Shown piece after piece: positions 1 to 64,000 of a stretch of DNA of 64,000 nucleotides. Origin of the DNA: Acidimicrobiaceae bacterium (GTDB taxonomy: Bacteria; Actinomycetota; Acidimicrobiia; Acidimicrobiales; Ilumatobacteraceae); assembly GCA_020637295.1 (NCBI GenBank), contig JACJWF010000004.1, positions 170,228 through 234,227 on the forward strand, given 5' to 3'. The translations under genes were made by a program, and so were the position numbers. The notes below the pieces were generated by a model. That model ran no database searches and had not been told where the DNA came from. It saw nothing but the letters and a program-made list of their open reading frames with translations. Every line of letters starts with the position of its first letter. Positions within the stretch are counted from its first letter, which is position 1.

Positions 1-13
1 CCCCGGCGACGCG

Positions 14-487
14 ATGTACCACCGGCTGGGTGTGGAGTGGGCGGCCCGCGGCGTGCCCGTCCTGAGGGTCAGCTACCGGAAGCCCAACGACATCGATGCC
101 TGCTGTGTGGACGTGGCCGCGGCCGCCCAGCTGGCCATCGGCGGCGCCGGCGCGGACAAGGTGGTCCTCATGGGCCACAGCTTCGGTGGCGCCGTGGCCG
201 TGCGCGTGGGTGTCGGCCTGCGCGACATGGTCGCCGGCGTCGCCACCTTCGCCACCCAGTCCGCCGGGTGCGAGGTGGCCGGTGGGCTGCAGGGCTTGCC
301 GTTCCTCCTCTTCCACGGCGAGCGCGACGAGATCCTCCCCATCGAGGCCAGCGAGATGGTCACGATGATCGCCGGGTGGGGCGAGGTCGTGCGCCTGCCC
401 GGCGACGGCCACCTCCTGGCCAAGAGCGACGACGCCATCTGGGAACGCCTGGAGGAGTGGCTGCCGCCTCTCGTGCAGGCGCCGTAG
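14..487 (+). CDS. alpha/beta hydrolase (dienelactone-hydrolase-like), probably 5'-truncated by the window edge
   Basis: Nucleophile elbow GHSFGG and a C-terminal GDGH. The frame stays open back to base 2, so the true start may lie upstream of the window. Confidence 0.6.
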   Translation: MYHRLGVEWAARGVPVLRVSYRKPNDIDACCVDVAAAAQLAIGGAGADKVVLMGHSFGGAVAVRVGVGLRDMVAGVATFATQSAGCEVAGGLQGLPFLLFHGERDEILPIEASEMVTMIAGWGEVVRLPGDGHLLAKSDDAIWERLEEWLPPLVQAP

Positions 488-524
488 TCGCCAGCCGGCT
501 CGGCTCGGCCCGAGGGTGGGCGGC

Positions 525-2654
525 TCAGTGCTTGGGCAGGCTCTGCTTGGCTTTGTCCACCAGGTGCGACGGCAGCACGTCGTAGTGGTCGTGCTGCATG
601 GTGAACGTGCCTCGCCCACCGGTCATCGAGCGCAGGTCGATGGCGTAGCGGGACAACTCCGCCGTGGGCACAAGGGCGGACACCACCTGCTCGCCGTGCT
701 CGTTGGTGGTGCTGCCCTGGACCCGCCCGCGGCGCGTGGTGATGTCGCCCATGATGTCGCCCTGGAGCGACGACGGCACGGTGACCTCCAGCAGCGAGAC
801 GGGCTCCAGCACCACCACGCCGGCGGCCGCCATGGCGTCCTTGAAGCCCAGTGAGGAGGCCGTCTTGAAGGCCATGTCGCTGGAGTCCACCGAGTGGTAC
901 TTGCCGTCGTAGCACTCGACGGTGACGTCCACCACGGGGAAGCCATGCACCCCACCCTTGGACATGGTGTCCTCGACGCCGGCCTGCACGGCGGGGATGT
1001 AGTTGCGCGGGATGGTGCCACCGACGATGGCGTCGACGAACTGGAAGCCCGCACCGCGGTCCAGCGGGGCGACCCGCAGGTTGACGACCGCGAACTGGCC
1101 GTGGCCACCGCTCTGCTTCTTCACCTTGCCCTCGGCCTCCGCCCGCCCGCCGACGGTCTCCCGGTAGGGCACGCGCAACTCGGCGGTGTCCACGTTGACG
1201 CCGAACTTGCGGGCCAGCCGCTCGATCGCCACGGCGATGTGGGTGTCGCCCAGGCCGCGCAGCACCGTCTGGCCGGTTTCCTCCACGCGGTCGACGTACA
1301 GCGAGGGGTCCTCGGCCTGCAAGCGACCCAGCGCGTTGCCCAGCTTGTCGTCGTCGGCCTGGGTGTGCGGCACGATGGCCACGCCGTACTGGGGTGTGCG
1401 GCGGGTCGGCGCCGGCACCTTCACGGGCGTGCCCTTCGGGGCCAGCGTGTCCGCAGTGTGCGTGTTGCCGAGCTTGGCGACGGCGGCGATGTCGCCGGCC
1501 ACCACCGCCGACGCGGCGGATTGCTCCTTGCCGCGCAGCTCGAACATCGCGTGCATGCGCTCCTCGACCCCACTCGTGCTGTTGACCAGCTTGTCGTCGG
1601 TGCGGATCGTGCCGGACAGGACCTTGAACAGGCTGAGCTGGCCGATGTACGGGTCGGCCAGGGTCTTGAACACGTAGGCCAGCGGCGCGCCGGTGGCATC
1701 CGCCGTCACATCGCTGAGCTCACCGGCGGCCTCCACCATCGCCGGCCGGTCCGCCGGGGACGGCCCCAGCTCGCAGATGAAGTCCGCCAGGCGATCCACC
1801 CCCACGCCGGTCTGGGCGGAGCCCAGCAGCACCGGGAACTCCACGCCGTCCAGCACCTCGTGTGCCAGGGTGCGCTCGAGGTCGGCCACCGTGGGCACCT
1901 CGCCGGACAGGTAGCGCTCCAGCTGGTCGTCGTCGCCGCTGACAATCTCCTCCACCACGGCGTCGTGCAGGGTGTGCTCCTCGTCGGCGACGTCGGCCGG
2001 CATGGGCTCGGTGTGGTGGCCGCCGTCGGCCTCGTACTCCAAGGCCTCCTCGCTGAGCACGTCGGCGATCCCGTGCAGGGTGGCGGCTTCACCGAGGGGC
2101 AACTCCAGCGGGGCGATGCCGCTGCCGAAGGCGGCACGCAACTGCTCGACGACGGCGTGGAAGTCGGCGCGCTCCTTGTCCTCCTTGGACACGAAGAGCA
2201 TGCGCGGCAGCTTGCGGGCGGCCGCGGCCCGCCACAGCATCTCCGTGTTGGGCTCCACGCCCTCCACCGCGCTGACCACGAACACCGCCATGTCGGCTAC
2301 GGCCAGCGCCGCGTCCACCTCACCGGCGAAGTCGATGGAACCTGGCGTGTCGATGAGGTTGACCTTGTAGGTCTGCCCGTCGGAGGCCTTCCATTCGAAC
2401 GGGGCCAGCGCCAGCGAGAGGGAGATGTGCCGCTTCTGGGACTCCGGGTCGGTGTCCAGCAGGCTGGTGCCGTCGTCGACCCTTCCGGCTCGCGGGACCG
2501 CGCCGGCACGGGTGAGCAGTGCCTCGGCGAGGGTGGTCTTCCCTGCACCGGCGTGGCCCACCAGCGCCACGTTGCGGATCCGCTCGGTCGGAATACTGGT
2601 CACGGCGTACCCCCAGAGGTCAATCACGGTTGTGGCCGGAACCGTAGCCGCCAT
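525..2654 (-). CDS. Elongation factor G-like translational GTPase (EF-G paralogue)
   Basis: G1 motif GHAGAGKTT, G3 motif DTPG, and EF-G-like domains through to the C-terminus (709 aa). An alternative in-frame GTG start lies at 2603. Confidence 0.85.
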   Translation of the reverse strand: MAATVPATTVIDLWGYAVTSIPTERIRNVALVGHAGAGKTTLAEALLTRAGAVPRAGRVDDGTSLLDTDPESQKRHISLSLALAPFEWKASDGQTYKVNLIDTPGSIDFAGEVDAALAVADMAVFVVSAVEGVEPNTEMLWRAAAARKLPRMLFVSKEDKERADFHAVVEQLRAAFGSGIAPLELPLGEAATLHGIADVLSEEALEYEADGGHHTEPMPADVADEEHTLHDAVVEEIVSGDDDQLERYLSGEVPTVADLERTLAHEVLDGVEFPVLLGSAQTGVGVDRLADFICELGPSPADRPAMVEAAGELSDVTADATGAPLAYVFKTLADPYIGQLSLFKVLSGTIRTDDKLVNSTSGVEERMHAMFELRGKEQSAASAVVAGDIAAVAKLGNTHTADTLAPKGTPVKVPAPTRRTPQYGVAIVPHTQADDDKLGNALGRLQAEDPSLYVDRVEETGQTVLRGLGDTHIAVAIERLARKFGVNVDTAELRVPYRETVGGRAEAEGKVKKQSGGHGQFAVVNLRVAPLDRGAGFQFVDAIVGGTIPRNYIPAVQAGVEDTMSKGGVHGFPVVDVTVECYDGKYHSVDSSDMAFKTASSLGFKDAMAAAGVVVLEPVSLLEVTVPSSLQGDIMGDITTRRGRVQGSTTNEHGEQVVSALVPTAELSRYAIDLRSMTGGRGTFTMQHDHYDVLPSHLVDKAKQSLPKH

Positions 2655-2721
2655 CGAGCGGGACCGGGTTAGGGACCTATGGCCCGACCACCAGGGGATG
2701 GTGGCAGTTCCCGGCGGGGAG

Positions 2722-2797
2722 TGGAGCCCAGGAGGAGAATCGAACTCCTGACCTACGCATTACGAGTGCGTTGCTCTGCCGACTGAGCTACCTGGGC
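2722..2797 (-). tRNA. tRNA-Thr (anticodon CGU), CCA encoded
   Basis: Hand-folded cloverleaf: acceptor GCCCAGG/CCTGGGC, D stem GCTC/GAGC, anticodon stem ACGCA/TGCGT with loop CTCGTAA, T arm AGGAG-TTCGATT-CTCCT, discriminator T plus CCA. Confidence 0.9.
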
Positions 2798-2856
2798 GAC
2801 GGCGGGCAATGCTAGCGGCCGGGTCCAGCGCCACCCACCCGATTGGGACCTCCCGC

Positions 2857-3921
2857 TCAGGAGGGCAGGGCGGGCAGGTCCAGCAGCAGTGCCTGCAGCA
2901 GGAGGGACTCGTTGGGGTTGCGGTCCAGCGCCTCGAGGGAACGGTGCACCCGGTGCACTGCGGTGGCCGCAGCCTCCGGGCGGGGCAGGCGCCCGTCCAC
3001 CAAGGCATCCCGGTAGGTCGCCGCGATCACGGCCAGCCCACTGCGCAACTCGTCGGTGCGGTGCCGGCGCAACTCGCGCTTGTGACGCTCCTCCAGTTGC
3101 TTGCGGCCGCTGCCGCGCTCGCCGGCGGCGGCCACGCGGGCCTCGAGCGCGTCGGCCTCCTCGGCTTGGCGGGCGGCCAGCGGGGCGCCCGCGGCCTCGA
3201 TGAGCGCGTTGAGCTCGGTGCACAGGGCAACCACCGTCGCGCCGTTGCCGTCCAGGCGGGTGGGCACGGCGGCGAAGGCGGCCCGGCGCTCCATCAGGCC
3301 CGGGTCGGCGGCCAGCACACGGGCCCGGGTGAGGTTGCCCTCGCTGGCCCGGGCGGCGAGATCCGCCGTGCCTGGCTCCACCCCCTCGTGGGTGAGCGTG
3401 TCCCGAATGGCATCCACCCCGATGGACGCGAACTCGATCCGCACGCAACGCGATGCGACGGTGACGAGCTCCGGCGGCACCTGGTCGGCCAGCACGATGA
3501 ACACCGTGCTGGGGGGCGGCTCCTCGATGGTCTTCAGCAGCCGGGCGGCGGCCGTCGCGTCCAGGAGGTGGAACTCGTGGAGGATCATCACCTTGCGGCT
3601 GCCCTCCACCGGCGCCAGCGACGCGGCGCGGATGATGTCGCTGACCTGCTCCGCGGAGATCCGGGCGCCGGCGCGCTGCACCTCGCGTACGTCGGGGTGC
3701 TCGCCGGCCAGCGCCAGCCTTGCGTCGCGGGCGTCAGGGTCGTCGTGGCCGGTGAGCAGCAGCGCGGCGAACGCGCGGGCCGCCTCGTCCTTCGTGCAAC
3801 CGGGCGGGCCGACGAAGAGGAAGGCATGCACGGACGCGCCGGCGGCGCGGCCGAGGTGCTCCACGGCGCGGGCCTGGCCGATCACGCCGTCCCAGACGGA
3901 GCGGGCGTACTCGGGGAACAT
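2857..3921 (-). CDS. holB: DNA polymerase III delta-prime subunit
   Basis: Internal start MFPEYARSVWDGVIGQ...FLFVGPPGCTKDEAA within track ORF 2857..4632. ATGA start/stop overlap with tmk. The tmk-holB-tRNA-Thr order is typical of actinobacteria. Confidence 0.8.
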   Translation of the reverse strand: MFPEYARSVWDGVIGQARAVEHLGRAAGASVHAFLFVGPPGCTKDEAARAFAALLLTGHDDPDARDARLALAGEHPDVREVQRAGARISAEQVSDIIRAASLAPVEGSRKVMILHEFHLLDATAAARLLKTIEEPPPSTVFIVLADQVPPELVTVASRCVRIEFASIGVDAIRDTLTHEGVEPGTADLAARASEGNLTRARVLAADPGLMERRAAFAAVPTRLDGNGATVVALCTELNALIEAAGAPLAARQAEEADALEARVAAAGERGSGRKQLEERHKRELRRHRTDELRSGLAVIAATYRDALVDGRLPRPEAAATAVHRVHRSLEALDRNPNESLLLQALLLDLPALPS

Positions 3922-4532
3922 CAGACGTCCAGCCGATCGCGCACGGCGGCACGGATGGCAGCGAACACGTCGTTGGGGGCGAGCGCCCCGTCCACCACCA
4001 CCCAGTGGGTGGGGTCGCCCTCCGCCATCCGGCGGAACCCGTCGCGCACCCGCTCGTGGAACTCGTCGCCCTCCTGCTCGAAGCGATCGAGTTGCTGGCG
4101 GCTGCGCATCCGCTTCTCCAGCACCGCCGGCGACGCGTCGATCAGCACCACCAGGTCCGGCCAGCGGTCGCCGATGGCCCAGCGGTTGATCTCCCGCACC
4201 TCGTCCACGCTGAGGTCCCGCCCGTAGCCCTGGTAGGCGAGTGCCGAGTAGACGCTGCGGTCGCTGACCACGTGCCGCCCTGCAGCCAGCGCCGGGCGCA
4301 CCACTTCCTCGAGGTGCTGGGCGCGGTCGGCGGCGGTGAGGAGCGCCTCGGCCCGGTGGGCGAGGTGGGTGACGGTGGTGTCGTGGAGGATGGCGCGGAT
4401 CCGCTGGCCGATGGAGGTGCCGCCGGTCTCCCGCGTCAGCACGGCTCCGAGCGCGTCGGCCAGGCGCGCCGCCTGGGTGCTCTTCCCGCACCCCTCGGCG
4501 CCCTCGAGGGCGATGTACCGGCCGGCCGACAT
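3921..4532 (-). CDS. tmk: Thymidylate kinase
   Basis: MSAGRYIALEGAEGCGKSTQ P-loop, 203 aa, typical dTMP kinase length and layout. Confidence 0.9.
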   Translation of the reverse strand: MSAGRYIALEGAEGCGKSTQAARLADALGAVLTRETGGTSIGQRIRAILHDTTVTHLAHRAEALLTAADRAQHLEEVVRPALAAGRHVVSDRSVYSALAYQGYGRDLSVDEVREINRWAIGDRWPDLVVLIDASPAVLEKRMRSRQQLDRFEQEGDEFHERVRDGFRRMAEGDPTHWVVVDGALAPNDVFAAIRAAVRDRLDV

Positions 4533-4609
4533 ACTCGGCGCACCATACCCAGTCGCGGCGGCTAGTCTGTGTTTGGGACAGACGTCCCGAAATGTGAGAA
4601 CACGTCGCC

Positions 4610-5497
4610 ATGTTGTGGATCCCCATCACCATCGCTGCCGCCGGCTTCCAGACCGCCCGGACAGCCCTCCAGCACCGCCTGCGCGACGTGCTGAACCCCA
4701 GCGCGGCCGGCTTCGTCCGTTACGTGTACGGCGCGCCCATCGCGCTGCTGGCCGTGGCTGCCGCCTGGGTGGCCGGGGTGTCCATGCCGTCCGTCGCCGC
4801 CCGGTTCTGGCCGGCCATCATCGCCGGCGGCGTCGCCCAGATCCTCGGCACCGTCGCCCTGCTGCGTGCCTTCGCCCACCGCGACTTCGCCGTCGGCACC
4901 GTGTTCGCCAAGACCGAGGTCGTCCAGGTCGCGGTCTTCTCGCTGGCGGTGCTCGGCGAGCCGCTGCGGTTCGGCGGCTGGCTGGGGGCCGCGGTGTGCA
5001 CCGTCGGCGTGGTGCTGCTGGCGGCACACGGGCAGCGGCTGACCTGGTCGGCCGTCCGCCAGCCGGCAGCCCTGTACGGGCTGGCTGCCGGCGGCCTCTT
5101 CGGGCTGGCCGCCATCGGCATCCGGGGCGCCACCAAGGCGCTCGACGGGGGTCCGGTGGTCTTCAAGGCGCTGGTCACCCTGGCCGTGATGAACAGCGCG
5201 CAGACGGTCATCCACGGTGGATGGCTGGCGTGGCGCGACCGGGCCCAGCTGGGGCGGACGTTCACCCACTGGCGACGGACCCTCCCCGTCGGCGTGTTGA
5301 GCGTGTGCGGCTCCGCCGGGTGGGCGTGGGCGCTGGCGCTGGAGAACGCGGCCAAGGTCCGCACGCTCGGGCAGGTGGAATTGCTGATCACGTTCACGGT
5401 GTCGCACCGCCTGCTCGGCGAACGCCACGAGCGGGGGGAGATGGCCGCCAGCGCGCTCGTTCTTGCCGGAGTCCTGGCCGTGGTGCTGTTGGGTTGA
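4610..5497 (+). CDS. DMT/EamA-family membrane transporter
   Basis: 295 aa with about 10 hydrophobic segments in a two-fold EamA-like arrangement. Confidence 0.6.
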   Translation: MLWIPITIAAAGFQTARTALQHRLRDVLNPSAAGFVRYVYGAPIALLAVAAAWVAGVSMPSVAARFWPAIIAGGVAQILGTVALLRAFAHRDFAVGTVFAKTEVVQVAVFSLAVLGEPLRFGGWLGAAVCTVGVVLLAAHGQRLTWSAVRQPAALYGLAAGGLFGLAAIGIRGATKALDGGPVVFKALVTLAVMNSAQTVIHGGWLAWRDRAQLGRTFTHWRRTLPVGVLSVCGSAGWAWALALENAAKVRTLGQVELLITFTVSHRLLGERHERGEMAASALVLAGVLAVVLLG

Positions 5498-5516
5498 GCG
5501 TGACAGGATCGGCCAC

Positions 5517-6131
5517 ATGGGCCTCTACCGCGAGCACGTACTGCCCCGGCTGATCGACCGGGCGTGCGGGACGGGCGAGTTGCGCCAGTGGCGGCGACGG
5601 GTGGCCGAGGGGCTGGCGGGCACCGTGGTGGAGATCGGCTTCGGCTCCGGGCTGAACATGGAGGCCTACCCACCGGAGGTGGAACTGGTCTACGCCGTGG
5701 AGCCGGCGGAGGTCGCCCGCCGCCTGGCGGCCAAGCGGATCGACGCCGCGGCGGCCCGGGTGGAGCACGTCGGCCTGCGTGGCGAGGAGATCCCGCTGCC
5801 GGACGCGTCGTGCGACGGGGCGCTGTCCACGTTCACCCTGTGCACGATCCCGGACGTGGAGCAGGCGCTGGCGGAGGTCCGCCGCGTGCTGAAGCCCGGC
5901 GGCCGGTTGCACTTCCTGGAGCACGGGCGCTCGCCCGACCACCGCATCGCCCGGTGGCAGGACCGGCTGGAGCCGATGCAGAAGCGGCTGGCCGACGGCT
6001 GCCACCTCACCCGCCTGCCCGCCGACCTCGTGGCGGCTGCCGGCTTCGAGCTGGAGCGGGTGGAGTCGCGCTATGCCCGCGGCCCCAAGCCGTGGTCGTG
6101 GTTCACCGAAGGGGTGGCCCGCCGCCGCTGA
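5517..6131 (+). CDS. Class I SAM-dependent methyltransferase
   Basis: ATG at 5517 (MGLYREHV). Motif I VVEIGFGSGLN and post-I LKPGGRLHFLEH. Confidence 0.75.
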   Translation: MGLYREHVLPRLIDRACGTGELRQWRRRVAEGLAGTVVEIGFGSGLNMEAYPPEVELVYAVEPAEVARRLAAKRIDAAAARVEHVGLRGEEIPLPDASCDGALSTFTLCTIPDVEQALAEVRRVLKPGGRLHFLEHGRSPDHRIARWQDRLEPMQKRLADGCHLTRLPADLVAAAGFELERVESRYARGPKPWSWFTEGVARRR

Positions 6132-6146
6132 CGCGGCCGGGCCGGC

Positions 6147-7568
6147 TCAGGCGTCGAGCACGCTCTGCTCGGGCACCAGCCCGACGTCGAAGAAGGCGAA
6201 GAACTCCTTGGTGGAGGTGTCCAGGTACTTGCGGGTGGTGCCGCGCATCCGGGTGTCGAGGAAGTGGGGTGTCAGTGAACCGTCGGGGCCGTGCTCGTAG
6301 TAGAAGAACGTCGGCCAGGTGCCGTTGATGTCCAACTGCATGGCCGTCACGCAGCCGACGTTGATCAGCGACTGGGCCAGTTGCTCGGCGTCCACGTCGC
6401 CGACCATCAGGTAGGCGAGCCGGCCGTCCGCCATGGTGCACGCCGCGGAGCGCGGCACGTACACCTCGTCGCCGTTGTCGGCACCCCACCAGACGCCTTC
6501 GCGGATGCCGCGCCGCACCTGGCTGACCCCGCCGTCGACGATCGGAATCAGGTTCTGGCGGAGGCTCACCCACGTGCCGTCGTCGACCAGGTCGCGCCCG
6601 TACACGCCGAGCACCAGCCGACCGTCGGTCGCCACGGCCAGGGTGGCATCGCCGTCGCGCATCGGCCGCAGTTCCACCCCTTCGGTCTTGTAGCCGCCCT
6701 TGAAGTGGTCGAAGCGGAAGCCGCCGTTCCATGCGGCCACCAGCGCCGGTTGCAGGTCGACGGGGATGTGGTCGCCCCGGGCCCAGGTGCCGCCCGGCTC
6801 CTCGTGGCCGTTGAACATCCCCGCCCGCAGGTGGGTCTGGTCGAAGACGGCGATCGTGGCGACCACCCCGCCGGCGTCGGGCAGGGGCCGGATGCTGGTG
6901 GCCCAGACGGCCTCCTCGCCGCCGGCCCAGCCGATGGGCACCCACTGGCCCTCACCACCGAGCGCCGGTTGGAAGAAGGGGGCGAGCGCTGCCGGTGCCT
7001 GCGGGGGTGGGGGCGGCGGCTCGGTCGTGGTCGTGGACGGGTCGGGCGCGGCCGTGGTGGTCGGCGCGGCCACGGAGGTGGTCGTCGACGCCACCGGCCG
7101 TAGCGCCAGTTCGTCCGCAGGGTCGCGGGACGGCGGGTCGTTGTAGACGACGGTCTCCAGGTAGTCGATGACCGGGCCGAACCCGTGGTTGCGCCCCCAG
7201 GTGGCCATCCGCTGGCTGACGGTGTCGCCGTTCTCCCGTCGCACGTACGAGGTGAACGACACGGCGTTCCACAGCGCCAGCGATCCGACCAGCGCGACCG
7301 CGGCGACCCAGCGCACGCCGCGGAACGTGCCCCGCCACCACTTCCAGCCGATGCCGGCCGCCAGCGCGGCGAGCCCGAAGGCCATGGCGCCGGCGCCGCC
7401 CGTGACGTGCGCCAGCCAGATCGAGGTGACGATCAGCGCGCCGGCGATGGCCAGTGACGCGACCTGCCGCACCCTGCCAGGTGGGGTCCCGCCTGCCGTT
7501 CCCATGTCGCCGCCTTCGCCGCTCGCGTGCCGGCGCCCGTCACCGTCCACGCGCGCCACATTCTGCAT
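6147..7568 (-). CDS. Membrane-anchored phosphodiester glycosidase family protein (DUF2233-like)
   Basis: N-terminal TM helices, a Pro/Thr-rich linker (TTTTEPPPPPPQAP) and a C-terminal domain with GGFRFDHFKGGY...LMVGDVDAEQLAQSLINVGCVTAMQLDINGTW. The start is uncertain (alternative M at 7505). Confidence 0.6.
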   Translation of the reverse strand: MQNVARVDGDGRRHASGEGGDMGTAGGTPPGRVRQVASLAIAGALIVTSIWLAHVTGGAGAMAFGLAALAAGIGWKWWRGTFRGVRWVAAVALVGSLALWNAVSFTSYVRRENGDTVSQRMATWGRNHGFGPVIDYLETVVYNDPPSRDPADELALRPVASTTTSVAAPTTTAAPDPSTTTTEPPPPPPQAPAALAPFFQPALGGEGQWVPIGWAGGEEAVWATSIRPLPDAGGVVATIAVFDQTHLRAGMFNGHEEPGGTWARGDHIPVDLQPALVAAWNGGFRFDHFKGGYKTEGVELRPMRDGDATLAVATDGRLVLGVYGRDLVDDGTWVSLRQNLIPIVDGGVSQVRRGIREGVWWGADNGDEVYVPRSAACTMADGRLAYLMVGDVDAEQLAQSLINVGCVTAMQLDINGTWPTFFYYEHGPDGSLTPHFLDTRMRGTTRKYLDTSTKEFFAFFDVGLVPEQSVLDA

Positions 7569-7601
7569 GGTCCCTGCGGTCGCGGTCGCACCCGCAGACT
7601 A

Positions 7602-7630
7602 TTGACAGTACTAGTGTCAGAAGTTACCGT
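7602..7630 (+). promoter_or_regulatory. Candidate promoter: -35 TTGACA (7602-7607), 17-nt spacer, -10 TACCGT (7625-7630), feeding a leaderless start at 7639. Overlaps a near-palindrome TGACAGTACTAGTGTCA (7603-7619).
   Basis: An AT-rich island in otherwise GC-rich DNA. The ATG lies 8 nt after the -10. Seven of eight palindrome positions pair. Confidence 0.35.
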
Positions 7631-7638
7631 ACGGTCCC

Positions 7639-8460
7639 ATGCGCGTCACCCTGCTCGGCACCGGTAGCCCCATCCCCGACCCGCGGCGTGCGGGGCCCTC
7701 CACACTTGTCCAGGCCGACGGCCTGAGCGTGCTGGTGGACTGTGGCCGCGGGGTCCTCATGCGGCTGGCGGGTGCCGGTGTGCTGCCGCCGATGCTGACG
7801 GCGGTGTTCCTCACCCACCTGCACTCCGACCACATCACCGACCTCGGCGACGTCATCACCACCCGCTGGGTGATGACCCCCGGCCCCAACCCGCTGAAGG
7901 TCTACGGCCCGGTCGGCACGGCCGAGGTCGTGGACGCGACGCTCGCGTCCCTGGCGCCGGACATCCGCTACCGCCTCGACCACCACGACGACCTCACCGA
8001 GGGCCCGCAGGTCGAGGCCGTGGAGGTCGGCCCGGGTGACGAGTTCGCGCTCGGCCCGGCGTCCGTGGTGGTCGGCGCCACCGACCACCGCCCGGTGGAG
8101 CCGACGGTCGCCTTCCGGATCGAGGCGGACGGCCGCAGCCTGGTGCTCGGCGGCGACGGCATCCCCTGCGCCGGCCTCGACGCGCTGTGCGCCGGTGCCG
8201 ACGCCTACGTGCAGACCGTGATCCGGGAGGACCTCGTGCGGCTGGTGCCCAACCCCCGCTTCCAGGACATCCTGGACTACCACTCCACGGTGGAGCAGGC
8301 GGCGCAGACGGCGGCCCGCGCCGGTGTCGGCACGCTGCTGCTCACCCACTACGTGCCGCCGCTGCAGCCCGGCCAGGAGGACGGCTGGCGGGCGCTCGCC
8401 GCTGCTCACTTCGGCGGAACGATCGTGCTCGGCGAGGACCTGACGGCCGTCGATCTCTGA
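7639..8460 (+). CDS. MBL-fold metallo-hydrolase (RNase Z-like)
   Basis: THLHSDHITDLGD (HxHxDH) motif, 273 aa. Confidence 0.8.
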   Translation: MRVTLLGTGSPIPDPRRAGPSTLVQADGLSVLVDCGRGVLMRLAGAGVLPPMLTAVFLTHLHSDHITDLGDVITTRWVMTPGPNPLKVYGPVGTAEVVDATLASLAPDIRYRLDHHDDLTEGPQVEAVEVGPGDEFALGPASVVVGATDHRPVEPTVAFRIEADGRSLVLGGDGIPCAGLDALCAGADAYVQTVIREDLVRLVPNPRFQDILDYHSTVEQAAQTAARAGVGTLLLTHYVPPLQPGQEDGWRALAAAHFGGTIVLGEDLTAVDL

Positions 8461-8469
8461 GCCGGCCGG

Positions 8470-8901
8470 TCAGCCGACGGTGGCACCCTCGGCGGCCCGG
8501 CGGAACCCCTCGGCCTCGGTGCGCAGGATGTTGCGCAGCCTGCGGCCCAGCAGCGCGCCCATCAGGCCGGCACCGCGCCCGCTGAGGTCGAGGCGCAGGG
8601 TGTTGCGGCAGCCCGTGTCGGTCGGGTCCACGAGGTGGGTGGCGACGGTGGTGACGCCGTAGACGGTGGCCTGCCACACGAACCGGGTCTCCGGTTCCAC
8701 GGTGGTGACCGTCCACTTGGCCGCCCGCTGCCCCGGCTGCTTGACCGTGGCGGAGCGCCCGACACGCAGCGGGCCGTCGTCCTCCCACGCCACCGAGGTG
8801 ACGGTGGGCGTGAGGTCCGGCCAGCGCACCGGATCCGTGTTCAGTGCCCACACGACCGACGGGGCCGCGGCGATGTCGATGGAGTGTTCGATCGTCCTCA
8901 T
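8470..8901 (-). CDS. SRPBCC (polyketide cyclase/dehydrase-like) family protein
   Basis: Internal start MRTIEHSIDIAAAPSVVWALNTDPVRWPDL within track ORF 8470..9606, 143 aa. Confidence 0.7.
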   Translation of the reverse strand: MRTIEHSIDIAAAPSVVWALNTDPVRWPDLTPTVTSVAWEDDGPLRVGRSATVKQPGQRAAKWTVTTVEPETRFVWQATVYGVTTVATHLVDPTDTGCRNTLRLDLSGRGAGLMGALLGRRLRNILRTEAEGFRRAAEGATVG

Positions 8902-8907
8902 GCCGTC

Positions 8908-8927
8908 ACTGTACCAAATGGTACACT
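8908..8927. promoter_or_regulatory. Near-palindromic operator ACTGTACC-AAAT-GGTACACT (perfect core TGTACC-N4-GGTACA, 8910-8925) that holds both divergent -10 boxes
   Basis: It sits in the 33-bp gap between the SRPBCC start (8901) and the TetR start (8935). TACACT (8922-8927) lies 7 nt before the TetR ATG. TACAGT on the minus strand (8908-8913) lies 6 nt before the SRPBCC ATG. Confidence 0.45.
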
Positions 8928-8934
8928 CACTGTC

Positions 8935-9465
8935 ATGGGTGATTCCCGCGACGCGTTGCTGACCCGGATCGTGGACGACGTGGCGGCCAACGGCCTGGGC
9001 GACCGCAGCTTGCGCGACCTGGCCACCGCCGTCGGCTCCAGCCACCGGATGCTGCTCTACCACTTCGGGTCCCGCGAGGGGCTGGTGGCGGCGATCGTCG
9101 AACGGGTGGAGGCCACCCAGCGGGCGCTGATGGCCGCCGACGTGCCGGCCGCGGCGACGGCGGCGGAGGTCATCCGCGGGGTGTGGTCGCGGGTCAGCGC
9201 GCCCGAGACCTTGCCGCTCGTCCGGCTGTTCTTCGAGACCGTCGCCTACGCCGGCCGCGAGGGCACCGACCTGACCTCGGCATGGCTGGACGACGCAGCC
9301 GCACTCGCCGTTGCGCTCGGCATCGCGCCGGACCCGGTGGGTACCCGCCTCGGTGTCGCGGTGATGCGCGGGCTGCTGGTGGACGTGGTGACCGGTGGCG
9401 ACGCCGACGCCGCGAGCGCAGCCCTGGAACGTTTTGTTGCACTGATCAAGGACTTCCGACCCTAA
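8935..9465 (+). CDS. TetR/AcrR-family transcriptional regulator
   Basis: N-terminal HTH GDRSLRDLATAVGSSHRMLLYHFGSREGL, 176 aa, divergent from the SRPBCC gene. Confidence 0.85.
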   Translation: MGDSRDALLTRIVDDVAANGLGDRSLRDLATAVGSSHRMLLYHFGSREGLVAAIVERVEATQRALMAADVPAAATAAEVIRGVWSRVSAPETLPLVRLFFETVAYAGREGTDLTSAWLDDAAALAVALGIAPDPVGTRLGVAVMRGLLVDVVTGGDADAASAALERFVALIKDFRP

Positions 9466-9526
9466 AGCGGGGGGACCTCCTGCGCGACAGTCGCGTCCAC
9501 GTTCCGATGACCAGGGGGACATCACC

Positions 9527-11029
9527 GTGAGCCAGACCGCCACCCTTGCCGCCGACGCACCCGTGCGCACCGAGCACTTCGACGTCGTCATCGTCGGCGC
9601 CGGCATCTCCGGCGTCGGCGCCGCCTACCACCTGCAGCAGCAATGCCCGCAGAAGTCGTTCGTCGTCCTCGAGGGGATGGAGAGCTTCGGTGGCACCTGG
9701 CTCTTCCACAAGTACCCGGGCGTCCGCAGCGACTCCGACCTGTACACGTTCGGGTACCGCTTCAAGCCGTGGACCGGCGCACCCATCGCCACCGCCGACG
9801 AGATCCTGAAGTACATGGGCGAGGTGATCGACGAGAACGACCTCGACCAGCACATCCGCTACTCGCACCACATCGACGCCGCGGACTGGAGCGAGGCCGA
9901 CCGGCAGTGGACGGTCACGGCCACCAACACGGCCAGCGGCCAGCGGTTCCAGTTCACCTGCAACTTCCTGTGGATGTGCCAGGGCTACTACAAGTTCGAC
10001 AAGGGCTACACGCCCGAGTGGCCGGACATGGACACCTACAAGGGCCTGCTGATCCACCCGATGGAGTGGAGCGACGAGGTGGACTACAAGGGCAAGAAGG
10101 TGCTGTGCATCGGGTCCGGTGCCACCACCGCCACCGTCGTGCCGGCCATCGCCGCCGACTGCGACCACGTCACCGTGCTGCAGCGCTCGCCGACGTACTT
10201 CTGGACCGGCCGCAACGCCAACGAGGTGGCGGACATGCTCCGCGAGTTGGAGGTCGACGAGACCTGGATCCACGAGATCGTCCGCCGCAAGATCCTCCAC
10301 GACCAGGAGATGGTCACCCGCCTGTCCTTCGACGCGCCGGAGCTCGTGCGCGACGAGCTGCTCAACAACGTCAAGTCGCTCCTCCCCGAGGGCTACGACA
10401 TGACGCACTTCACGCCGAAGTACCGGCCGTGGCAGCAGCGCCTGGCGTTCGTGCCGGACGGCGACCTGTTCGCCGGCATCACCGCCGGCAAGGCCAGCAT
10501 GGTCACCGACGAGATCGAGACGTTCACGGAGACCGGCGTGGTCACCAAGGGCGGCGTGGTCATCGACGCGGACATCATCATCAGCGCCACCGGGTTCAAC
10601 CTCAGCGTGCTCGGCGACATCCCGTTCAGCCTTGACGGTGTGCCGGTGGACTTCGCCGACACCGTCACCTGGCGGGGGATGATGTTCACCGGCGTGCCCA
10701 ACCTGCTGTGGGTGTTCGGCTACTTCCGGGCCAGCTGGACCTTGCGCGCCGACCTGATCGGCGACCTCGTCTGCCGCCTGCTGACCACGATGGACGGCAA
10801 GGGCGCGACGAAGGTGGTGCCGGCGCTCCGCGAGGCGGAGGACGCCGGCATGGAGGTCGGGCCGTGGATGGACCCGAGCAACTTCAACCCGGGCTACCTG
10901 ATGCGCAGCATGCACCTGCTGCCCAAAGCCGGCGACAAGCCGGAGTGGCGGCACACCCAGGACTACTGGAACGAGCGCCAGTTCCTGCCCGCCGAGGACT
11001 TCTCCGACGGTTGCCTGCGGTTCAGCTGA
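9527..11029 (+). CDS. FAD-dependent Baeyer-Villiger-type monooxygenase (EthA-like)
   Basis: Rossmann motifs GAGISG and GSGATT. BVMO fingerprint YKGLLIHPMEW, i.e. (F/Y)xGxxxHxxxW. Confidence 0.85.
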   Translation: MSQTATLAADAPVRTEHFDVVIVGAGISGVGAAYHLQQQCPQKSFVVLEGMESFGGTWLFHKYPGVRSDSDLYTFGYRFKPWTGAPIATADEILKYMGEVIDENDLDQHIRYSHHIDAADWSEADRQWTVTATNTASGQRFQFTCNFLWMCQGYYKFDKGYTPEWPDMDTYKGLLIHPMEWSDEVDYKGKKVLCIGSGATTATVVPAIAADCDHVTVLQRSPTYFWTGRNANEVADMLRELEVDETWIHEIVRRKILHDQEMVTRLSFDAPELVRDELLNNVKSLLPEGYDMTHFTPKYRPWQQRLAFVPDGDLFAGITAGKASMVTDEIETFTETGVVTKGGVVIDADIIISATGFNLSVLGDIPFSLDGVPVDFADTVTWRGMMFTGVPNLLWVFGYFRASWTLRADLIGDLVCRLLTTMDGKGATKVVPALREAEDAGMEVGPWMDPSNFNPGYLMRSMHLLPKAGDKPEWRHTQDYWNERQFLPAEDFSDGCLRFS

Positions 11030-11044
11030 ACCGCGGACGGGCCG

Positions 11045-12436
11045 TCACATCTCGTCGGGCACGCCGGCGTCCAGCTCCACACCGGTCGAGTTGAGGAACA
11101 TCGCCACCAGCTGGTAGCCACCGACGGTGGCGACGAGATCCAGCCGTTGCCGGTCGGTGTAGTGGCGGCCGAGCGCGGCCCATGTGACGTCGCTGAGGCA
11201 GCGCTGTCCGTGGAGCTCGTCGGCGGCCGTCATCAGCAGACGGTCGAGGTCGCCCCACTGGCCCCTCGGCCCGACCTTCACCTGCTCGATCTCGTCGCGG
11301 GAGATGTCGCACCGCAGGGCGATGACGACGTGCTGGCCGAACTCGTACCGGCTGCGGCAGTTCCACCCGGTGCGCAGGATGAGCAACTCGCGGTCACGGG
11401 CGGACAGGCTGTTCTTCGACAGCACGTGCCCGGCGAAGACCAGCCAGCGGCGCAGCATGTCCGGGTGGTGGGCCAGCGTGCCGAAGATGTTCAGCGGTGT
11501 GCCGTCGGGCCCGTTGAGACCCTTGGCGAACAGCTCCTCCAGCCGCGGGTCGTCCTCCGCCCGCAGTGGGGTCAGCCTGGCGTGGGTGGGCATCACCCCG
11601 GCCAGTTCGGCGGCCAGGCCGGGCACCGTGGCGAGGATGCTGAGGTGGCCCTCGCCGGGCAGCACCCGCAGCGTCGCGGTGGGGATGACCTCTGCCGTGT
11701 GGCGGCCGTGGGCCAGCGGCACGGCCTCGTCGGCGTCGCCGTGCACCACCAGCACCGGCACGGTGATGGTCGCGGGGTCGAATGCCCACGGGCGCCCCTG
11801 GACCACCATGTCCTGGGCGAGGCTGCCGACGCCCTGGCGGAAGGCCTCGCCGACGCTGGCCACCAGCGCGTCGGCCAGCCGTTGGTCCGGGGCACTCGCT
11901 GCGTCGGGCGGGGGCTCCAGCCCCTCGGTGGTGAGGAAGCCGGCGCCGTCCGCGCCGTAGTGCTCCGCACACCAGCGCAGCGACGCGCCCTCGTCGCCGA
12001 GGCGGCGGAACGCGGTTTCCTCCGGTGTGTAGTGCGCCCATGCGCCCTCCCAGCCGAGGTCGCTGACGCCGGCCACCACGGCCGCGCCGCTGACCCGCTC
12101 CGCCAGGAGGGCCGCACACGCCACCGCGTACGGCCCGCCGGAGGACAGCCCGATCACGCCGAAACGACCGAGGCCCAGATGGTCGGCGAGGGCGGCGACG
12201 TCCGCCGGCCAGTCCTCACGCCGGCGGCCGGGCTGCGGTGAGGAGCCGCCGTAGCCGGGGCGGTCGGGGGCGATCACCAGCACGCCGCGGCGGCGCAGTT
12301 CGTCGTCGAACACGGCGACGTCGAGCCGGCTGGTCGGCGCTCCGTGGAAGTACATCACCGCCGGCCCGTCGGGGTCGCCGGTCTCGGTGAACGCCAGCGT
12401 GCGGCCGTCGGGGAGCGTCATCGTCAGGTCTCGCAT
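11045..12436 (-). CDS. Fusion protein: alpha/beta hydrolase plus carboxymuconolactone-decarboxylase (CMD/AhpD-like) domain
   Basis: MRDLTMTLPDG...GLSSGG (nucleophile)...GEGH runs without a stop into MPTHARL...WNCRSRYEFGQH (CMD motif). An internal ATG at 11593 could also yield a stand-alone CMD protein. Confidence 0.7.
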   Translation of the reverse strand: MRDLTMTLPDGRTLAFTETGDPDGPAVMYFHGAPTSRLDVAVFDDELRRRGVLVIAPDRPGYGGSSPQPGRRREDWPADVAALADHLGLGRFGVIGLSSGGPYAVACAALLAERVSGAAVVAGVSDLGWEGAWAHYTPEETAFRRLGDEGASLRWCAEHYGADGAGFLTTEGLEPPPDAASAPDQRLADALVASVGEAFRQGVGSLAQDMVVQGRPWAFDPATITVPVLVVHGDADEAVPLAHGRHTAEVIPTATLRVLPGEGHLSILATVPGLAAELAGVMPTHARLTPLRAEDDPRLEELFAKGLNGPDGTPLNIFGTLAHHPDMLRRWLVFAGHVLSKNSLSARDRELLILRTGWNCRSRYEFGQHVVIALRCDISRDEIEQVKVGPRGQWGDLDRLLMTAADELHGQRCLSDVTWAALGRHYTDRQRLDLVATVGGYQLVAMFLNSTGVELDAGVPDEM

Positions 12437-12547
12437 GCGCGCACCGTAGCCGGTGACCTTCGCGTGACCTTCGGCCCTGCGGGGCGTGAGCCGCCGGGGT
12501 GACACTGGAGGTGGGCCTACAGTGGTCGCACACGAAGGAGGTGCTCC

Positions 12548-12997
12548 ATGTCGGAGAAGGACCTCAGCAAGTGGATCGTCGTCGGTGTCGACGGTTCGGA
12601 GGATGGCGAGCGCGCCCTCCGCTGGGCGTTGGAGACGGCACAGCGGCGGGATCTGTCGATCCTGCTGGTGCACGGGCTGGACGTTGGCCTGTCTGCCGCG
12701 GATCCCTACGGCGGCGGGTACGTGCTGGAGCAGTTGCAGGACGCCGGCCGCCTGGCGCTCGAAGCCGCATCGAAGATGTGCGCCGACGCGGGGATCGAGT
12801 GCGAGTCCAAGCTGGAGATGGGTTCGCCCGGCTACCTGCTGGTCGAGGAGTCGCGTGGTGCGGCGATGCTGGTCATCGGCAGCCGTGGGCACGGTGGCTT
12901 CGTCGGCCTGTTGCTCGGGTCGGTGTCGAACGCCTGCGTGCACCACGCCCACTGCCCGGTGGTGGTCGTCCCGCCGCCGGAGCGTACGGATCGCTAG
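12548..12997 (+). CDS. Universal stress protein (UspA family)
   Basis: IVVGVDGSEDGERAL...GSRGHGGFVGLLLGSVS...HAHCPVVVV, 149 aa. Confidence 0.9.
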   Translation: MSEKDLSKWIVVGVDGSEDGERALRWALETAQRRDLSILLVHGLDVGLSAADPYGGGYVLEQLQDAGRLALEAASKMCADAGIECESKLEMGSPGYLLVEESRGAAMLVIGSRGHGGFVGLLLGSVSNACVHHAHCPVVVVPPPERTDR

Positions 12998-13045
12998 CAC
13001 CCGCCCGGCTCGGCGCTGCCGCGGCGGCGTGAGTACCGTCGCTGC

Positions 13046-14272
13046 ATGACCGAAGCCTGGATCATCGACGCCGTCCGCTCCCCCCGTGGCAAGGGGAAGC
13101 CCTCCGGCGCGCTGCACAACGTCCACCCCCAGCGCATCCTCGCCCAGGTGCTGAACGCCCTGCAGGCCCGCAACGGGTTCGACACCGCCGAGGTGGACGA
13201 CGTGATCATGGGGTGTGGCGCCGGGAGCGGCGACCACAGCATGGACATCGCCCGCATGGCCGCCCTCGACGCCGGCTGGAGCATCCAGGCGCCGGGCGTC
13301 ACCCTCAACCGCTTCTGCGGGTCCGGCCAGCAGGCGGTGAACTTCGCCGGCGCCGGCATCAAGGCCGGCTTCCAGGACCTCGTGGTCGCCGGCGGGGTGG
13401 AGAGCATGTCCCGCCCGGCGCCGATGCACGTGGACGGCTTCACCGCCAACAACAACCACCTGCGCGACCAGTACGACATGGTGCCCCAGGGCATCAGCGC
13501 CGACCTCATCGCCTCCGTCGAGGGGTTCAGCCGGGAGGAGCTCGACCAGCTGGCGGTGGACAGCCAGGCCCGCGCCGCCCGCGCCCAGGCGGAGGGCCGC
13601 TTCGACCGCTCGCTCGTGCCGATCTTCCACGACGACGGCACGCTGGCCCTGGCGATCGATGAGCATCCTCGCGCCGGCACCACGCTGGAGGACCTCGCCA
13701 AGCTGCAGCCCAGCTTCGCCGGGATGGGCGGGCACGTGCAGGAGGGGCGGGAGCTCAGCATCGACGCCACCGCGCTGAAGGCGTACCCGAACGTCAGCGA
13801 GATCCGCCACGTCCACCACGGTGGCAACTCGTCCGGTGTGGTGGACGGGGCCTCCGCCCTGCTGCTGGCCTCGCCCGACTACGCGCGTGCGCACGGAATG
13901 ACCCCGCGGGCCAAGGTCACGATGGCCGCGGTCGCGGGTGACGAGCCGGTGATCATGCTCACCGCGCCGGGGCCGGCCACCGACCTCGTGCTGCGCAAGG
14001 CCGGGATGGCGCTGTCGGACATCGACCTGTTCGAGGTCAACGAGGCGTTCGCTGCGGTGCTCCTGAAGTGGCTGCGCCACACGGGCGCGGACTGGGACAC
14101 GGTCAACGTCAACGGCGGGGCGATGGCCCTCGGTCACCCGATCGGCGCCACCGGCGGCATGCTGATCGGCACCGTGCTCGACGAGCTGGAGCGTCAGGAC
14201 AAGGAGACCGGCCTGGTCACCATGTGCACCGGCGGCGGCATGGCCACCGCCACCATCATCCAGCGGGTCTAG
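13046..14272 (+). CDS. Acetyl-CoA C-acyltransferase (thiolase)
   Basis: NRFCGSGQQAV active-site Cys, GGNSSG, C-terminal CTGGGMATA, 408 aa. Confidence 0.9.
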   Translation: MTEAWIIDAVRSPRGKGKPSGALHNVHPQRILAQVLNALQARNGFDTAEVDDVIMGCGAGSGDHSMDIARMAALDAGWSIQAPGVTLNRFCGSGQQAVNFAGAGIKAGFQDLVVAGGVESMSRPAPMHVDGFTANNNHLRDQYDMVPQGISADLIASVEGFSREELDQLAVDSQARAARAQAEGRFDRSLVPIFHDDGTLALAIDEHPRAGTTLEDLAKLQPSFAGMGGHVQEGRELSIDATALKAYPNVSEIRHVHHGGNSSGVVDGASALLLASPDYARAHGMTPRAKVTMAAVAGDEPVIMLTAPGPATDLVLRKAGMALSDIDLFEVNEAFAAVLLKWLRHTGADWDTVNVNGGAMALGHPIGATGGMLIGTVLDELERQDKETGLVTMCTGGGMATATIIQRV

Positions 14273-14284
14273 ATCGCCACCGGC

Positions 14285-15337
14285 TCAGAAGCGGTTGCGG
14301 AACCGCTGCTGATCCCAGCGGATGGAGTCGATCGCCTCGCTCACCCGCGCCATCAACTCGTCGTTGGAGTTGTCCTCCACCACCCGCATCGCCTCGGCGA
14401 GCGTGGCGCCGCGCTCCACCAGCGCCCGCCTGGCCACCGGGGTCTCGAGCACGTCGCAGAGGTGGACGACCTCTTCGATGGAGGTGATGCACGCCCGCAC
14501 CGGGCGGCCGTGCAGATCCACGTCCGGCAGCAGCAGCCGGTAGAAGACCTCCAGGGCCTCGTCGTCGAGGAACTCGCAGAGATGGTCGTCCCAGTCCAGC
14601 CAGCTGCGCACCACGGTGCGGGCCATCGCCACGTGGAAGAACGGGAAGACGCGTGCAGCGTCGGCGGGCAGCAGCGGGTGCTGCTGGAGGAACTGCTCCA
14701 GCGCCCGGTAGGCGTGGTACTTGCGCATCGCCGCCCGGCTGCCACCGGTGGCCACGGCCACGTCGTAGGTGGAGCGATGACGCCCACACTGGGCCAGCTG
14801 GCGCAGCAGGCGATCGCGCTGGCCGAGGTACCACTGGTCGCTGCTGTCGCGCGGTGCGTCCAGCAGGGACAGCACGAAGGCCGGGTCGGTGTCCGGCGCG
14901 ATCATCCGCACCGGGCAGGCCTGGGCCAGCGCCTGCACGTCGTCTGGAAGGTCCACGCCCATCTCGCCGGTGTCCTCCACCAGCTTGCGCAGGGCGGCGA
15001 CGTGCCACATCCCGTCGATGACGATGTAGCGGTCCTCGAACAGTGGGCGAACCAGCACCCGCTGCTCCATCACGCCCGGGTTGCGGACGATCGAGGACGT
15101 CAGCGCGCTGAGGTCCAGCTTCGCCAGGCGCTGGTAGGAGCGCAGCGGCACGAACGCCATCAGGAACGCCGGGTCGGTGCCGAGCTCCGGTTCGTCCACC
15201 GCCGCCAGCTCGTCGCCGGGGTCCAGCACCAGCTGTTGCAGTGGCAGGAACCCGGGGGTCACCAACGGGGCGCGACCGTCCATCACGTGATCGCCACCGC
15301 GGGCGCGGCGGTCACCCTGCGTCGATGAGGAACCCAT
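14285..15337 (-). CDS. Hypothetical protein with a ParB/Srx-like N-terminal fold (degenerate GxxR box)
   Basis: VLVRPLFEDRYIVIDGMWHVAALRKL resembles the ParB-N box, with GERR replaced by GMWH. The rest is unrecognised. The track start at 15370 is followed by low-GC3 codons, so I prefer the ATG at 15337. Confidence 0.45.
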   Translation of the reverse strand: MGSSSTQGDRRARGGDHVMDGRAPLVTPGFLPLQQLVLDPGDELAAVDEPELGTDPAFLMAFVPLRSYQRLAKLDLSALTSSIVRNPGVMEQRVLVRPLFEDRYIVIDGMWHVAALRKLVEDTGEMGVDLPDDVQALAQACPVRMIAPDTDPAFVLSLLDAPRDSSDQWYLGQRDRLLRQLAQCGRHRSTYDVAVATGGSRAAMRKYHAYRALEQFLQQHPLLPADAARVFPFFHVAMARTVVRSWLDWDDHLCEFLDDEALEVFYRLLLPDVDLHGRPVRACITSIEEVVHLCDVLETPVARRALVERGATLAEAMRVVEDNSNDELMARVSEAIDSIRWDQQRFRNRF

Positions 15338-15430
15338 TTCACTGACGCGTATCGTCACGAATTGCCGCAATCTTGAGGCTTTCGTGTGAATACGTGCGCC
15401 AGCGCGACGGCCGAATCGGCGGCCTGCGGG

Positions 15431-16561
15431 CTACTCCATCATGGACTCCACCCGTTGCACGGCCTCGATGAACTCCTCCACCATGTCCATCACGACACGG
15501 GCGGCGGGCTTCGGCTCGTTCATCGACCCGACGATCTGGCCGACGAAGTAGTTGGCCAGCTTCGCCGAACCGCTGGCCGGGTCGTGGGCGCCGCGCGCGA
15601 TGCGCTCCTCGGCGGCGCCGACGAGCAGCGGCTGCAGCGGCATGGGCAGAGTGCCGGGCGAGTTGGGGCCCTCCCATTCCTCGGTCCACGCGGACTTCAA
15701 CTGGCGGGCCGGCTTGCCGGTCTTGCTCCGCGACCGGACGGTGTCCGACGACGTGGCGGCGAGGAACTTCTGCTTCACCGTCGGGTGGGTCTCGGCCTCG
15801 TCGGTGGTCAGCCACACCGAGCCGCACCACACGCCGTCCGCGCCGAGCGCCAGCGCCGCCGCCAGCTGACGGCCACCGCCGATCCCACCCGCTGCCAGCA
15901 CCGGCACGGGGGCGACGGCATCCACGACCTCCGGCACCAGCACCATCGTGCCGATCTCGCCGGTGTGCCCTCCGGCTTCGCCGCCCTGGGCGATGATCAG
16001 GTCCACCCCTGCGGCCACGTGGCGCTGGGCATGCACGGCCTTGCCGGCCAACGCGCCGACGAGGATGCCCTGGTCGTGCGCACGCTGCACCATGTCCGAC
16101 GGCGGGGTGCCGAGCGCGTTGACCAGCAGCTTGATCGGGTGCCCGAAGGCGATCTCCATCATGTGCGACGCCAGCGAGTAGCTCATCGGCGGAGCGTCGC
16201 CACGGGATGCGTCGCGGCGCGACTCGCCGAGCGGCGGGGGCACGTCATAGCGGTTCAGCAGATCTTCCAGGAAGTCGCGGTGGGCCTGCGGGATGCGGTC
16301 ACGAAGCTGGGACGCAGTGACCTCGCCCTCGGCCTTGCCTTCGTACTTGGCCGGCACGATGAGGTCCACGCCGAACGGCTTGTCGCCCACCTGCTCCTTA
16401 ATCCAGGCCAGGTCGATGTCCAGCTGGGCGGGGGTCAGCGCCTCGGCCCCCAGCACACCCATGCCGCCCGCCTTGGTGACGGCCGCGGCAACGTCGCGGC
16501 AGTGGGTGAAGGCGAGGATCGGGAACTCGATCCCGAGCATGTCGCAGATGCGGTTCTTCAT
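15431..16561 (-). CDS. Nitronate monooxygenase (2-nitropropane dioxygenase family, FMN-dependent)
   Basis: MLGIEFPILAFTH...GGMGVLG...AQGGEAGGHTGEIGT, 376 aa. Confidence 0.85.
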   Translation of the reverse strand: MKNRICDMLGIEFPILAFTHCRDVAAAVTKAGGMGVLGAEALTPAQLDIDLAWIKEQVGDKPFGVDLIVPAKYEGKAEGEVTASQLRDRIPQAHRDFLEDLLNRYDVPPPLGESRRDASRGDAPPMSYSLASHMMEIAFGHPIKLLVNALGTPPSDMVQRAHDQGILVGALAGKAVHAQRHVAAGVDLIIAQGGEAGGHTGEIGTMVLVPEVVDAVAPVPVLAAGGIGGGRQLAAALALGADGVWCGSVWLTTDEAETHPTVKQKFLAATSSDTVRSRSKTGKPARQLKSAWTEEWEGPNSPGTLPMPLQPLLVGAAEERIARGAHDPASGSAKLANYFVGQIVGSMNEPKPAARVVMDMVEEFIEAVQRVESMME

Positions 16562-16570
16562 GGGCCGAGA

Positions 16571-18055
16571 CTACGAGCGGCGCCGCCCCCGCTTCGTGCC
16601 GGACGCCGGTGGCGCTGCCGCCGCCGCCCGCGCCAGCAACTCGTCCATGCCGCTGCTGATCCCCTCCGCCAGCACGTGCACATCGGGCACGGTGTCCCAA
16701 TCGCCGGTGACCCCGAAGGCGACCTCGCCGTTGTAGGACAGGATCGCCACGCCGGTGCGGACCCCCTGCGAGAGCGGCACGAACGGGTAGTAGTGGAGCA
16801 TCTCGCGACCGCACGCGTACAGCGGGATCTGCGGCCCGGGCACGTTGGTGGTGACGGTGTTGACGCTGCGCTGGGGCGCCCGGCGCATCACCGTCACCGC
16901 GGTGCGCAGGCCCACGGACAGCAGCACCGGAGGGGCGAAGCCGGCCAGCTCGGCCAGCACGTTGCCCGCCACGGCCTGGTGGCTGTCCTTCAGGTCCTGC
17001 ATCTGGGCGCGGATGGCCTGCAGCCGCTCGGCGGGGTCCTCGATGCCCACTGGCAGCTCGGCGATCATCGCGCTGACCTGGTTGTTGTAGGTGTGGTCGC
17101 CAGAGGTGCGCACGGACACGGGCACGAGGGTGCGGATGGCGGTGCCGGCCGCATCCGGACCCACCAGCTCCCCACGGTGCACCAGCAGGTCGCGGAAGCC
17201 CTTGGTGATCGCCGCCAGCACGACGTCGTTCACCGTGCCGCCGAGGCCGGCGCGCACCCGCTTCACGTCGGCGAGGGTGGTGCACGCGCACGCCCACCGC
17301 CGGTGCGGCCCGATGGTGCCCTCGATGCTGAGTGGCACGTTGGGAGCCAGTCGGCGGCCCAGCGCCCCCATGCCCTGCACCGTGGCGGCCATCTCGGCGG
17401 CGATCCGCTTCGGGGCGCGCAGGCCTCTGCGGGCCCAGCGGCCGAGCTCGGCCGGGCTGACGAGCGCGTCGGCCACGGCATCCACGACGAGGGCAGTCGG
17501 GGTCGGCTCATCGGCCGGTCGCCAGTCGTCGGCCACCGGTGGCGAGCCCTCCGGCGTGGTGTCCAGCACCACGGCCATCAGGTCGGTGCCGCTGATGCCG
17601 TCGACCATGCAGTGGTGCACCTTGGAGATCAGCGCCCACGTGCCGTCGTCGAGGCCCTCGACCACCCACGTCTCCCACAGCGGACGGTGGCGGTCCAGCT
17701 GCTGGCTCATCAGCCGGCCCATCAGCCGGTGGAGATCGGCCCGCGTGCCGGGCGGCGGCAGCGCGGTGTGGCGGATGTGGTAATCGAGGCGGAAGTGGGG
17801 GTCGTCGGCCCAGACCGGCCGGCCCACCGCACCGGGCACGAAGTGCACCTTCTGGCGGTAGCGGGGCACCAGCGGCAGCTTGCCGCGGAACAGGTCGACC
17901 AGGTCGTCGTAGGCCGGCGCCGGCCCCTCGAAGATGGCGCACGAGGCAATGTGCATGTGGTTGACGTCGTCTTCGATGTGCAAGAACGCAGCATCCAGCG
18001 GGCTCATCCGGTCCACGGGCTCGTCCACCTCCGTGTGTCGCGGGCGTACCGGCAT
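16571..18055 (-). CDS. Wax ester synthase/diacylglycerol acyltransferase (WS/DGAT)
   Basis: HHCMVDGISG (HHxxxDG) active site with an N-terminal MSPLDAAFLHIED. The start is either 18055 (MPVRP) or 18007 (MSPLD). Confidence 0.85.
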   Translation of the reverse strand: MPVRPRHTEVDEPVDRMSPLDAAFLHIEDDVNHMHIASCAIFEGPAPAYDDLVDLFRGKLPLVPRYRQKVHFVPGAVGRPVWADDPHFRLDYHIRHTALPPPGTRADLHRLMGRLMSQQLDRHRPLWETWVVEGLDDGTWALISKVHHCMVDGISGTDLMAVVLDTTPEGSPPVADDWRPADEPTPTALVVDAVADALVSPAELGRWARRGLRAPKRIAAEMAATVQGMGALGRRLAPNVPLSIEGTIGPHRRWACACTTLADVKRVRAGLGGTVNDVVLAAITKGFRDLLVHRGELVGPDAAGTAIRTLVPVSVRTSGDHTYNNQVSAMIAELPVGIEDPAERLQAIRAQMQDLKDSHQAVAGNVLAELAGFAPPVLLSVGLRTAVTVMRRAPQRSVNTVTTNVPGPQIPLYACGREMLHYYPFVPLSQGVRTGVAILSYNGEVAFGVTGDWDTVPDVHVLAEGISSGMDELLARAAAAAPPASGTKRGRRRS

Positions 18056-18185
18056 GGTCGCGCCACCGATCGCCGAAGGGCGAGGGCCGAACGTCATCGG
18101 CCCGGCCGACGAACGGACGGCGGACCTGCGCCGCGGGGACTTGCGGCCCATGGCGGCGGTGGGCGGCCGGGCGCACACTGGGGGC

Positions 18186-19289
18186 ATGGACACCGAAGCG
18201 CTCTTCGGGCGCAGCCTGCTGACCACCCACGACTGGTCCGTGGCGGACCTGGACACCCTGCTGGCAGTTGCAGCCGCGCTGGAATTGCTCGATCGCGCCG
18301 GGGTGCGCACCGAACTGCTGCCCGACGAGTTGGCCTACGCGATGTTCTTCGACAACTCGACGCGCACCAAGTCCGCCTGGGCCGGCGCAGCGGCGCGGTT
18401 GGGCATGCAGCCGGTGATCGTGGACGGCAGCAGCACCCAGGTGGCCCACGGCGAGACGGCCGAGGAGACCGGGGCGATGCTGGGGATGAACGCCCACGCG
18501 CTGGGCGTACGGCACGACCTGATCCTCGGCGAGGGCAACTCCTTCATGCGCGACGTGCTGCGCGGCATCAGCGACTACCTCGCGGCCACGGCCGATCCAC
18601 GGGTGGTGCCGGTGGTGAACCTGCAGTGCGACGTGGATCACCCCACCCAGTCGCTCGCCGACCTGCTGTGGCTCCGCGAGCACTTCGGTGGCGACGTCGC
18701 CGGGCGGCGGATCACCGTGAGTTGGGCGTACTCGCCGAGCTACGCCAAGCCGCTGTCCGTGCCACAGGGCGTGGTCAGCCTGCTCACCCGCTTCGGCGCC
18801 CACGTCACGCTCGCCCACCCCGAGGGCTACGACCTGCTGCCCGAGCCGATGGCGTGGGCGGCCGAGGGGGCGGCGGCGTCGGGTGGCTCGTTCCGCGTCA
18901 CCCACGACATGGACGACGCCTTCGCCGGTGCGGATGCGGTGTATCCCAAGAGTTGGGGACCACTGGCCTTGATGACCGAACGGGTGGCCGCCAACCGGGC
19001 GGGCGACGGCGCGGCGATGCGGGACATCGAGCAGCGCGCGCTCACCACCAACGCTGCGCACCGCGACTGGATCTGCGACGAGCGGCGCATGGGCCTCACC
19101 CGTGACGCGCTGTACCTGCACTGCCTGCCGGCCGACATCGGCGCCGAGGTGACGTCGGGCGTCATGGAGCGCTTCCGCGTGCAGGTGGCCCGCGAGGCGA
19201 ACAAGAAGGTGTACGTGATCATGGCGATGCTCGCCGTGGCGAAGGTGCCCGACCTGCCCGGCCGCCTGGCGGCCCTGGCCGGGCCATGA
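18186..19289 (+). CDS. ygeW: YgeW-type (knotted) carbamoyltransferase
   Basis: Long stretches match my recollection of E. coli YgeW: FFDNSTRTK, VNLQCDVDHPTQSLADLLWLREHFG, WAYSPSYAKPLSVPQG, LAHPEGYDL, ASGGSF, YPKSW, HCLPADI. Confidence 0.8.
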   Translation: MDTEALFGRSLLTTHDWSVADLDTLLAVAAALELLDRAGVRTELLPDELAYAMFFDNSTRTKSAWAGAAARLGMQPVIVDGSSTQVAHGETAEETGAMLGMNAHALGVRHDLILGEGNSFMRDVLRGISDYLAATADPRVVPVVNLQCDVDHPTQSLADLLWLREHFGGDVAGRRITVSWAYSPSYAKPLSVPQGVVSLLTRFGAHVTLAHPEGYDLLPEPMAWAAEGAAASGGSFRVTHDMDDAFAGADAVYPKSWGPLALMTERVAANRAGDGAAMRDIEQRALTTNAAHRDWICDERRMGLTRDALYLHCLPADIGAEVTSGVMERFRVQVAREANKKVYVIMAMLAVAKVPDLPGRLAALAGP

Positions 19290-19302
19290 GGGGAGCTCCC
19301 TG

Positions 19303-20850
19303 ATGATCGAATCCGCTGCCGACGCGCCGACCAGCCTGGACCACCGGGTCGGCGAACTGGCCGACCGCTACCTGCCCCTCGCGGTGAGCGTCCTGAAGGA
19401 GGCCATCCGCATCCCTGCCGATGACCAGGACGACCCGCAGGCCGGGCTGTCCAACCACGAGGGGCACCGGCTGCAGTTCCTGCGCGGTGCCATCGTCGAC
19501 CTGGCCGCGGTGGAGCGCGAGGGCGACGTGGGTTTCGATGACTTCGGCAACCTGGTGTGGACGGTCAGCGATCCGTTCGACGGGGTGGCGCCGGAGCACC
19601 GCCGGGTGATCATGCTGGACGGCCACAGCGACACGGTGCAGGCCCTGCGCAGCCAGTGGGCCGAGAAGCTCGGCGCCGCGGTCGACCCGTACGACGGCCG
19701 CCGCGACGGTGTGCCGCTCGACGAAGGCGCGCTGCGCGCCCAGCTGGGTTGGGTGCCACCGGAGGAGGAGTGGCACCACCTCCTGTTCGGTCGTGGCGCG
19801 GCGGATCAGCTGGCCGGTGTCGTGTCACAGATCATCGCCACCAAGATCCTCCTCGAGCTGCGCGACGAGGGTGCGCTGCGGGGGTGCATGGTGCGCGCCT
19901 ACGCCACCGTCGCGGAGGAGGACAACGACGGCGGCGGGCCCCGCCACCTGGTGCGCGACGTGCTGCCGGGAGCACCGGCCGATCTGGTGCCCGACGTGGT
20001 GATCCTCACCGAGGGCACGGGCGATGCGGTGAAGGGCGCGCTGGGCATCTATCGCGGGCAGCGCGGCCGGATGCAGATCGAGGTCACCGTGGTCGGCCGG
20101 TCGTGCCACGGCTCGATGCCGGCCCTGGGGCTGAACCCTCTGGAGCACGGCGGGGCGATCCTCGCCGAAGCAGCAGCCCGCCACGCCCGTGGTGAGGGGA
20201 TGCTCGACCACCCGGTGGTGGGCAGGGGCACCCGCACGGCGAGCTGGGCGGTGCTGGACACGCCGAGCGACTGCGCCGTGCCGGACCGTTTCACGTTCCG
20301 GTTCGACCGCCGGCTGACGGTGGGCGAGACGCCGGAGCAGGCGGTCGCCGAGATCGACGGGCTGGACGCCGTGGCCGCAGCACGGGCCGCCGGGCTGGAC
20401 GTGCTGGTGGCGGTGCCCCGCTACACCACGCCCACATGGGCCGGCTGCGCGGTGGACAACGAGCAGGTCTACCCGGGCTGGATCACGCCCGAGGACCATC
20501 CAGCCGTCACCGCCGCGGTGGAGGCCTACCGCCGCGTCGTGTCACCCCTGGTGCAGGAGCCGCCAGGCGGTGCCACGGGTGCCATGCTGCGGGCCGAGCC
20601 CCGGGTGGACACATGGGTGTTCTCCACGGACGGTGTGGGCTTCCCGGTGCCGGCGGGCGATGAGAGCATCGCCGTGCCGCCCGCCAAGCGGTGGGTGGTG
20701 TCGGGGGCGGTGCGTCACCCGGCCATGTTCGGCATCGGCGCCGGCGTGGAGCAGAACACCCATCGCATCGGCGAGTTCGTGGACACCCGCGAGCTCCGCC
20801 ACGCCATCGCCGTCCTGGCCCGCTTCCCCAGCCTCTTCGCCGCCACCTGA
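19303..20850 (+). CDS. ygeY: YgeY-like M20-family amidohydrolase/peptidase
   Basis: YRGQRGRMQIEVTVVGRSCHGSMP, DRRLTVGET and WVFSTDG match remembered YgeY blocks. At 515 aa it is longer than E. coli YgeY, with insertions. Confidence 0.7.
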   Translation: MIESAADAPTSLDHRVGELADRYLPLAVSVLKEAIRIPADDQDDPQAGLSNHEGHRLQFLRGAIVDLAAVEREGDVGFDDFGNLVWTVSDPFDGVAPEHRRVIMLDGHSDTVQALRSQWAEKLGAAVDPYDGRRDGVPLDEGALRAQLGWVPPEEEWHHLLFGRGAADQLAGVVSQIIATKILLELRDEGALRGCMVRAYATVAEEDNDGGGPRHLVRDVLPGAPADLVPDVVILTEGTGDAVKGALGIYRGQRGRMQIEVTVVGRSCHGSMPALGLNPLEHGGAILAEAAARHARGEGMLDHPVVGRGTRTASWAVLDTPSDCAVPDRFTFRFDRRLTVGETPEQAVAEIDGLDAVAAARAAGLDVLVAVPRYTTPTWAGCAVDNEQVYPGWITPEDHPAVTAAVEAYRRVVSPLVQEPPGGATGAMLRAEPRVDTWVFSTDGVGFPVPAGDESIAVPPAKRWVVSGAVRHPAMFGIGAGVEQNTHRIGEFVDTRELRHAIAVLARFPSLFAAT

Positions 20851-20884
20851 CCGGCGGGACGGGGTCGGGGACCCGGACGGCGGG

Positions 20885-21463
20885 TCAGGAGTGCTGCGTG
20901 CGGTAGCGCCAGGTGCGGATGGAGTCCGGCCAGGCGCGGGGCGGCAGGCCGGCCTTGCGCCACAGCGCGCCCACCCACCCGGTGGCGTCGGGGATCTCCT
21001 CCCACACGGACGGCAGGAACGTGGCCCGGTGCCGTCCGGCCTCCACCAGCACGCCGTCCACGCCGGGGCGCAGCGTCGCCACGAGCGCGTCGTAGCCACC
21101 GACCTCGAACGGCTCCATCGGGGTCAGCACCGATACCTCGACCGAGAGGTCGTCCAACTCGTCCGGGCCCAGCGGCGGGAAGCGTGGGTCGTTGAACGCC
21201 GCTGCCCGCGCCCGGTCGGCGGCGGCCAGCGCCAGCGGGAGTTGCGGTGTCATCGTCCCGATGCAGCCGCGCAGCGCGCCGCCGCGGCGCAGGGTGACGA
21301 ACACCGCACCGTCGCGCCGCAGCGCGGCCGGCTCGTCGGCGGTGGAAGGGTCCCAATGATGACGGCGGGTGACGGCGTCGACGACGGCGCGGTGGGCGAT
21401 CGCTGCCAGCCGGGCGAGCTCGGCGCTGGTGAGGTCGGGGGCTGTGCTGGCGTGGGCGTTCAT
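20885..21463 (-). CDS. amrA: AmmeMemoRadiSam system protein A (AMMECR1 domain)
   Basis: GAVFVTLRRGGALRGCIGT...RATFLPSVWEE, 192 aa. ATGA overlap with the upstream MEMO-like gene. Confidence 0.85.
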   Translation of the reverse strand: MNAHASTAPDLTSAELARLAAIAHRAVVDAVTRRHHWDPSTADEPAALRRDGAVFVTLRRGGALRGCIGTMTPQLPLALAAADRARAAAFNDPRFPPLGPDELDDLSVEVSVLTPMEPFEVGGYDALVATLRPGVDGVLVEAGRHRATFLPSVWEEIPDATGWVGALWRKAGLPPRAWPDSIRTWRYRTQHS

Positions 21464-22266
21464 CGGATCTCGAAGCTCCCGTAGCCGACCACCCGGTCCT
21501 CCGGCCCGGCGGTGTCGCCCGACGTGCGCAGGTCCAGCAGGCGCACACGCTGGCCGTGACGCAGGCACAGCTCCATCGCCGCCCGCACCCCGCTGACACC
21601 GCAGGCCTGCTCGCCGCCCAGCCCCGCCCACTGCAGGGCGACGACGGCCTCGGCCGTGGCCAGGTCGATGGCCCGGGCCTCGTGCAGCGGGTGGTAGTGG
21701 CTGAGGTCGGTGGACACCACCACCAGCGTGTCCTCCTTGCCCCACCAGGGGGTGAGGGCGTCGGCGATCTGCGCCGTGCCGTTGCCGCCGGCGATGACCG
21801 GCACCAACTGCCACCCGCCGTCCAGGCTGCGCTGGAGGAAGGGGACGTGCACCTCCAGGCTGTGCTCCTCGGCGTGGGCGCGGTCGTCCACCACCACACC
21901 GGGCAGCGTGGCCATGGCGGCGCACGCCTCGGTGTCCACCTCCACATGCCCGAGTGGCGTCGCCCACGCGGCGGCGCTGCTGAGCGCCAGCCCGCGCACG
22001 GGCGCACGGTGCGGCACCCCGACCAGCACCACCCGCCGGATCTGCGCGGCCCAGGGGCGGACGAGGGCGTACGCCGTGGCGGCGACCGGGCCGGAGTAGA
22101 CGTAGCCGGCGTGGGGGGCGATCACCGCCACCGGGGGTCGGGTCGGGGTGCCGGTGGCCTGCGGCGGGCGGGCAGCGGCAAGCAACCCGTCGACCGTCCT
22201 GGCCAGTGCCTCCGGGTCGGCCGGGTAGAAGGTCCCCGCCAGTGCGGGCGGTCGAATGCGTGTCAT
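21460..22266 (-). CDS. amrB: AmmeMemoRadiSam system protein B (MEMO1-like)
   Basis: MTRIRPPALAGTFYPADPEAL...VIAPHAGYVYSGPVAA...STDLSHYH, 268 aa. Confidence 0.85.
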   Translation of the reverse strand: MTRIRPPALAGTFYPADPEALARTVDGLLAAARPPQATGTPTRPPVAVIAPHAGYVYSGPVAATAYALVRPWAAQIRRVVLVGVPHRAPVRGLALSSAAAWATPLGHVEVDTEACAAMATLPGVVVDDRAHAEEHSLEVHVPFLQRSLDGGWQLVPVIAGGNGTAQIADALTPWWGKEDTLVVVSTDLSHYHPLHEARAIDLATAEAVVALQWAGLGGEQACGVSGVRAAMELCLRHGQRVRLLDLRTSGDTAGPEDRVVGYGSFEIR

Positions 22267-22285
22267 CGAAACCACCTTCCAGTGC

Positions 22286-23413
22286 TCACGGAGCGTGTGC
22301 CGCAGCCACATCGGCCGGGCTCGACGACAGGCGCACCGGGCGCCGCCGCCTGCCCCACTCGCCGGGTGGGCCGTCGAACACCCCTGCAACCGGGGCGCCG
22401 CACTCGGTGCAGCGTCCGTCGCCCGTCAGCCGGTACGCATCGATGCGGTACCAGTCGCGCACCACGGTGGGCGCACCGCACTCCGGGCAGTGGGTGGTGC
22501 CGCCGACCGTGTCGTGCACATTGCCGGTGTACACGTAGCGCAGGCCGTTGGCGATGGCCACCCGGCGGGCCCGCCGCAGCGTCTCGGGCGGTGTGGGCGG
22601 CACGTCGAGCATCCGGAAGTCGGGGTGGAAGGCGCTGAAGTGCAGCGGCACGTCCGGGCCGAGGTGGTCCGCCACCCACGCGCTCAGCCGGGTGAGCTCG
22701 GCGTCGGAGTCGTTGTGCCCAGGGATGACGAGGGTGGTGACCTCCACCCACACCCCGTTGGCCACCAGCCACTCCAGGGTGTCCAGCACGGGCTGCAGGT
22801 GACCGCCGCACACATGGCGGTAGAAGTCCTCGGTGAACCCCTTGAGATCGATGTTCGCCGCATCGATGCGCGAGAATAGTTCCGCCCGCGGCCCCTCGTG
22901 CACGTAGCCGGCGCTCACCGCCACGGTGCGCAGGCCGGCCGCGTGGCAGGCGTCGGCCGTGTCCGCGGCGTACTCGAGGAAGACCACCGGGTCGTTGTAG
23001 GTGAAGGCAACGCTGGCGCAGCCTTGGGCGATCGCAGCGCGGGCGATGCCCTCCGGGCCGGCGGCATCGGCGAGGGTGTCCGTGCTGCGGCTCTTGGAGA
23101 TGTCCCAGTTCTGGCAGAAGCGACACGCCAGGTTGCAGCCGGCCGTCCCGAACGACAGCACGGACGAGCCGGGCAGGAAGTGGTTGAGTGGCTTCTTCTC
23201 GATCGGGTCCACGCAGAAGCCACTGCTGCGGCCGTACGTGGTGAGCACGATCTCGTCGTGCTCGCGGGCCCGCACGAAGCACAGCCCGCGCTGTCCCTCG
23301 CGCAGCGAGCACCCCCTCGGGCACACGTCGCAGCGGATCCGCCCGTCGTCCAGGCGGGTCCACCACCGTGTCGGGAAGCTCGCTGGCGGCTGTTCCACGC
23401 CTTCAGGATGCAC
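22286..23413 (-). CDS. amrS: AmmeMemoRadiSam system radical SAM enzyme
   Basis: CNLACRFCQNW (CX3CX2C), an N-terminal Cys motif IRCDVCPRGCSL, and a C-terminal CPECG...CTECG ribbon. I chose the GTG start at 23413 (alternative 23398) because the upstream ATGs would overlap the divergent lipoprotein gene. Confidence 0.8.
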   Translation of the reverse strand: MHPEGVEQPPASFPTRWWTRLDDGRIRCDVCPRGCSLREGQRGLCFVRAREHDEIVLTTYGRSSGFCVDPIEKKPLNHFLPGSSVLSFGTAGCNLACRFCQNWDISKSRSTDTLADAAGPEGIARAAIAQGCASVAFTYNDPVVFLEYAADTADACHAAGLRTVAVSAGYVHEGPRAELFSRIDAANIDLKGFTEDFYRHVCGGHLQPVLDTLEWLVANGVWVEVTTLVIPGHNDSDAELTRLSAWVADHLGPDVPLHFSAFHPDFRMLDVPPTPPETLRRARRVAIANGLRYVYTGNVHDTVGGTTHCPECGAPTVVRDWYRIDAYRLTGDGRCTECGAPVAGVFDGPPGEWGRRRRPVRLSSSPADVAAAHAP

Positions 23414-23492
23414 CCTCGGCGCCCGCCGCGTACAGCGCCCTTGGTCCTTCGCCGGGCCGGGTGCGGCGGGCGGCGCGGGGTACCATGCCGCG

Positions 23493-24155
23493 ATGCGAGG
23501 GGCGGGGAGGGCCATCACCGGGCTGTTCGGGGCTGTCATGGTCCTCATCACCGGGTGCTCCGCGGACTCCACGGTCACCGTGGTGCGCGACGCCGACGAC
23601 GTGCAGGTGATGTCGCCCGAGCAGGTGCTGCAGCAGCGGCTTCCGGCGGTCACCACCACGGTGCCGGGCGCCTCGGACAGTTCGGTGCCGGCCGGAGCCG
23701 GTCAGCCACCGGCCACCACCGCGGCGGCCGACACCATCCCGCTCAACCAGGACGACCGCCCGCCGGAGGTGCGCCTGTTCGCCGCGTTCGGGGAGTTCCG
23801 CGGCTGCCTGGAGGACAAGGGCTACGTGATCGAGGGCAACCTGCTGGACCCGAACAACCCGGCCATGCAGGACAGCGCGTACCGCGACGCGGTCATCACC
23901 TGCGCCGCCCGTTCGGACATCGTCGCCGTCCTCCAGGAGGTGCAGGCCACTCGGGCCAACCTCACGCCGGAGGAGGTGGAGCAGCGCAACGAGGTGTTCG
24001 TCGCGTTGCGCGACTGCCTGCGCGACAAGGGATGGACGGTGGAAGCCACCACCAGCGAGATCGGCCTCCTGGAGCCCACCGAGTTCCACGACGCCGACGG
24101 CGAGCTCGACGAGCGGGACATCAACCAGTGCCTGTCGGAGATGAACATCGGATGA
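23493..24155 (+). CDS. Lipoprotein with an internally duplicated 2-Cys module, function unknown
   Basis: Lipobox LITGC. Two copies of [FL]RxCLxDKG[YW]x[IV]E...C, at about aa 95-140 and 165-214. Confidence 0.7.
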   Translation: MRGAGRAITGLFGAVMVLITGCSADSTVTVVRDADDVQVMSPEQVLQQRLPAVTTTVPGASDSSVPAGAGQPPATTAAADTIPLNQDDRPPEVRLFAAFGEFRGCLEDKGYVIEGNLLDPNNPAMQDSAYRDAVITCAARSDIVAVLQEVQATRANLTPEEVEQRNEVFVALRDCLRDKGWTVEATTSEIGLLEPTEFHDADGELDERDINQCLSEMNIG

Positions 24156-24174
24156 CCAGTCAACGGGGAGACGG

Positions 24175-26343
24175 ATGAGGACCAGAACGGCCCTGATCGG
24201 GGGAGTGGTGGCCGTCGGCCTGGTCGGCGGCGGCCTGCTCATCGGCCGGGCGGCGACGGACGACAGTGCGCCGCGGCAGCTGCTGATCGTGCCCCGGCCG
24301 GTGGAGCGCCGCGACCTCGACGACGTGCTGACGATCAGCGGCGAGATCCGCCGCGACGAGATCCAGACGATCAACCTGCCGGTGGACGGCAAGGTCAGCA
24401 GCCTCGAGGTGGAGGACGGCGACACGATCGAGGAGGGCGACTCGCTGTTCGCCCTCGACGGCCGCACGTCGGTGGCCGTCGTCGGTGACTTCGCGTTCTA
24501 CCGCCGGCTGGACGTCGGCAGTGAGGGACCCGACGTCCGCCAGTTGGAGACCATCCTGGTGGCGGCCGGCTACCCGATCTCCTCCGTCGACACCCTGTAC
24601 ACGGAAGAGACCCGCCAGGCGCTGACGGCCTGGCAGGCGGATCACGGCTACGGCGGGGCCACCCCGGAGCCGGTGGAGACGATCACCGTCGGCCTGTCGC
24701 CCAACCAGGCCGGATACACCATCGGGAAGGCCAACACCGTCGCCTACTCGATCGTGCCCAGTGCCGCGCTGGGTGGGGCTCGTTCGCCCCACCTCCCCGA
24801 GAGCCGCCCCGCCGCCCCGCGGGGCACACCGCAGAAGCCGATCATCACGCTCGGCGCCGACCTCACCGAGGTGGTGGAGGGTGGCCAGGTGGTGTTCACG
24901 TTCGTGGCCAACCCGGCGCCGGCCAACGACATCACCGTGGACCTCACGATCGGCGGCGATGCCACCGGCGGCACGGACCCCGACGACGGGGCGGACTACC
25001 AGCAGATCACCAACAGCTTCCTGTTCCCCTCCGGGCAGACCAGCTACAGCATCAGCGTGCCGGTGTTCGTGGACGACGTGAAGGAGGACGGCGAGGAGAT
25101 CGTCGTCTCGCTGACGGACCAGTTCGGCAACGACCCCAACTATGTGGTCGGCCCGGCCAACCAGGCCCGGGTGACGATCCTCCCGAACGGCGACGACCTC
25201 GTGCCGGTCATCACGGTCACGTCGAACGCCAGCGTGGTGCGCGAAGGCGGCACCGTCACGTTCACGTTCCGCTCCACCGTGGAGTCCAACCAGCCGCTGG
25301 ACCTCGTGATCGCCCTGGGCGGCGGGGCGACCAACGGCTCCGACTACGTCGAAGTGGAACGCGACGACGTCACCATCCCCGCCGGGCAGACGTCGGCCAC
25401 CTTGCAGGTGCAGACCCGCGACGACGACCGTGTGGAGGGCGACGAGCGCATCGTCGTGGCCGTGGTGCCCAACCCGGACGACCCCCCGGGCAGTCCCAGC
25501 TACACGGTGGGCAACCCGGGCAGCGCCGCGGCCACCATCGAGAGCGACGACCTGCCGGAGCTCACCCTGCGCGGGGGCGGCGACATCCGCGAGGGCGGGT
25601 CGGCGTCGTTCACCATCGTCGCCAATGCGCCGGTGGCGGAGGACACCTCGGTCAACTACCAGGTGGGCGGCACCGCCCAGCCGGGCAGCGACTACGACAC
25701 CCTCACGGGCACGGTCATCCTCCCGGCGGGCCACAGCCAGATCACCGTTGCGATCACGACCATCGACGACGACGTGGTGTTCCTGCCGAGCGACATGGTG
25801 GTGGCCGACTGGCCGGCGCGGATCGGCACCGTCGACGTGGACGAGGGTGAGTTCGTGCTGCAGGGCGCCCCGGTGCTGACGCTCACCGAACCGGTGTTCA
25901 CGATCACGTTGGCGGTCAGCGCGTCGGATCGTGCCGAGTTGGAGGTGGGGCAGAAGGCGGAGGTCCACCTGGACGCTGCGGATGCCGACTTCACCGGCAT
26001 CATCGCCACCCTGGACGAGACGGCGACCGTGGACCAGAGCGGTGCCGAGACCTACGAGGGCACTGTGGAGGTGGAGGGCGAACTGGTGGCTGTGGACGGC
26101 GCCCGGGTCACCATCGACGTCACCCTGGCAGAACGGCTGGGCGTGCTGGTGGTGCCCGTGGCCGCCGTGCTGCGCTCCGCCGGAGGCGACCAGGTTCGGG
26201 TGATCAACGACGAAGGCACGATCAGCCGGGTCGATGTCACCATCGGCCTGATCGACGGCGAGTGGGTGGAGGTCGTCGACGGCCTGCGCGGCGACGAACT
26301 GGTGGTGGTGGACGTGGACCCGGAGGCCGACACCAGTGGGTGA
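24175..26343 (+). CDS. Membrane-fusion (HlyD/MacA-type) periplasmic adaptor with a peptidoglycan-binding segment and three Calx-beta-like modules
   Basis: N-terminal TM. Split lipoyl halves (INLPVDGKVSSLEVEDGDTIEEGDSLFALD ... ARIGTVDVDEGEFVLQGAPVLTL). PG_binding_1-like GPDVRQLETILVAAGY...TRQALTAWQADHGY. A C-terminal beta-barrel/MP domain. 722 aa. Confidence 0.75.
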   Translation: MRTRTALIGGVVAVGLVGGGLLIGRAATDDSAPRQLLIVPRPVERRDLDDVLTISGEIRRDEIQTINLPVDGKVSSLEVEDGDTIEEGDSLFALDGRTSVAVVGDFAFYRRLDVGSEGPDVRQLETILVAAGYPISSVDTLYTEETRQALTAWQADHGYGGATPEPVETITVGLSPNQAGYTIGKANTVAYSIVPSAALGGARSPHLPESRPAAPRGTPQKPIITLGADLTEVVEGGQVVFTFVANPAPANDITVDLTIGGDATGGTDPDDGADYQQITNSFLFPSGQTSYSISVPVFVDDVKEDGEEIVVSLTDQFGNDPNYVVGPANQARVTILPNGDDLVPVITVTSNASVVREGGTVTFTFRSTVESNQPLDLVIALGGGATNGSDYVEVERDDVTIPAGQTSATLQVQTRDDDRVEGDERIVVAVVPNPDDPPGSPSYTVGNPGSAAATIESDDLPELTLRGGGDIREGGSASFTIVANAPVAEDTSVNYQVGGTAQPGSDYDTLTGTVILPAGHSQITVAITTIDDDVVFLPSDMVVADWPARIGTVDVDEGEFVLQGAPVLTLTEPVFTITLAVSASDRAELEVGQKAEVHLDAADADFTGIIATLDETATVDQSGAETYEGTVEVEGELVAVDGARVTIDVTLAERLGVLVVPVAAVLRSAGGDQVRVINDEGTISRVDVTIGLIDGEWVEVVDGLRGDELVVVDVDPEADTSG
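24838..25779 (+). repeat. Three tandem coding repeats of about 105-115 aa (Calx-beta-like) inside the adaptor gene
   Basis: Each unit has xEGGxVxFT(F/I)...(D/G)xDY...(F/I/L)P(S/A)GQTSxx(I/L)xVxxxDDxxxEGxExI(V)V. The units span about aa 222-338, 343-458 and 461-535. Confidence 0.65.
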
Positions 26344-27043
26344 CGCGGACGTCCAGCCGGTCCTCGAACTGGAGCACGTGTCGCGGGTGTACGGGGACGG
26401 CGACGCTGCGGTCACCGCGCTGCACGACGTGTCGCTCCGCGTGATGCCCGGCGACTTCCTGTCGATCATGGGGCCATCCGGCTCCGGCAAGTCCACGATG
26501 CTCGGCCTGCTCGGCTGCCTGGACCTGCCGACCACCGGCACCATCCGGGTCGGCGGTCACGAGGTGACGGCGATGGACGATGCCGAGCGCAGTCGGGTGC
26601 GCGGCCGGGAGATCGGCTTCGTCTTCCAGCAGTTCCATCTCATCCCTCACCTGGATGCGATGGGCAATGTGGAGACCGCCCTGCTCTACCGTGGCCTGCG
26701 CCCGCGGGAACGCCGGGACCGGGCGATGCACGCGCTGGACCGCGTGGGCCTGGCCCACCGCCACGACCACCGGCCGGTGCAGTTGAGCGGCGGCGAGCAG
26801 CAGCGCGTGGCGCTGGCCCGCGCGCTGGTGACCGAGCCGCGCATCCTCCTCGGCGACGAGCCCACGGGCGCGCTGGACTCCAAGAACGCCGAGAACGTGA
26901 TGGAGATCTTCGCCTCGTTGCAGTCCCCTGAGCGGGCCGTGGTGCTGGTCACCCATGATCCCGGTGTCGGTGCCGCGGCGGAGCGCCGCGTGCGGATGCG
27001 CGACGGGGAGATCGTCGCCGACGAGCGGGCGGTCCGCGCGTGA
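26336..27043 (+). CDS. ABC transporter ATP-binding protein (MacB/LolD type)
   Basis: Walker A GPSGSGKST, signature LSGGEQQRVALARAL, Walker B ILLGDEPTGALD. GTG start overlaps the adaptor stop by 8 nt. Confidence 0.9.
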   Translation: MGDADVQPVLELEHVSRVYGDGDAAVTALHDVSLRVMPGDFLSIMGPSGSGKSTMLGLLGCLDLPTTGTIRVGGHEVTAMDDAERSRVRGREIGFVFQQFHLIPHLDAMGNVETALLYRGLRPRERRDRAMHALDRVGLAHRHDHRPVQLSGGEQQRVALARALVTEPRILLGDEPTGALDSKNAENVMEIFASLQSPERAVVLVTHDPGVGAAAERRVRMRDGEIVADERAVRA

Positions 27044-28227
27044 GACGGGTGCGCGAACTGATCACGGTGGCCCTGGTTGGCCTGTTCGCCCGCAAGGTGC
27101 GCACCGCGCTGCTGCTGCTCGGGCCCACCATCGGTGTGGCTGCGATCATCGCCGCGGTGGGCCTGACGGACAGCGCCAAGGGCGATCTGAAGCGCAAGGT
27201 GGCCGAACTGGGCACGAACCTGATCGAGGCGTCCGCGGCGAGTGCGTTCGGGTCGCAGAACCCGGTGCTGCCCACCGACGCGGTGGAGCGGGCGCGGACG
27301 GTCGTGACGGTGGACGGCGTGTCGGCCGTGCGCGAGTTGAGCGACATCGTCGTCACCCCGTACGAGGAGGCCACGGAGAAGTTCGAGGTCGTGCCGGTGC
27401 CGGTGCTCGCCGCCGATGCCGAACTGCCGGGGGTGCTCCAGGTGCCCATGATCAGCGGCCGCTGGCTGGACCCGTTCGACGAGGGGCCGGGCGTGCGCAG
27501 TGCCGTGATCGGTATCGGGCTGGCCCGCGAGTTCGATTACCTCCCCGGTGAGGTCCGCTCGATCGTGCTCGACGACCACGAGTACGCCGTGATCGGCGTG
27601 CTCGGTCAGGTCGAACTGGAGCCGGCCTTCGACAACGCCGTGTTCATCTCCTTCCGCGCTGCGGACGACGACTTCGTGGAGGACGACATCCAGCCGAACA
27701 AGCTCTACGTCCGCGCCGCGGACGGGACCGAGAGCGACACGGCCGAGGCGCTGAAGGTGGCGGTGGGTCTCGGCGGGCCCACCGAGGTGAACACGGAGTT
27801 GAAGTCCGAAGCGCTGGAGTTGGCGTCGCAGAGCGACCGCCAACTACAACTCATCGTCGTGGCGATGGGCCTGCTGGCGATCGTGGTCGGTGGCATCGGC
27901 ATCGCCAACGTGATGTCGATCTCCGTCATCCAGCGCTCCAGCGAGATCGGCATCCGCCGCGCGCTCGGCCACACCCGCGGCACCATCGCGCTGCAGTTCC
28001 TGTTCGAGGCCATCGTCGTCGGTGTGCTGGGCGGGATGCTGGGCGTGCTCACGGGTGTGGCCGCGATCGGCGTCGGCGTGGCGATGGCCGGATGGGTGTT
28101 CACCCTCCAGCCGGTGCTGGTGCCCGGCGGCATCATCCTGGCCGTCGCCATCTCCGTGCTCGCCGGCCTGTACCCGGCGGTTCGAGCCGCCCGCCTGGAG
28201 CCGCTGGAGACCTTGCGCCTCGGCTGA
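27040..28227 (+). CDS. ABC transporter permease, FtsX/MacB type
   Basis: TM1, then a large extracytoplasmic domain, then three C-terminal TMs. RRALGHTRGTIALQF motif. 4-nt overlap with the ATPase gene. Confidence 0.85.
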   Translation: MRRVRELITVALVGLFARKVRTALLLLGPTIGVAAIIAAVGLTDSAKGDLKRKVAELGTNLIEASAASAFGSQNPVLPTDAVERARTVVTVDGVSAVRELSDIVVTPYEEATEKFEVVPVPVLAADAELPGVLQVPMISGRWLDPFDEGPGVRSAVIGIGLAREFDYLPGEVRSIVLDDHEYAVIGVLGQVELEPAFDNAVFISFRAADDDFVEDDIQPNKLYVRAADGTESDTAEALKVAVGLGGPTEVNTELKSEALELASQSDRQLQLIVVAMGLLAIVVGGIGIANVMSISVIQRSSEIGIRRALGHTRGTIALQFLFEAIVVGVLGGMLGVLTGVAAIGVGVAMAGWVFTLQPVLVPGGIILAVAISVLAGLYPAVRAARLEPLETLRLG

Positions 28228-28315
28228 GCCGCCCGGACGGACCGGGGGCAAGTTCTCGACGACGCTTGGACGTGCTCTCACCTTCCTCCAACCGTCGCGG
28301 CGCACCGTGTGCGTC

Positions 28316-29275
28316 ATGTTCAGCGACGCACGGTTCCGGGCCATGGGCTCCGACGTGCACCTGGTGGTGCACGGCAGCCAGGCGCTGGTGGATCTGGCCG
28401 TCACCCGCCTGGCGGCCCTTGAGGCGGCATGGAGCCGCTTCCGGCCGGACAGCGAGATCAGCCGCCTCAACGCCGGTGCGGGCCGCTGGCTGGAAGTGTC
28501 TGCCCCGACAGCATTGCTGCTGCAGCGGGCCGTCGAGGGCTGGCGGCTGACCGGCGGGGCGTACGACCCGCTGCTGCTGCACGCCCTGCAGGCGGCGGGC
28601 TACGACCGCTCGTTCGAGGCACTGGACCCTGCGCTCCCTGCAGTTCCGCCGGCCCGCTGGTGGAACCGGCCGCTGCCTCCGGAGATCGAGGTGAACGGCA
28701 GCGCGGCCCGCATCCCCGCCGGCGCCGGGTTCGACCCGGGCGGGATCGGCAAGGGCCTGGCAGCCGACCTGGTGACGGCCGACCTGATGGCCGCCGGCGC
28801 GGTGGGCGTGTGCGTGTCCGTCGGCGGCGACGTGAGGGTGCGCGGCACGGCGCCGGGCGGCACCCCCTGGACGATCGCCGTCGAGCACCCGCTGGCGGCG
28901 GCACCGGTGACCCTCGTGGGGCTGTGGGACGGCGCGCTCGCCACGTCCAGCGTGCTCCGCCGGGTGTGGCAGGCGGGTGGCCGGCCGCGACACCACATCA
29001 TCGAACCCGACACGGGTGTGCCCGCACGGACCACCGCCGACCTGGCCAGCGTGATCGCCGGCGACGGGTGGCTGGCCGAGGTGCTCACCAAGCCCGTCCT
29101 GCTCCGCCCGGCCGACCGCCGCTTCGACAACGTGCCGAGCGGTTGCGCGGCGCTCGCCGTGGTAGCCGACGGCACCGTGGCTGCCACGGCATCGATGAGC
29201 CGATTCACCGGGGGCGCCCTCGTCCCCACCGTTCTGCGCTCCGTCGAGCGCACGCATCCAGGAGGTGCACGATGA
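28316..29275 (+). CDS. apbE: ApbE-family FAD:protein FMN transferase, with no signal peptide or lipobox
   Basis: MFSDARFRAMGSDVHLVV...EISRLN...GAYDP...DPGGIGKGLAAD...HHIIEPDTG. The N-terminus starts directly in the conserved core. Confidence 0.75.
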   Translation: MFSDARFRAMGSDVHLVVHGSQALVDLAVTRLAALEAAWSRFRPDSEISRLNAGAGRWLEVSAPTALLLQRAVEGWRLTGGAYDPLLLHALQAAGYDRSFEALDPALPAVPPARWWNRPLPPEIEVNGSAARIPAGAGFDPGGIGKGLAADLVTADLMAAGAVGVCVSVGGDVRVRGTAPGGTPWTIAVEHPLAAAPVTLVGLWDGALATSSVLRRVWQAGGRPRHHIIEPDTGVPARTTADLASVIAGDGWLAEVLTKPVLLRPADRRFDNVPSGCAALAVVADGTVAATASMSRFTGGALVPTVLRSVERTHPGGAR

Positions 29276-29610
29276 ACGAACCGTTCGATTCCTCCCGCTG
29301 GGATCCGCCGTACGGTCGGGTGCCGGTGTCAGCGGCGCCACCGGCATTCGACCGGCGCCCGCGGCGACGCCCGTGGCGGACTGCCGCTGCGGGCGCCGTC
29401 GCCGCCGTCTCCGGTGCGGCCGTCGCCGTCGCCGTGGTGGCGGTGGTGGCCCCGACGTTCGCCGACGACGGGCACGACGACGACGGCGTCAGCATCGAGT
29501 CGCACCACGGGGCCGAGCACGACGAGGCGGAGCACAGCGTGACCCGCTCGGCGGCGCCGACCCCGGCCCAGCCGTCGGCCCAGCCGACGACCGGGAGCCA
29601 CAGCAGTTGA
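29272..29610 (+). CDS. Small bitopic membrane protein with a His/Asp/Glu-rich exterior tail
   Basis: GGAGG Shine-Dalgarno (SD) sequence 6 nt upstream and ATGA overlap with apbE. Arg-rich N-terminus (RRPRRRPWR), one TM (AAAGAVAAVSGAAVAVAVVAVVAP), then DDGHDDDGVSIESHHGAEHDEAEH. 112 aa. Confidence 0.55.
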   Translation: MNEPFDSSRWDPPYGRVPVSAAPPAFDRRPRRRPWRTAAAGAVAAVSGAAVAVAVVAVVAPTFADDGHDDDGVSIESHHGAEHDEAEHSVTRSAAPTPAQPSAQPTTGSHSS

Positions 29611-30170
29611 GCCGTCAACCCCTCGCGCCCACCCGTGCCGCCCTCGGCAGCCGCCGGCTGTCCGCGCTGGCGGCCGCCTCCCCGCTCGCCGCGGTCCTGC
29701 TGGCTGCCGCTGCCGGGTCCGGCACGGGTGGGCCGTCCACTGCTGCCGGCGCGGCTGGCGACACTGCATCCGGCGTCGCTGCGCCGGCCATGACTGCGGC
29801 GGTGCCCACCGTTGCGCCGTCGCCGACCACCGCCCCGTTGGCAGCGGCAGCGCCAGTCACCGAGCCTGCGCCCACGTACGCCGTGTGCTCGAACTGGTAC
29901 ACGGTGGCGGCGGGCGACTCGTGGTACGCCATCGCCTCGGCTGCATCGGTGACCGCCGACGAACTGCTGGCGCTCAACGGCGGCGACGGCGCCGCTGCCT
30001 TGTATCCAGGCGACGAGATCTGCCTCCCCGCCGGTGCCGTCGTGACCACCACGACGCCGACCACCGTGGCAGCCGCCGCCACGGTGCCTGCCACCCCGGC
30101 CGCACCAGCCACCACCGCCGCGCCCGCGGCGCCGACGACGACGCCGCATACGGTCAGCGCCAGCAGCTGA
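29607..30170 (+). CDS. Secreted LysM-domain protein with no catalytic domain
   Basis: TTG start in a TTGA overlap with the previous stop. Tat-like leader GSRRLSALAAASPLAAVLLAAAAG. LysM domain YTVAAGDSWYAIASAASVTADELLALNG. Thr/Pro/Ala-rich tail. Confidence 0.6.
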   Translation: MSRQPLAPTRAALGSRRLSALAAASPLAAVLLAAAAGSGTGGPSTAAGAAGDTASGVAAPAMTAAVPTVAPSPTTAPLAAAAPVTEPAPTYAVCSNWYTVAAGDSWYAIASAASVTADELLALNGGDGAAALYPGDEICLPAGAVVTTTTPTTVAAAATVPATPAAPATTAAPAAPTTTPHTVSASS

Positions 30171-30173
30171 ACG

Positions 30174-31427
30174 TCAGGCGGCGTCGGCCACCATCGTGGC
30201 CCACCACCGCCGGATCTCGTCGGCATGGTGCCCAGGGAGGACGACGAGGTGGTTGCCGAGCGGCCGGCGGAGCAGTTCACCGGCGGCGTGTTGCGGCACC
30301 ACCACGTCCAGTTGGGTGCGGCACCGGCCGTGCCGGGGGTCGGTCATCAGCGCCTGCCCGTCCGTGACCCACAGGTGCTCGAGGCAGCGGCCGCCGAGGC
30401 GCACCACGGTCGCCGGCCCGGCAGCGAAGTGGCCGTTGATGCCCACGCCGATCCCGCTCTCGAAGTGGGTGTCCAGTTCGAAGCTCTCCACCAGCGACAG
30501 CGGCACCGTGCAGTGGGCCAGTTCGATCCTCCCGGTGGCCTCGTCGATCGCCGCCGGGTTGGCCATCCAGCCGATCCGGCCGATGAGGTGCCGAAGCCAC
30601 AGCAACGCCACCGTCGCAGCCACGTCGCCCTCGCACCCGGCCACGATGCCGTGGTCGTTCAGCGATGACAGCGCCAGGCAGCCGGATGTGTGGGCGTCGG
30701 TGACCAGGTCGAAGCACCGCACCGTGACCGCGTCGTACGCGCCTGCCGCGACCACCTCGCGCAGCACCGGCTCGAAGCGGCCGGCGGTCTCCACCTCCGC
30801 GGGGTGCGGCTCGTCGTCGTGGCGGCGGGCACGCAGGCGCACGGGCTCGGCGATCGGTGCATCGATGTTGTCGACGAAGCGGTCCATCACCGGGGCCAGC
30901 GGATGGTCCACGAGCGTCACGCCCCAACGCTCCTGGACGGCCGTCGCGTCGGGCACCGACGCCACCAGCCAGTCGCTGGGCGTGCCGACCACGCCGAGGC
31001 GGGCACGGTGCAGGCGGTGCCAGACGGCGATGTCGTGGATGGCCGCACGCAGTGCATGACCGTTCGGTGGGTCGGTGGGCAGGGGCACGTGGAGCATCAG
31101 GATGCGCCCCCGGGCCCCGTCCATCTGCAGCCGGGCCAGCACCTCCAGCGCGGCCGGCAGGGAGTTCTGGCCAGGATGGGTCAGCAGCAGCAGCGGCTCG
31201 CCCGGAACCAGTTGCTGGCGGGCCTGCCAGGCCTGCAGCACGTGGCGCTCGCTGCCGCCGGTGAGCACGAAGACGGCCAGCGGCAGCCGCGGGTCGGCGG
31301 CCTCGATGGAGCCGGCGACCTCGGCGCCCACGGCGGCGAACTGCGGCCGGAAGGCGTCGACGACGGCATCGACGGCAGCCATGTCGTGCAGGGCGGATGC
31401 GGCGGTGAGCACGGTGCACGTCGTCAT
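30174..31427 (-). CDS. Putative sugar isomerase (L-fucose/L-arabinose isomerase-like family)
   Basis: 417 aa. The GCEGDVAATVALLWL block and overall layout are reminiscent of FucI/AraA-like proteins. The assignment is tentative. Confidence 0.4.
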   Translation of the reverse strand: MTTCTVLTAASALHDMAAVDAVVDAFRPQFAAVGAEVAGSIEAADPRLPLAVFVLTGGSERHVLQAWQARQQLVPGEPLLLLTHPGQNSLPAALEVLARLQMDGARGRILMLHVPLPTDPPNGHALRAAIHDIAVWHRLHRARLGVVGTPSDWLVASVPDATAVQERWGVTLVDHPLAPVMDRFVDNIDAPIAEPVRLRARRHDDEPHPAEVETAGRFEPVLREVVAAGAYDAVTVRCFDLVTDAHTSGCLALSSLNDHGIVAGCEGDVAATVALLWLRHLIGRIGWMANPAAIDEATGRIELAHCTVPLSLVESFELDTHFESGIGVGINGHFAAGPATVVRLGGRCLEHLWVTDGQALMTDPRHGRCRTQLDVVVPQHAAGELLRRPLGNHLVVLPGHHADEIRRWWATMVADAA

Positions 31428-31540
31428 ACCGGCATCGCACCATTCGCAGCGCTGCGGGGACTAGGGCATGTGGTCCCCGTGGCGGGGGACCGAGTACCAC
31501 CCGCCGCCGGCCGCTGCCACACTGCCGGAAAAACCGAACG

Positions 31541-31578
31541 GGCCGACCCCAGAGTGTGTTCGTGAGCCAGGGTCGGCC
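31541..31578 (-). terminator. Possible intrinsic terminator downstream of the DJ-1 gene
   Basis: 9-bp stem GGCCGACCC/GGGTCGGCC with a 20-nt loop. On the minus strand it is followed by CGTTCGG then TTTTT. The U-tract is 7 nt away from the stem, so this is weak. Confidence 0.3.
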
Positions 31579-31674
31579 AGGTGGCGACGGACCGGTCAGA
31601 GTTGCGCCACGACGTTCAGTTGAGAGTGAAGTCGCCGGACCCGCCCGTCGAGTTCCCGGGTTCTCGAAAATCTT

Positions 31675-32313
31675 CTAGCGCCCCAGCATGCTGTCGTACA
31701 TCGCCCGCACGGTGGCGGTCACGTGGGCCGGCGCGCAGCGGGGATGGCCGCTCTGGAACGGCGGGGCTGGGTCGTACTCCATGTCCAGCTGTGCTGCCTG
31801 TGCGTACTCGGTGGTGCTCAGCCGCTCCAGCAGGCGCAGGCCCATATCGATCCCCGCGGACACCCCGGCAGCCGTCATCACCTTGCCGTGTTCGACCACC
31901 CGCTCCTGGGTGGGGATGGCGCCGTAGCGGACCAAGTCGTCCATGCAGTACCAGTGGGTGGTCGCCCTCACGCCCTCCAGCACCCCGGCAGCGCCGAGGA
32001 GCAACGACCCTGTGCACACTGAGGTGGTCCATGTGGTTGTGCGATGTATCGCCCGGATCCAGTCCACCAGCGGTCCACCCTCCTCGGCCATCGTGATGGC
32101 CGCCAAGCCGCCGGGCACCAGCAGCACGTCCAGCGCGTCGATCTCGTCGATGCTGCGCGTCGCCATCATCGTGAACGAACCGCCGTTGCCCACTGGGCCG
32201 GCCTGCTCGGCGACGAACGCGAAGTCCGCTCCCGGCACGCCGGCCACCGAGTGGTACGGCCCGATGGCATCGAGCGCGGTGAAGCCGGGATACAGGAGGA
32301 TGGCGATCTTCAT
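31675..32313 (-). CDS. DJ-1/PfpI-family protein
   Basis: MKIAILLYPGFTALDAIGPY...LLVPGG...SVCTGSLLLGAAG (nucleophile Cys), 212 aa. ATGA overlap with the upstream ABC ATPase gene. Confidence 0.85.
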   Translation of the reverse strand: MKIAILLYPGFTALDAIGPYHSVAGVPGADFAFVAEQAGPVGNGGSFTMMATRSIDEIDALDVLLVPGGLAAITMAEEGGPLVDWIRAIHRTTTWTTSVCTGSLLLGAAGVLEGVRATTHWYCMDDLVRYGAIPTQERVVEHGKVMTAAGVSAGIDMGLRLLERLSTTEYAQAAQLDMEYDPAPPFQSGHPRCAPAHVTATVRAMYDSMLGR

Positions 32314-33101
32314 GTGGGTTCCTTCGGTGTGGTGGAGAGCGGGGCGAACGTCAGGTGCAACGCACCGGTGAGCGGGTGTGTGCCGACATGGACACGCACC
32401 CGGAACACGTCCTCGATGAGCGCGGGTGTCAGGACGTCCGCCGGTGCACCAGTCACCACTGCGTGCCCACCTCGCATGACGGTGACGCGGTCGCAAACGG
32501 CCGCGGCGTGGTCCAGGTCGTGGAGCGCCACCACAGTGGTGAGACCGGCGTCGCGGACCAGTCCCAGGAGCTCGAGTTGGGCGTGGACGTCGAGGTGGTT
32601 CGTCGGCTCGTCAAGGAGCAGCACGGGCGCCTGCTGAGCGACGGCGCGGGCCAGGTACACACGTTGGCGTTCGCCGCCGGACAAGGTGGCTACCATCCGC
32701 CTGGCAGCCCACGTCATGCCGACCTCGGCTATGGCCGCGTCGACGAGCCGGTCGTCCTCTTGCGCGTAGTGGCCGAACAGCCCGCCGTGCGCCGTGCGGC
32801 CCATCGCCACCGTGTCGCGGACGGTGAAATCCAGGTCTGCCGTGGCGTCTTGGGTGACGACCGCCCGCCGATGGGCCGCAACGCGGGCCGACAGGTCGCG
32901 CCAGAGATCGGCACCTCCGAGGAGGACGGTTCCAGCAGCGGGGCGCAGCGCCCGGTACAGGCAGCGCAGCAGTGTGCTCTTGCCCGAGCCGTTGGGCCCG
33001 ACGAGTCCGTGCACCTCGCCCGGCGCGACCACCATGGTCGCGTCGTGGACGATCACGACATCGTCGATGGCGAGCCGGACCCCGCGCACCTCGACGTTCA
33101 T
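32310..33101 (-). CDS. Iron-siderophore/cobalamin-type ABC transporter ATP-binding protein (FepC/FecE-like)
   Basis: GPNGSGKSTLL, LSGGERQRVYLARAV, LLLDEPTNHLD, 263 aa. Confidence 0.85.
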   Translation of the reverse strand: MNVEVRGVRLAIDDVVIVHDATMVVAPGEVHGLVGPNGSGKSTLLRCLYRALRPAAGTVLLGGADLWRDLSARVAAHRRAVVTQDATADLDFTVRDTVAMGRTAHGGLFGHYAQEDDRLVDAAIAEVGMTWAARRMVATLSGGERQRVYLARAVAQQAPVLLLDEPTNHLDVHAQLELLGLVRDAGLTTVVALHDLDHAAAVCDRVTVMRGGHAVVTGAPADVLTPALIEDVFRVRVHVGTHPLTGALHLTFAPLSTTPKEPT

Positions 33102-34114
33102 GCCGTTCCCTTCGATGCACGACGCATGAGCGCGAGGAAGAACGGGGCGCCGAGCACGGCGGTGAAGATGCCCACCGGATACTCGTTGGGGCGGTCGAAG
33201 ACGCGGCTCAGCAGGTCGACGAGAACCATGAAGGACGCCCCGCCGAGCGCGGCCACCGGCAGGACTCGTCGGTGGTCCGGGCCGACTACCAGGCGGGTCA
33301 TGTGCGGCACGAGCAGTCCGACGAAGCCGATCCCGCCGGCCACCGCGACGGCCGTCGCCGTCAGCAACGAGGCGGCGACCAGCAGTTCGATGCGGAACCG
33401 GTTGGTGTCCACGCCCAGGCCGCTGGCGGTGTCGTCGCCGGTGGTCATGACGTTCATCCATCGCCCGCGGACCACCAGCCACGCCGTGGTGAGGACCATC
33501 ACGACCGTGGGGATTCGCAGGTCGTCCCATCCGGCCCCGGCGAAGCTGCCGAGCATCCAGAACATGGTGCCGCGCAGCTCCAGCGGGTTGACCTGCAGCT
33601 GGACCAGTGAGGTGAGCGCAGTGGTCAGGTAGCTCACCGCCACCCCGGCAAGGACCAGGCGGGCGGGGCCGATCCGCCCTGCCCGCTGGGCGAGTGTGAA
33701 GACCAGGATGAGCGTGATCGTCGCCCCGGCGAAGGCGGCCCCGCTGATGCCGAGCCCTCCGAGCGCCGACGAGCCGAGCAGTACGGCGAGCACTGCGCCG
33801 AACGAGGCGCCGGAGGACACGCCGAGGACGTACGGATCGGCGAGCGGGTTCCGGGCCAGCACCTGCAGCGCAGTGCCGGCGACTGCCAGCCCGCCGCCGA
33901 CGACGGCGGCCAGCAGCACTCGAGGTGTACGGAACTGCCAGATGATCTGGTCGTCGCCGCCCTTGACCACGTCGCCGATCCCGAGATGGGACAGGACGAC
34001 CCGCCACACGGTCCCGAGCGGCAACGTGACCGTCCCGAACGAGATGCCGACCAGAACGCTGAGCGCGAGCACGATGGCCAGTGCGGCGACGAGCACCGAC
34101 AGGCCCTTGCCCAT
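33098..34114 (-). CDS. FecCD-family ABC permease
   Basis: RTPRVLLAAVVGGGLAVAGTALQVLARNPLADPYVLGVSSGA...RRVLPVAALGGA. 4-nt overlap with the ATPase gene. Confidence 0.85.
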   Translation of the reverse strand: MGKGLSVLVAALAIVLALSVLVGISFGTVTLPLGTVWRVVLSHLGIGDVVKGGDDQIIWQFRTPRVLLAAVVGGGLAVAGTALQVLARNPLADPYVLGVSSGASFGAVLAVLLGSSALGGLGISGAAFAGATITLILVFTLAQRAGRIGPARLVLAGVAVSYLTTALTSLVQLQVNPLELRGTMFWMLGSFAGAGWDDLRIPTVVMVLTTAWLVVRGRWMNVMTTGDDTASGLGVDTNRFRIELLVAASLLTATAVAVAGGIGFVGLLVPHMTRLVVGPDHRRVLPVAALGGASFMVLVDLLSRVFDRPNEYPVGIFTAVLGAPFFLALMRRASKGTA

Positions 34115-34154
34115 GACGAGGAAGGGCCGCCGGTCGGGAGTCGGACGGACGGGC

Positions 34155-35306
34155 TCAGCCAAGCGTGGCGATGGCGTCGGCGATCCGCTGGATGGCAATC
34201 GCGTTGTGCGGCCCGAGGTAGGCGCTCTCCGCCACGGTCGTGTACGTGCCGGACTTGGCGGCGTCCCATTGGGGGTACATCGCGAAGATCTGGGCAGCGT
34301 ACGCGGCGGCATCCTCGCCATCCATGAACAGGCCGATCACCAGCACGTCGACGTCTGCGGCAGCCAGTGCCTCGGCGCTGATGTTCGATGAGTCGTTGAA
34401 GGTGGCGAAGTCGGGGAACGCGTTCACGCCGCCGGCAGCCTCGATGATCGAGTCGGTGAAGGGCCCGGCGAACACGCCTGGGACACCCGTCTGGTCCATC
34501 ATCGACATGCCGGGATAGGCGAGCAGCACGTGGACGTCGCCGCCGCTTGCCGGCGGCTGGATGGCGGCGATGGCCTCGCGGGCGTGCTCGATGACGTGGC
34601 CGGCTTCGTGCTGCACGTCGAAGATCAGCCCGAGCTCCTCGAGCAGCTCGAAGGACGCCTCATACGTCTGGTTCTCGTTCTTCGCCACGTCCTCGGGGCG
34701 CGGGTCGGTCACGCCGAACGCGCAGTTCACCGGTGTGACATAGCTGTTGATGCCGGCCTCGGCCAGTTCGTCGCGTGTGGCCAGACCCATCTCCGAGGAG
34801 AATCCGCCGGACCAGGTGCTGACCACCAGGTCGGGCTGGAGCGCCAACACCTGCTCACGCGGCACCTCGTAGTTCTCGTTGAGCGTCATGCCACCGTTGG
34901 GGATGGCCATGATCTGCTCCAGCATCCCGTCCACGTCCGAGACGCCGTACATCTGGCTGTTGGCCAGGATGCGGTCCTCGATGCCGAGCGCAATGAAGCT
35001 CTCCACCTCGGCGACCGATGTGCCGTTGAGAATCACGACCCGCTCCGGTGCCTTCTCGAAGGTGACTTGGCGCCCGCAGTTGTCGATGGTCAGTGGATAC
35101 TGGGTGCGCTCGCCCCCGTGCTCCACCGTGTCCGGCACCGTGGTGTCGAGGCCCGTGGTGGCGGGCGTGGTCGTGTCAGGCGCGGCGGCCGTGGCGGCGA
35201 CCGTCGTGGGCGTTGCGGTGGTGGACGCGTCGTTGGTGTCGTCGCCACAGGCAGTGACGGCGACGAGGAGCGCGGCGCAGAGAAGTGATGATCTGGAGAG
35301 GTTCAC
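34155..35306 (-). CDS. ABC substrate-binding lipoprotein (iron-siderophore/B12 periplasmic-binding family)
   Basis: Lipobox LLVAVTACG, a Thr-rich linker, and blocks typical of a class III substrate-binding protein (ERVVILNGT...PDLVVST). Confidence 0.75.
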   Translation of the reverse strand: MNLSRSSLLCAALLVAVTACGDDTNDASTTATPTTVAATAAAPDTTTPATTGLDTTVPDTVEHGGERTQYPLTIDNCGRQVTFEKAPERVVILNGTSVAEVESFIALGIEDRILANSQMYGVSDVDGMLEQIMAIPNGGMTLNENYEVPREQVLALQPDLVVSTWSGGFSSEMGLATRDELAEAGINSYVTPVNCAFGVTDPRPEDVAKNENQTYEASFELLEELGLIFDVQHEAGHVIEHAREAIAAIQPPASGGDVHVLLAYPGMSMMDQTGVPGVFAGPFTDSIIEAAGGVNAFPDFATFNDSSNISAEALAAADVDVLVIGLFMDGEDAAAYAAQIFAMYPQWDAAKSGTYTTVAESAYLGPHNAIAIQRIADAIATLG

Positions 35307-35357
35307 GGCGTCCTAGTCGCCGCAGTCGCCGGTTTGGTTCCGCAGATTCTGAGCAGG

Positions 35358-38357
35358 TCACCGTCGTCCGGCGTGCTCCAGTTCGACCAGCACGGTGCGG
35401 CCGCGTTGGTAGACGGCGTCGTCGTCCTGCCACGACGGCGAGAAGGCGCTGCGGTCCAGTTCGTCGGCCAGCCAGCGGGCGTCCTCGCCGGTCAGCACCT
35501 CGGCCAGGTCCCGGTTCGGTTCCGTCCCGCCCGCGCCGGCGCGGGTGGCGGCGACGGTGAAGCGGTCCTGGAGGACGCCCCAGCGGCCGCGGCGGCGGCG
35601 TCGCACCGCCGCCCGCCCGGACCGGCCGGCGACGATGACGACGAGCAGTCCGCCGCCCCCCAGCACCAGGTGCGGCGCATGGTCGGTGACGAACCCGGCG
35701 ACGGCGTCGAACAGTTCCCCACCCACGCTCACGTCGTCGGCCTCGCCGGGCAGCGGCACCGCGGCCGTCGGATCGAAGGCCACCCATCCGTCGTCGGGGA
35801 AGCGGACCTCCACCCACGCGTGGGCGTCGTGAGCACGGCTGATCCACACCCCGGCGATGTGGTCCCGCTCGCTGGGGACGTAGCCGGTGGCGATGCGTGC
35901 CGGCACGCCGAGGGAGCGCAGCAGCACGGCCATGGCCGACGCGATCTGCTCACAGAAACCCCGGCGCGACTCGAACAGGAACCAGTCCACTGCGTCGCCA
36001 CCTTCCGGGGGCAGCGATGCCTCCAAGTCGTAGGCGACGTGATCGGTCAGCCAGGCGTCGATCGCCTGGATCACCTCGTACGTGGACGTCGTCCCCTCGG
36101 CCAACTCCGCCGCCAGTTGGCGGGTGCGTTCGGTGGTGGTGCCGGGGAGTTGCACGTACTGCGCCGGTGCCCCCAGCGCGGCAAGGTCGCCCTGCGAGGC
36201 CAGCGAGTCTGGCGTCGCCGACGAGCGCACGGACAGCACCGTGTAGGCGCTGCCCGCAGGCAGCACCACCCCGGCGCGGAGGGCGCCGTCCAGGCGCTGC
36301 CAGACGGGCGCGTCGAGCAGCAGTCGGTAGGCGCGCGGTGCGGCGAAGATGATGTTCGGCAGGTCGACCTGCGGGTAGAAGGTCTGCAGGAGGGTCTCGC
36401 CGTCCGCCACGCCCAGCACATCACCCGATGCCCTTCCGAAGGCGTGGTCAGGTCCCTCGGTCCGCAGCCCGGCGTCCTCGTCCACGAACCAGGTCGTGCC
36501 GTCGAACGTGGTGAAGGTCTGCCCTCGCCAGAAGTCCGGCTGCGGGCTGCGGACGCGCAGCACCACCTCGTCGCCGAGGTTGCCGCGCAGCGACGTGTCC
36601 ATCCGGTTGCTGAAGCCGGGGTAACTCGCGGCCGCGCCGCCGGTGCGCTTGCCCGGCCCCTGCACCGCCCCGCCGAGCAGGGGCGACCCACCGGGGGTCG
36701 CCAGGCCGCCGTCGTCGAGCACCTCGCGCCGCTCGCTGAGGAAGCTCGGCAGCGTCAACTGGGCCGGGCCGTCCGGCACAGGGATGACCACGAGCCCGGC
36801 GACGGTCGAGATGGCCGCCAGCGCGGCCCCGGTGACCGGCGCCAGCCCGTGGCGCCAGCGAACGCCGCGGGACGGTGCGGCAGCCGAGCCCCGCGTCGCC
36901 GGCCGCCGGTCGGGCCGGCCGACGAGTTGTGACGCCACCGCCAGCAGGAGTATCGATGCCAGCAACCAGGCACCGAGCCGGTCGTCCACGCGGATGCCGC
37001 CGGCGTAGGCCACGAGCACCGCGGCGATGGCCAGCGTCACCCGCGCCGAACGGCGGTCGGTGCACTCGAAGCCCTGCATCACGAACAGCGCCAGCAGCAC
37101 CTGGGGCATCACGAAGCGCAGCACCGATGCCGGTGTGTCCACCGCGCTGACGTCGATGAGCGCGGCGCCGACACCGACGCCACAGGCCAGGCCCATGCTC
37201 TGGCGGAGTCCCTTGGCCACCGGGTGACGCATGGTGGTGAGGCCCGCGCCGGCAGCCAGGCCGGCCGCCACGACGGCGATGTGGAACGCCCCGTAGCCCA
37301 GTGGCTGGAGCACCATCACCGCCGGCGCCAGGCAGGCTGCTGCGATCGCCCACCGCGCTGTGCGGACGACGGAGGTGTCTGGCTCTGCGTGGGTCACCCC
37401 GACGGGCCGGCGCCACCACGGCACCGGCGGTGGCGTCGGGTCGGGTCCGTCGAAGACGGCCGCCCAGCGCAGCAGTGCCGTGGGGTCGGCGGCGTCGTGC
37501 GGCTCACCGATGCGGGTGCCGTCCACCTCGACGATCGACGCGCCGGCGCCCAGCGACCAGGCCGCCTCCACGGCGCTGCGGACGCGCGCCGCTTCGGCGG
37601 CAGCATCGCCGGTGCCGCGCCGGGCCTCCACGACGTGCCGCTCCACCGCGTTGGTCCGCTGCTGGCGGACGATCACCTCGCCCGCACGCCACGACGAGGG
37701 CCAGTGGATGGTGGCCGCCTCGTCACCGTCCCGCCACGGCCGCACACTGTCCAACTCGTCGTGCCCGCGCACCGGAGCGCCTGGTGCCACACCGGCGGCC
37801 TCGTCGGCGAGCGGCATCGTGTGCGCCGGCACGGCGGCTGCGGCCGGGGCCACCCACATCGGGTCGCAGCGGACGGTGAAGGACCGTCGCCACCAGAACA
37901 GGCCGATGCGGCCGGCACTCGCCACCGTCACCCGCACCTCGTCCCAACGGCCCCGGGCGGGGCCGGTGCCGGTGATCTCGCACCGCTCGCTGCGGCACCA
38001 TCCGGCGGCGACCCGCTCCGCCGTCGCAACCGCGCCGTCCGCGGGCCGGGCGACCCGGACCTCGACGTGCACGGGCCATCTCCCCGTCACCTCGACGACG
38101 GCGGTGAGCGGCTCCCCGGTGGTCGCCACGGCCGGCAGTTCCACGCCGACCACGCCGGCGCGGCGCAGCCGCAGCGGCGCAGCGACGAACCCGGCGGCCA
38201 TCGCCACCAGGCCGGCCATCAGCAGGATCACGACGCTGCTGGCGCCGGTGAGCAGCGCGATGGCTACGCCGACCACCCATGCCGCGGCGAACGCCCACGC
38301 GCCGCGGGCGGGCCCGGCGGGCCTCAGCGGCGCGGTGCGGGAACCCCGGCCAGGCAC
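35358..38357 (-). CDS. DUF58-domain protein fused in frame to a transglutaminase-like (TgpA-type) membrane protein
   Basis: The N-terminal ~300 aa carry the DUF58 signature DSVRPWRDGDEAATIHWPSSWRAGEVIV. Then come multiple TMs and a transglutaminase core GFCEQIASAMAVLLRSLGVPARIATGY...DAHAWVEV...WVAFDPT. There is no in-frame stop between the parts. The start is uncertain (38357 overlaps moxR by 34 nt; a GTG at 38276 is an alternative). Confidence 0.7.
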   Translation of the reverse strand: MPGRGSRTAPLRPAGPARGAWAFAAAWVVGVAIALLTGASSVVILLMAGLVAMAAGFVAAPLRLRRAGVVGVELPAVATTGEPLTAVVEVTGRWPVHVEVRVARPADGAVATAERVAAGWCRSERCEITGTGPARGRWDEVRVTVASAGRIGLFWWRRSFTVRCDPMWVAPAAAAVPAHTMPLADEAAGVAPGAPVRGHDELDSVRPWRDGDEAATIHWPSSWRAGEVIVRQQRTNAVERHVVEARRGTGDAAAEAARVRSAVEAAWSLGAGASIVEVDGTRIGEPHDAADPTALLRWAAVFDGPDPTPPPVPWWRRPVGVTHAEPDTSVVRTARWAIAAACLAPAVMVLQPLGYGAFHIAVVAAGLAAGAGLTTMRHPVAKGLRQSMGLACGVGVGAALIDVSAVDTPASVLRFVMPQVLLALFVMQGFECTDRRSARVTLAIAAVLVAYAGGIRVDDRLGAWLLASILLLAVASQLVGRPDRRPATRGSAAAPSRGVRWRHGLAPVTGAALAAISTVAGLVVIPVPDGPAQLTLPSFLSERREVLDDGGLATPGGSPLLGGAVQGPGKRTGGAAASYPGFSNRMDTSLRGNLGDEVVLRVRSPQPDFWRGQTFTTFDGTTWFVDEDAGLRTEGPDHAFGRASGDVLGVADGETLLQTFYPQVDLPNIIFAAPRAYRLLLDAPVWQRLDGALRAGVVLPAGSAYTVLSVRSSATPDSLASQGDLAALGAPAQYVQLPGTTTERTRQLAAELAEGTTSTYEVIQAIDAWLTDHVAYDLEASLPPEGGDAVDWFLFESRRGFCEQIASAMAVLLRSLGVPARIATGYVPSERDHIAGVWISRAHDAHAWVEVRFPDDGWVAFDPTAAVPLPGEADDVSVGGELFDAVAGFVTDHAPHLVLGGGGLLVVIVAGRSGRAAVRRRRRGRWGVLQDRFTVAATRAGAGGTEPNRDLAEVLTGEDARWLADELDRSAFSPSWQDDDAVYQRGRTVLVELEHAGRR

Positions 38358-39283
38358 TCGTCGACCACCTCTGCCGCGGCCTCGCCCGCCGCGGTGACGA
38401 TCCGGTGGGCCAGCGTCGCCCGGGATGCCCGGGCAATGTCGTGCGGGGCCACGTAGTCGCGCCCGTCGAGGGTGGCGAACGCCCGCGCCATCGCGACGGT
38501 GGCCACGCCGGCCCGAGTGGACGCGCCCAACCGCACCCGCGGGTGGCTGCGGGTGGCCCGCAGCACGTCCACCGCGTAGCGGGCGACGGTGTCGTCCAGA
38601 TGCACGGTCCGGACCGCGCTCCGGGCGGCCAGCATCGCCGCTGGATCGACCACGGCGGCCAGGCTGTCCAGCCGGGTGCGGCCGCGCCGACCGGCCAGCA
38701 CCTCCAGTTCCTCCTCGGCGCCGGCCCGGCCCAGCGACACGGCTGCCATGAAGCGGTCCGTCACGCCCTCGGCCAGTGGGTAGGTGCCGGCCATCTGCAC
38801 GGGGTTCTGGGTGGCGACCACGAAGAACGGCTCGGGCACCCGGTGCGCCACCCCGTCCACCGTCACGGTGCCCTCCTCCATCACTTCCAGCAGCGCGGAC
38901 TGGGTGCGGGCGTTGGCCCGGTTGAGCTCGTCGAACAGCACGACGTGGGCGAACACCGGGCCGGGGCGGAAGCGCAGGCCGAAGCCGTCACCGTCCGGTG
39001 CCAGCGTGCCGGTGACGTCGCCCGGCAGCAGGTCGGCCGTGCCCTGGACACGGCGGAACGCGCCGCCGGACGCGGCGGCCAGCGACTGGGCCAGCAGTGT
39101 CTTGCCGACGCCCGGCACGTCCTCCACCAGCAGGTGGCCGCCGGCCAGCACACAGGCCACCGCGACCTCGATCTGATCGTGGCGCCCGGCCAGCACACCA
39201 CCCACGGCGCGCCCCAGTGCCACCCCCACCCGGTGTCCGTGGGCGAGCGCGGTGGGACTCTCGCTGGTGACTGCGGGCGTCAT
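38324..39283 (-). CDS. moxR: MoxR-family AAA+ ATPase
   Basis: Walker A VPGVGKT, Walker B LFDELNRA, NPVQMAGTYPLAEGVTDRF. Start taken at MTPAV (39283); the track start is 39304. Confidence 0.9.
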   Translation of the reverse strand: MTPAVTSESPTALAHGHRVGVALGRAVGGVLAGRHDQIEVAVACVLAGGHLLVEDVPGVGKTLLAQSLAAASGGAFRRVQGTADLLPGDVTGTLAPDGDGFGLRFRPGPVFAHVVLFDELNRANARTQSALLEVMEEGTVTVDGVAHRVPEPFFVVATQNPVQMAGTYPLAEGVTDRFMAAVSLGRAGAEEELEVLAGRRGRTRLDSLAAVVDPAAMLAARSAVRTVHLDDTVARYAVDVLRATRSHPRVRLGASTRAGVATVAMARAFATLDGRDYVAPHDIARASRATLAHRIVTAAGEAAAEVVDECLAGVPAPRR

Positions 39284-39343
39284 ACGAGTGTGTGATCGGC
39301 ACACGAAGCGGCCGACTTGACCATTCCGAGCGACGCCGACCCG

Positions 39344-40183
39344 TCAGGTGAGCGGCTGGAAGGAGGTCAGGTCGGCCGTGTAGGTCTCGGTGTAGTACAC
39401 GTCACCGATCACGCCGGAGTCGGTGTTGGAGGTCTTCTCCGTGGTCATCCGCACCGGCAACCCGCTGGGGGCCAGCCACCAGTCCGTCGTGGTGCGCTCG
39501 AAGTGGGCGTCGCCGCTGTCCACCACCATCCGCACGTGCACCGTGGCCACGGCGATGCCGTCCACCGTCAGGGTCTCGCGGGCGACGGCGGTCCATGTGG
39601 GGTCCCACGGCTCGCCGTCGAGCAGGCAGGTCACCGCCTGCTCCGGCGGCAGGGTGTCCGTCGTGGGGACCAGGAGCACCGTGGCGGTGCACGCCAGCTT
39701 CTCCAGCCGGCCGTTGGAATAGAACTCGTGGTAGTGAGCGCCCGCGGTCTGCAGCTCCACGCCGGCGTCGGTGACGCACAGACGCCACTCGTCGCGCCGT
39801 TGCTCCAGCAGGTCCCACCGCAGCAGCACGCCACAGCCGTCATGGGTAACGGTCAGCAGCGTCTCCGCCGGATAGTCGTGAGTGGCGCCGCCGAGGATGT
39901 CCACGGACTCGCTGCCGGTGGTGGCGTAGCGGTACACGCCGGTCGCCGGCAGCTGGCGCAGCGGCTGCGGCTCGGTGACCATCACGGTGGTCGGCGCTGC
40001 GGTGGTGGTGGGTGCCGCCGAGGTGGTGGTGTCGTGGAAGCGATCGAGCGCTTCGTCCGCCTCCACCCGGGTGGCGCGGTCCTGCGGCCACAGCGCCCTC
40101 ACCAGCAGCCCGCCCGCGAGGACGACCGCTGCGATCGCGACGAACACCCACGTCCGCCGGCGGCGTCCCCCTCGCTCGGCCAC
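39344..40183 (-). CDS. Membrane-anchored exported hypothetical protein
   Basis: Arg-rich N-terminus plus one TM, a Thr/Pro linker, then a globular domain of about 200 aa with balanced composition (W, Y, C, H). No family recognised. Confidence 0.5.
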   Translation of the reverse strand: MAERGGRRRRTWVFVAIAAVVLAGGLLVRALWPQDRATRVEADEALDRFHDTTTSAAPTTTAAPTTVMVTEPQPLRQLPATGVYRYATTGSESVDILGGATHDYPAETLLTVTHDGCGVLLRWDLLEQRRDEWRLCVTDAGVELQTAGAHYHEFYSNGRLEKLACTATVLLVPTTDTLPPEQAVTCLLDGEPWDPTWTAVARETLTVDGIAVATVHVRMVVDSGDAHFERTTTDWWLAPSGLPVRMTTEKTSNTDSGVIGDVYYTETYTADLTSFQPLT

Positions 40184-40192
40184 GACTGGAGC

Positions 40193-40702
40193 CTACCCGT
40201 GGCGGCGGAGCGCCATTCCGTAGGCCTGCGCGGCCTGCTCGTTGAACGCCACGAAGGTGACCTCGCGCACCTGCGTGCGCGAGGCGCTCACGGTGGTGAC
40301 CGCCACCTCGGTGGCCAGCTCCATCGGGTAGCCGTAGATGCCGGCGGAGATGGCGGGGAACGCCACCGTCGCCGCGCCCAACTCGTCGGCCACCGCCAGC
40401 GAGTTGTGGTAGCACGCGGCCAGCAGCGCCGGCTCGCCGTGGTCGCCGCCGCGCCACACCGGGCCGACGGTGTGGATGACCCAGCGGGCGGGCAACCGGA
40501 AGCCGGGAGTCCCCTTGGCCTGGCCCACGGGGCAGCCGTGCAGCAGGCGGCAGGCGGCCAGCAGCTCCGGGCCGGCGGCGCGATGGATGGCGCCGTCCAC
40601 CCCGCCGCCCCCGAGCAGCGAGGTGTTGGCCGCGTTGACGATGGCGTCGACCGCCAGCGTGGTGATGTCCGCGGTGATGACGGTGAGCTGCGGCGTCACC
40701 AT
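40193..40702 (-). CDS. Macro-domain protein (O-acetyl-ADP-ribose deacetylase/YmdB-like)
   Basis: [26 protein letters not shown]...[13 protein letters not shown], 169 aa. Confidence 0.9.
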
Positions 40703-40710
40703 CTGCCGGC

Positions 40711-41094
40711 TCACATCATCCGCTGGCGGATCGGCTCGATCCGGTAGAGCACGCGGGTGTCCGTGGGGCCGAACGTGTACGGCCCGCCCACGTACTTGCC
40801 GGCCAGCTTGTTGATGTGGTCGGCGGCCTCCTGGCCGGCGACGGAGCCGACGACCCGGCCGCGCACCTCCGCGTAGCGGTACGGGTTCTCGGCGTCCCAG
40901 ATGGCCACGGTGACCCGCGGGTCGGCGTCCATCGCCTTGGCCTTGGCGCGATCGATGTCGGTGTTGATGAGGATGTGCTGGTCGTCGGCGTCGACCCACA
41001 TCACGTGCGTCATCGGATGGCCGCCGGCCGGGATGACGGTGAGTGCGGCGAAGTTCTTGGCCTGGGCGAGGTCGCGGATCTGGGGATCGAGCAT
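40711..41094 (-). CDS. Pyridoxamine 5'-phosphate oxidase-fold (PPOX / F420-binding class) protein
   Basis: [45 protein letters not shown]...[14 protein letters not shown], 127 aa. Confidence 0.7.
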
Positions 41095-41163
41095 GTCCCG
41101 ATGGTACCGAGGGCGTCCCTGGCCGGGGGAGGGCCGTTGGTCCGATCGGCCAGACTGGGGTGC

Positions 41164-41538
41164 ATGCGGATCACCGAACTCGACCACATCGTCCTGCGCG
41201 TCGCCGACATGGAGCAGTCGGTGGCCTGGTACTGCGACCTGCTCGGCCTGGAGGCCGTGCGGCTGGAGGAGTGGCGGCGCGGCGAGGCCCCGTTCGTGTC
41301 CGTGCGCGTCACCGCGGACACGATCATCGACCTCCAGGCCGGCGAGATCACCGGCACCAACGTCGATCACTTCGCGCTGGTGGTGGAGGACGTGGATCTC
41401 GCCGAACTGGCCGCAAGCGGTCGCTTCGGCGATGTGCGGCCGCCACGGGACCTGTTCGGCGCCCGCGGGGTGGGCCAGGGCATCTATGTGCGTGACCCGG
41501 ACGGCCACGGGGTGGAGTTGCGGACCTACCCGGCCTGA
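41164..41538 (+). CDS. VOC/glyoxalase-family protein
   Basis: [28 protein letters not shown]...DHFALVV...[13 protein letters not shown], 124 aa. Confidence 0.85.
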
Positions 41539-42023
41539 GCCCGGGCCCCGCCGGCCGACGCCGCTGCGGCGCGGATGGCCGTGACAGTCTCCACCGCGGC
41601 CAGCGCGGCCTCGGCGCCCTTGTTGCCGGCCTTGCCGCCCGCCCGGTCGAGCGCCTGCTCCATCGTGTCCACCGTGATGATCCCGTTGGTCACGACCACG
41701 CCGGTGTCGTGGGCCACCCGGGCCAGCCCGGCGGCGCTGTGGTTGGCGATCACCTCGAAGTGGTAGGTGGCGCCGCGCAGGACGGCCCCGATGCCGACGA
41801 TCGCGTCGTAGCGGCCGGTCGTCGCCAGTGCGGCGGCGGCGAGGGGGATCTCCCACGCGCCGGGGACCCACACGGTGTCGACGTCCCCCTCCGCCGCGCC
41901 GTGGCGGAGGAGCGCGTTGCGGGCGCCGTCGGCCAGGCGGTCGACGACGAGGTCGTTGAAGCGGCTGCAGACGAGCGCGATGTGCAGCCCTGCTGCGTCG
42001 GAGGTGCCGTGGACGGTGGTCAT
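41526..42023 (-). CDS. ribH: 6,7-dimethyl-8-ribityllumazine synthase
   Basis: [16 protein letters not shown]...[13 protein letters not shown]...[16 protein letters not shown], 165 aa. Confidence 0.9.
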
Positions 42024-42679
42024 TCGAAGGCTCCGTGGAGGATCAGGCCGGCGAGGACGAGGTCCTCCGTGCGGCGGTGGGCGATGAGGTCGGCGATGGA
42101 CACGAGGGGCAGGCGGTGGGTGTCGGCGAAGCGGCGCAGGTCCGGCAGGCGGGCCATCCGGCCGTCGTCGAGCACGACCTCGCTGAGCACGCCGGCGGGG
42201 AGGCGCCCGGCGAGGCGGGCCAGGTCGACGGCCGCTTCGGTGTGGCCCGGGCGCTCGAGCACCCCGCCGGGGCGGGCGCGCAACGGGAAGATGTGGCCCG
42301 GTCGGGTGAAGTCGCCCGCTCGGCTCCAGGGATGGGCCAGCACCCGGAGGGTGGCGGCCCTGTCCTCGGCCGAGATGCCGGTGGTCACCCCGTGAGCGAG
42401 GTCGACGGTGACGGTGAAGGCGGTGCGGAACGGGTCCTCGTTCGCCGCCGGTGGGACCATCAGCGGCAGGTCCAGTTCGTCGCAGCGGCGAGGAGGGAGG
42501 GCTGCGCAGATCACGCCGGACGTGTGGCGGACGAAGAAGGCGATGGCCTCCGGCGTCGCCGCGTCGGCGGCCATGATGAGGTCACCCTCGTTCTCCCGGT
42601 CCTCGTCGTCGGCCACCACGACGATGCCGCCGGCGGCGATCGCGGCGATCGCCTGCTCGATGGGATCGAAGCTGCTCAC
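42020..42679 (-). CDS. ribB: 3,4-dihydroxy-2-butanone-4-phosphate synthase, stand-alone with no GTP cyclohydrolase II domain
   Basis: GTG start in a GTGA overlap with rib[16 protein letters not shown]...[16 protein letters not shown]. Ends after 219 aa in an ATGA overlap with ribH. Confidence 0.85.
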
Positions 42680-43284
42680 GACGCACCCCCGGCGAGCAGG
42701 CGCTCCACGTACTTGGCCATCACGTCGACCTCGATGTTGACGGGGTCGCCGGGGCACTTCGTCCCGAGTGTGGTGACGGCCGCCGTGTGGGGGATGATCG
42801 CCACGGTGAAGCCGTCGTCGAGCGGTTGCACGACGGTGAGGCTGACCCCGTCCACGGTGACCGAGCCCTTCTCCACCACGTAGCGCAGCAGGTGTGCGGG
42901 GATGCGCACCTGGAGGTCGGGTACCGGTGCCACCACCTCGCCCACCCCGTCCACGTGGCCCTGCACGAGATGGCCACCCAGACGGTCGGCCATCCGCACG
43001 GAGCGCTCCAGGTTCAGCGGCGCGCCCACCGCCAGCGAGCCGAGGCTGGTGCGCCGCAGGGTCTCCTCGCTCACGTCCGCCTCCCACCATGCCGGGGCCG
43101 GCGCCGGGTCCACCGCGACGGCCGTGAGGCAGCAGCCGTTGACGGCGATGGAGTCGCCGAGGTGGACGTCCTCCAGCACCGTCCGCGCCGTGATGCGCAG
43201 GCGCACCGTGCCGGACGCGCCCGCGCCGGAGTTGGGTTCGAGGGCTGCGAGCGAGCCCAGTTCTTCGACGATGCCGGTGAACAT
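42676..43284 (-). CDS. ribE: Riboflavin synthase
   Basis: [10 protein letters not shown]...[10 protein letters not shown]...[10 protein letters not shown]...[11 protein letters not shown], 202 aa. Confidence 0.9.
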
Positions 43285-43451
43285 GCGTGCCGTCCGTTCC
43301 TGGTCGGGCGGGGGCGACGGGGGAATGGCAACGCCGGCGGGGCCACGGCGGGAACGCCCCGGCGGCACCACCGGCGAGCGACGAACAACGGGCTCGTCGC
43401 GGGCATGGTGGCGCAACGCGACGAGGCGCGACCCGGCGGCCACGCGACGCA

Positions 43452-43589
43452 CCCTGCTCCCATCCGGACTGTCACCGTCGGCCCCGGAGTTCCACCGGAT
43501 CGGCCCCACGCGCCGTGCCCCGCAGGGCCGTGTGCGCAGGGTTCGCGGGCTGTCACCGCCGGTCGGGAATTTCACCCAACCCCGCAGGG
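43452..43589 (-). promoter_or_regulatory. FMN riboswitch (RFN element) in the ribE leader
   Basis: The minus strand reads CCCTGCGGGGTTGGGTGAAATTCCCGACCGGCGGTGACAGCCCGCGAACC...GATCCGGTGGAACTCCGGGGCCGACGGTGACAGTCCGGATGGGAGCAGGG. P1 is CCCTGC/GCAGGG. The conserved RFN blocks are present, about 165 nt upstream of the ribE ATG. Confidence 0.9.
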
Positions 43590-43624
43590 GGATTCAGTTG
43601 TCGGCCGCGACGCTACCGGTGCGG

Positions 43625-44083
43625 TCAGCGCTTCGCCGAACCGGCGGCGACGATGGCGGCGAACTCGCCGTCGGTGAGCGGCATGACGGACAGCCGGTTG
43701 CCCCTGGCGAGCAGGCGGCACTCGGCGAGCTGCGGCATGGTGCGCAACTCGTCGAGCGGGATGAAGCGCAGCCGCTTCACCGGTGCGACGGTGACCCAGT
43801 CCCACCGTGGGTCGGTGGGATTCGACGCCGGGTCGAAGTACTTGGATGCGGGGTCGAACTGGGTGGGGTCGGGCTCCGCCTCGCCGACGATCTTGGCGAT
43901 GCCGGCCACCCCGGGCGGCGTGGCGTTGGAGTGGTAGAAGACCGCCTGGTCGCCCTTGCGCATCTCCCGCAGGAAGTTGCGGGCCTGGTAGTTGCGGATG
44001 CCGTCCCAGCCCTCGCGCTTCACCCGCACCAGGTCGTCGTAGCCGAACACGTCCGGCTCGCTCTTCATCAACCAGTAGGCCAT
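43625..44083 (-). CDS. EVE (PUA-like) domain protein
   Basis: MAYWLMKSEPDVFGYDDL...WDGIRNYQARNFLREMRKGDQAVFYHS...VAGIAKIV, 152 aa. Confidence 0.85.
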   Translation of the reverse strand: MAYWLMKSEPDVFGYDDLVRVKREGWDGIRNYQARNFLREMRKGDQAVFYHSNATPPGVAGIAKIVGEAEPDPTQFDPASKYFDPASNPTDPRWDWVTVAPVKRLRFIPLDELRTMPQLAECRLLARGNRLSVMPLTDGEFAAIVAAGSAKR

Positions 44084-44093
44084 GCCGCCGACG

Positions 44094-45563
44094 CTACCGG
44101 GCGGGGACGAGGCGTTCGTAGAGCGCGAGGTAGCGGGCGGCGGCCAGATCCCACCCGACGTCGCGGCTCATCGCCCGCTTCTGCACCTTCTGCCAAGCGG
44201 GCCGTTCGGCGTACAGGTCGCACACCCGTTCCAGCGCCACACCCAGCGGCCCGGCGTCCACGGGAGAGAACGCGAAGCCGGTGGCCACGCCGTCGCGCAG
44301 CGCTGCCTCGTTGGCGTCGATCACCGTGTCCGCCAGGCCGCCGACGCGCGCCACCACGGGCAGCGTGCCGTAGCGCAGCCCATACAGCTGGGTGAGGCCA
44401 CAGGGCTCGAAGCGGGACGGCACGACGATGGCGTCCGCACCGGCCTGCACACGGTGGGACAGGCCCTCGTCGAAGCCGATGACCGCGGCGACGTCGTGGC
44501 GATGGTGGCCGACCAGGTGGCGGAAGCCTTCCTCCAGCGCGGCTTCGCCCGTGCCGAGCACCACCAGTTGGGCGCCGCGGTGGGCCACCCGGTGCCACGC
44601 CTGCAGCAGGAGGTCCAGCCCCTTCTGGTGGGACAGCCGGCTGACCACGCCGAACAGCGGCACGTCGGGGCGCACCGTCAGGCCCAGCTCCGCCTGGAGC
44701 GCGGCCTTGGACACCGCCTTGGCGTGCAACCGGCGTGTGGAGTAGGTGGAGTACGGCGGGGCGAGGTGGGTGTCCGTGGCGGGGTCCCAGAGGTGGTCGT
44801 CGATCCCGTTGACGATGCCGGTGAGGTGGCCGGCGCGAGCACGCAGCAACCCGTCGAAGCCCATCCCGCCTCCGGGCGTGAGGATCTCGCGGGCGTAGGT
44901 GGGGCTGACGGTGGTGAGGTGGTCCGCCCAGAGCACGCCGGCCTTGAGGAAGCTGAGGTGGCCCCAGTACTCCAGCCCGTCCCCGTCCATCACGTGCGCC
45001 GGGAGGCGGATGGAGGGGGCGAGTGCGCCGTCGAACAGCCCCTGGAACGCGAGGTTGTGGATGGTGAGCACGGTGGGTGGCCGGTCGGCGGCCATCACCG
45101 GGTCGTAGTGCAGGTAGGCAGCAGTGAGCGCCGCCTGCCAGTCGTGCAGATGCAGCACGTCGGGGCGCCAGCCGGCGTCCACGACACCGCTGCCGAGCGC
45201 CGCGCCCACCCAGGAGAGCGCCGCGAAGCGCAGGTGGTTGTCCGGCCAGTCCTCGCCGCCGGGCCCGGCGTAGGGTCCGCCGCCGTCGCGCCGAAACAGG
45301 TGCGGCGCGTCCACCAACCAGACCTGCAGCCCCTCCGCCGTGGTGCCCTCCAGCAGTGACCCGTCGCCCCCCATCAAGGAGAGCAGCGGCGCGACCGTGC
45401 GCACCTTGCGCAGCCGGCCGCGCACCCCCGGGTAGGCAGGCAGCAGCACCCGCACGTCGGCACCCAGCGGGGCCAACGCCAGCGGCAACGCGCCCGCGAC
45501 ATCTGCCAGCCCCCCGGTCTTCACCAGCGGGTAGCACTCCGGGGTGACGAACAGCACTTTCAC
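44094..45563 (-). CDS. glgA: Glycogen synthase (ADP-glucose type)
   Basis: GTG start gives VKVLFVTPECYPLVKTGGLADV. 489 aa. The track ORF extends further to 45704. Confidence 0.9.
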   Translation of the reverse strand: MKVLFVTPECYPLVKTGGLADVAGALPLALAPLGADVRVLLPAYPGVRGRLRKVRTVAPLLSLMGGDGSLLEGTTAEGLQVWLVDAPHLFRRDGGGPYAGPGGEDWPDNHLRFAALSWVGAALGSGVVDAGWRPDVLHLHDWQAALTAAYLHYDPVMAADRPPTVLTIHNLAFQGLFDGALAPSIRLPAHVMDGDGLEYWGHLSFLKAGVLWADHLTTVSPTYAREILTPGGGMGFDGLLRARAGHLTGIVNGIDDHLWDPATDTHLAPPYSTYSTRRLHAKAVSKAALQAELGLTVRPDVPLFGVVSRLSHQKGLDLLLQAWHRVAHRGAQLVVLGTGEAALEEGFRHLVGHHRHDVAAVIGFDEGLSHRVQAGADAIVVPSRFEPCGLTQLYGLRYGTLPVVARVGGLADTVIDANEAALRDGVATGFAFSPVDAGPLGVALERVCDLYAERPAWQKVQKRAMSRDVGWDLAAARYLALYERLVPAR

Positions 45564-45621
45564 CAAGGACGAAGGTAACTCATGGCCCCACGCGACGGGG
45601 CATGAGGGGTACATTCCGGCT

Positions 45622-46845
45622 ATGGCCGATCCCAAAGTGCTCGTGATGGTGCTCGCCGGCGGGGAAGGCAAGCGGATGTTGCCGCTCACGCAGGACCGCG
45701 CCAAACCCGCGGTCCCGTTCGGCGGCAGCTACCGGATCATCGACTTCGCCCTGTCCAACTTCGCCAGCGCGCGGTACCTGAAGATCGTGGTGCTCACCCA
45801 GTACATGAGCCACAGCCTGGACCGCCACATCTCCCAGACATGGCGGTTCTCCGGCCTGCTCGGCAACTACGTGACGCCGGTGCCGGCGCAGATGCGCCGC
45901 GGCCCCCACTGGTTCGCCGGCTCGGCCGACGCGATCTACCAGAACCTCAACCTGATCACCGACGAGGACCCCGACGTCGTGTGCGTGTTCGGCGCCGACC
46001 ACATCTACCGGATGGACCCGCGCCAGATGGTGAACCACCACCTGGACAGCGGTGCGGGCGTCACCGTTGCCGCCATCCCCGTGAGCTACGAGGAGGCCAA
46101 GGCGTTCGGCGTCATCGAGAGCGACGCCGAGGGCAAGATCGTCGCCTTCCACGAGAAGTCGCCCACGCCGCCCACCATGCCGGGCGACAGCACCCGCTGC
46201 CTGGCCAGCATGGGGAACTACGTGTTCGACACCCAGACGCTCATCGACATCGTCACGCCTGCCGGCGAGGACGGGGCGCCCACGGACATCGGCGGTCACG
46301 TCATCCCGGCGCTCACCGCGGCCGGTGTGGCCCACGTGTACGACTTCAGCACCAACATCGTGCCCGGGCAGGACGATCGGGAGAAGGGCTACTGGCGCGA
46401 CGTCGGCACCATCGACTCGTACTACGACGCCAACATGGACCTGCTGGCCCCGGTGCCGGTCTTCAACCTGTACAACGACCGCTGGCCGGTGTTCACCAGC
46501 CACGGCAGCTACCCGCCGGCCAAGATCTCCCGCGGCGCGGGCGGCGAGCCGGCGCATGTGGACGGCAGCCTGCTCAGCGACGGCTCGATCATCTCCGGCG
46601 CGCACGTGGAGGGGTCGATCGTGTCGCCCGACGTCCACGTCCACCACGACGCCCACATCACCGGCAGCATCCTGTTCCCCGGCGTGCGTGTGGGTCCAGG
46701 GGCACGGGTCAACCGGTGCATCGTGGACAAGAACGTGGAGATCCCGGCCGGGCTGCGGATCGGCTTCGATCCGGCTGCGGACGCCCAGCGCTTCACCGTC
46801 AGCGACCGTGGCATCGTGGTGATCCCCAAGGGTTACGTGTTCTGA
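45622..46845 (+). CDS. glgC: Glucose-1-phosphate adenylyltransferase
   Basis: ATG at 45622. VLAGGEGKRMLPLTQDRAKPAVPFGG, and a left-handed beta-helix C-terminus. 407 aa. Confidence 0.9.
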   Translation: MADPKVLVMVLAGGEGKRMLPLTQDRAKPAVPFGGSYRIIDFALSNFASARYLKIVVLTQYMSHSLDRHISQTWRFSGLLGNYVTPVPAQMRRGPHWFAGSADAIYQNLNLITDEDPDVVCVFGADHIYRMDPRQMVNHHLDSGAGVTVAAIPVSYEEAKAFGVIESDAEGKIVAFHEKSPTPPTMPGDSTRCLASMGNYVFDTQTLIDIVTPAGEDGAPTDIGGHVIPALTAAGVAHVYDFSTNIVPGQDDREKGYWRDVGTIDSYYDANMDLLAPVPVFNLYNDRWPVFTSHGSYPPAKISRGAGGEPAHVDGSLLSDGSIISGAHVEGSIVSPDVHVHHDAHITGSILFPGVRVGPGARVNRCIVDKNVEIPAGLRIGFDPAADAQRFTVSDRGIVVIPKGYVF

Positions 46846-46846
46846 G

Positions 46847-47875
46847 ATGAGCCTGCCGGGCGACGTTGCCGTGCCCGCCGAGCGGGCCACGCGGGTCGCC
46901 CTGGCGCTCGGCAGCGGTGGCGCCCGCGGCTACGCGCACGTCGGCGTCATCCAGGTGCTGGTGGAGCGCGGCTACGACATCGTCACCATCGCCGGTTCGT
47001 CGATGGGCGCGCTGGTCGGCGGGCTCCACGCCGCCAGGGCGCTGGAGCCCTACACGGAGTGGGTCACGTCGCTCAGCCAACTGGACGTGCTGCGCCTGCT
47101 GGACCCCTCGTTGTCCTCGCCCGGTGCCATCAAGGCCGAGAAGGTGTTCGCCAAGGTGCGCGAACTGCTCGGCGGGGTGCTCATCGAGGACATGGCGGTG
47201 CCGTTCACCGCCGTCGCCGCCGACCTGTTCGCCGGGCGCGAGGTGTGGTTCCAGCGTGGGCCGGCCGATGTGGCCATCCGAGCTTCGATCGCCATCCCCA
47301 CCGTCATCACCCCGGTCATGCACAACGGGCGGTTGCTGGCCGACGGCGGCCTGCTCAACCCGGTGCCGATCGCACCGCTGGCGGCTGCCCGTGCCGACGC
47401 GACGATCGCCGTGTCGCTGGGCGGAGACCGTGTCGGGGAGCGACCTGGCGAGCGTCGCGGCCTGGGCGGCGCGCCGGACCACGCGTCGGCGGCACCGCGA
47501 CCGGTGGAGGAGTGGGGCGACCGCTTCCGGCGGATGGCGGCGAACGTGATGGACCGGGAGTCGATCAAGGCGTTGATGGCCCGCTTCGACCGCGGCCGCG
47601 AGCGTGGCCAGGACGACGACGACGACCCTGGTCTGCCCGCCGGGCTGGGCAAGGCCGACGTGCTCACCCAGTCGCTGGAGGTGATGCAGAGCGTGCTCAC
47701 CCGCTACCGCCTGGCCAGCTACCCGCCGGACCTCCTCATCACCATCTCCCGCGACGCGTGCCGCAGCCTGGACTTCCACCGCGCCGAAGAGATGATCGCC
47801 GTCGGCCGGGCGGCGACGATCGAGGCGCTGGACCACGCCGAACTCACCCCCACCCTGCCGGTGACCTCCGGGTGA
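46847..47875 (+). CDS. Patatin-like phospholipase
   Basis: GSGGARG oxyanion box, GSSMG serine motif, ADGGLLN catalytic Asp. 342 aa. Confidence 0.85.
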   Translation: MSLPGDVAVPAERATRVALALGSGGARGYAHVGVIQVLVERGYDIVTIAGSSMGALVGGLHAARALEPYTEWVTSLSQLDVLRLLDPSLSSPGAIKAEKVFAKVRELLGGVLIEDMAVPFTAVAADLFAGREVWFQRGPADVAIRASIAIPTVITPVMHNGRLLADGGLLNPVPIAPLAAARADATIAVSLGGDRVGERPGERRGLGGAPDHASAAPRPVEEWGDRFRRMAANVMDRESIKALMARFDRGRERGQDDDDDPGLPAGLGKADVLTQSLEVMQSVLTRYRLASYPPDLLITISRDACRSLDFHRAEEMIAVGRAATIEALDHAELTPTLPVTSG

Positions 47876-47884
47876 GCGAGGCAC

Positions 47885-47911
47885 CCATCCGGCCCGGGCT
47901 GTGCTCCGAAC
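47885..47911 (+). promoter_or_regulatory. Candidate ECF (SigK-type) autoregulatory promoter: CCATCC, 15-nt spacer, CCGAAC
   Basis: It lies 43-61 nt upstream of the sigK start candidates. From memory it resembles the mycobacterial SigK promoter motif CCATCC...CCGAAT. Not verified. Confidence 0.35.
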
Positions 47912-47953
47912 GGAGGGCATGAACGTCCGTCTCGAACCGACCGGGGTCCCCCG

Positions 47954-48565
47954 GTGGGTGTGATCCGCGCCATGCGCGCTCGACCCGGCGTCCTCCCCCC
48001 CGATGCGGCAGCGCCGGCCGATGGCGACGCCGCATCGGCCCTCCTCCGCCGGGCCGGGCGCGGCGACCAACAGGCATTCGCCGAGCTCTACGACGTGCTC
48101 TCCCCCCTGGTGCACGGTGTGGTGCTGAAGGTCGTCCGCGACCCGGCCCAGGCGGAGGAAGTGACCCAGGAGGTGTTCGTCGAGCTGTGGCGCACCGCCA
48201 CCCGCTTCGACGGGTCGAAGGGTTCGGCCCGCGCCTGGGCGTCCACCCTGGCCCACCGGCGGGCGGTGGACCGGGTGCGCAGCGAGCAGGCATCGCGTGA
48301 GCGCCAGCAGCGCGACGCGGCGGCGGCCATCCGTGACCACGACATGGTGGTGGACGAGGTGGAGGCCGGCCTGGACCAGGCCAGGGTGCGCCGGGCGCTG
48401 GACCGCCTCAGCGAGCTCCAGCGCGAGGCCGTCGAGCTGGCATATTTCGGCGGGCACACGTACCGCGACGTGGCGGTGCTGCTCGGCGTCGCCGAAGGCA
48501 CCGTGAAGAGCAGGATCCGGGACGGCATGATCCGTCTCCGCGACGAACTGGGAGGTGAGGCATGA
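47954..48565 (+). CDS. sigK: ECF sigma factor, SigK-like
   Basis: Region 2 FAELYDVLSPLVHGVVLKVVRDPAQAEEVTQEVFVELW and region 4 LSELQREAVELAYFGGHTYRDVAVLLGVAEGTVKSRIRDG. GTG start at 47954 or ATG at 47972. Confidence 0.85.
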   Translation: MGVIRAMRARPGVLPPDAAAPADGDAASALLRRAGRGDQQAFAELYDVLSPLVHGVVLKVVRDPAQAEEVTQEVFVELWRTATRFDGSKGSARAWASTLAHRRAVDRVRSEQASRERQQRDAAAAIRDHDMVVDEVEAGLDQARVRRALDRLSELQREAVELAYFGGHTYRDVAVLLGVAEGTVKSRIRDGMIRLRDELGGEA

Positions 48566-49323
48566 GCGACGTGGACATCCACCATCTGGCAGCGGCATAT
48601 GTCCTCGACGCGCTCGATCCTCGCGAGCGGGACGAGTTCGAGACCCACTACGGCGCCTGCGACGTGTGCCGCGACGACGTGGTCGCGTTCCGCCGCACGC
48701 TGGCCGAGGTTGCCGCGGCGGTCGCAGTGCCGCCGCCGGCGGCCATGAAGGAGCGGGTGCTGGCCGAGATCGCCACCACCAGGCAGCTCTCTCCCAGGGT
48801 GGCCGCGACGGCGGACGTGGTGCCGCTGGCCGGCCGCCGCCGGGTGGGCACCTGGCTGTCGGTCGCCGCTGCCGTGGTGCTGCTTGCGGGCATCGTCACG
48901 GTGCTCGGCCTGGCCCGCCGGACCAGCACGTCGTATGCGGACGAGTTGGCCAAGGTCATGGAGCAGGACGACGCCACCGTCACGTCCCTCGCCCCCGCCG
49001 ACGGGGTGCAGGGCACCTTCCGGGTCGCCTGGTCCGAGCACCTCGGCACCGCCGTGCTCATCGGTGAAGGGCTGCCGGCCGCTCCGGCGGGGACGGCCTA
49101 CGAGCTGTGGTGGTTCCCCCAGCCCGATGCCACGGACTCGCCGGACAGCCCGAACGCGGACGGCCGGCTGGCCATGTACGTGCTGGACGCCGCCGGCGAC
49201 GGCAACGTGCACCATGTGCTCGACCTGCCCGCCGACCCGGCGGCCTGGGCGATCACGTTGGAGCCCGAGGGCGGTGCCGCCGTCACCACCGGCGACGTGA
49301 TCTTCATCGGCGCCGTCGCCTGA
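48562..49323 (+). CDS. rskA: Anti-sigma-K factor (RskA-like)
   Basis: 4-nt overlap with sigK. N-terminal HHLAAAYVLDALDPRERDEFETHYGACDVCRDD (zf-HC2-like), one TM, and an RskA-type C-terminus YELWWFP...WAITLEPEGG. Confidence 0.85.
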   Translation: MSDVDIHHLAAAYVLDALDPRERDEFETHYGACDVCRDDVVAFRRTLAEVAAAVAVPPPAAMKERVLAEIATTRQLSPRVAATADVVPLAGRRRVGTWLSVAAAVVLLAGIVTVLGLARRTSTSYADELAKVMEQDDATVTSLAPADGVQGTFRVAWSEHLGTAVLIGEGLPAAPAGTAYELWWFPQPDATDSPDSPNADGRLAMYVLDAAGDGNVHHVLDLPADPAAWAITLEPEGGAAVTTGDVIFIGAVA

Positions 49324-49375
49324 CGGGGCCGCGCACGATTCGTACCGGCCCGTCCCGGCGCACGACACTGTCGCA

Positions 49376-50668
49376 ATGAGCGATTTCCTCGACGAACTCG
49401 ACGCCTGGCTGGACGACAACTGGGATGCGGAGCTGACGATCGCCGAGTGGTGGGACCGCCTCGGCCGCAGCGGCTGGGCCTCTCCCTCCCTCCCCGTCAA
49501 CGCCTACGGCAAGGGCATGCCGCGCAACGACGCGCTGGCCGTCGGCAAGCGGATCGTCGAGCGTGGCGCGGTCGCCGCGCCCGGCGGGCTGGGCATGATG
49601 CTGGCCGCGCCGACCATCGCCGCCCACGGCAGCCAGGAGCAGATCGAGCGCTACGTCCTGCCGATCCTCACCGGGCAGCAGGCGTGGTGCCAGCTGTTCA
49701 GCGAGCCGGGTGCCGGCAGCGACCTCGCCGGCCTCGGCGCCCGCGCCGTGAAGGACGGCGAGGAGTGGATCGTCAACGGGCAGAAGGTGTGGACCAGCGG
49801 CGGCCATGTGGCCGACATGGGCATGCTCATCGCCCGCACCGATCCGGACGTGCCCAAGCACCAGGGCATCACCTGGTTCGCCATGGACATGCACCAGGGC
49901 GACGCCGTGGACGTCCGCCCGCTGCGCGAGATGACCGGCCGGGCGCTGTTCAACGAGGTGTTCATGAGCGACGCCCGGGTGGAGGACGCCGCCATCATCG
50001 GTGGCCTCAACAACGGATGGGCCGTGGCCAACACGACGCTGATGTTCGAGCGTTCCAGCCTGGGCGCCGGCGGGCACGCCGCCGCCGCGCTGGCCACGCC
50101 GGGCACCGTCGCCGGCCACCTCGGCCTGCGTGCCGGGGACTTCGTCCGCCAGGCCGGGCCGTCCGGTGGCGGTGGCGGCGGGGCGATGGCCAGCGGCGTG
50201 CAGAAGATGATCGCGGGCATGGCCAAGGCCAAGGGGCTGGCCGACGACCCCACGTTCCGCCAGGCGTACATGAAGCTGTACTCGCTGGGCGAGGTCGGCC
50301 GGATGCTGGCCCTGCGGCTGAAGGCCGAGAAGGCCGCCGGCCGCGACATCGCCGGTGCCCCGAACATCGCCAAGCTGTCGATGAGCGAGATCATGCGCCA
50401 GACGCGGGACCTCGCGCTGCGCGTCGCCGGCCCGGCCGGCACCCTCCACGCCTACGACAGCGAGCACCGCAAGGTGCTGGACGCCGCCACCGGCACGCCC
50501 GAGTTGGCGTTCGTCACCGAGATGGCGCTGTTCGCCCAGGCGCCGCCGATCTATGGCGGCACGGACCAGGTGCAGCGCAACATCCTCGGCGAGCGGGCCC
50601 TCGGCCTGCCGAAGGAGCCCAGCGACGAGCGCACCAAGTCCTGGGCCGAACTGCCGAAGAACGGCTGA
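49376..50668 (+). CDS. Acyl-CoA dehydrogenase family protein
   Basis: 430 aa. WCQLFSEPGAGSDLAGL...ITWF...GGTDQVQRNILGERALGLP. Confidence 0.8.
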   Translation: MSDFLDELDAWLDDNWDAELTIAEWWDRLGRSGWASPSLPVNAYGKGMPRNDALAVGKRIVERGAVAAPGGLGMMLAAPTIAAHGSQEQIERYVLPILTGQQAWCQLFSEPGAGSDLAGLGARAVKDGEEWIVNGQKVWTSGGHVADMGMLIARTDPDVPKHQGITWFAMDMHQGDAVDVRPLREMTGRALFNEVFMSDARVEDAAIIGGLNNGWAVANTTLMFERSSLGAGGHAAAALATPGTVAGHLGLRAGDFVRQAGPSGGGGGGAMASGVQKMIAGMAKAKGLADDPTFRQAYMKLYSLGEVGRMLALRLKAEKAAGRDIAGAPNIAKLSMSEIMRQTRDLALRVAGPAGTLHAYDSEHRKVLDAATGTPELAFVTEMALFAQAPPIYGGTDQVQRNILGERALGLPKEPSDERTKSWAELPKNG

Positions 50669-50713
50669 CGCCCATCCCCCGCCCGCCTGCGGGTGGGCGG
50701 CGAGACTGTGCGG

Positions 50714-51283
50714 ATGGAACAGCGTCAGTGGCCGCGCACGCACGAGGAGCTGAACCAGCAGCCGATCCAGGTCCGTGTGGCGTCCGTGGAGCAGATCTTC
50801 AACCCGATGGACCCGACGCCGATCGAGGAGCGGTCGCTGAACATCGAGGTGGCCGACTGGATCGAGGAGTGGGCGGAGGACCTGGACCGCGACCAGCCGA
50901 TCACCGTCGAGTTCTACGTGGGCGACGGGCGGGTGCAAGGACGCGAGGGCATCGTGGCCGCTGGGCTGCACAACCACTTCGAGTACCGCGAGTGGCAGGC
51001 CGGCCGGCAGCTCAGCAAGCTGTGGCGTGAGGGCCGGATCAGCCTGGTGATCGGCCTCGTCGCGCTCGCCGGCTTCAACGCCGCGTCGCGTGCCATCGGC
51101 ACCAGCAGCAACCCCGTGGTGGAGGTCATCCACGAGAGCCTGTCGGTCATCGGTTGGGTGTCGATGTGGAAGCCGATCGAGATCTTCCTCTACGACTGGT
51201 GGCCGATCCGCCGCGAGCGGCGGGCCTGCCGCCGGCTGGCCGAGGCCGAGGTGCGGTTCCCCGCGGTCGCGGCGCGGGCCTGA
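50714..51283 (+). CDS. Hypothetical membrane protein
   Basis: An acidic soluble N-terminal half (IFNPMDPTPIEERSLN...) followed by two C-terminal TM segments. No family recognised. The track start at 50693 is an alternative. Confidence 0.5.
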   Translation: MEQRQWPRTHEELNQQPIQVRVASVEQIFNPMDPTPIEERSLNIEVADWIEEWAEDLDRDQPITVEFYVGDGRVQGREGIVAAGLHNHFEYREWQAGRQLSKLWREGRISLVIGLVALAGFNAASRAIGTSSNPVVEVIHESLSVIGWVSMWKPIEIFLYDWWPIRRERRACRRLAEAEVRFPAVAARA

Positions 51284-51287
51284 CGGG

Positions 51288-52001
51288 TCAGCTGCCCGTG
51301 AGGCGGCGGGTCAGTTCCCCGGCCACGTCGTCGCCGGCCAGCGCCGCCAATTCCCCGGCCAGCGACACGTACACCGGGACGTCGCCGATGTAGGCCGACG
51401 GGGCCGCCTGCGGCTCCGTGCAGCACCACGCCATCGTCGCGCCGCCTTCGTCCCAGTCGGCACGCGACCAGCGGCTGACGGTGACGACGTCCTGACCCGC
51501 CGGGCCGGCGGCCACGGCGGTGGCCGTGCGCAGCGGCAGTTGCCAGCAGACCGATGGTTTCCAGTCGATCGGTGACTCGTCGGCCTCCAGCGCGGCGAGG
51601 TGCAGGGCGCACCCGGCCCCACCGGCGAACCCGGGACGGTTGAGGAAGATGCACGCCCCGTCGGCGAGCGCGGTGTGCGTGCGGGCGCCGTCGCGGAAGA
51701 TGCCGTCGGGCAGCGACCCGGCGGCGTGGGCCAGGGCGTGGAACTGCCAGCCGTCGGGGGTGAGGAACTCGGCGTAGGCGGCCAGCGTCATCGCCTCGTC
51801 GGCGTCCGCCATCGCCGTGCCGACCGAGCAGCACCCCTGCTGGAGGTGCTCGGCCGGTTCGTCGAGGATGCCCTGGCAACCCCGCCCCCAGGTGCAGGTC
51901 CAGTTCGAGCGGAGGAAGTCCTCCTCGAACCGCCAGACGGTGTCGGCGGTGCGGACCTCCACGTACGCGCCGTCCGGCGCCGGTGGGGGCGGGGTGCTCA
52001 C
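51288..52001 (-). CDS. Cys-rich hypothetical protein (possible metal or Fe-S binding)
   Basis: 237 aa with 9 Cys arranged as WTCTWGRGCQGI...GCCSVG...GACIFLN...GCALH...VCWQLP...WCC. High GC3. Confidence 0.5.
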   Translation of the reverse strand: MSTPPPPAPDGAYVEVRTADTVWRFEEDFLRSNWTCTWGRGCQGILDEPAEHLQQGCCSVGTAMADADEAMTLAAYAEFLTPDGWQFHALAHAAGSLPDGIFRDGARTHTALADGACIFLNRPGFAGGAGCALHLAALEADESPIDWKPSVCWQLPLRTATAVAAGPAGQDVVTVSRWSRADWDEGGATMAWCCTEPQAAPSAYIGDVPVYVSLAGELAALAGDDVAGELTRRLTGS

Positions 52002-52022
52002 GGGGTGTTCAGTGCCGGTGGC

Positions 52023-52637
52023 TCAGAGGGGGGAGGGCGTGGTGCGGGCCGCGGCGAAGCGGGCGGCCACGTCCTGCCAGTTGGCGATGTTCCAGAACGC
52101 CTTCACCCAGTCGGCCTTGACGTTCTTGTACTGCAGGTAGAAGGCGTGCTCCCACGAGTCGATCACCAGCAGCGGCACGGTGGTGGTGCCGGCGTTGCCC
52201 TGGTGGTCGTAGATCTGCTCGACCACGAGGCGCTGGCCGACGGGCTCCCACGCCAGCGCGCCCCAGCCGATGCCCTGCACGCTGGTGGTGGCGGCCGTGA
52301 CCTGAGCCTGCATGGCGTCGAAGCTGCCGAAGTACTCGTCGATCGCGGCAGCCAGTTCGCCGTCGGGGCGACCGCCGCCGTCGGGGCTCATGTTGGTCCA
52401 GAAGATGCTGTGCAGGACATGGCCGCTGAGGTGGAAGGCGAAGCTCTTGCTGAGCGCGTTGATGGCGGCGAAGTCGCCCTTCTCGCGGGCGGCGGCCAGC
52501 GCGTCGAGCGTGTCGTTGGCGCCCTTCACATAGGCGGCATGGTGCTTGTCGTGGTGCAGGGCCACGATCTCGCCGCTGTAGTGCGGCTCCAGCGCACCGG
52601 GGGAGTAGGGCAGTTCGGGCAACGTGTACACAGTCAT
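52023..52637 (-). CDS. sodA: Fe/Mn-family superoxide dismutase
   Basis: YTLPELPY...HHDKHH...[21 protein letters not shown] sequence 6 nt upstream of the ATG at 52637. Confidence 0.95.
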
Positions 52638-52720
52638 CTCGTCTCCTTTTCGCGTTGGTTCCACCGTATCGGCCGATCTCCGCACGCGCCTCGCGGGGCC
52701 CGGATTCGGCCCGGGACGCG

Positions 52721-52757
52721 CCGGAGGGGCGCCCCTCCCGTTGGGGCGCCCCTCCGG
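52721..52757. terminator. GC-rich 15-bp inverted repeat (CCGGAGGGGCGCCCC / GGGGCGCCCCTCCGG, 7-nt loop) between the LPXTG gene stop and the sodA promoter region
   Basis: Read directly from the sequence. It also contains two direct copies of GGGGCGCCCCTCC (52725-52737 and 52743-52755). There is no U-tract. Confidence 0.35.
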
Positions 52758-52767
52758 TCGGGGGGAT

Positions 52768-53700
52768 CTAGGCGACCGGGCGGCGACGGCGGCTCATGCT
52801 CAGCGCCGTGAACCCGAGGCCGGCACCGAGCACCAGGAGGGCGCTGCCGACGACCACGACGGTCGCATCGCTGCCGGTGTGGGGGAGGTCACCACCGGGC
52901 GTCTCGGGAACCTGGGGCACCTGGGGCGTCTCGGGAACCTCGGGCACTTCCGGCACGTCGGGGATCTCGGGCACTTCGGGGATCTCCGGGATCTCGGGGA
53001 TCTCGGGGATCTCCGGGACTTCGGGCAGGTCCTGGATCAGGCAGTCGGGCGTGTTCCGCGTCTGGCCGAAGTAGCCGGCCCACGGGTGCTCGTAGCCCTC
53101 GATGTCCAGCCACGTGTCGTAGGCGCAGGCGGTGTCGAACGTGATCACGTAGTCCTTGTCCAGCGCGTTGGCCGCCACCACGTCGCTCAGCCAGGCGGTG
53201 GCGGTCTGGGCCGGGCCGCCCACCGGCTGGAGGGTGGCCTGGATCTGGCGCTCGCACAGGTTGGCGACGTCGCCGTGGAAGAAGATTCGCCACTGCCAGT
53301 CGTACGGCGACGTCTGGGCGGCGCGCACGTCGATCTGGTCGGGCGTGAGGTAGTCGCACTCCTCGTCGCCGTCGTCGCCAGGGGGGATGATCGGGAAGAC
53401 GGGGATGGCGCTGAGGATGCTCGGGTCGATCGTCAGCACCGGCGGGTCCAGTGGGTCCAGCGGACCCACGGGGTCGTCGCAGGCGCCGATCCACACGACA
53501 TGGCCGGTGCCGTCGCCGTCTGGCATCCAGACGGCCGTGCAGTCATCGGTGCCGGTGCCGGTGCCGGTGCCGGCGTGGGCGGTGGCGCCCATGGCGGCGA
53601 GCGAGGCGGCGGCGGCGAGCGAGGCGGCCAGTGCGGTGCGGACCACGCTGGTGCGGATCCGGCGGGCGGTGCTGATGCTGGTGGCGGTGGAGGTGCGCAT
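52768..53700 (-). CDS. Sortase-anchored (LPXTG) surface protein with an (E/D/Q)(I/V/T)P repeat stalk
   Basis: ATG at 53700 with a GGAGAAAGG SD sequence. Signal peptide ...AMGATAHA. C-terminal LPHTG plus a hydrophobic helix and an RRRRP tail. Confidence 0.8.
52897..53022 (-). repeat. 14 tandem 9-bp coding repeats (GGGxxxCTC family) encoding ETP/QVP/EVP/DVP/EIP
   Basis: Counted codon by codon. Four consecutive EIP units are near-identical (GGGGATCTC / CGGGATCTC). Confidence 0.9.
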
Positions 53701-53815
53701 CGGGAGTTCCTTTCTCCGTCGGCGCCCGTTCGGCGCCGTCACCCGTCCAGAGCGCGCCCGCTCCTCCGGCTCGCGCTTTTCTCCCGGAAACCCTCCCGCG
53801 GCGTAGTTTCTTGTC

Positions 53816-55033
53816 ATGGAGTTCGCTTACACCGACCGCTGCAACGACTACCGGGAGCGCCTGCTGGCGTTCATGGACGAGTGCATCTACCCCAACGAGG
53901 CGGTGTACGAGGAGCAGCTGACGGCCAGCGGCGACCCGCACCACCAGCCGGCGATCATGGAGGAGCTGAAGGTGGAGGCCCGCCAGCGCGGGCTGTGGAA
54001 CCTGTTCCACCCCCACCAGGAGTGGGGCCCCGGGCTGACCAACGCGGAGTACGCCCCGCTCGCCGAGATCATGGGTCGCAGCTGGATCGCCAGTGAAGCC
54101 TGCAACTGCTCGGCGCCCGACACGGGCAACATGGAGGTGCTGACCATGTTCGGCACGCCGGAGCAGCAGGACCTGTGGCTGCGCCCCCTGCTGGCCGGGG
54201 AGATCCGCTCCTCGTTCGCCATGACGGAGCCGGACGTGGCGTCCAGCGATGCCACCAACATCTCACTGCGCATCGAGCGCGACGGTGACGACTACGTGCT
54301 GAACGGTCGCAAGTGGTGGATCACCGGCGCCAACCACCCGCACAACCGGATCTTCATCGTGATGGGGCAGACGGACCCGGAGGCCGCCCCCCACCGCCGC
54401 CAGAGCCAGATCCTCGTGCCGCGGGACACCCCTGGCCTCACCATCGTCCGCGACCTGCCGGTGTTCGGGTACTGGCACCAGGACGGCCACTGCGAGCTGC
54501 GCTTCGAGGACTGCCGCGTGCCGGCCTCCAACCTGCTGGCCAACGAGGGCGACGGGTTCGCCATCAGCCAGGCCCGCCTCGGCCCCGGCCGGATCCACCA
54601 CTGCATGCGCTCCATCGGCGCGGCGGAGCGGGCGCTGGACCTGATGTGCCAGCGGGCGCTGCAGCGCACGACGTTCGGCAAGCGGCTGGCGGAGCGGGCC
54701 AACGTGATGGACTGGATCGCCGAGAGCCGCATCGAGCTGGAGATGGTCCGCCTGCTGACGCTGAAGACGGCGTGGATGATGGACACCGTGGGCAACAAGG
54801 CGGCGGCCGTGGAGATCAGCGCGATCAAGGTGGCCGGCCCCAACGTGGCGGCGAAGATCATCGACCGGGCCATCCAGGTGCACGGTGCCGGCGGCATCAG
54901 CGACGACTACCCGCTGGCGGCGAGCTGGGCGTGGCAGCGGGCGCTGCGGTTCGCCGACGGCCCCGACGAGGTGCACAAGATGACCATCGCCCGCCGCGAG
55001 CTGCGCAAGCACGACCCGTCGTTCCGCAGCTGA
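53816..55033 (+). CDS. Acyl-CoA dehydrogenase (FadE2/ACAD10-11-like)
   Basis: [28 protein letters not shown]...[15 protein letters not shown]...[16 protein letters not shown], 405 aa. Confidence 0.85.
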
Positions 55034-55036
55034 CGG

Positions 55037-55363
55037 TCAGCCGGCGAGGCCGCCCTGCACCCGTACGGCGCGGTCCACCCCGGTGAGGGCCAGCCGGTGG
55101 CGCAGGCGCTCGCCCGCGCACACCACCACCAGCTCCCCGCCCTGCTCGCGCGCCCGCCCGGCAGCACCCAGCAGCATGCCGAGGCCGGCGTCGTCCAGCG
55201 CGGTGACCCCGTCCAGGTCCACGTACAGCTCGGTGCCCGGGTGCTGGCCGATGGCCCGCGTGAGGTGGTCGCGCAGCAGCGGCACGGTGGACAGGTCGAT
55301 CTCGCCGCTGACCTGCAGCACCGGGATGGTGCCGAGCAGTGAGAGGCGGCAGATCAGGTCCAT
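55037..55363 (-). CDS. STAS-domain anti-sigma-factor antagonist
   Basis: VLQVSGEIDLSTVPLLRDHL...LYVDLDGVTALDDAGLGMLLGA, 108 aa. Confidence 0.8.
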   Translation of the reverse strand: MDLICRLSLLGTIPVLQVSGEIDLSTVPLLRDHLTRAIGQHPGTELYVDLDGVTALDDAGLGMLLGAAGRAREQGGELVVVCAGERLRHRLALTGVDRAVRVQGGLAG

Positions 55364-55396
55364 GGCCGGCTCACCCTACCGGGCGGCACCCGATGG

Positions 55397-55765
55397 CTAT
55401 GGAGGCTCCAGCAGCATCGTGGCCGAGGCGGTGAGCGTGACGTCCGGCAGCAGCCAGCCGACGAGTGGGGCATCGGTGCGGTCGACGAAGCTGACGGTGA
55501 CCGTCACCCGCCCACCGGCCACCACGGTGGCGACGTCGAGCGGCGCGACGCCCACGGCGGCTGCGGCCGCCTGCCCGGCGGCGCCCGCCGGGGCGGCCGC
55601 CACCGCAGCCGCCCGAGCGCCGCGCCGTGCCGCTTCCTGCACCGCCAACTGGTGGCGGGCGACCAGGCCGACCTGCAGCACTCCGGCGGCCAGCAGGCAC
55701 ACGAGGGGCAGCCCGAGGGCGAGCTCCACCGTGGCCTGCCCGCCGTCGCGGCGGCAGCGGTTCAC
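55397..55765 (-). CDS. TadE-like pilus assembly/pseudopilin protein
   Basis: GTG start in a GTGA overlap with the flp stop. N-terminus GGQATVELALGLPLVCLL is typical of TadE. 122 aa. Confidence 0.7.
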   Translation of the reverse strand: MNRCRRDGGQATVELALGLPLVCLLAAGVLQVGLVARHQLAVQEAARRGARAAAVAAAPAGAAGQAAAAAVGVAPLDVATVVAGGRVTVTVSFVDRTDAPLVGWLLPDVTLTASATMLLEPP

Positions 55766-55968
55766 AGCTTGTCGATCACGGCATCGATGACCTTGTCGAA
55801 CAGGCGGCCGACTTTGCCGGCGCCGCCACCGCCGGTGGCCCAGGCGATGACCAGCAGGGCCACCAGCGCGGCGCCCAGCAGGACCAGTGCGTACTCGGTG
55901 GTGGCCTGGCCCTCGTCGTCCTCCAGCCGCAGCAGGAAGAGATGGAGCCGGACGAGGAATGCGTGCAT
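55762..55968 (-). CDS. flp: Flp-family type IVb pilin
   Basis: 68 aa. The prepilin processing motif G/QATTEYALVLL is followed by a hydrophobic helix. GGAGG SD sequence 5 nt upstream. Confidence 0.8.
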   Translation of the reverse strand: MHAFLVRLHLFLLRLEDDEGQATTEYALVLLGAALVALLVIAWATGGGGAGKVGRLFDKVIDAVIDKL

Positions 55969-56107
55969 GACGCCTCCTTCGGAACGTGGGTGGGTTCGCG
56001 TGGCCCGTCGTGGGGCGAGGAGGCTGCAGCGCAGCGATCAAGGCGGAACATATCGGCGCCGTCGGTCGGCGGCAACCAGCCACCGGGCGGACGGATAGGG
56101 TCGGATC

Positions 56108-56776
56108 GTGAGCGTCGAGGTGACCCGCCCGCTGCCCGCCGTTGCCGTCGTCACGCTGGCCCGGCCGGAGAAGCGCAACGCCCTCTCCATCGCCGTGCGC
56201 GACGCCGTTAGCGACGCACTGGACGCGGCCGCCGCCGACGAGGACGTCAAGGTCGTCGTCATCACCGGTCAGGGCACCCACTTCAGCGCCGGGTTCGACC
56301 TGAAGGAGTTCGCCGACCCCGACGCCGAGCACCAACGACGGCTGTGGGCCTCCAGCGACCGCTTCCACCACACGGTGCTGAGCAGCCCGCTGCCCACCAT
56401 TGCCGCGGTCAACGGCCCCGCCCTTGCCGGCGGCTGCGACCTGGCCTGCATGGCCGACATCCGCATCGCCGTGCCGACCGCGCGGTTCGGCCACCCCGAG
56501 CACGCCTGGTCGCCCGTGGTCTACCGGCCGCTGCGCGACCTGATCGGCGGGGCGGCGGCGCGGGAGTTCCTGCTCACCGGGCGGGACATGGACATGGAGG
56601 AAGCCGTCCGCATCGGCCTGGTGGCCGCACTCGTCGAGCCGGAGGGGTTGATGCCGAGGGCGTTGGCAATGGCGGAGATGATCGCCCGGGCGCCGCGCAC
56701 TGCGCTGGTGTCGCTGCGGGCGCGCATCCAGCGGGCGGCGGGCATCGACGCCGGCACGGCGACGCTGGAACTGTGA
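56108..56776 (+). CDS. Enoyl-CoA hydratase/isomerase (crotonase family)
   Basis: VVTLARPEKRNAL...VVVITGQGTHFSAGFDLKEF...AAVNGPALAGGCDLA. GTG start. 222 aa. Confidence 0.85.
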   Translation: MSVEVTRPLPAVAVVTLARPEKRNALSIAVRDAVSDALDAAAADEDVKVVVITGQGTHFSAGFDLKEFADPDAEHQRRLWASSDRFHHTVLSSPLPTIAAVNGPALAGGCDLACMADIRIAVPTARFGHPEHAWSPVVYRPLRDLIGGAAAREFLLTGRDMDMEEAVRIGLVAALVEPEGLMPRALAMAEMIARAPRTALVSLRARIQRAAGIDAGTATLEL

Positions 56777-56781
56777 GCCGC

Positions 56782-57384
56782 TCACCAGGCCAGTGAGGAG
56801 ATGGCGGCCAGCAGCAGGGGCGCCACGGCCAGCAGCACGAACGACGGGAGGGTGCAGAGCACCAGCGGGGCTGCCATGCGAATTGGCAGTTGGCGGGCCA
56901 CCGCCTCGGTGCGTCGGCGGCGCTGGTGGCGAGCCTCGGCGGCCAGCCGCTCCACGATCGGCGCCAGGGGCAGCCCGTAGCGGTCGGCTGCGGCGAACGA
57001 GTCCACCAGTGGTGACGCCGCCGGGCCGACCGAGTGGCGCAGCGCGGCGAGCGCGTCGGCGAACCGCTGCCCGCTGTCCACCTGGGCCAGCACGTCGGCA
57101 AAGGCTTCGGCAACCGCCGGCGGCAGGTGGGGTGCGGCAGCACGGATGGCAGCGGCCGGTAGGTGGCCGGCGCGGACGGCCAGCACGATGAGCTCCAGCG
57201 CGTCGGGGTACGCGGCGGCGACGGCACGGCGATGGGCCCGGCGGCGCCGGCCGAGCGGATCCGGAGGCAGGCGAGCACGTCGCGGTGGGGCGGCGCCCGT
57301 GCGGGGGTGGGCTGACGGCACCAACCGGGCGGCGGCGACCACCACCAGCCCGGCGGCGAGCGCGGCCGCGCCGGCGGGGCTCAT
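56782..57384 (-). CDS. tadC: Tad pilus inner-membrane platform protein (TadC-like, T2SS-F fold)
   Basis: ATGA overlap with tadB. About 200 aa with N- and C-terminal TMs. RQLPIRMAAPLVLCTLPSFVLLAVAP. Confidence 0.65.
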   Translation of the reverse strand: MSPAGAAALAAGLVVVAAARLVPSAHPRTGAAPPRRARLPPDPLGRRRRAHRRAVAAAYPDALELIVLAVRAGHLPAAAIRAAAPHLPPAVAEAFADVLAQVDSGQRFADALAALRHSVGPAASPLVDSFAAADRYGLPLAPIVERLAAEARHQRRRRTEAVARQLPIRMAAPLVLCTLPSFVLLAVAPLLLAAISSLAW

Positions 57385-58025
57385 GCTGCGGACCCGGCGG
57401 CCCGGACGAGGCGGCGCATCCAGGCCCACCCGGCCAGGTTCAACCCCCCGCCGGCGACGGCGCACACCGCACCGGCTGGGCTGAGGAGTGCGGCGCGGAA
57501 CGACGCGCTGGTGAGCGCGCTCCAGCCGGCAAAGGCGAGGGGCACGGCCGTGAGCACTCGAGCGCTGAGGCGGGCCTGGGCCGCATGTGCCTGTGCCTCC
57601 GCCCGGGCGGCGAGGCGTTCGCGCAGCAGCGCCGCCCCGGCATCCAGCGTGGCGGCTACCGGCCCGCCGAGCTCCGCGGCGGCGCGCACGGCCTGATGGA
57701 CCACCGCCTCGTCGGCCGGGCTACCGGCCTCGTGCGCGGCACCGTCCGCAGGGAACGTCTGGGGTCGCAACGCGACGGCGGGAGCCTCCGGCCAGGCCGC
57801 GGTGGATGCCCATGCCGCACGCAGGGAAGCGCCCGCACGAACGTCGGCGGCCAGCGCGTCGAGCAGCGCCACCCAGGCCTCCGTGGACGGTGTGGCGCGG
57901 TGCCGCCGGCCGATGCGCCGTTCCCGGCCGGGCGCCACACCTCGGCGCGGCGGGCGTGGCGCGCCCGCCACTGCCGCCACCGCGACCAGCAGCGCGGCGG
58001 CGATGGCGGCGATGGCGGCGTTCAT
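57381..58025 (-). CDS. tadB: Tad pilus inner-membrane platform protein (TadB-like)
   Basis: ATGA overlap with tadA. 214 aa with hydrophobic termini. ARLSARVLTAVPLAFAGW. Confidence 0.65.
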   Translation of the reverse strand: MNAAIAAIAAALLVAVAAVAGAPRPPRRGVAPGRERRIGRRHRATPSTEAWVALLDALAADVRAGASLRAAWASTAAWPEAPAVALRPQTFPADGAAHEAGSPADEAVVHQAVRAAAELGGPVAATLDAGAALLRERLAARAEAQAHAAQARLSARVLTAVPLAFAGWSALTSASFRAALLSPAGAVCAVAGGGLNLAGWAWMRRLVRAAGSAA

Positions 58026-59005
58026 CGACGCCCCCGGCTGGGCAGCGCCACCACCTGGCCGCGTTCCACCAACGGGCGCGCCCGCAGCCGGCCATCGGTG
58101 GCCTCCACTTCGGCGATCTCTGCCACCGTCCGACGCCCGTCCGGCAGGCGGGCCACGTGCACCACCACGTCGATGCCTCGAGCCACCTCGTCGTGCACCG
58201 CGGTGAGTGGCCAGTTCGGCGTGGACTGGAGCACCAGCGACGCCAACCGCCCCAGCGCGTCCGCAGCACCGTTGGCGTGCACGGTGGCCAGCGAGCCGTC
58301 GTGGCCGGTGTTCAGCGCGTGCAGCAGGTGCACGGCTTCGGGGCCGCGGATCTCACCGACCACCAGCCGGTCGGGTCGCATCCGCAGGGCAGCGCGCAGC
58401 AGGTCGGCCAGCGTGACCTCGCCCACCCCGTCGGGCGTCGCCGTGCGGGTCTCCAGCCGCACGACGTGGGGATGGGCCAGCCGCAGTTCGGCGGTGTCCT
58501 CCAGCACGACGATCCGCTCCCCTGGGGCCGCGCCACCCGCCAGCGTGCCGAGCAGGGTGGTCTTCCCGGCGGACGTCGCCCCGCTGATCAGCAGGTTCGC
58601 CCGGCCGGCCACCAGCCGGCGCAGCAGGGCCGCGCCCTCGGGCGTGGTGAAGCGCTCCAGCGCCAGCGGAGCCACGGCGAAGCGCCGGATGGCGAGGCAC
58701 GGCCCGTCCACCGCCACCGGAGGGATGACGGCGCAGAGGCGGCTGCCGTCGGCGAGGCGGGCGTCCACCACGGGTTGGGAGCGGTCGAGCCGCCGGCCGG
58801 TGGGCGTCAGCAGGTGTTCGATGGCGGCTTCCAGGGTGGCCGGGCGCATCCGCCCCACGCGCTCCAGCGCGCCGGCGCGGTCCACCCACACCTCGCACCC
58901 GGCGTTGACGAGCAGTTCGCCGACGTCGGGGTCGTCCAGCCATCGTTCCAGCCCACCGAGCGGCGATGCCTCGGCCACCAGGTCCACTTCCAGCCGGCGG
59001 CTCAT
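58022..59005 (-). CDS. tadA: Tad/CpaF-type secretion ATPase
   Basis: Walker A GATSAGKTT, VLEDTAEL, VGEIRGPEA, NTGHDGSLATVHA. Start at MSRRLEV (59005) in an ATGA overlap with the upstream gene. Confidence 0.9.
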   Translation of the reverse strand: MSRRLEVDLVAEASPLGGLERWLDDPDVGELLVNAGCEVWVDRAGALERVGRMRPATLEAAIEHLLTPTGRRLDRSQPVVDARLADGSRLCAVIPPVAVDGPCLAIRRFAVAPLALERFTTPEGAALLRRLVAGRANLLISGATSAGKTTLLGTLAGGAAPGERIVVLEDTAELRLAHPHVVRLETRTATPDGVGEVTLADLLRAALRMRPDRLVVGEIRGPEAVHLLHALNTGHDGSLATVHANGAADALGRLASLVLQSTPNWPLTAVHDEVARGIDVVVHVARLPDGRRTVAEIAEVEATDGRLRARPLVERGQVVALPSRGRR

Positions 59006-59652
59006 GCCGCGGCCCGCAGGGTGCGGCTGAGGCTGGAGGGCAGCCGGGCAGCGAGCATGCCCGAGTCCACCGAGCGGGCGATGGCAGGGTCCCACGGCAC
59101 CTCAGCGACGATCGGTACGCCCAGCGCGTGCTCCACGTCCGAGCGGCGCAAGGCACGCCCGGGCTCGTGGACGAGGACCGCGCCAGTGGGCCCGATCTGC
59201 TGGGCCGCCGCCCGCCGCAGCGACAGGTAGCAGGCCCGGGTGACCAGCAGGGTCTGGGCAGCGGCGGCTCGCAGGGCCGGTGGCGGGGCCCCGGTGCCGG
59301 CGTCCACCACCACCTCTGCGCCAGTGGCGTGGAGGCCTGCGGCGAGGGCGGCCCAGCGAGCGGCCGGCACGTCGCGCGCCGCGGCGATGGCGGCCGGGGA
59401 GCCGCGGTGGATGAGCCGCAGGCCGTCGCTGACGCCGTCCGCCAGGCGGAGCAGCGCATGGCCGTCCGCGACGGGCGACGCGAGCCAGTCGAACACGCCG
59501 GGGCCGGACGGCTCGGAGAGGCCCAATGCGGCCGGCAGGTCGCCGGCGAGGTCGACCAGCAGGCACGGGCCGTGCTGGGCGTGGAGGAGCGCGAGCGTCG
59601 CGGCGACCACGGTGGTGCCGCTGCCGCCCTTGGCGGAACAGAGGATGAGCAT
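59002..59652 (-). CDS. ParA/MinD-like ATPase (TadZ/CpaE-like, ATPase domain only)
   Basis: Deviant Walker A CSAKGGSGTT. About 216 aa with no receiver-like N-domain. An alternative start lies at 59670. Confidence 0.7.
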   Translation of the reverse strand: MLILCSAKGGSGTTVVAATLALLHAQHGPCLLVDLAGDLPAALGLSEPSGPGVFDWLASPVADGHALLRLADGVSDGLRLIHRGSPAAIAAARDVPAARWAALAAGLHATGAEVVVDAGTGAPPPALRAAAAQTLLVTRACYLSLRRAAAQQIGPTGAVLVHEPGRALRRSDVEHALGVPIVAEVPWDPAIARSVDSGMLAARLPSSLSRTLRAAA

Positions 59653-59706
59653 GACCGACCCCCAGGACATGGGACGGGATTCAACTGGGGGAAGTCGAAG
59701 CGGAAC

Positions 59707-61263
59707 CTATCGACGGTGGCGGCGGCTGCCAACCTCGCGCCAGTAACGCGGCGCCTCGGCGGCGAGGTCCAGCGGGGCGACGCAGGCCTCGGCCGCGGCA
59801 GGGATCTGGGCGGCGGCCCAGCCGGCGGCGAACCAGGCCTGCGGGAAGCCCTCCTGGGCGAGTGCGGTGCAGGTGTCGCGGGCGACGATCAGGTCGTTGA
59901 GCGCGCCGAGCGCGTCCTGCGCCGGGGCCAGCGCCTTGATGTAGCGGTTCGCCTGCTTGGCAGGGAACAGGCCGGCAGTCAGTTCCGCCAGGTAGCGCAG
60001 GCGCTTCAGCCGCTTGCGCACCATGTGCTGCTGCTCCTCTTCCATCGTGGGGAAGTGGGCGTGGCCACGCAGGGCCTGGCGGCGGAGGCGGCGCATCTCC
60101 CCGGCCACGGCCTCACGCAGTGGCGGCTCACCCTCGGCGGGGGGCAGCGCAGGGCCGTGGGCGTACGCCAGCAGATCCAGCAGCAGCAGGGTGAGCGACG
60201 GGTCGCGGGCCACGTCGCCGGCGTCGTCGCGCGCCAGCGGCGGAAGGGTGAAGGTCGGCCCGCCGATGGCCTCGAGGTCGTGGATGAGGCCACCGATGAC
60301 GTCCCGGTCCCGGGTGGCGCCGAGCCGCCCGAACACCTCCCCCAGGCGAGCCGCCCACGCAGGGTCCACGGCCGGGCTGAGGTGGCCGAACTCGCCGAGC
60401 ACCGTGCGCAGCTTGCGGATCCCGACGCGGGCGATGTGCACGTGCTCCGGCCCGCCGAGGTCGTTGGCCAGGGCGCTGGTGTTGCGCAGCACCTGCACCA
60501 GGCAGGCCTGCACCATCTCGCGAAGCGCCGCGTCCACGCTCATGTCCGGGCGGAGTGCAGGGCGGGCGCCGCGGGCAACCCTGGCCGTGACGGCGCCGTC
60601 GGCCAGCAGGGCGCCGCGCATCGCCTTGTTCACGGTGTCCAGCCACAGGCCATGGCGTTCCGCCCAGTGGCGGGCGGTAGCGATGACGGTGAGGGGGGTG
60701 CCGCTGACCAGTTCCACTTCCAGTTCGCACACGTCGGTGGCGGCGCCCTCCGGCGTGGTGATGGTGCCACGGTCCATCGCGAACGTGACGGTGCCGCCCG
60801 TGCGGACCCGTTGGGTCCGCTCCAGGCGGTGCACGTTGGTGCGGAAGCGGACGGACGGCGCTGCCGCACCGGCAGCCGCCAGGTCGGCCAGCACGTCCGC
60901 CAGACGGTCGCCGGCCGGCGTGCCGGCGAACACGCCGGGGTCGCCGTCGGGCCACGCCGCCCTCCGGCCGGCCGGGCCGGGCACGGGCTGGTTGTGCTCG
61001 TCGCGCTGGAAGCCGTGACCTTTGGGGGCGGCCCACTTCAGCGTCTGCACCCAGCGCTGGCCCTCGCGGCGCACCCGCCACGCCAGACCTGCGGCACCGA
61101 GGCGGCCGTCCGCCGTGTCGAAGTACGCGGCGCGCAGGTGGACGGTGTGGGAACGGGTGCGGTCGTGGAGCGCGCGTTCGACCTCGGCCACCCGATCGGC
61201 GGGGATGTGGAGCTTCAACTCCACCTCGCTGGCCGCCGGCGCAGTCCGTTCCCGCGCGCCCAT
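59707..61263 (-). CDS. CYTH plus CHAD domain protein (triphosphate-tunnel metalloenzyme with a polyphosphate-associated domain)
   Basis: The ExExK signature EVELKL lies near the N-terminus. The helical C-terminal half has CHAD-like HIARVGIRKLR / MVRKRLKRLRYLAE. The track start at 61311 is an alternative. Confidence 0.75.
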   Translation of the reverse strand: MGARERTAPAASEVELKLHIPADRVAEVERALHDRTRSHTVHLRAAYFDTADGRLGAAGLAWRVRREGQRWVQTLKWAAPKGHGFQRDEHNQPVPGPAGRRAAWPDGDPGVFAGTPAGDRLADVLADLAAAGAAAPSVRFRTNVHRLERTQRVRTGGTVTFAMDRGTITTPEGAATDVCELEVELVSGTPLTVIATARHWAERHGLWLDTVNKAMRGALLADGAVTARVARGARPALRPDMSVDAALREMVQACLVQVLRNTSALANDLGGPEHVHIARVGIRKLRTVLGEFGHLSPAVDPAWAARLGEVFGRLGATRDRDVIGGLIHDLEAIGGPTFTLPPLARDDAGDVARDPSLTLLLLDLLAYAHGPALPPAEGEPPLREAVAGEMRRLRRQALRGHAHFPTMEEEQQHMVRKRLKRLRYLAELTAGLFPAKQANRYIKALAPAQDALGALNDLIVARDTCTALAQEGFPQAWFAAGWAAAQIPAAAEACVAPLDLAAEAPRYWREVGSRRHRR

Positions 61264-61326
61264 AGCGCTTGGACTGTACCCAGGGCCATCCGAGGTCCGG
61301 CCGGTGTTCACCGAGTGTTCACCCCG

Positions 61327-62166
61327 TCAGGGCAGCTCCGTCGGCATCGCTCCGCCCATCACGAACGCCGCGAGGTTGCGGGTGAACATCTCCGCCGCCC
61401 GGTCCGCGCCGAGCTGGGTTCCCGCCGCGGCGTGGGGGGTGATGATCACGTTCGGCAGGTCCCACAGCGGGCTGTCCGCCGGCAGCGGCTCGGTGACGAA
61501 GACATCCAGTGCGGCGCCGCCGAGGTGCCCGCGAGCGAGCGCGTCGGCGAGCGCCGCCTCGTCGACCAGTTCTCCTCGGCCGACGTTCACCAGGTGGGCG
61601 CCGGGGCGCAGCATCGCCAGTTCGGCAGCCCCGACCATCCCACGGGTGTCGTCCGTGAGGGGCGCCGTCAGCACCAGGTCGTCCACCGTCGCCAGCAGCT
61701 CGGCCAACCGGGTGACGGGCCAGGTCTCGCACGGCTCGTCGCCGCGGGGCTGGCGGCGCATGCCGATGACCCGCATGCCGAAGTGCGGCGCCAGCCGGGC
61801 GACCTCGGCGCCGATGTGCCCGAGCCCGACGATGCCCATCGTGCGGCCCTCGAGGTCCTCGTTGCGGATGTCCGTCCTGGCCCACTCGTGGCGATGCTGG
61901 AAGTCGGCGAACCGCCGAGCGTTCCGGCACAGCGCGATGACGTGCATCATCACGCTGTGCGCGATCGGCCGGGCGGTGGCACCGGGGGAGTTGGTGAGAC
62001 GGATGCCGCGGTTGCGCAGTTCGGCGAACACCGGGCTGTCCATGCCGGCGGCGAACATGTGCAGCCAGCGCACGTTCGGCAGGCGCATCAGGGTGCCGAA
62101 GAAGGCGTGCCCGCGGCCGGACAGCCACAAGTCGTGAGAGTAGGTGGCGAGGTCCACCGCCGCCAT
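61327..62166 (-). CDS. D-isomer-specific 2-hydroxyacid dehydrogenase (NAD-binding). The coding signal extends about 41 codons upstream of the only canonical start.
   Basis: GIVGLGHIGAEVA (GxGxxG), VNVGRGELVDE, ITPHAAA. The in-frame stretch 62167-62289 has near-uniform G/C at third positions but no ATG, GTG or TTG. Confidence 0.8.
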   Translation of the reverse strand: MAAVDLATYSHDLWLSGRGHAFFGTLMRLPNVRWLHMFAAGMDSPVFAELRNRGIRLTNSPGATARPIAHSVMMHVIALCRNARRFADFQHRHEWARTDIRNEDLEGRTMGIVGLGHIGAEVARLAPHFGMRVIGMRRQPRGDEPCETWPVTRLAELLATVDDLVLTAPLTDDTRGMVGAAELAMLRPGAHLVNVGRGELVDEAALADALARGHLGGAALDVFVTEPLPADSPLWDLPNVIITPHAAAGTQLGADRAAEMFTRNLAAFVMGGAMPTELP

Positions 62167-62285
62167 CTCCTCTGCCGTGAGGTGGCGGTGGTCCGGCAGG
62201 GTGAGGAAGGTCAGGCCCGGGGCGACCGCCCGCCAGCTGTCCCCGTACCGCTCGGCGGCCGCCCGCGAGCAGAACAGCGTGAGGC

Positions 62286-62360
62286 TCAGGCCGACTGCAC
62301 CTTCTTGACGGCCACGGCCACCAACCCGATGAGTGCGAGGAGGAGGATGAGTCGCTTCAT
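62286..62360 (-). CDS. 24-codon hydrophobic small ORF (MKRLILLLALIGLVAVAVKKVQSA) immediately upstream of the dehydrogenase
   Basis: ATG start, high GC3 (22 of 24 codons end in G or C), and a stop that overlaps the first codon of the dehydrogenase-frame coding signal (CTGA). There is no obvious SD sequence, so this is tentative. Confidence 0.35.
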   Translation of the reverse strand: MKRLILLLALIGLVAVAVKKVQSA

Positions 62361-62418
62361 GGGTGGGAGCCTAGTCCCGCTCCACTCTCCCGGTCGGCGC
62401 CCACTACCCTCGACCGAC

Positions 62419-62514
62419 GGAGGTGTCCGTGCGCCTGGTGGGCACCGCCGCCTTCAAAGCGGTTGGGGCAGGCGATCCCTGCCCGGCGGGTTCGATTCCC
62501 GTCCACCTCCGCCA
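62419..62514 (+). tRNA. selC: tRNA-Sec (anticodon UCA)
   Basis: 96 nt: GGAGGTGT...CTTCAAA loop...long variable arm GGGCAGG-CGATC-CCTGCCC...GGGTTCGATTCCC...CACCTCC-G-CCA. It aligns closely block by block with my recollection of E. coli selC (CTTCAAA, TTGGGGC, variable stem, GGTTCGAnTCC, discriminator G, CCA). Confidence 0.85.
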
Positions 62515-62545
62515 ATCGATCTGGGCGCGAGAACGGAAAGCAACG

Positions 62546-62574
62546 TTGACATTGTGACAAGTTTGCTTTACACT
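62546..62574 (+). promoter_or_regulatory. Strong sigma-70-type promoter: -35 TTGACA, 17-nt spacer, -10 TACACT, feeding a leaderless ATG at 62583
   Basis: A consensus -35 and a TANNNT -10 inside an AT-rich island. Only 8 nt separate the -10 from the ATG. Confidence 0.55.
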
Positions 62575-62582
62575 CGCGCGAC

Positions 62583-63014
62583 ATGACGAACGCCCACAGC
62601 ACCACCAGTTCCCCCAACCGAGGTCCCCGGCTCAGTGCCGCGGACAAGCACCAGCGCGACCGGTACCTGCGGGAGTTCATCCCGGCCATCGTGACCTTCT
62701 GGATCCTGCTGGCCGTGGTGCTCAACACCGTTGACGAGCAGACGTACGGGGCGCGGCTCTGGGTCCTCCTGCCGGTGCTGCCGATGATCGGCGTCGCCGT
62801 CGCGCTCTACCGTGCCGTGCAGCGGGCCGACGAGTACGGCCGGGTGGTGCTGCTCGAGTGCATGGCGCTGGGCTTCGGCGCAGCGATGGTCGCCTCGTTG
62901 GCGCTCGGGTTCCTCGGCATCATCGGTGAGGCGTGGACCTTCGGCGGATGGCTGGTCTTCGGCATCGGCATGACGACCTGGACCGGGTCGCTCCTCGTGC
63001 GGAACTTGCGCTGA
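62583..63014 (+). CDS. Small integral membrane protein (4 predicted TM), partner of the downstream XRE regulator
   Basis: 143 aa. Polar N-terminus, then hydrophobic segments FIPAIVTFWILLAVVL, LWVLLPVLPMIGVAVAL, ALGFGAAMVASLALGFLG, WLVFGIGMTTW. Confidence 0.65.
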   Translation: MTNAHSTTSSPNRGPRLSAADKHQRDRYLREFIPAIVTFWILLAVVLNTVDEQTYGARLWVLLPVLPMIGVAVALYRAVQRADEYGRVVLLECMALGFGAAMVASLALGFLGIIGEAWTFGGWLVFGIGMTTWTGSLLVRNLR

Positions 63015-63229
63015 TGGAGAACAGCCTGAGGGTTCGGCGCGCCGCAAACGGCTGGAGCCAGGCACACCTGGCCGACCTGCTGGGCGTCAGCCGCCAGACG
63101 GTGAACGCGCTGGAGACGGGGCGCTACGACCCCAGCCTGCCGCTGGCCTTCCGGCTGGCGCGCGTCTTCGCCACCACGATCGAAGACCTATTCACGCCCA
63201 CCGACAGCGACCTGCGATCGCCCGCATGA
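63014..63229 (+). CDS. Short XRE-family helix-turn-helix transcriptional regulator
   Basis: LRVRRAANGWSQAHLADLLGVSRQTVNALETGRYDPSLPLAFRLARVF. 71 aa. The ATG shares one base with the upstream TGA (TGATG). Confidence 0.85.
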   Translation: MENSLRVRRAANGWSQAHLADLLGVSRQTVNALETGRYDPSLPLAFRLARVFATTIEDLFTPTDSDLRSPA

Positions 63230-63322
63230 CGGTTCGAACCGTGGTCCAGGGCAAGCCGATGCGGACGTGGAACCTGAGGCCGCCGGGTAGCGCCTGCGCC
63301 CGTCCAGGTGCATCATGGACTC

Positions 63323-64000
63323 GTGAGGTTCGCACGCTTGCTCGCGGCGGCCTGCCTGCTGGTCGCCTGCACGACGACGCCGGCCGGGACCACACCCTCA
63401 ACGACCCGATCGCCGACGACGGCCGAGCAGACCTCCGTCTCCACGGTCGCGCCGACGGCCGAACCGACCACCACCGTCTCGTACCCCACGACCACGGAGC
63501 ACACGCTGCCGGCCGACTGCGACGCCACCCCGCTGCTGGCCGAGGTGGATGCCCGCATGGCGTCGGCCCGCCTGGCGCCCGGTAGCGGCTGGCGGACCGA
63601 CGGTTCGCTGTCCACGCCGTTCGACGCCATCACGCAGGACGCGGAGGAGTTCCGCTACCGGATGGGCCTGGACTGCCGGTTGCGCGCGTCGCAGCGAGGC
63701 GCCGACGGCTCCGTGCGACTGCTGGTCGCGGCGTGGACCGGGCAGCGCAGCGCCTTCGTCGTCCAAGCCAGCGATGCGCCGAGCACCCCGTACCGAGCCG
63801 ACCAGCGCCTCCAGTTGATGGTCGAGATCGCCTGGGGCGAGTGGCTCGTCGACCAGTTCGTCTGGGCCGGCACGCTCGCTGACGGCCGTTCGATGGTCAT
63901 CGGGACCGCCGACGCACCACTGGCCGTCGCAGCGAAGGCATGGCCCGCTGCCGTGCCCCGCTTCGAGGACCTGCCGGTCACCATCGCCGCCCAGAGGTAC
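63323..64000 (+). CDS. Lipoprotein, function unknown (3'-truncated by the window end)
   Basis: Not in the ORF track because no stop is reached. GTG start gives VRFARLLAAACLLVAC (lipobox), a Thr/Pro-rich linker, then a globular part. The frame is open to base 64000 with high GC3. Confidence 0.6.
   Translation, partial: MRFARLLAAACLLVACTTTPAGTTPSTTRSPTTAEQTSVSTVAPTAEPTTTVSYPTTTEHTLPADCDATPLLAEVDARMASARLAPGSGWRTDGSLSTPFDAITQDAEEFRYRMGLDCRLRASQRGADGSVRLLVAAWTGQRSAFVVQASDAPSTPYRADQRLQLMVEIAWGEWLVDQFVWAGTLADGRSMVIGTADAPLAVAAKAWPAAVPRFEDLPVTIAAQRY

What the first reader, a model, noticed from the sequence alone, without database searches (positions are those of the whole stretch)
62419..62514. A selenocysteine tRNA (selC) implies a selenoproteome, but no selenoprotein gene is visible in the window
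The 96-nt sequence has the UCA anticodon in a CTTCAAA loop, a 7-bp long variable arm, discriminator G plus encoded CCA, and an extended acceptor. It aligns block by block with my memory of E. coli selC. In my hand fold the eighth acceptor pair is a U:C mismatch.

Its presence predicts selA, selB and selD plus at least one UGA/SECIS-containing gene elsewhere in the genome. I checked every junction between adjacent same-frame ORFs in this window and found no convincing in-frame UGA read-through candidate. selC is also a classic integration site, but nothing island-like follows it here.
Basis: partly seen in the sequence, partly recalled or inferred. Interest (0 to 1): 0.6.

Follow-up and report, generated by a model that had tools for sequence, protein, structure and literature searches.

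The report
Genuine selenocysteine tRNA, working Sec system
The 96-base sequence is a real selenocysteine tRNA gene in an Acidimicrobiales (Actinomycetota) genome that also carries selA, selB, selD and at least four selenoprotein genes elsewhere, so it is an ordinary, complete selenocysteine system whose one 'odd' base pair disappears once the tRNA is folded the actinobacterial way.

Summary
Confirmed and ordinary. ARAGORN and Rfam both call tRNA-Sec at 62419-62514 (+): anticodon UCA, 7-bp variable stem, G73, encoded CCA. The genome holds selA and selB (translationally coupled, about 83 kb upstream on the same contig) and a Cys-type selD. I found no Sec formate dehydrogenase. A genome-wide in-frame-TGA screen found four selenoprotein genes outside the window: UGSC family, PrdB-like, a ResA/TlpA-like redoxin (UxxC) and an AhpD-like protein (CxxU). 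In each, the TGA is conserved in relatives (down to about 30-55% identity, depending on the family) and a conserved SECIS-like hairpin follows it. All four belong to published families.

The C pairs with the G 5' of the T-stem, giving 7 + 6 = 13 bp. This fold was proposed for mycobacteria in 2026 and fits 62 of 81 actinobacterial tRNA-Sec genes sampled.

The window has no read-through gene. No integrase, att repeat or GC shift follows selC, although the downstream about 4.8 kb is not conserved in relatives. Interest is low.

The parts
62419..62514 (+). selC, the tRNA-Sec gene (96 nt including G73 and encoded CCA)
   Evidence: ARAGORN. Rfam RF01852, 66.5 bits against gathering score 47. The cloverleaf is 99.8% paired across 19 Acidimicrobiia sequences, with 14 pairs showing compensatory changes.
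62419..62425 (+). Acceptor 5' strand GGAGGTG (7 bp with 62504-62510)
   Evidence: All 7 pairs form in 19 of 19 sequences. Pair 6 covaries U:A to C:G.
62426..62428 (+).
   Evidence: Pair 8:85 forms in 0 of 19. Across the phylum N8 is U (49) or A (13) opposite an invariant C.
62429..62445 (+). D-arm: 4 bp, a bulged G (62433), 2 bp, and the 4-nt loop TGGT
   Evidence: Three of the six pairs covary and all cells are paired. The bulged purine is conserved across the Acidimicrobiia sampled.
62454..62456 (+). Anticodon TCA (reads UGA), inside the loop CTTCAAA at 62452-62458
62466..62484 (+). Long variable arm: 7-bp stem and 5-nt loop
   Evidence: All 7 pairs show changes on both sides and 100% of cells are paired.
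62485..62503 (+). T-arm read as a 6-bp stem (GGCGGG / CCCGTC) with loop TTCGATT. G67 (62485) pairs with C85 (62503).
   Evidence: G:C in 19 of 19. 62 of 81 actinobacterial tRNA-Sec genes allow only this pairing. The same fold is proposed for mycobacteria in PMC13449736.
62511..62514 (+). Discriminator G73 and genomically encoded CCA
   Evidence: Sequence. GCCA is present in most relatives.
61327..62166 (-). Upstream neighbour: D-isomer 2-hydroxyacid dehydrogenase. It is the conserved flank of selC.
   Evidence: PF02826, 199 bits. Found beside selC in 19 of 110 relatives' loci at 56-69% identity.
62546..62574 (+). Sigma-70-like promoter TTGACA-17-TACACT for the downstream membrane-protein/XRE pair. 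It is not part of selC.
   Evidence: 10 of 12 matches; 0 expected in shuffles.
62583..63229 (+). Downstream pair: a 143-aa membrane protein (62583-63014) and a 71-aa XRE-family HTH regulator (63014-63229, whose ATG overlaps the upstream TGA)
   Evidence: HTH_3, 54.5 bits. Neither gene was found in any of the 110 relatives' selC loci.
63308..64000 (+). Start of a 351-aa putative lipoprotein that runs off the window. It opens about 4.8 kb of non-conserved DNA between selC and a sigma-factor gene.
   Evidence: No Pfam hit. In L032 a sigma factor 91.6% identical to ours lies directly 3' of selC, whereas here it lies at window-equivalent 67282-68262.

Best explanation
This is the functional selC gene of an Acidimicrobiales bacterium. 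By analogy with the characterised bacterial pathway, the tRNA is charged with serine by SerRS. SelA converts it to Sec-tRNA using selenophosphate made by a Cys-type SelD. SelB delivers it to UGA codons that are followed by a SECIS hairpin.

The targets here are at least four redox-type selenoprotein genes outside the window: UGSC family, PrdB-like, a ResA/TlpA-like redoxin lipoprotein (UxxC) and an AhpD-like protein (CxxU). Formate dehydrogenase is not among them.

The tRNA most likely folds with a 7-bp acceptor stem and a 6-bp T-stem. This keeps the 13-bp acceptor/T helix that, per the literature quoted, characterises tRNA-Sec. It also has a 6-bp D-stem carrying one bulged purine.

Shown: the tRNA call, the genes, the conserved in-frame UGAs, the hairpins and the covariation. 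Inferred: charging, conversion, delivery, and the fold in the cell.
For: - tRNA identity.
- Cloverleaf covariation: 14 of 31 pairs have compensatory changes, 99.8% of cells are paired, and 0 of 500 shuffles reach this.
- Machinery: selA, selB and selD all score over their NCBIfam cut-offs. SelB has the GTP_EFTU, Beta-barrel_SelB and SelB-wing_3 domains, its ATG overlaps the selA stop, and SelA scores 317 bits on PF03841. SelD carries Cys at the active site, TSCGGCAAK.
- UGSC selenoprotein: NF041046, 159.6 bits over the cut-off of 125. 31 of 31 homologues have exactly one TGA.
- PrdB-like: TIGR04483, 134 bits, spanning the U. 11 of 11 full-length homologues have one TGA.
- Redoxin: the AhpC-TSA and Redoxin hits span the U. 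About 25 orthologues have one TGA, and the U aligns to Cys in three paralogues within the genome.
- AhpD-like: the CMD hit spans the U. Four homologues have one TGA (down to 54% identity), and two distant homologues carry Cys.
- SECIS-like hairpins are conserved after each UGA, with GU in the apical loop. The PrdB-like stem shows a compensatory C:G to U:A change, the redoxin hairpin is invariant at synonymous sites, and the AhpD-like hairpin is absent from the Cys forms.
- Lineage-wide trait: tRNA-Sec scores over the Rfam gathering score in 47 of 61 relatives and 124 of 201 phylum genomes.
- 7/6 fold: and PMC13449736.
Against: - There is no direct evidence of expression, charging or selenium incorporation. 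The genome appears to be a metagenome-assembled draft (39 contigs, 92.7% complete).
- The G67:C85 pair is invariant within the 7/6 class. It is therefore supported by pairing potential and by the phylum-wide switch between the two classes (the contested base is C with N8 = U/A, or G with N8 = C/U), not by covariation at that pair.
- selB scores only just over its cut-off (251 against 242).
- The PrdB-like and AhpD-like proteins score below or at family cut-offs, so their family names are approximate.
Confidence: 0.93

Rival explanations
1. The tRNA adopts the canonical bacterial 8/5 fold. A tolerated U:C mismatch forms the eighth acceptor pair and G67 is unpaired between the variable arm and the T-stem.
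For: 8/5 is the textbook bacterial fold (PMC5330540). Eleven of the 81 actinobacterial genes sampled are true 8/5. The distance from the 5' end to the D-stem (10 nt) is the same in both readings. G67:C85 never varies within the 7/6 class, so covariation cannot prove it.
Against: Pair 8:85 forms in 0 of 19 sequences. Across the phylum N8 drifts between U and A opposite an invariant C, which is not how a paired position behaves. The alternative G:C pair is available in 62 of 62 such genes. Where 8/5 really applies, the contested base is G paired with C8 or U8.
Confidence: 0.2
2. selC marks an integration site, and the roughly 4.8 kb after it (membrane protein, XRE regulator, lipoprotein, VOC, GNAT and unknowns) is an old, degraded island that has lost its integrase and att sites.
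For: The upstream flank is conserved in at least 19 relatives, but none of the three downstream genes is found beside selC in 110 loci. In L032 a sigma factor 91.6% identical to ours lies directly 3' of selC, whereas here it is 4.8 kb further on. A small XRE regulator with its own strong promoter is typical accessory content.
Against: There is no integrase or recombinase domain. No repeat of 20 nt or more of the tRNA 3' end exists anywhere in the genome, and only chance-level repeats lie in the interval. GC is 0.66-0.75 against a genome value of 0.71. The comparison genome belongs to another family, so ordinary rearrangement explains the difference equally well.
Confidence: 0.12
3. The gene is a relic, or a tRNA-Sec-like tRNA that does not insert selenocysteine (for example one that reads UGA as Cys or Ser).
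For: None specific. Such tRNA-Sec-like species have been described in other bacteria (PMC5389517, listed).
Against: Complete selA, selB and selD are present. Four gene families keep a single in-frame UGA with a SECIS hairpin across relatives, while their Cys homologues lack the hairpin. The tRNA sequence is under strong structural constraint across the order.
Confidence: 0.02

Closest known systems
Mycobacterial tRNA-Sec with a 7-bp acceptor and 6-bp T-stem (RNA Biol 2026, PMC13449736)
   Same: Same 5' end (GGAGGYG), the same 7 + 6 = 13 bp acceptor/T domain, G73, encoded CCA and a long variable arm.
   Different: Here the D-stem carries a conserved bulged purine (4 bp + 1 + 2 bp) that I saw mainly in Acidimicrobiia sequences. 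selC lies 83 kb from selAB. That paper predicts FDH as the sole mycobacterial selenoprotein, whereas this genome has no Sec-FDH and has four other selenoproteins.
E. coli selC / tRNA-Sec (Rfam RF01852, 8/5 fold)
   Same: UCA anticodon, 13-bp acceptor/T domain, 6-bp D-stem with a 4-nt loop, long variable arm, G73, and dependence on selA, selB and selD.
   Different: The 13 bp are split 7/6 rather than 8/5, the linker is 3 nt rather than 2 nt, and the D-stem is bulged. No island is integrated at selC. The E. coli features are recalled from the literature cited, not re-derived here.
Aquatic-metagenome selenoprotein families of Zhang and Gladyshev (GOS, PMC2398784): UGSC-containing, PrdB, Prx-like/Trx-like UxxC, AhpD-like 2 CxxU
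   Same: All four selenoproteins found here fall into these listed families with the same Sec motifs (UxxC, UxxC, UxxC, CxxU). That paper reports UGSC and AhpD-like 2 as enriched in non-marine waters.
   Different: Here they are placed in one Acidimicrobiales genome together with its machinery. The PrdB-like protein has an extra C-terminal region of about 165 aa and scores below the PrdB equivalog cut-off (134 against 300 bits).

Membership tests
Bacterial tRNA-Sec (Rfam RF01852) | Score at or above the Rfam gathering threshold, and an independent predictor call | tested here: met
   66.5 bits against 47. ARAGORN calls tRNA-SeC.
Bacterial tRNA-Sec (Rfam RF01852) | UCA anticodon in a 7-nt loop | tested here: met
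   TCA at 62454-62456 in the loop CTTCAAA.
Bacterial tRNA-Sec (Rfam RF01852) | 13-bp acceptor plus T-stem helix | tested here: met
   7 + 6 bp, all 13 pairs forming in 19 of 19 sequences.
Bacterial tRNA-Sec (Rfam RF01852) | Long variable arm and a 6-bp D-stem with a 4-nt loop | tested here: met
   7-bp variable stem, all pairs covarying. The D-stem has 6 bp plus one bulged purine, with 3 pairs covarying.
Bacterial tRNA-Sec (Rfam RF01852) | G73 discriminator | tested here: met
   G at 62511, conserved in relatives.
Bacterial tRNA-Sec (Rfam RF01852) | Serylation by SerRS, conversion by SelA, binding by SelB | not testable with these tools
   Needs biochemistry. Only the presence of selA, selB and selD was shown.
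Canonical E. coli-type 8/5 tRNA-Sec fold | Eighth acceptor base pair (position 8 with position 85 of this gene) | tested here: not met
   U opposite C. The pair forms in 0 of 19 sequences, and 62 of 81 phylum genes allow only the 7/6 alternative.
Bacterial Sec-decoding system | selA, selB and selD in the same genome | tested here: met
   386, 251 and 316 bits, all over the curated cut-offs. Domains confirmed.
Bacterial Sec-decoding system | At least one gene with a conserved in-frame UGA followed by a SECIS hairpin | tested here: met
   Four genes.
UGSC family selenoprotein (NF041046 / PF24696) | Score over the curated cut-off, and a U-G-S-C motif with the U encoded by TGA | tested here: met
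   159.6 bits against 125, and 154.8 bits on PF24696. 31 of 31 homologues have one TGA.
D-proline reductase PrdB (TIGR04483) | Score over the equivalog cut-off | tested here: not met
   134 bits against 300. It also falls below the subfamily model TIGR01918 (40.7 against 65.45). Call it PrdB-like only; no prdA partner was looked for.
selC-associated genomic island | Integrase next to the tRNA, a direct repeat of the tRNA 3' end, and atypical composition | tested here: not met
   No integrase domain, no repeat of 20 nt or more, and native GC.

The most novel reading that the evidence does not exclude
Most Actinomycetota, this genome included, may use a tRNA-Sec built 7/6 with a 3-nt acceptor-to-D linker instead of the textbook bacterial 8/5. 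Acidimicrobiia add a conserved bulged purine in the D-stem, the arm that SelA reads (per the paper quoted). If so, the 7/6 form proposed for mycobacteria in 2026 would be the phylum's main form (62 of 81 genes sampled), with SelA and SelB adapted to it. This lineage would also be an example of a Sec system kept purely for small thiol-redox selenoproteins, with no formate dehydrogenase.
Probability: 0.6. Interest if true: 0.35.

Novelty: already known. Interest (0 to 1): 0.17.

Why it matters
It matters little beyond correct annotation. The window holds a standard selC, and the genome's four UGA-containing genes should be annotated as selenoproteins rather than split or truncated ORFs.

Two modest points may interest specialists. 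First, the 7/6 fold recently proposed for mycobacterial tRNA-Sec appears to be the majority form across Actinomycetota. Models that assume 8/5 score these genes lower and display a spurious mismatch. Second, this Acidimicrobiales lineage keeps the whole Sec apparatus for UGSC, PrdB-like, redoxin and AhpD-like proteins without any Sec formate dehydrogenase.

Tried and rejected
- Sec formate dehydrogenase: all eight PF00384 loci have open frames with no in-frame stop, and none of my TGA candidates lies near them.
- SelD as a selenoprotein: rejected, because it has Cys at the active site.
- Screen for Sec near protein termini with a CxxU/UxxC filter: 30 candidates, none convincing by eye. Only C2:19206 was also Pfam-scanned, and it had no hit.
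- Hairpin-filtered candidates other than the four: the Fur, Maf, luciferase-like, SOD and acyl-CoA dehydrogenase domains all end before the TGA, so these are ordinary stops.
- Paralogue test hits where the 'U' aligned to C at C4:73878, C16:7705, C23:175156 and C34:220893: judged to be gene junctions or duplicated DNA, not Sec.
- att-site search with the tRNA 3' end: only 16-mers with one mismatch, on other contigs.
- The repeat between the tRNA 5' half and position 6256 of L256 (76% over 29 nt): treated as chance in 70% GC DNA.
- Earlier notes of this scan: nothing on selenocysteine in this genome.
- An error of my own: translated the small regulator from 63016 instead of 63014, which is the wrong frame. 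This was corrected (HTH_3, 54.5 bits; still absent from relatives' selC loci).
- Not done: a Pfam scan of all 128 same-frame TGA junctions. The selenoproteome count of four is therefore a minimum.

Full report
**Observation**

ARAGORN finds two tRNA genes in the window. One is tRNA-SeC with anticodon tca at exactly 62419-62514 on the + strand. Rfam's tRNA-Sec model (RF01852) matches 62419-62510 at 66.5 bits, against a gathering score of 47, with E = 2.4e-11. The sequence shows the loop CTTCAAA with TCA at 62454-62456, a long variable arm, G at 62511 and an encoded CCA at 62512-62514.

**The fold**

I collected tRNA-Sec genes from 30 relatives in the same genus and order and from 50 more genomes across the phylum. 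All 30 close relatives keep U8 and the opposing C. One of them has a compensatory change at pair 6 yet leaves U8 opposite C.

The C (62503) can instead pair with the G (62485) that precedes the T-stem. That gives GGCGGG/CCCGTC, a 6-bp T-stem, next to a 7-bp acceptor, for a total of 13 bp. A 2026 paper proposes this same 7/6 arrangement, with the same GGAGGCG 5' end, for mycobacterial tRNA-Sec (PMC13449736). Secmarker's authors describe 8/5 as the bacterial norm and list 7/5 exceptions, but not this form (PMC5330540).

Among the 81 actinobacterial genes:

| Class | Count | Bases |
|---|---|---|
| Only 7/6 possible | 62 | N8 = U (49) or A (13); contested base C; G at T-stem position 6 |
| Only 8/5 possible | 11 | contested base G, paired with C8 or U8 |
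| Both possible | 2 | |
| Neither possible | 4 | |
| 12-nt 3' tail | 2 | |

On a gap-free alignment of 19 Acidimicrobiia sequences, the 7/6 cloverleaf has 99.8% of cells paired. Fourteen of its 31 pairs show changes on both sides, and 0 of 500 shuffles reach that. Under 8/5 the eighth pair forms in 0 of 19. G67:C85 is invariant, so it rests on pairing potential and on the phylum-wide switch between the two classes, not on covariation at that pair.

The D-stem is 4 bp, one bulged purine, then 2 bp, with a TGGT loop. Three of its pairs covary. Most other actinobacterial sequences sampled have a plain 6-bp D-stem.

**Machinery**

The window is contig C34:170228-234227 of a 4.14-Mb, 39-contig, 70.8% GC genome estimated 92.7% complete.
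- selA lies at C34:148233-149543 on the minus strand: 436 aa, TIGR00474 386 bits, PF03841 317 bits.
- selB follows it: 575 aa, TIGR00475 251 bits against a cut-off of 242, with the GTP_EFTU, Beta-barrel_SelB and SelB-wing_3 domains. Its ATG overlaps the selA stop.
- Both lie about 83 kb upstream of selC on the same contig.
- selD is on contig C1: TIGR00476 316 bits, followed, judging from its sequence, by an RNase HII gene. It carries Cys, not Sec, in TSCGGCAAK.

**Selenoproteins**

None of the eight molybdopterin-oxidoreductase loci has an in-frame stop, so the usual actinobacterial selenoprotein, FdhA, is absent from the assembly.

I screened every in-frame TGA whose two flanks both show the coding pattern of this genome (GC3 at least 0.85, GC1 above GC2). 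This gave 128 junctions. Four are selenoprotein genes:

| Gene | TGA position | Motif | Family evidence | TGA in relatives |
|---|---|---|---|---|
| UGSC family | C1(-) 463491 | U-GSC | NF041046, 159.6 bits (cut-off 125) | 31 of 31 homologues have exactly one TGA, down to 29% identity |
| PrdB-like, 384 aa | C37(-) 134940 | TPV-U-PLC | TIGR04483, 134 bits, spanning the U but below the cut-off | all 11 full-length homologues have one TGA, down to 55% identity |
| ResA/TlpA-like redoxin with a lipoprotein-like N-terminus | C1(-) 559360 | FWAPT-U-SIC | AhpC-TSA and Redoxin hits span the U | about 25 orthologues have one TGA; distant paralogues have none; the U aligns to Cys in three paralogues of this genome |
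| AhpD-like (CMD family) | C1(-) 498981 | DCGT-U | PF02627, 23.4 bits, spanning the U | homologues at 92, 55 and 54% identity keep one TGA; two at 29-39% carry Cys |

Each UGA is followed by a conserved hairpin with GU in the apical loop:
- UGSC: an 8-bp stem with loop GUG, placing G23-U24 counted from the U of UGA. From memory, that is the spacing of the E. coli fdhF element.
- PrdB-like: a 6-bp stem with loop CGUGA, and a compensatory C:G to U:A change in L068.
- Redoxin: GCC.CCUC-GGUC-GAGG.GGC, invariant at synonymous sites among orthologues only about 60% identical.
- AhpD-like: GCCUGGC-AGUU-GCCRGG, present in the Sec forms and absent from the Cys forms.

All four families and their motifs are listed in the GOS selenoproteome survey (PMC2398784). 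I did not scan all 128 junctions against Pfam, so four is a minimum.

**The window itself**

The four same-frame TGA junctions inside the window are ordinary gene ends or antisense frames. At the SOD gene and at two acyl-CoA dehydrogenase genes the domains stop before the TGA.

**Lineage**

Exact-pattern matches to the 5' half of this tRNA come from MAGs titled Acidimicrobiales, Acidimicrobiia, Ilumatobacteraceae, Aldehydirespiratoraceae and similar. tRNA-Sec scores over the Rfam gathering score in 47 of 61 relatives and in 124 of 201 genomes sampled across the phylum. The trait is old and common in the lineage.

**Island question**

Upstream of selC lie a 2-hydroxyacid dehydrogenase, a CYTH-CHAD protein and a ParA-like gene. 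The dehydrogenase is beside selC in at least 19 relatives.

Downstream come a strong promoter-like site, a 143-aa membrane protein, an XRE-family regulator (HTH_3, 54.5 bits) and a putative lipoprotein. Beyond the window are a VOC/glyoxalase protein, a GNAT acetyltransferase and unknowns, up to a sigma-factor gene at window-equivalent 67282-68262. None of the three downstream genes within the window is near selC in 110 relatives' loci. In one genome of another family, a sigma factor 91.6% identical to ours lies directly after selC.

However, there is no integrase, no repeat of 20 nt or more of the tRNA 3' end, and no GC shift. I read this as a variable accessory stretch and give a degraded island about 12%.

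**Verdict**

This is a genuine, complete and conventional selenocysteine system. The novelty is low, because the tRNA is found by standard tools, the fold variant was published in 2026, and the selenoprotein families were described in 2005-2008.

Noticed in passing
window 43448-43593 (-): FMN riboswitch (RF00050), 94.1 bits against a gathering score of 66.2, full length.
   Followed up: no
window 62546-62574 (+): Near-consensus sigma-70-type promoter TTGACA-17-TACACT, 32 nt after selC and in front of the membrane-protein/XRE pair. None is expected in shuffles. The first hexamer sits in a partly palindromic stretch (TTGACATTGTGACAA) that could be the regulator's operator.
   Followed up: partly
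window 62515 to window-equivalent 67281 (L256:1515-6281): About 4.8 kb between selC and a sigma-factor gene is not conserved next to selC in relatives. In L032 the sigma factor directly follows selC. No integrase, no att repeat, and native GC.
   Followed up: partly
window 62290-62361 (-): A 24-codon hydrophobic ORF (MKRLILLLLALIGLVAVAVKKVQSA) lies 58 nt from selC and points away from it. No family hit and no homologue in relatives' selC loci. It may not be a gene.
   Followed up: partly
G006:C59:6717-9394, G007:C321:1501-4097, G022:C94:80261-82831: In three relatives a Sec-containing redoxin gene lies within 1-2 kb of the Sec-containing PrdB-like gene, which hints that the redoxin is the reductase's electron partner. 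In this genome the two genes are on different contigs.
   Followed up: no
genome G018 (closest relative; 92-99% protein identity across the four selenoproteins): It carries all four selenoprotein genes with their TGA but has no tRNA-Sec match over the Rfam threshold. This is most likely an assembly gap (90% complete).
   Followed up: no
C1:283456 with C17:13039; C18:18087 with C19:9314: Pairs of contigs share 96-99% identical protein-coding stretches, suggesting redundant contigs or strain mixture in the assembly.
   Followed up: no
window 55762-59670 (-): A Flp-pilin-like small ORF and a ParA/CpaE-like ATPase gene suggest a Tad/Flp pilus cluster upstream of selC. Only the ATPase was scanned against Pfam (CbiA, 25.8 bits).
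   Followed up: partly
C34:148233-149543 (selA): The Pfam and NCBIfam SelA models match only from about residue 60-69 onwards. The N-terminal segment, which per the paper quoted interacts with the tRNA D-arm, is short and divergent in a lineage whose tRNA-Sec D-stem is bulged.
   Followed up: no
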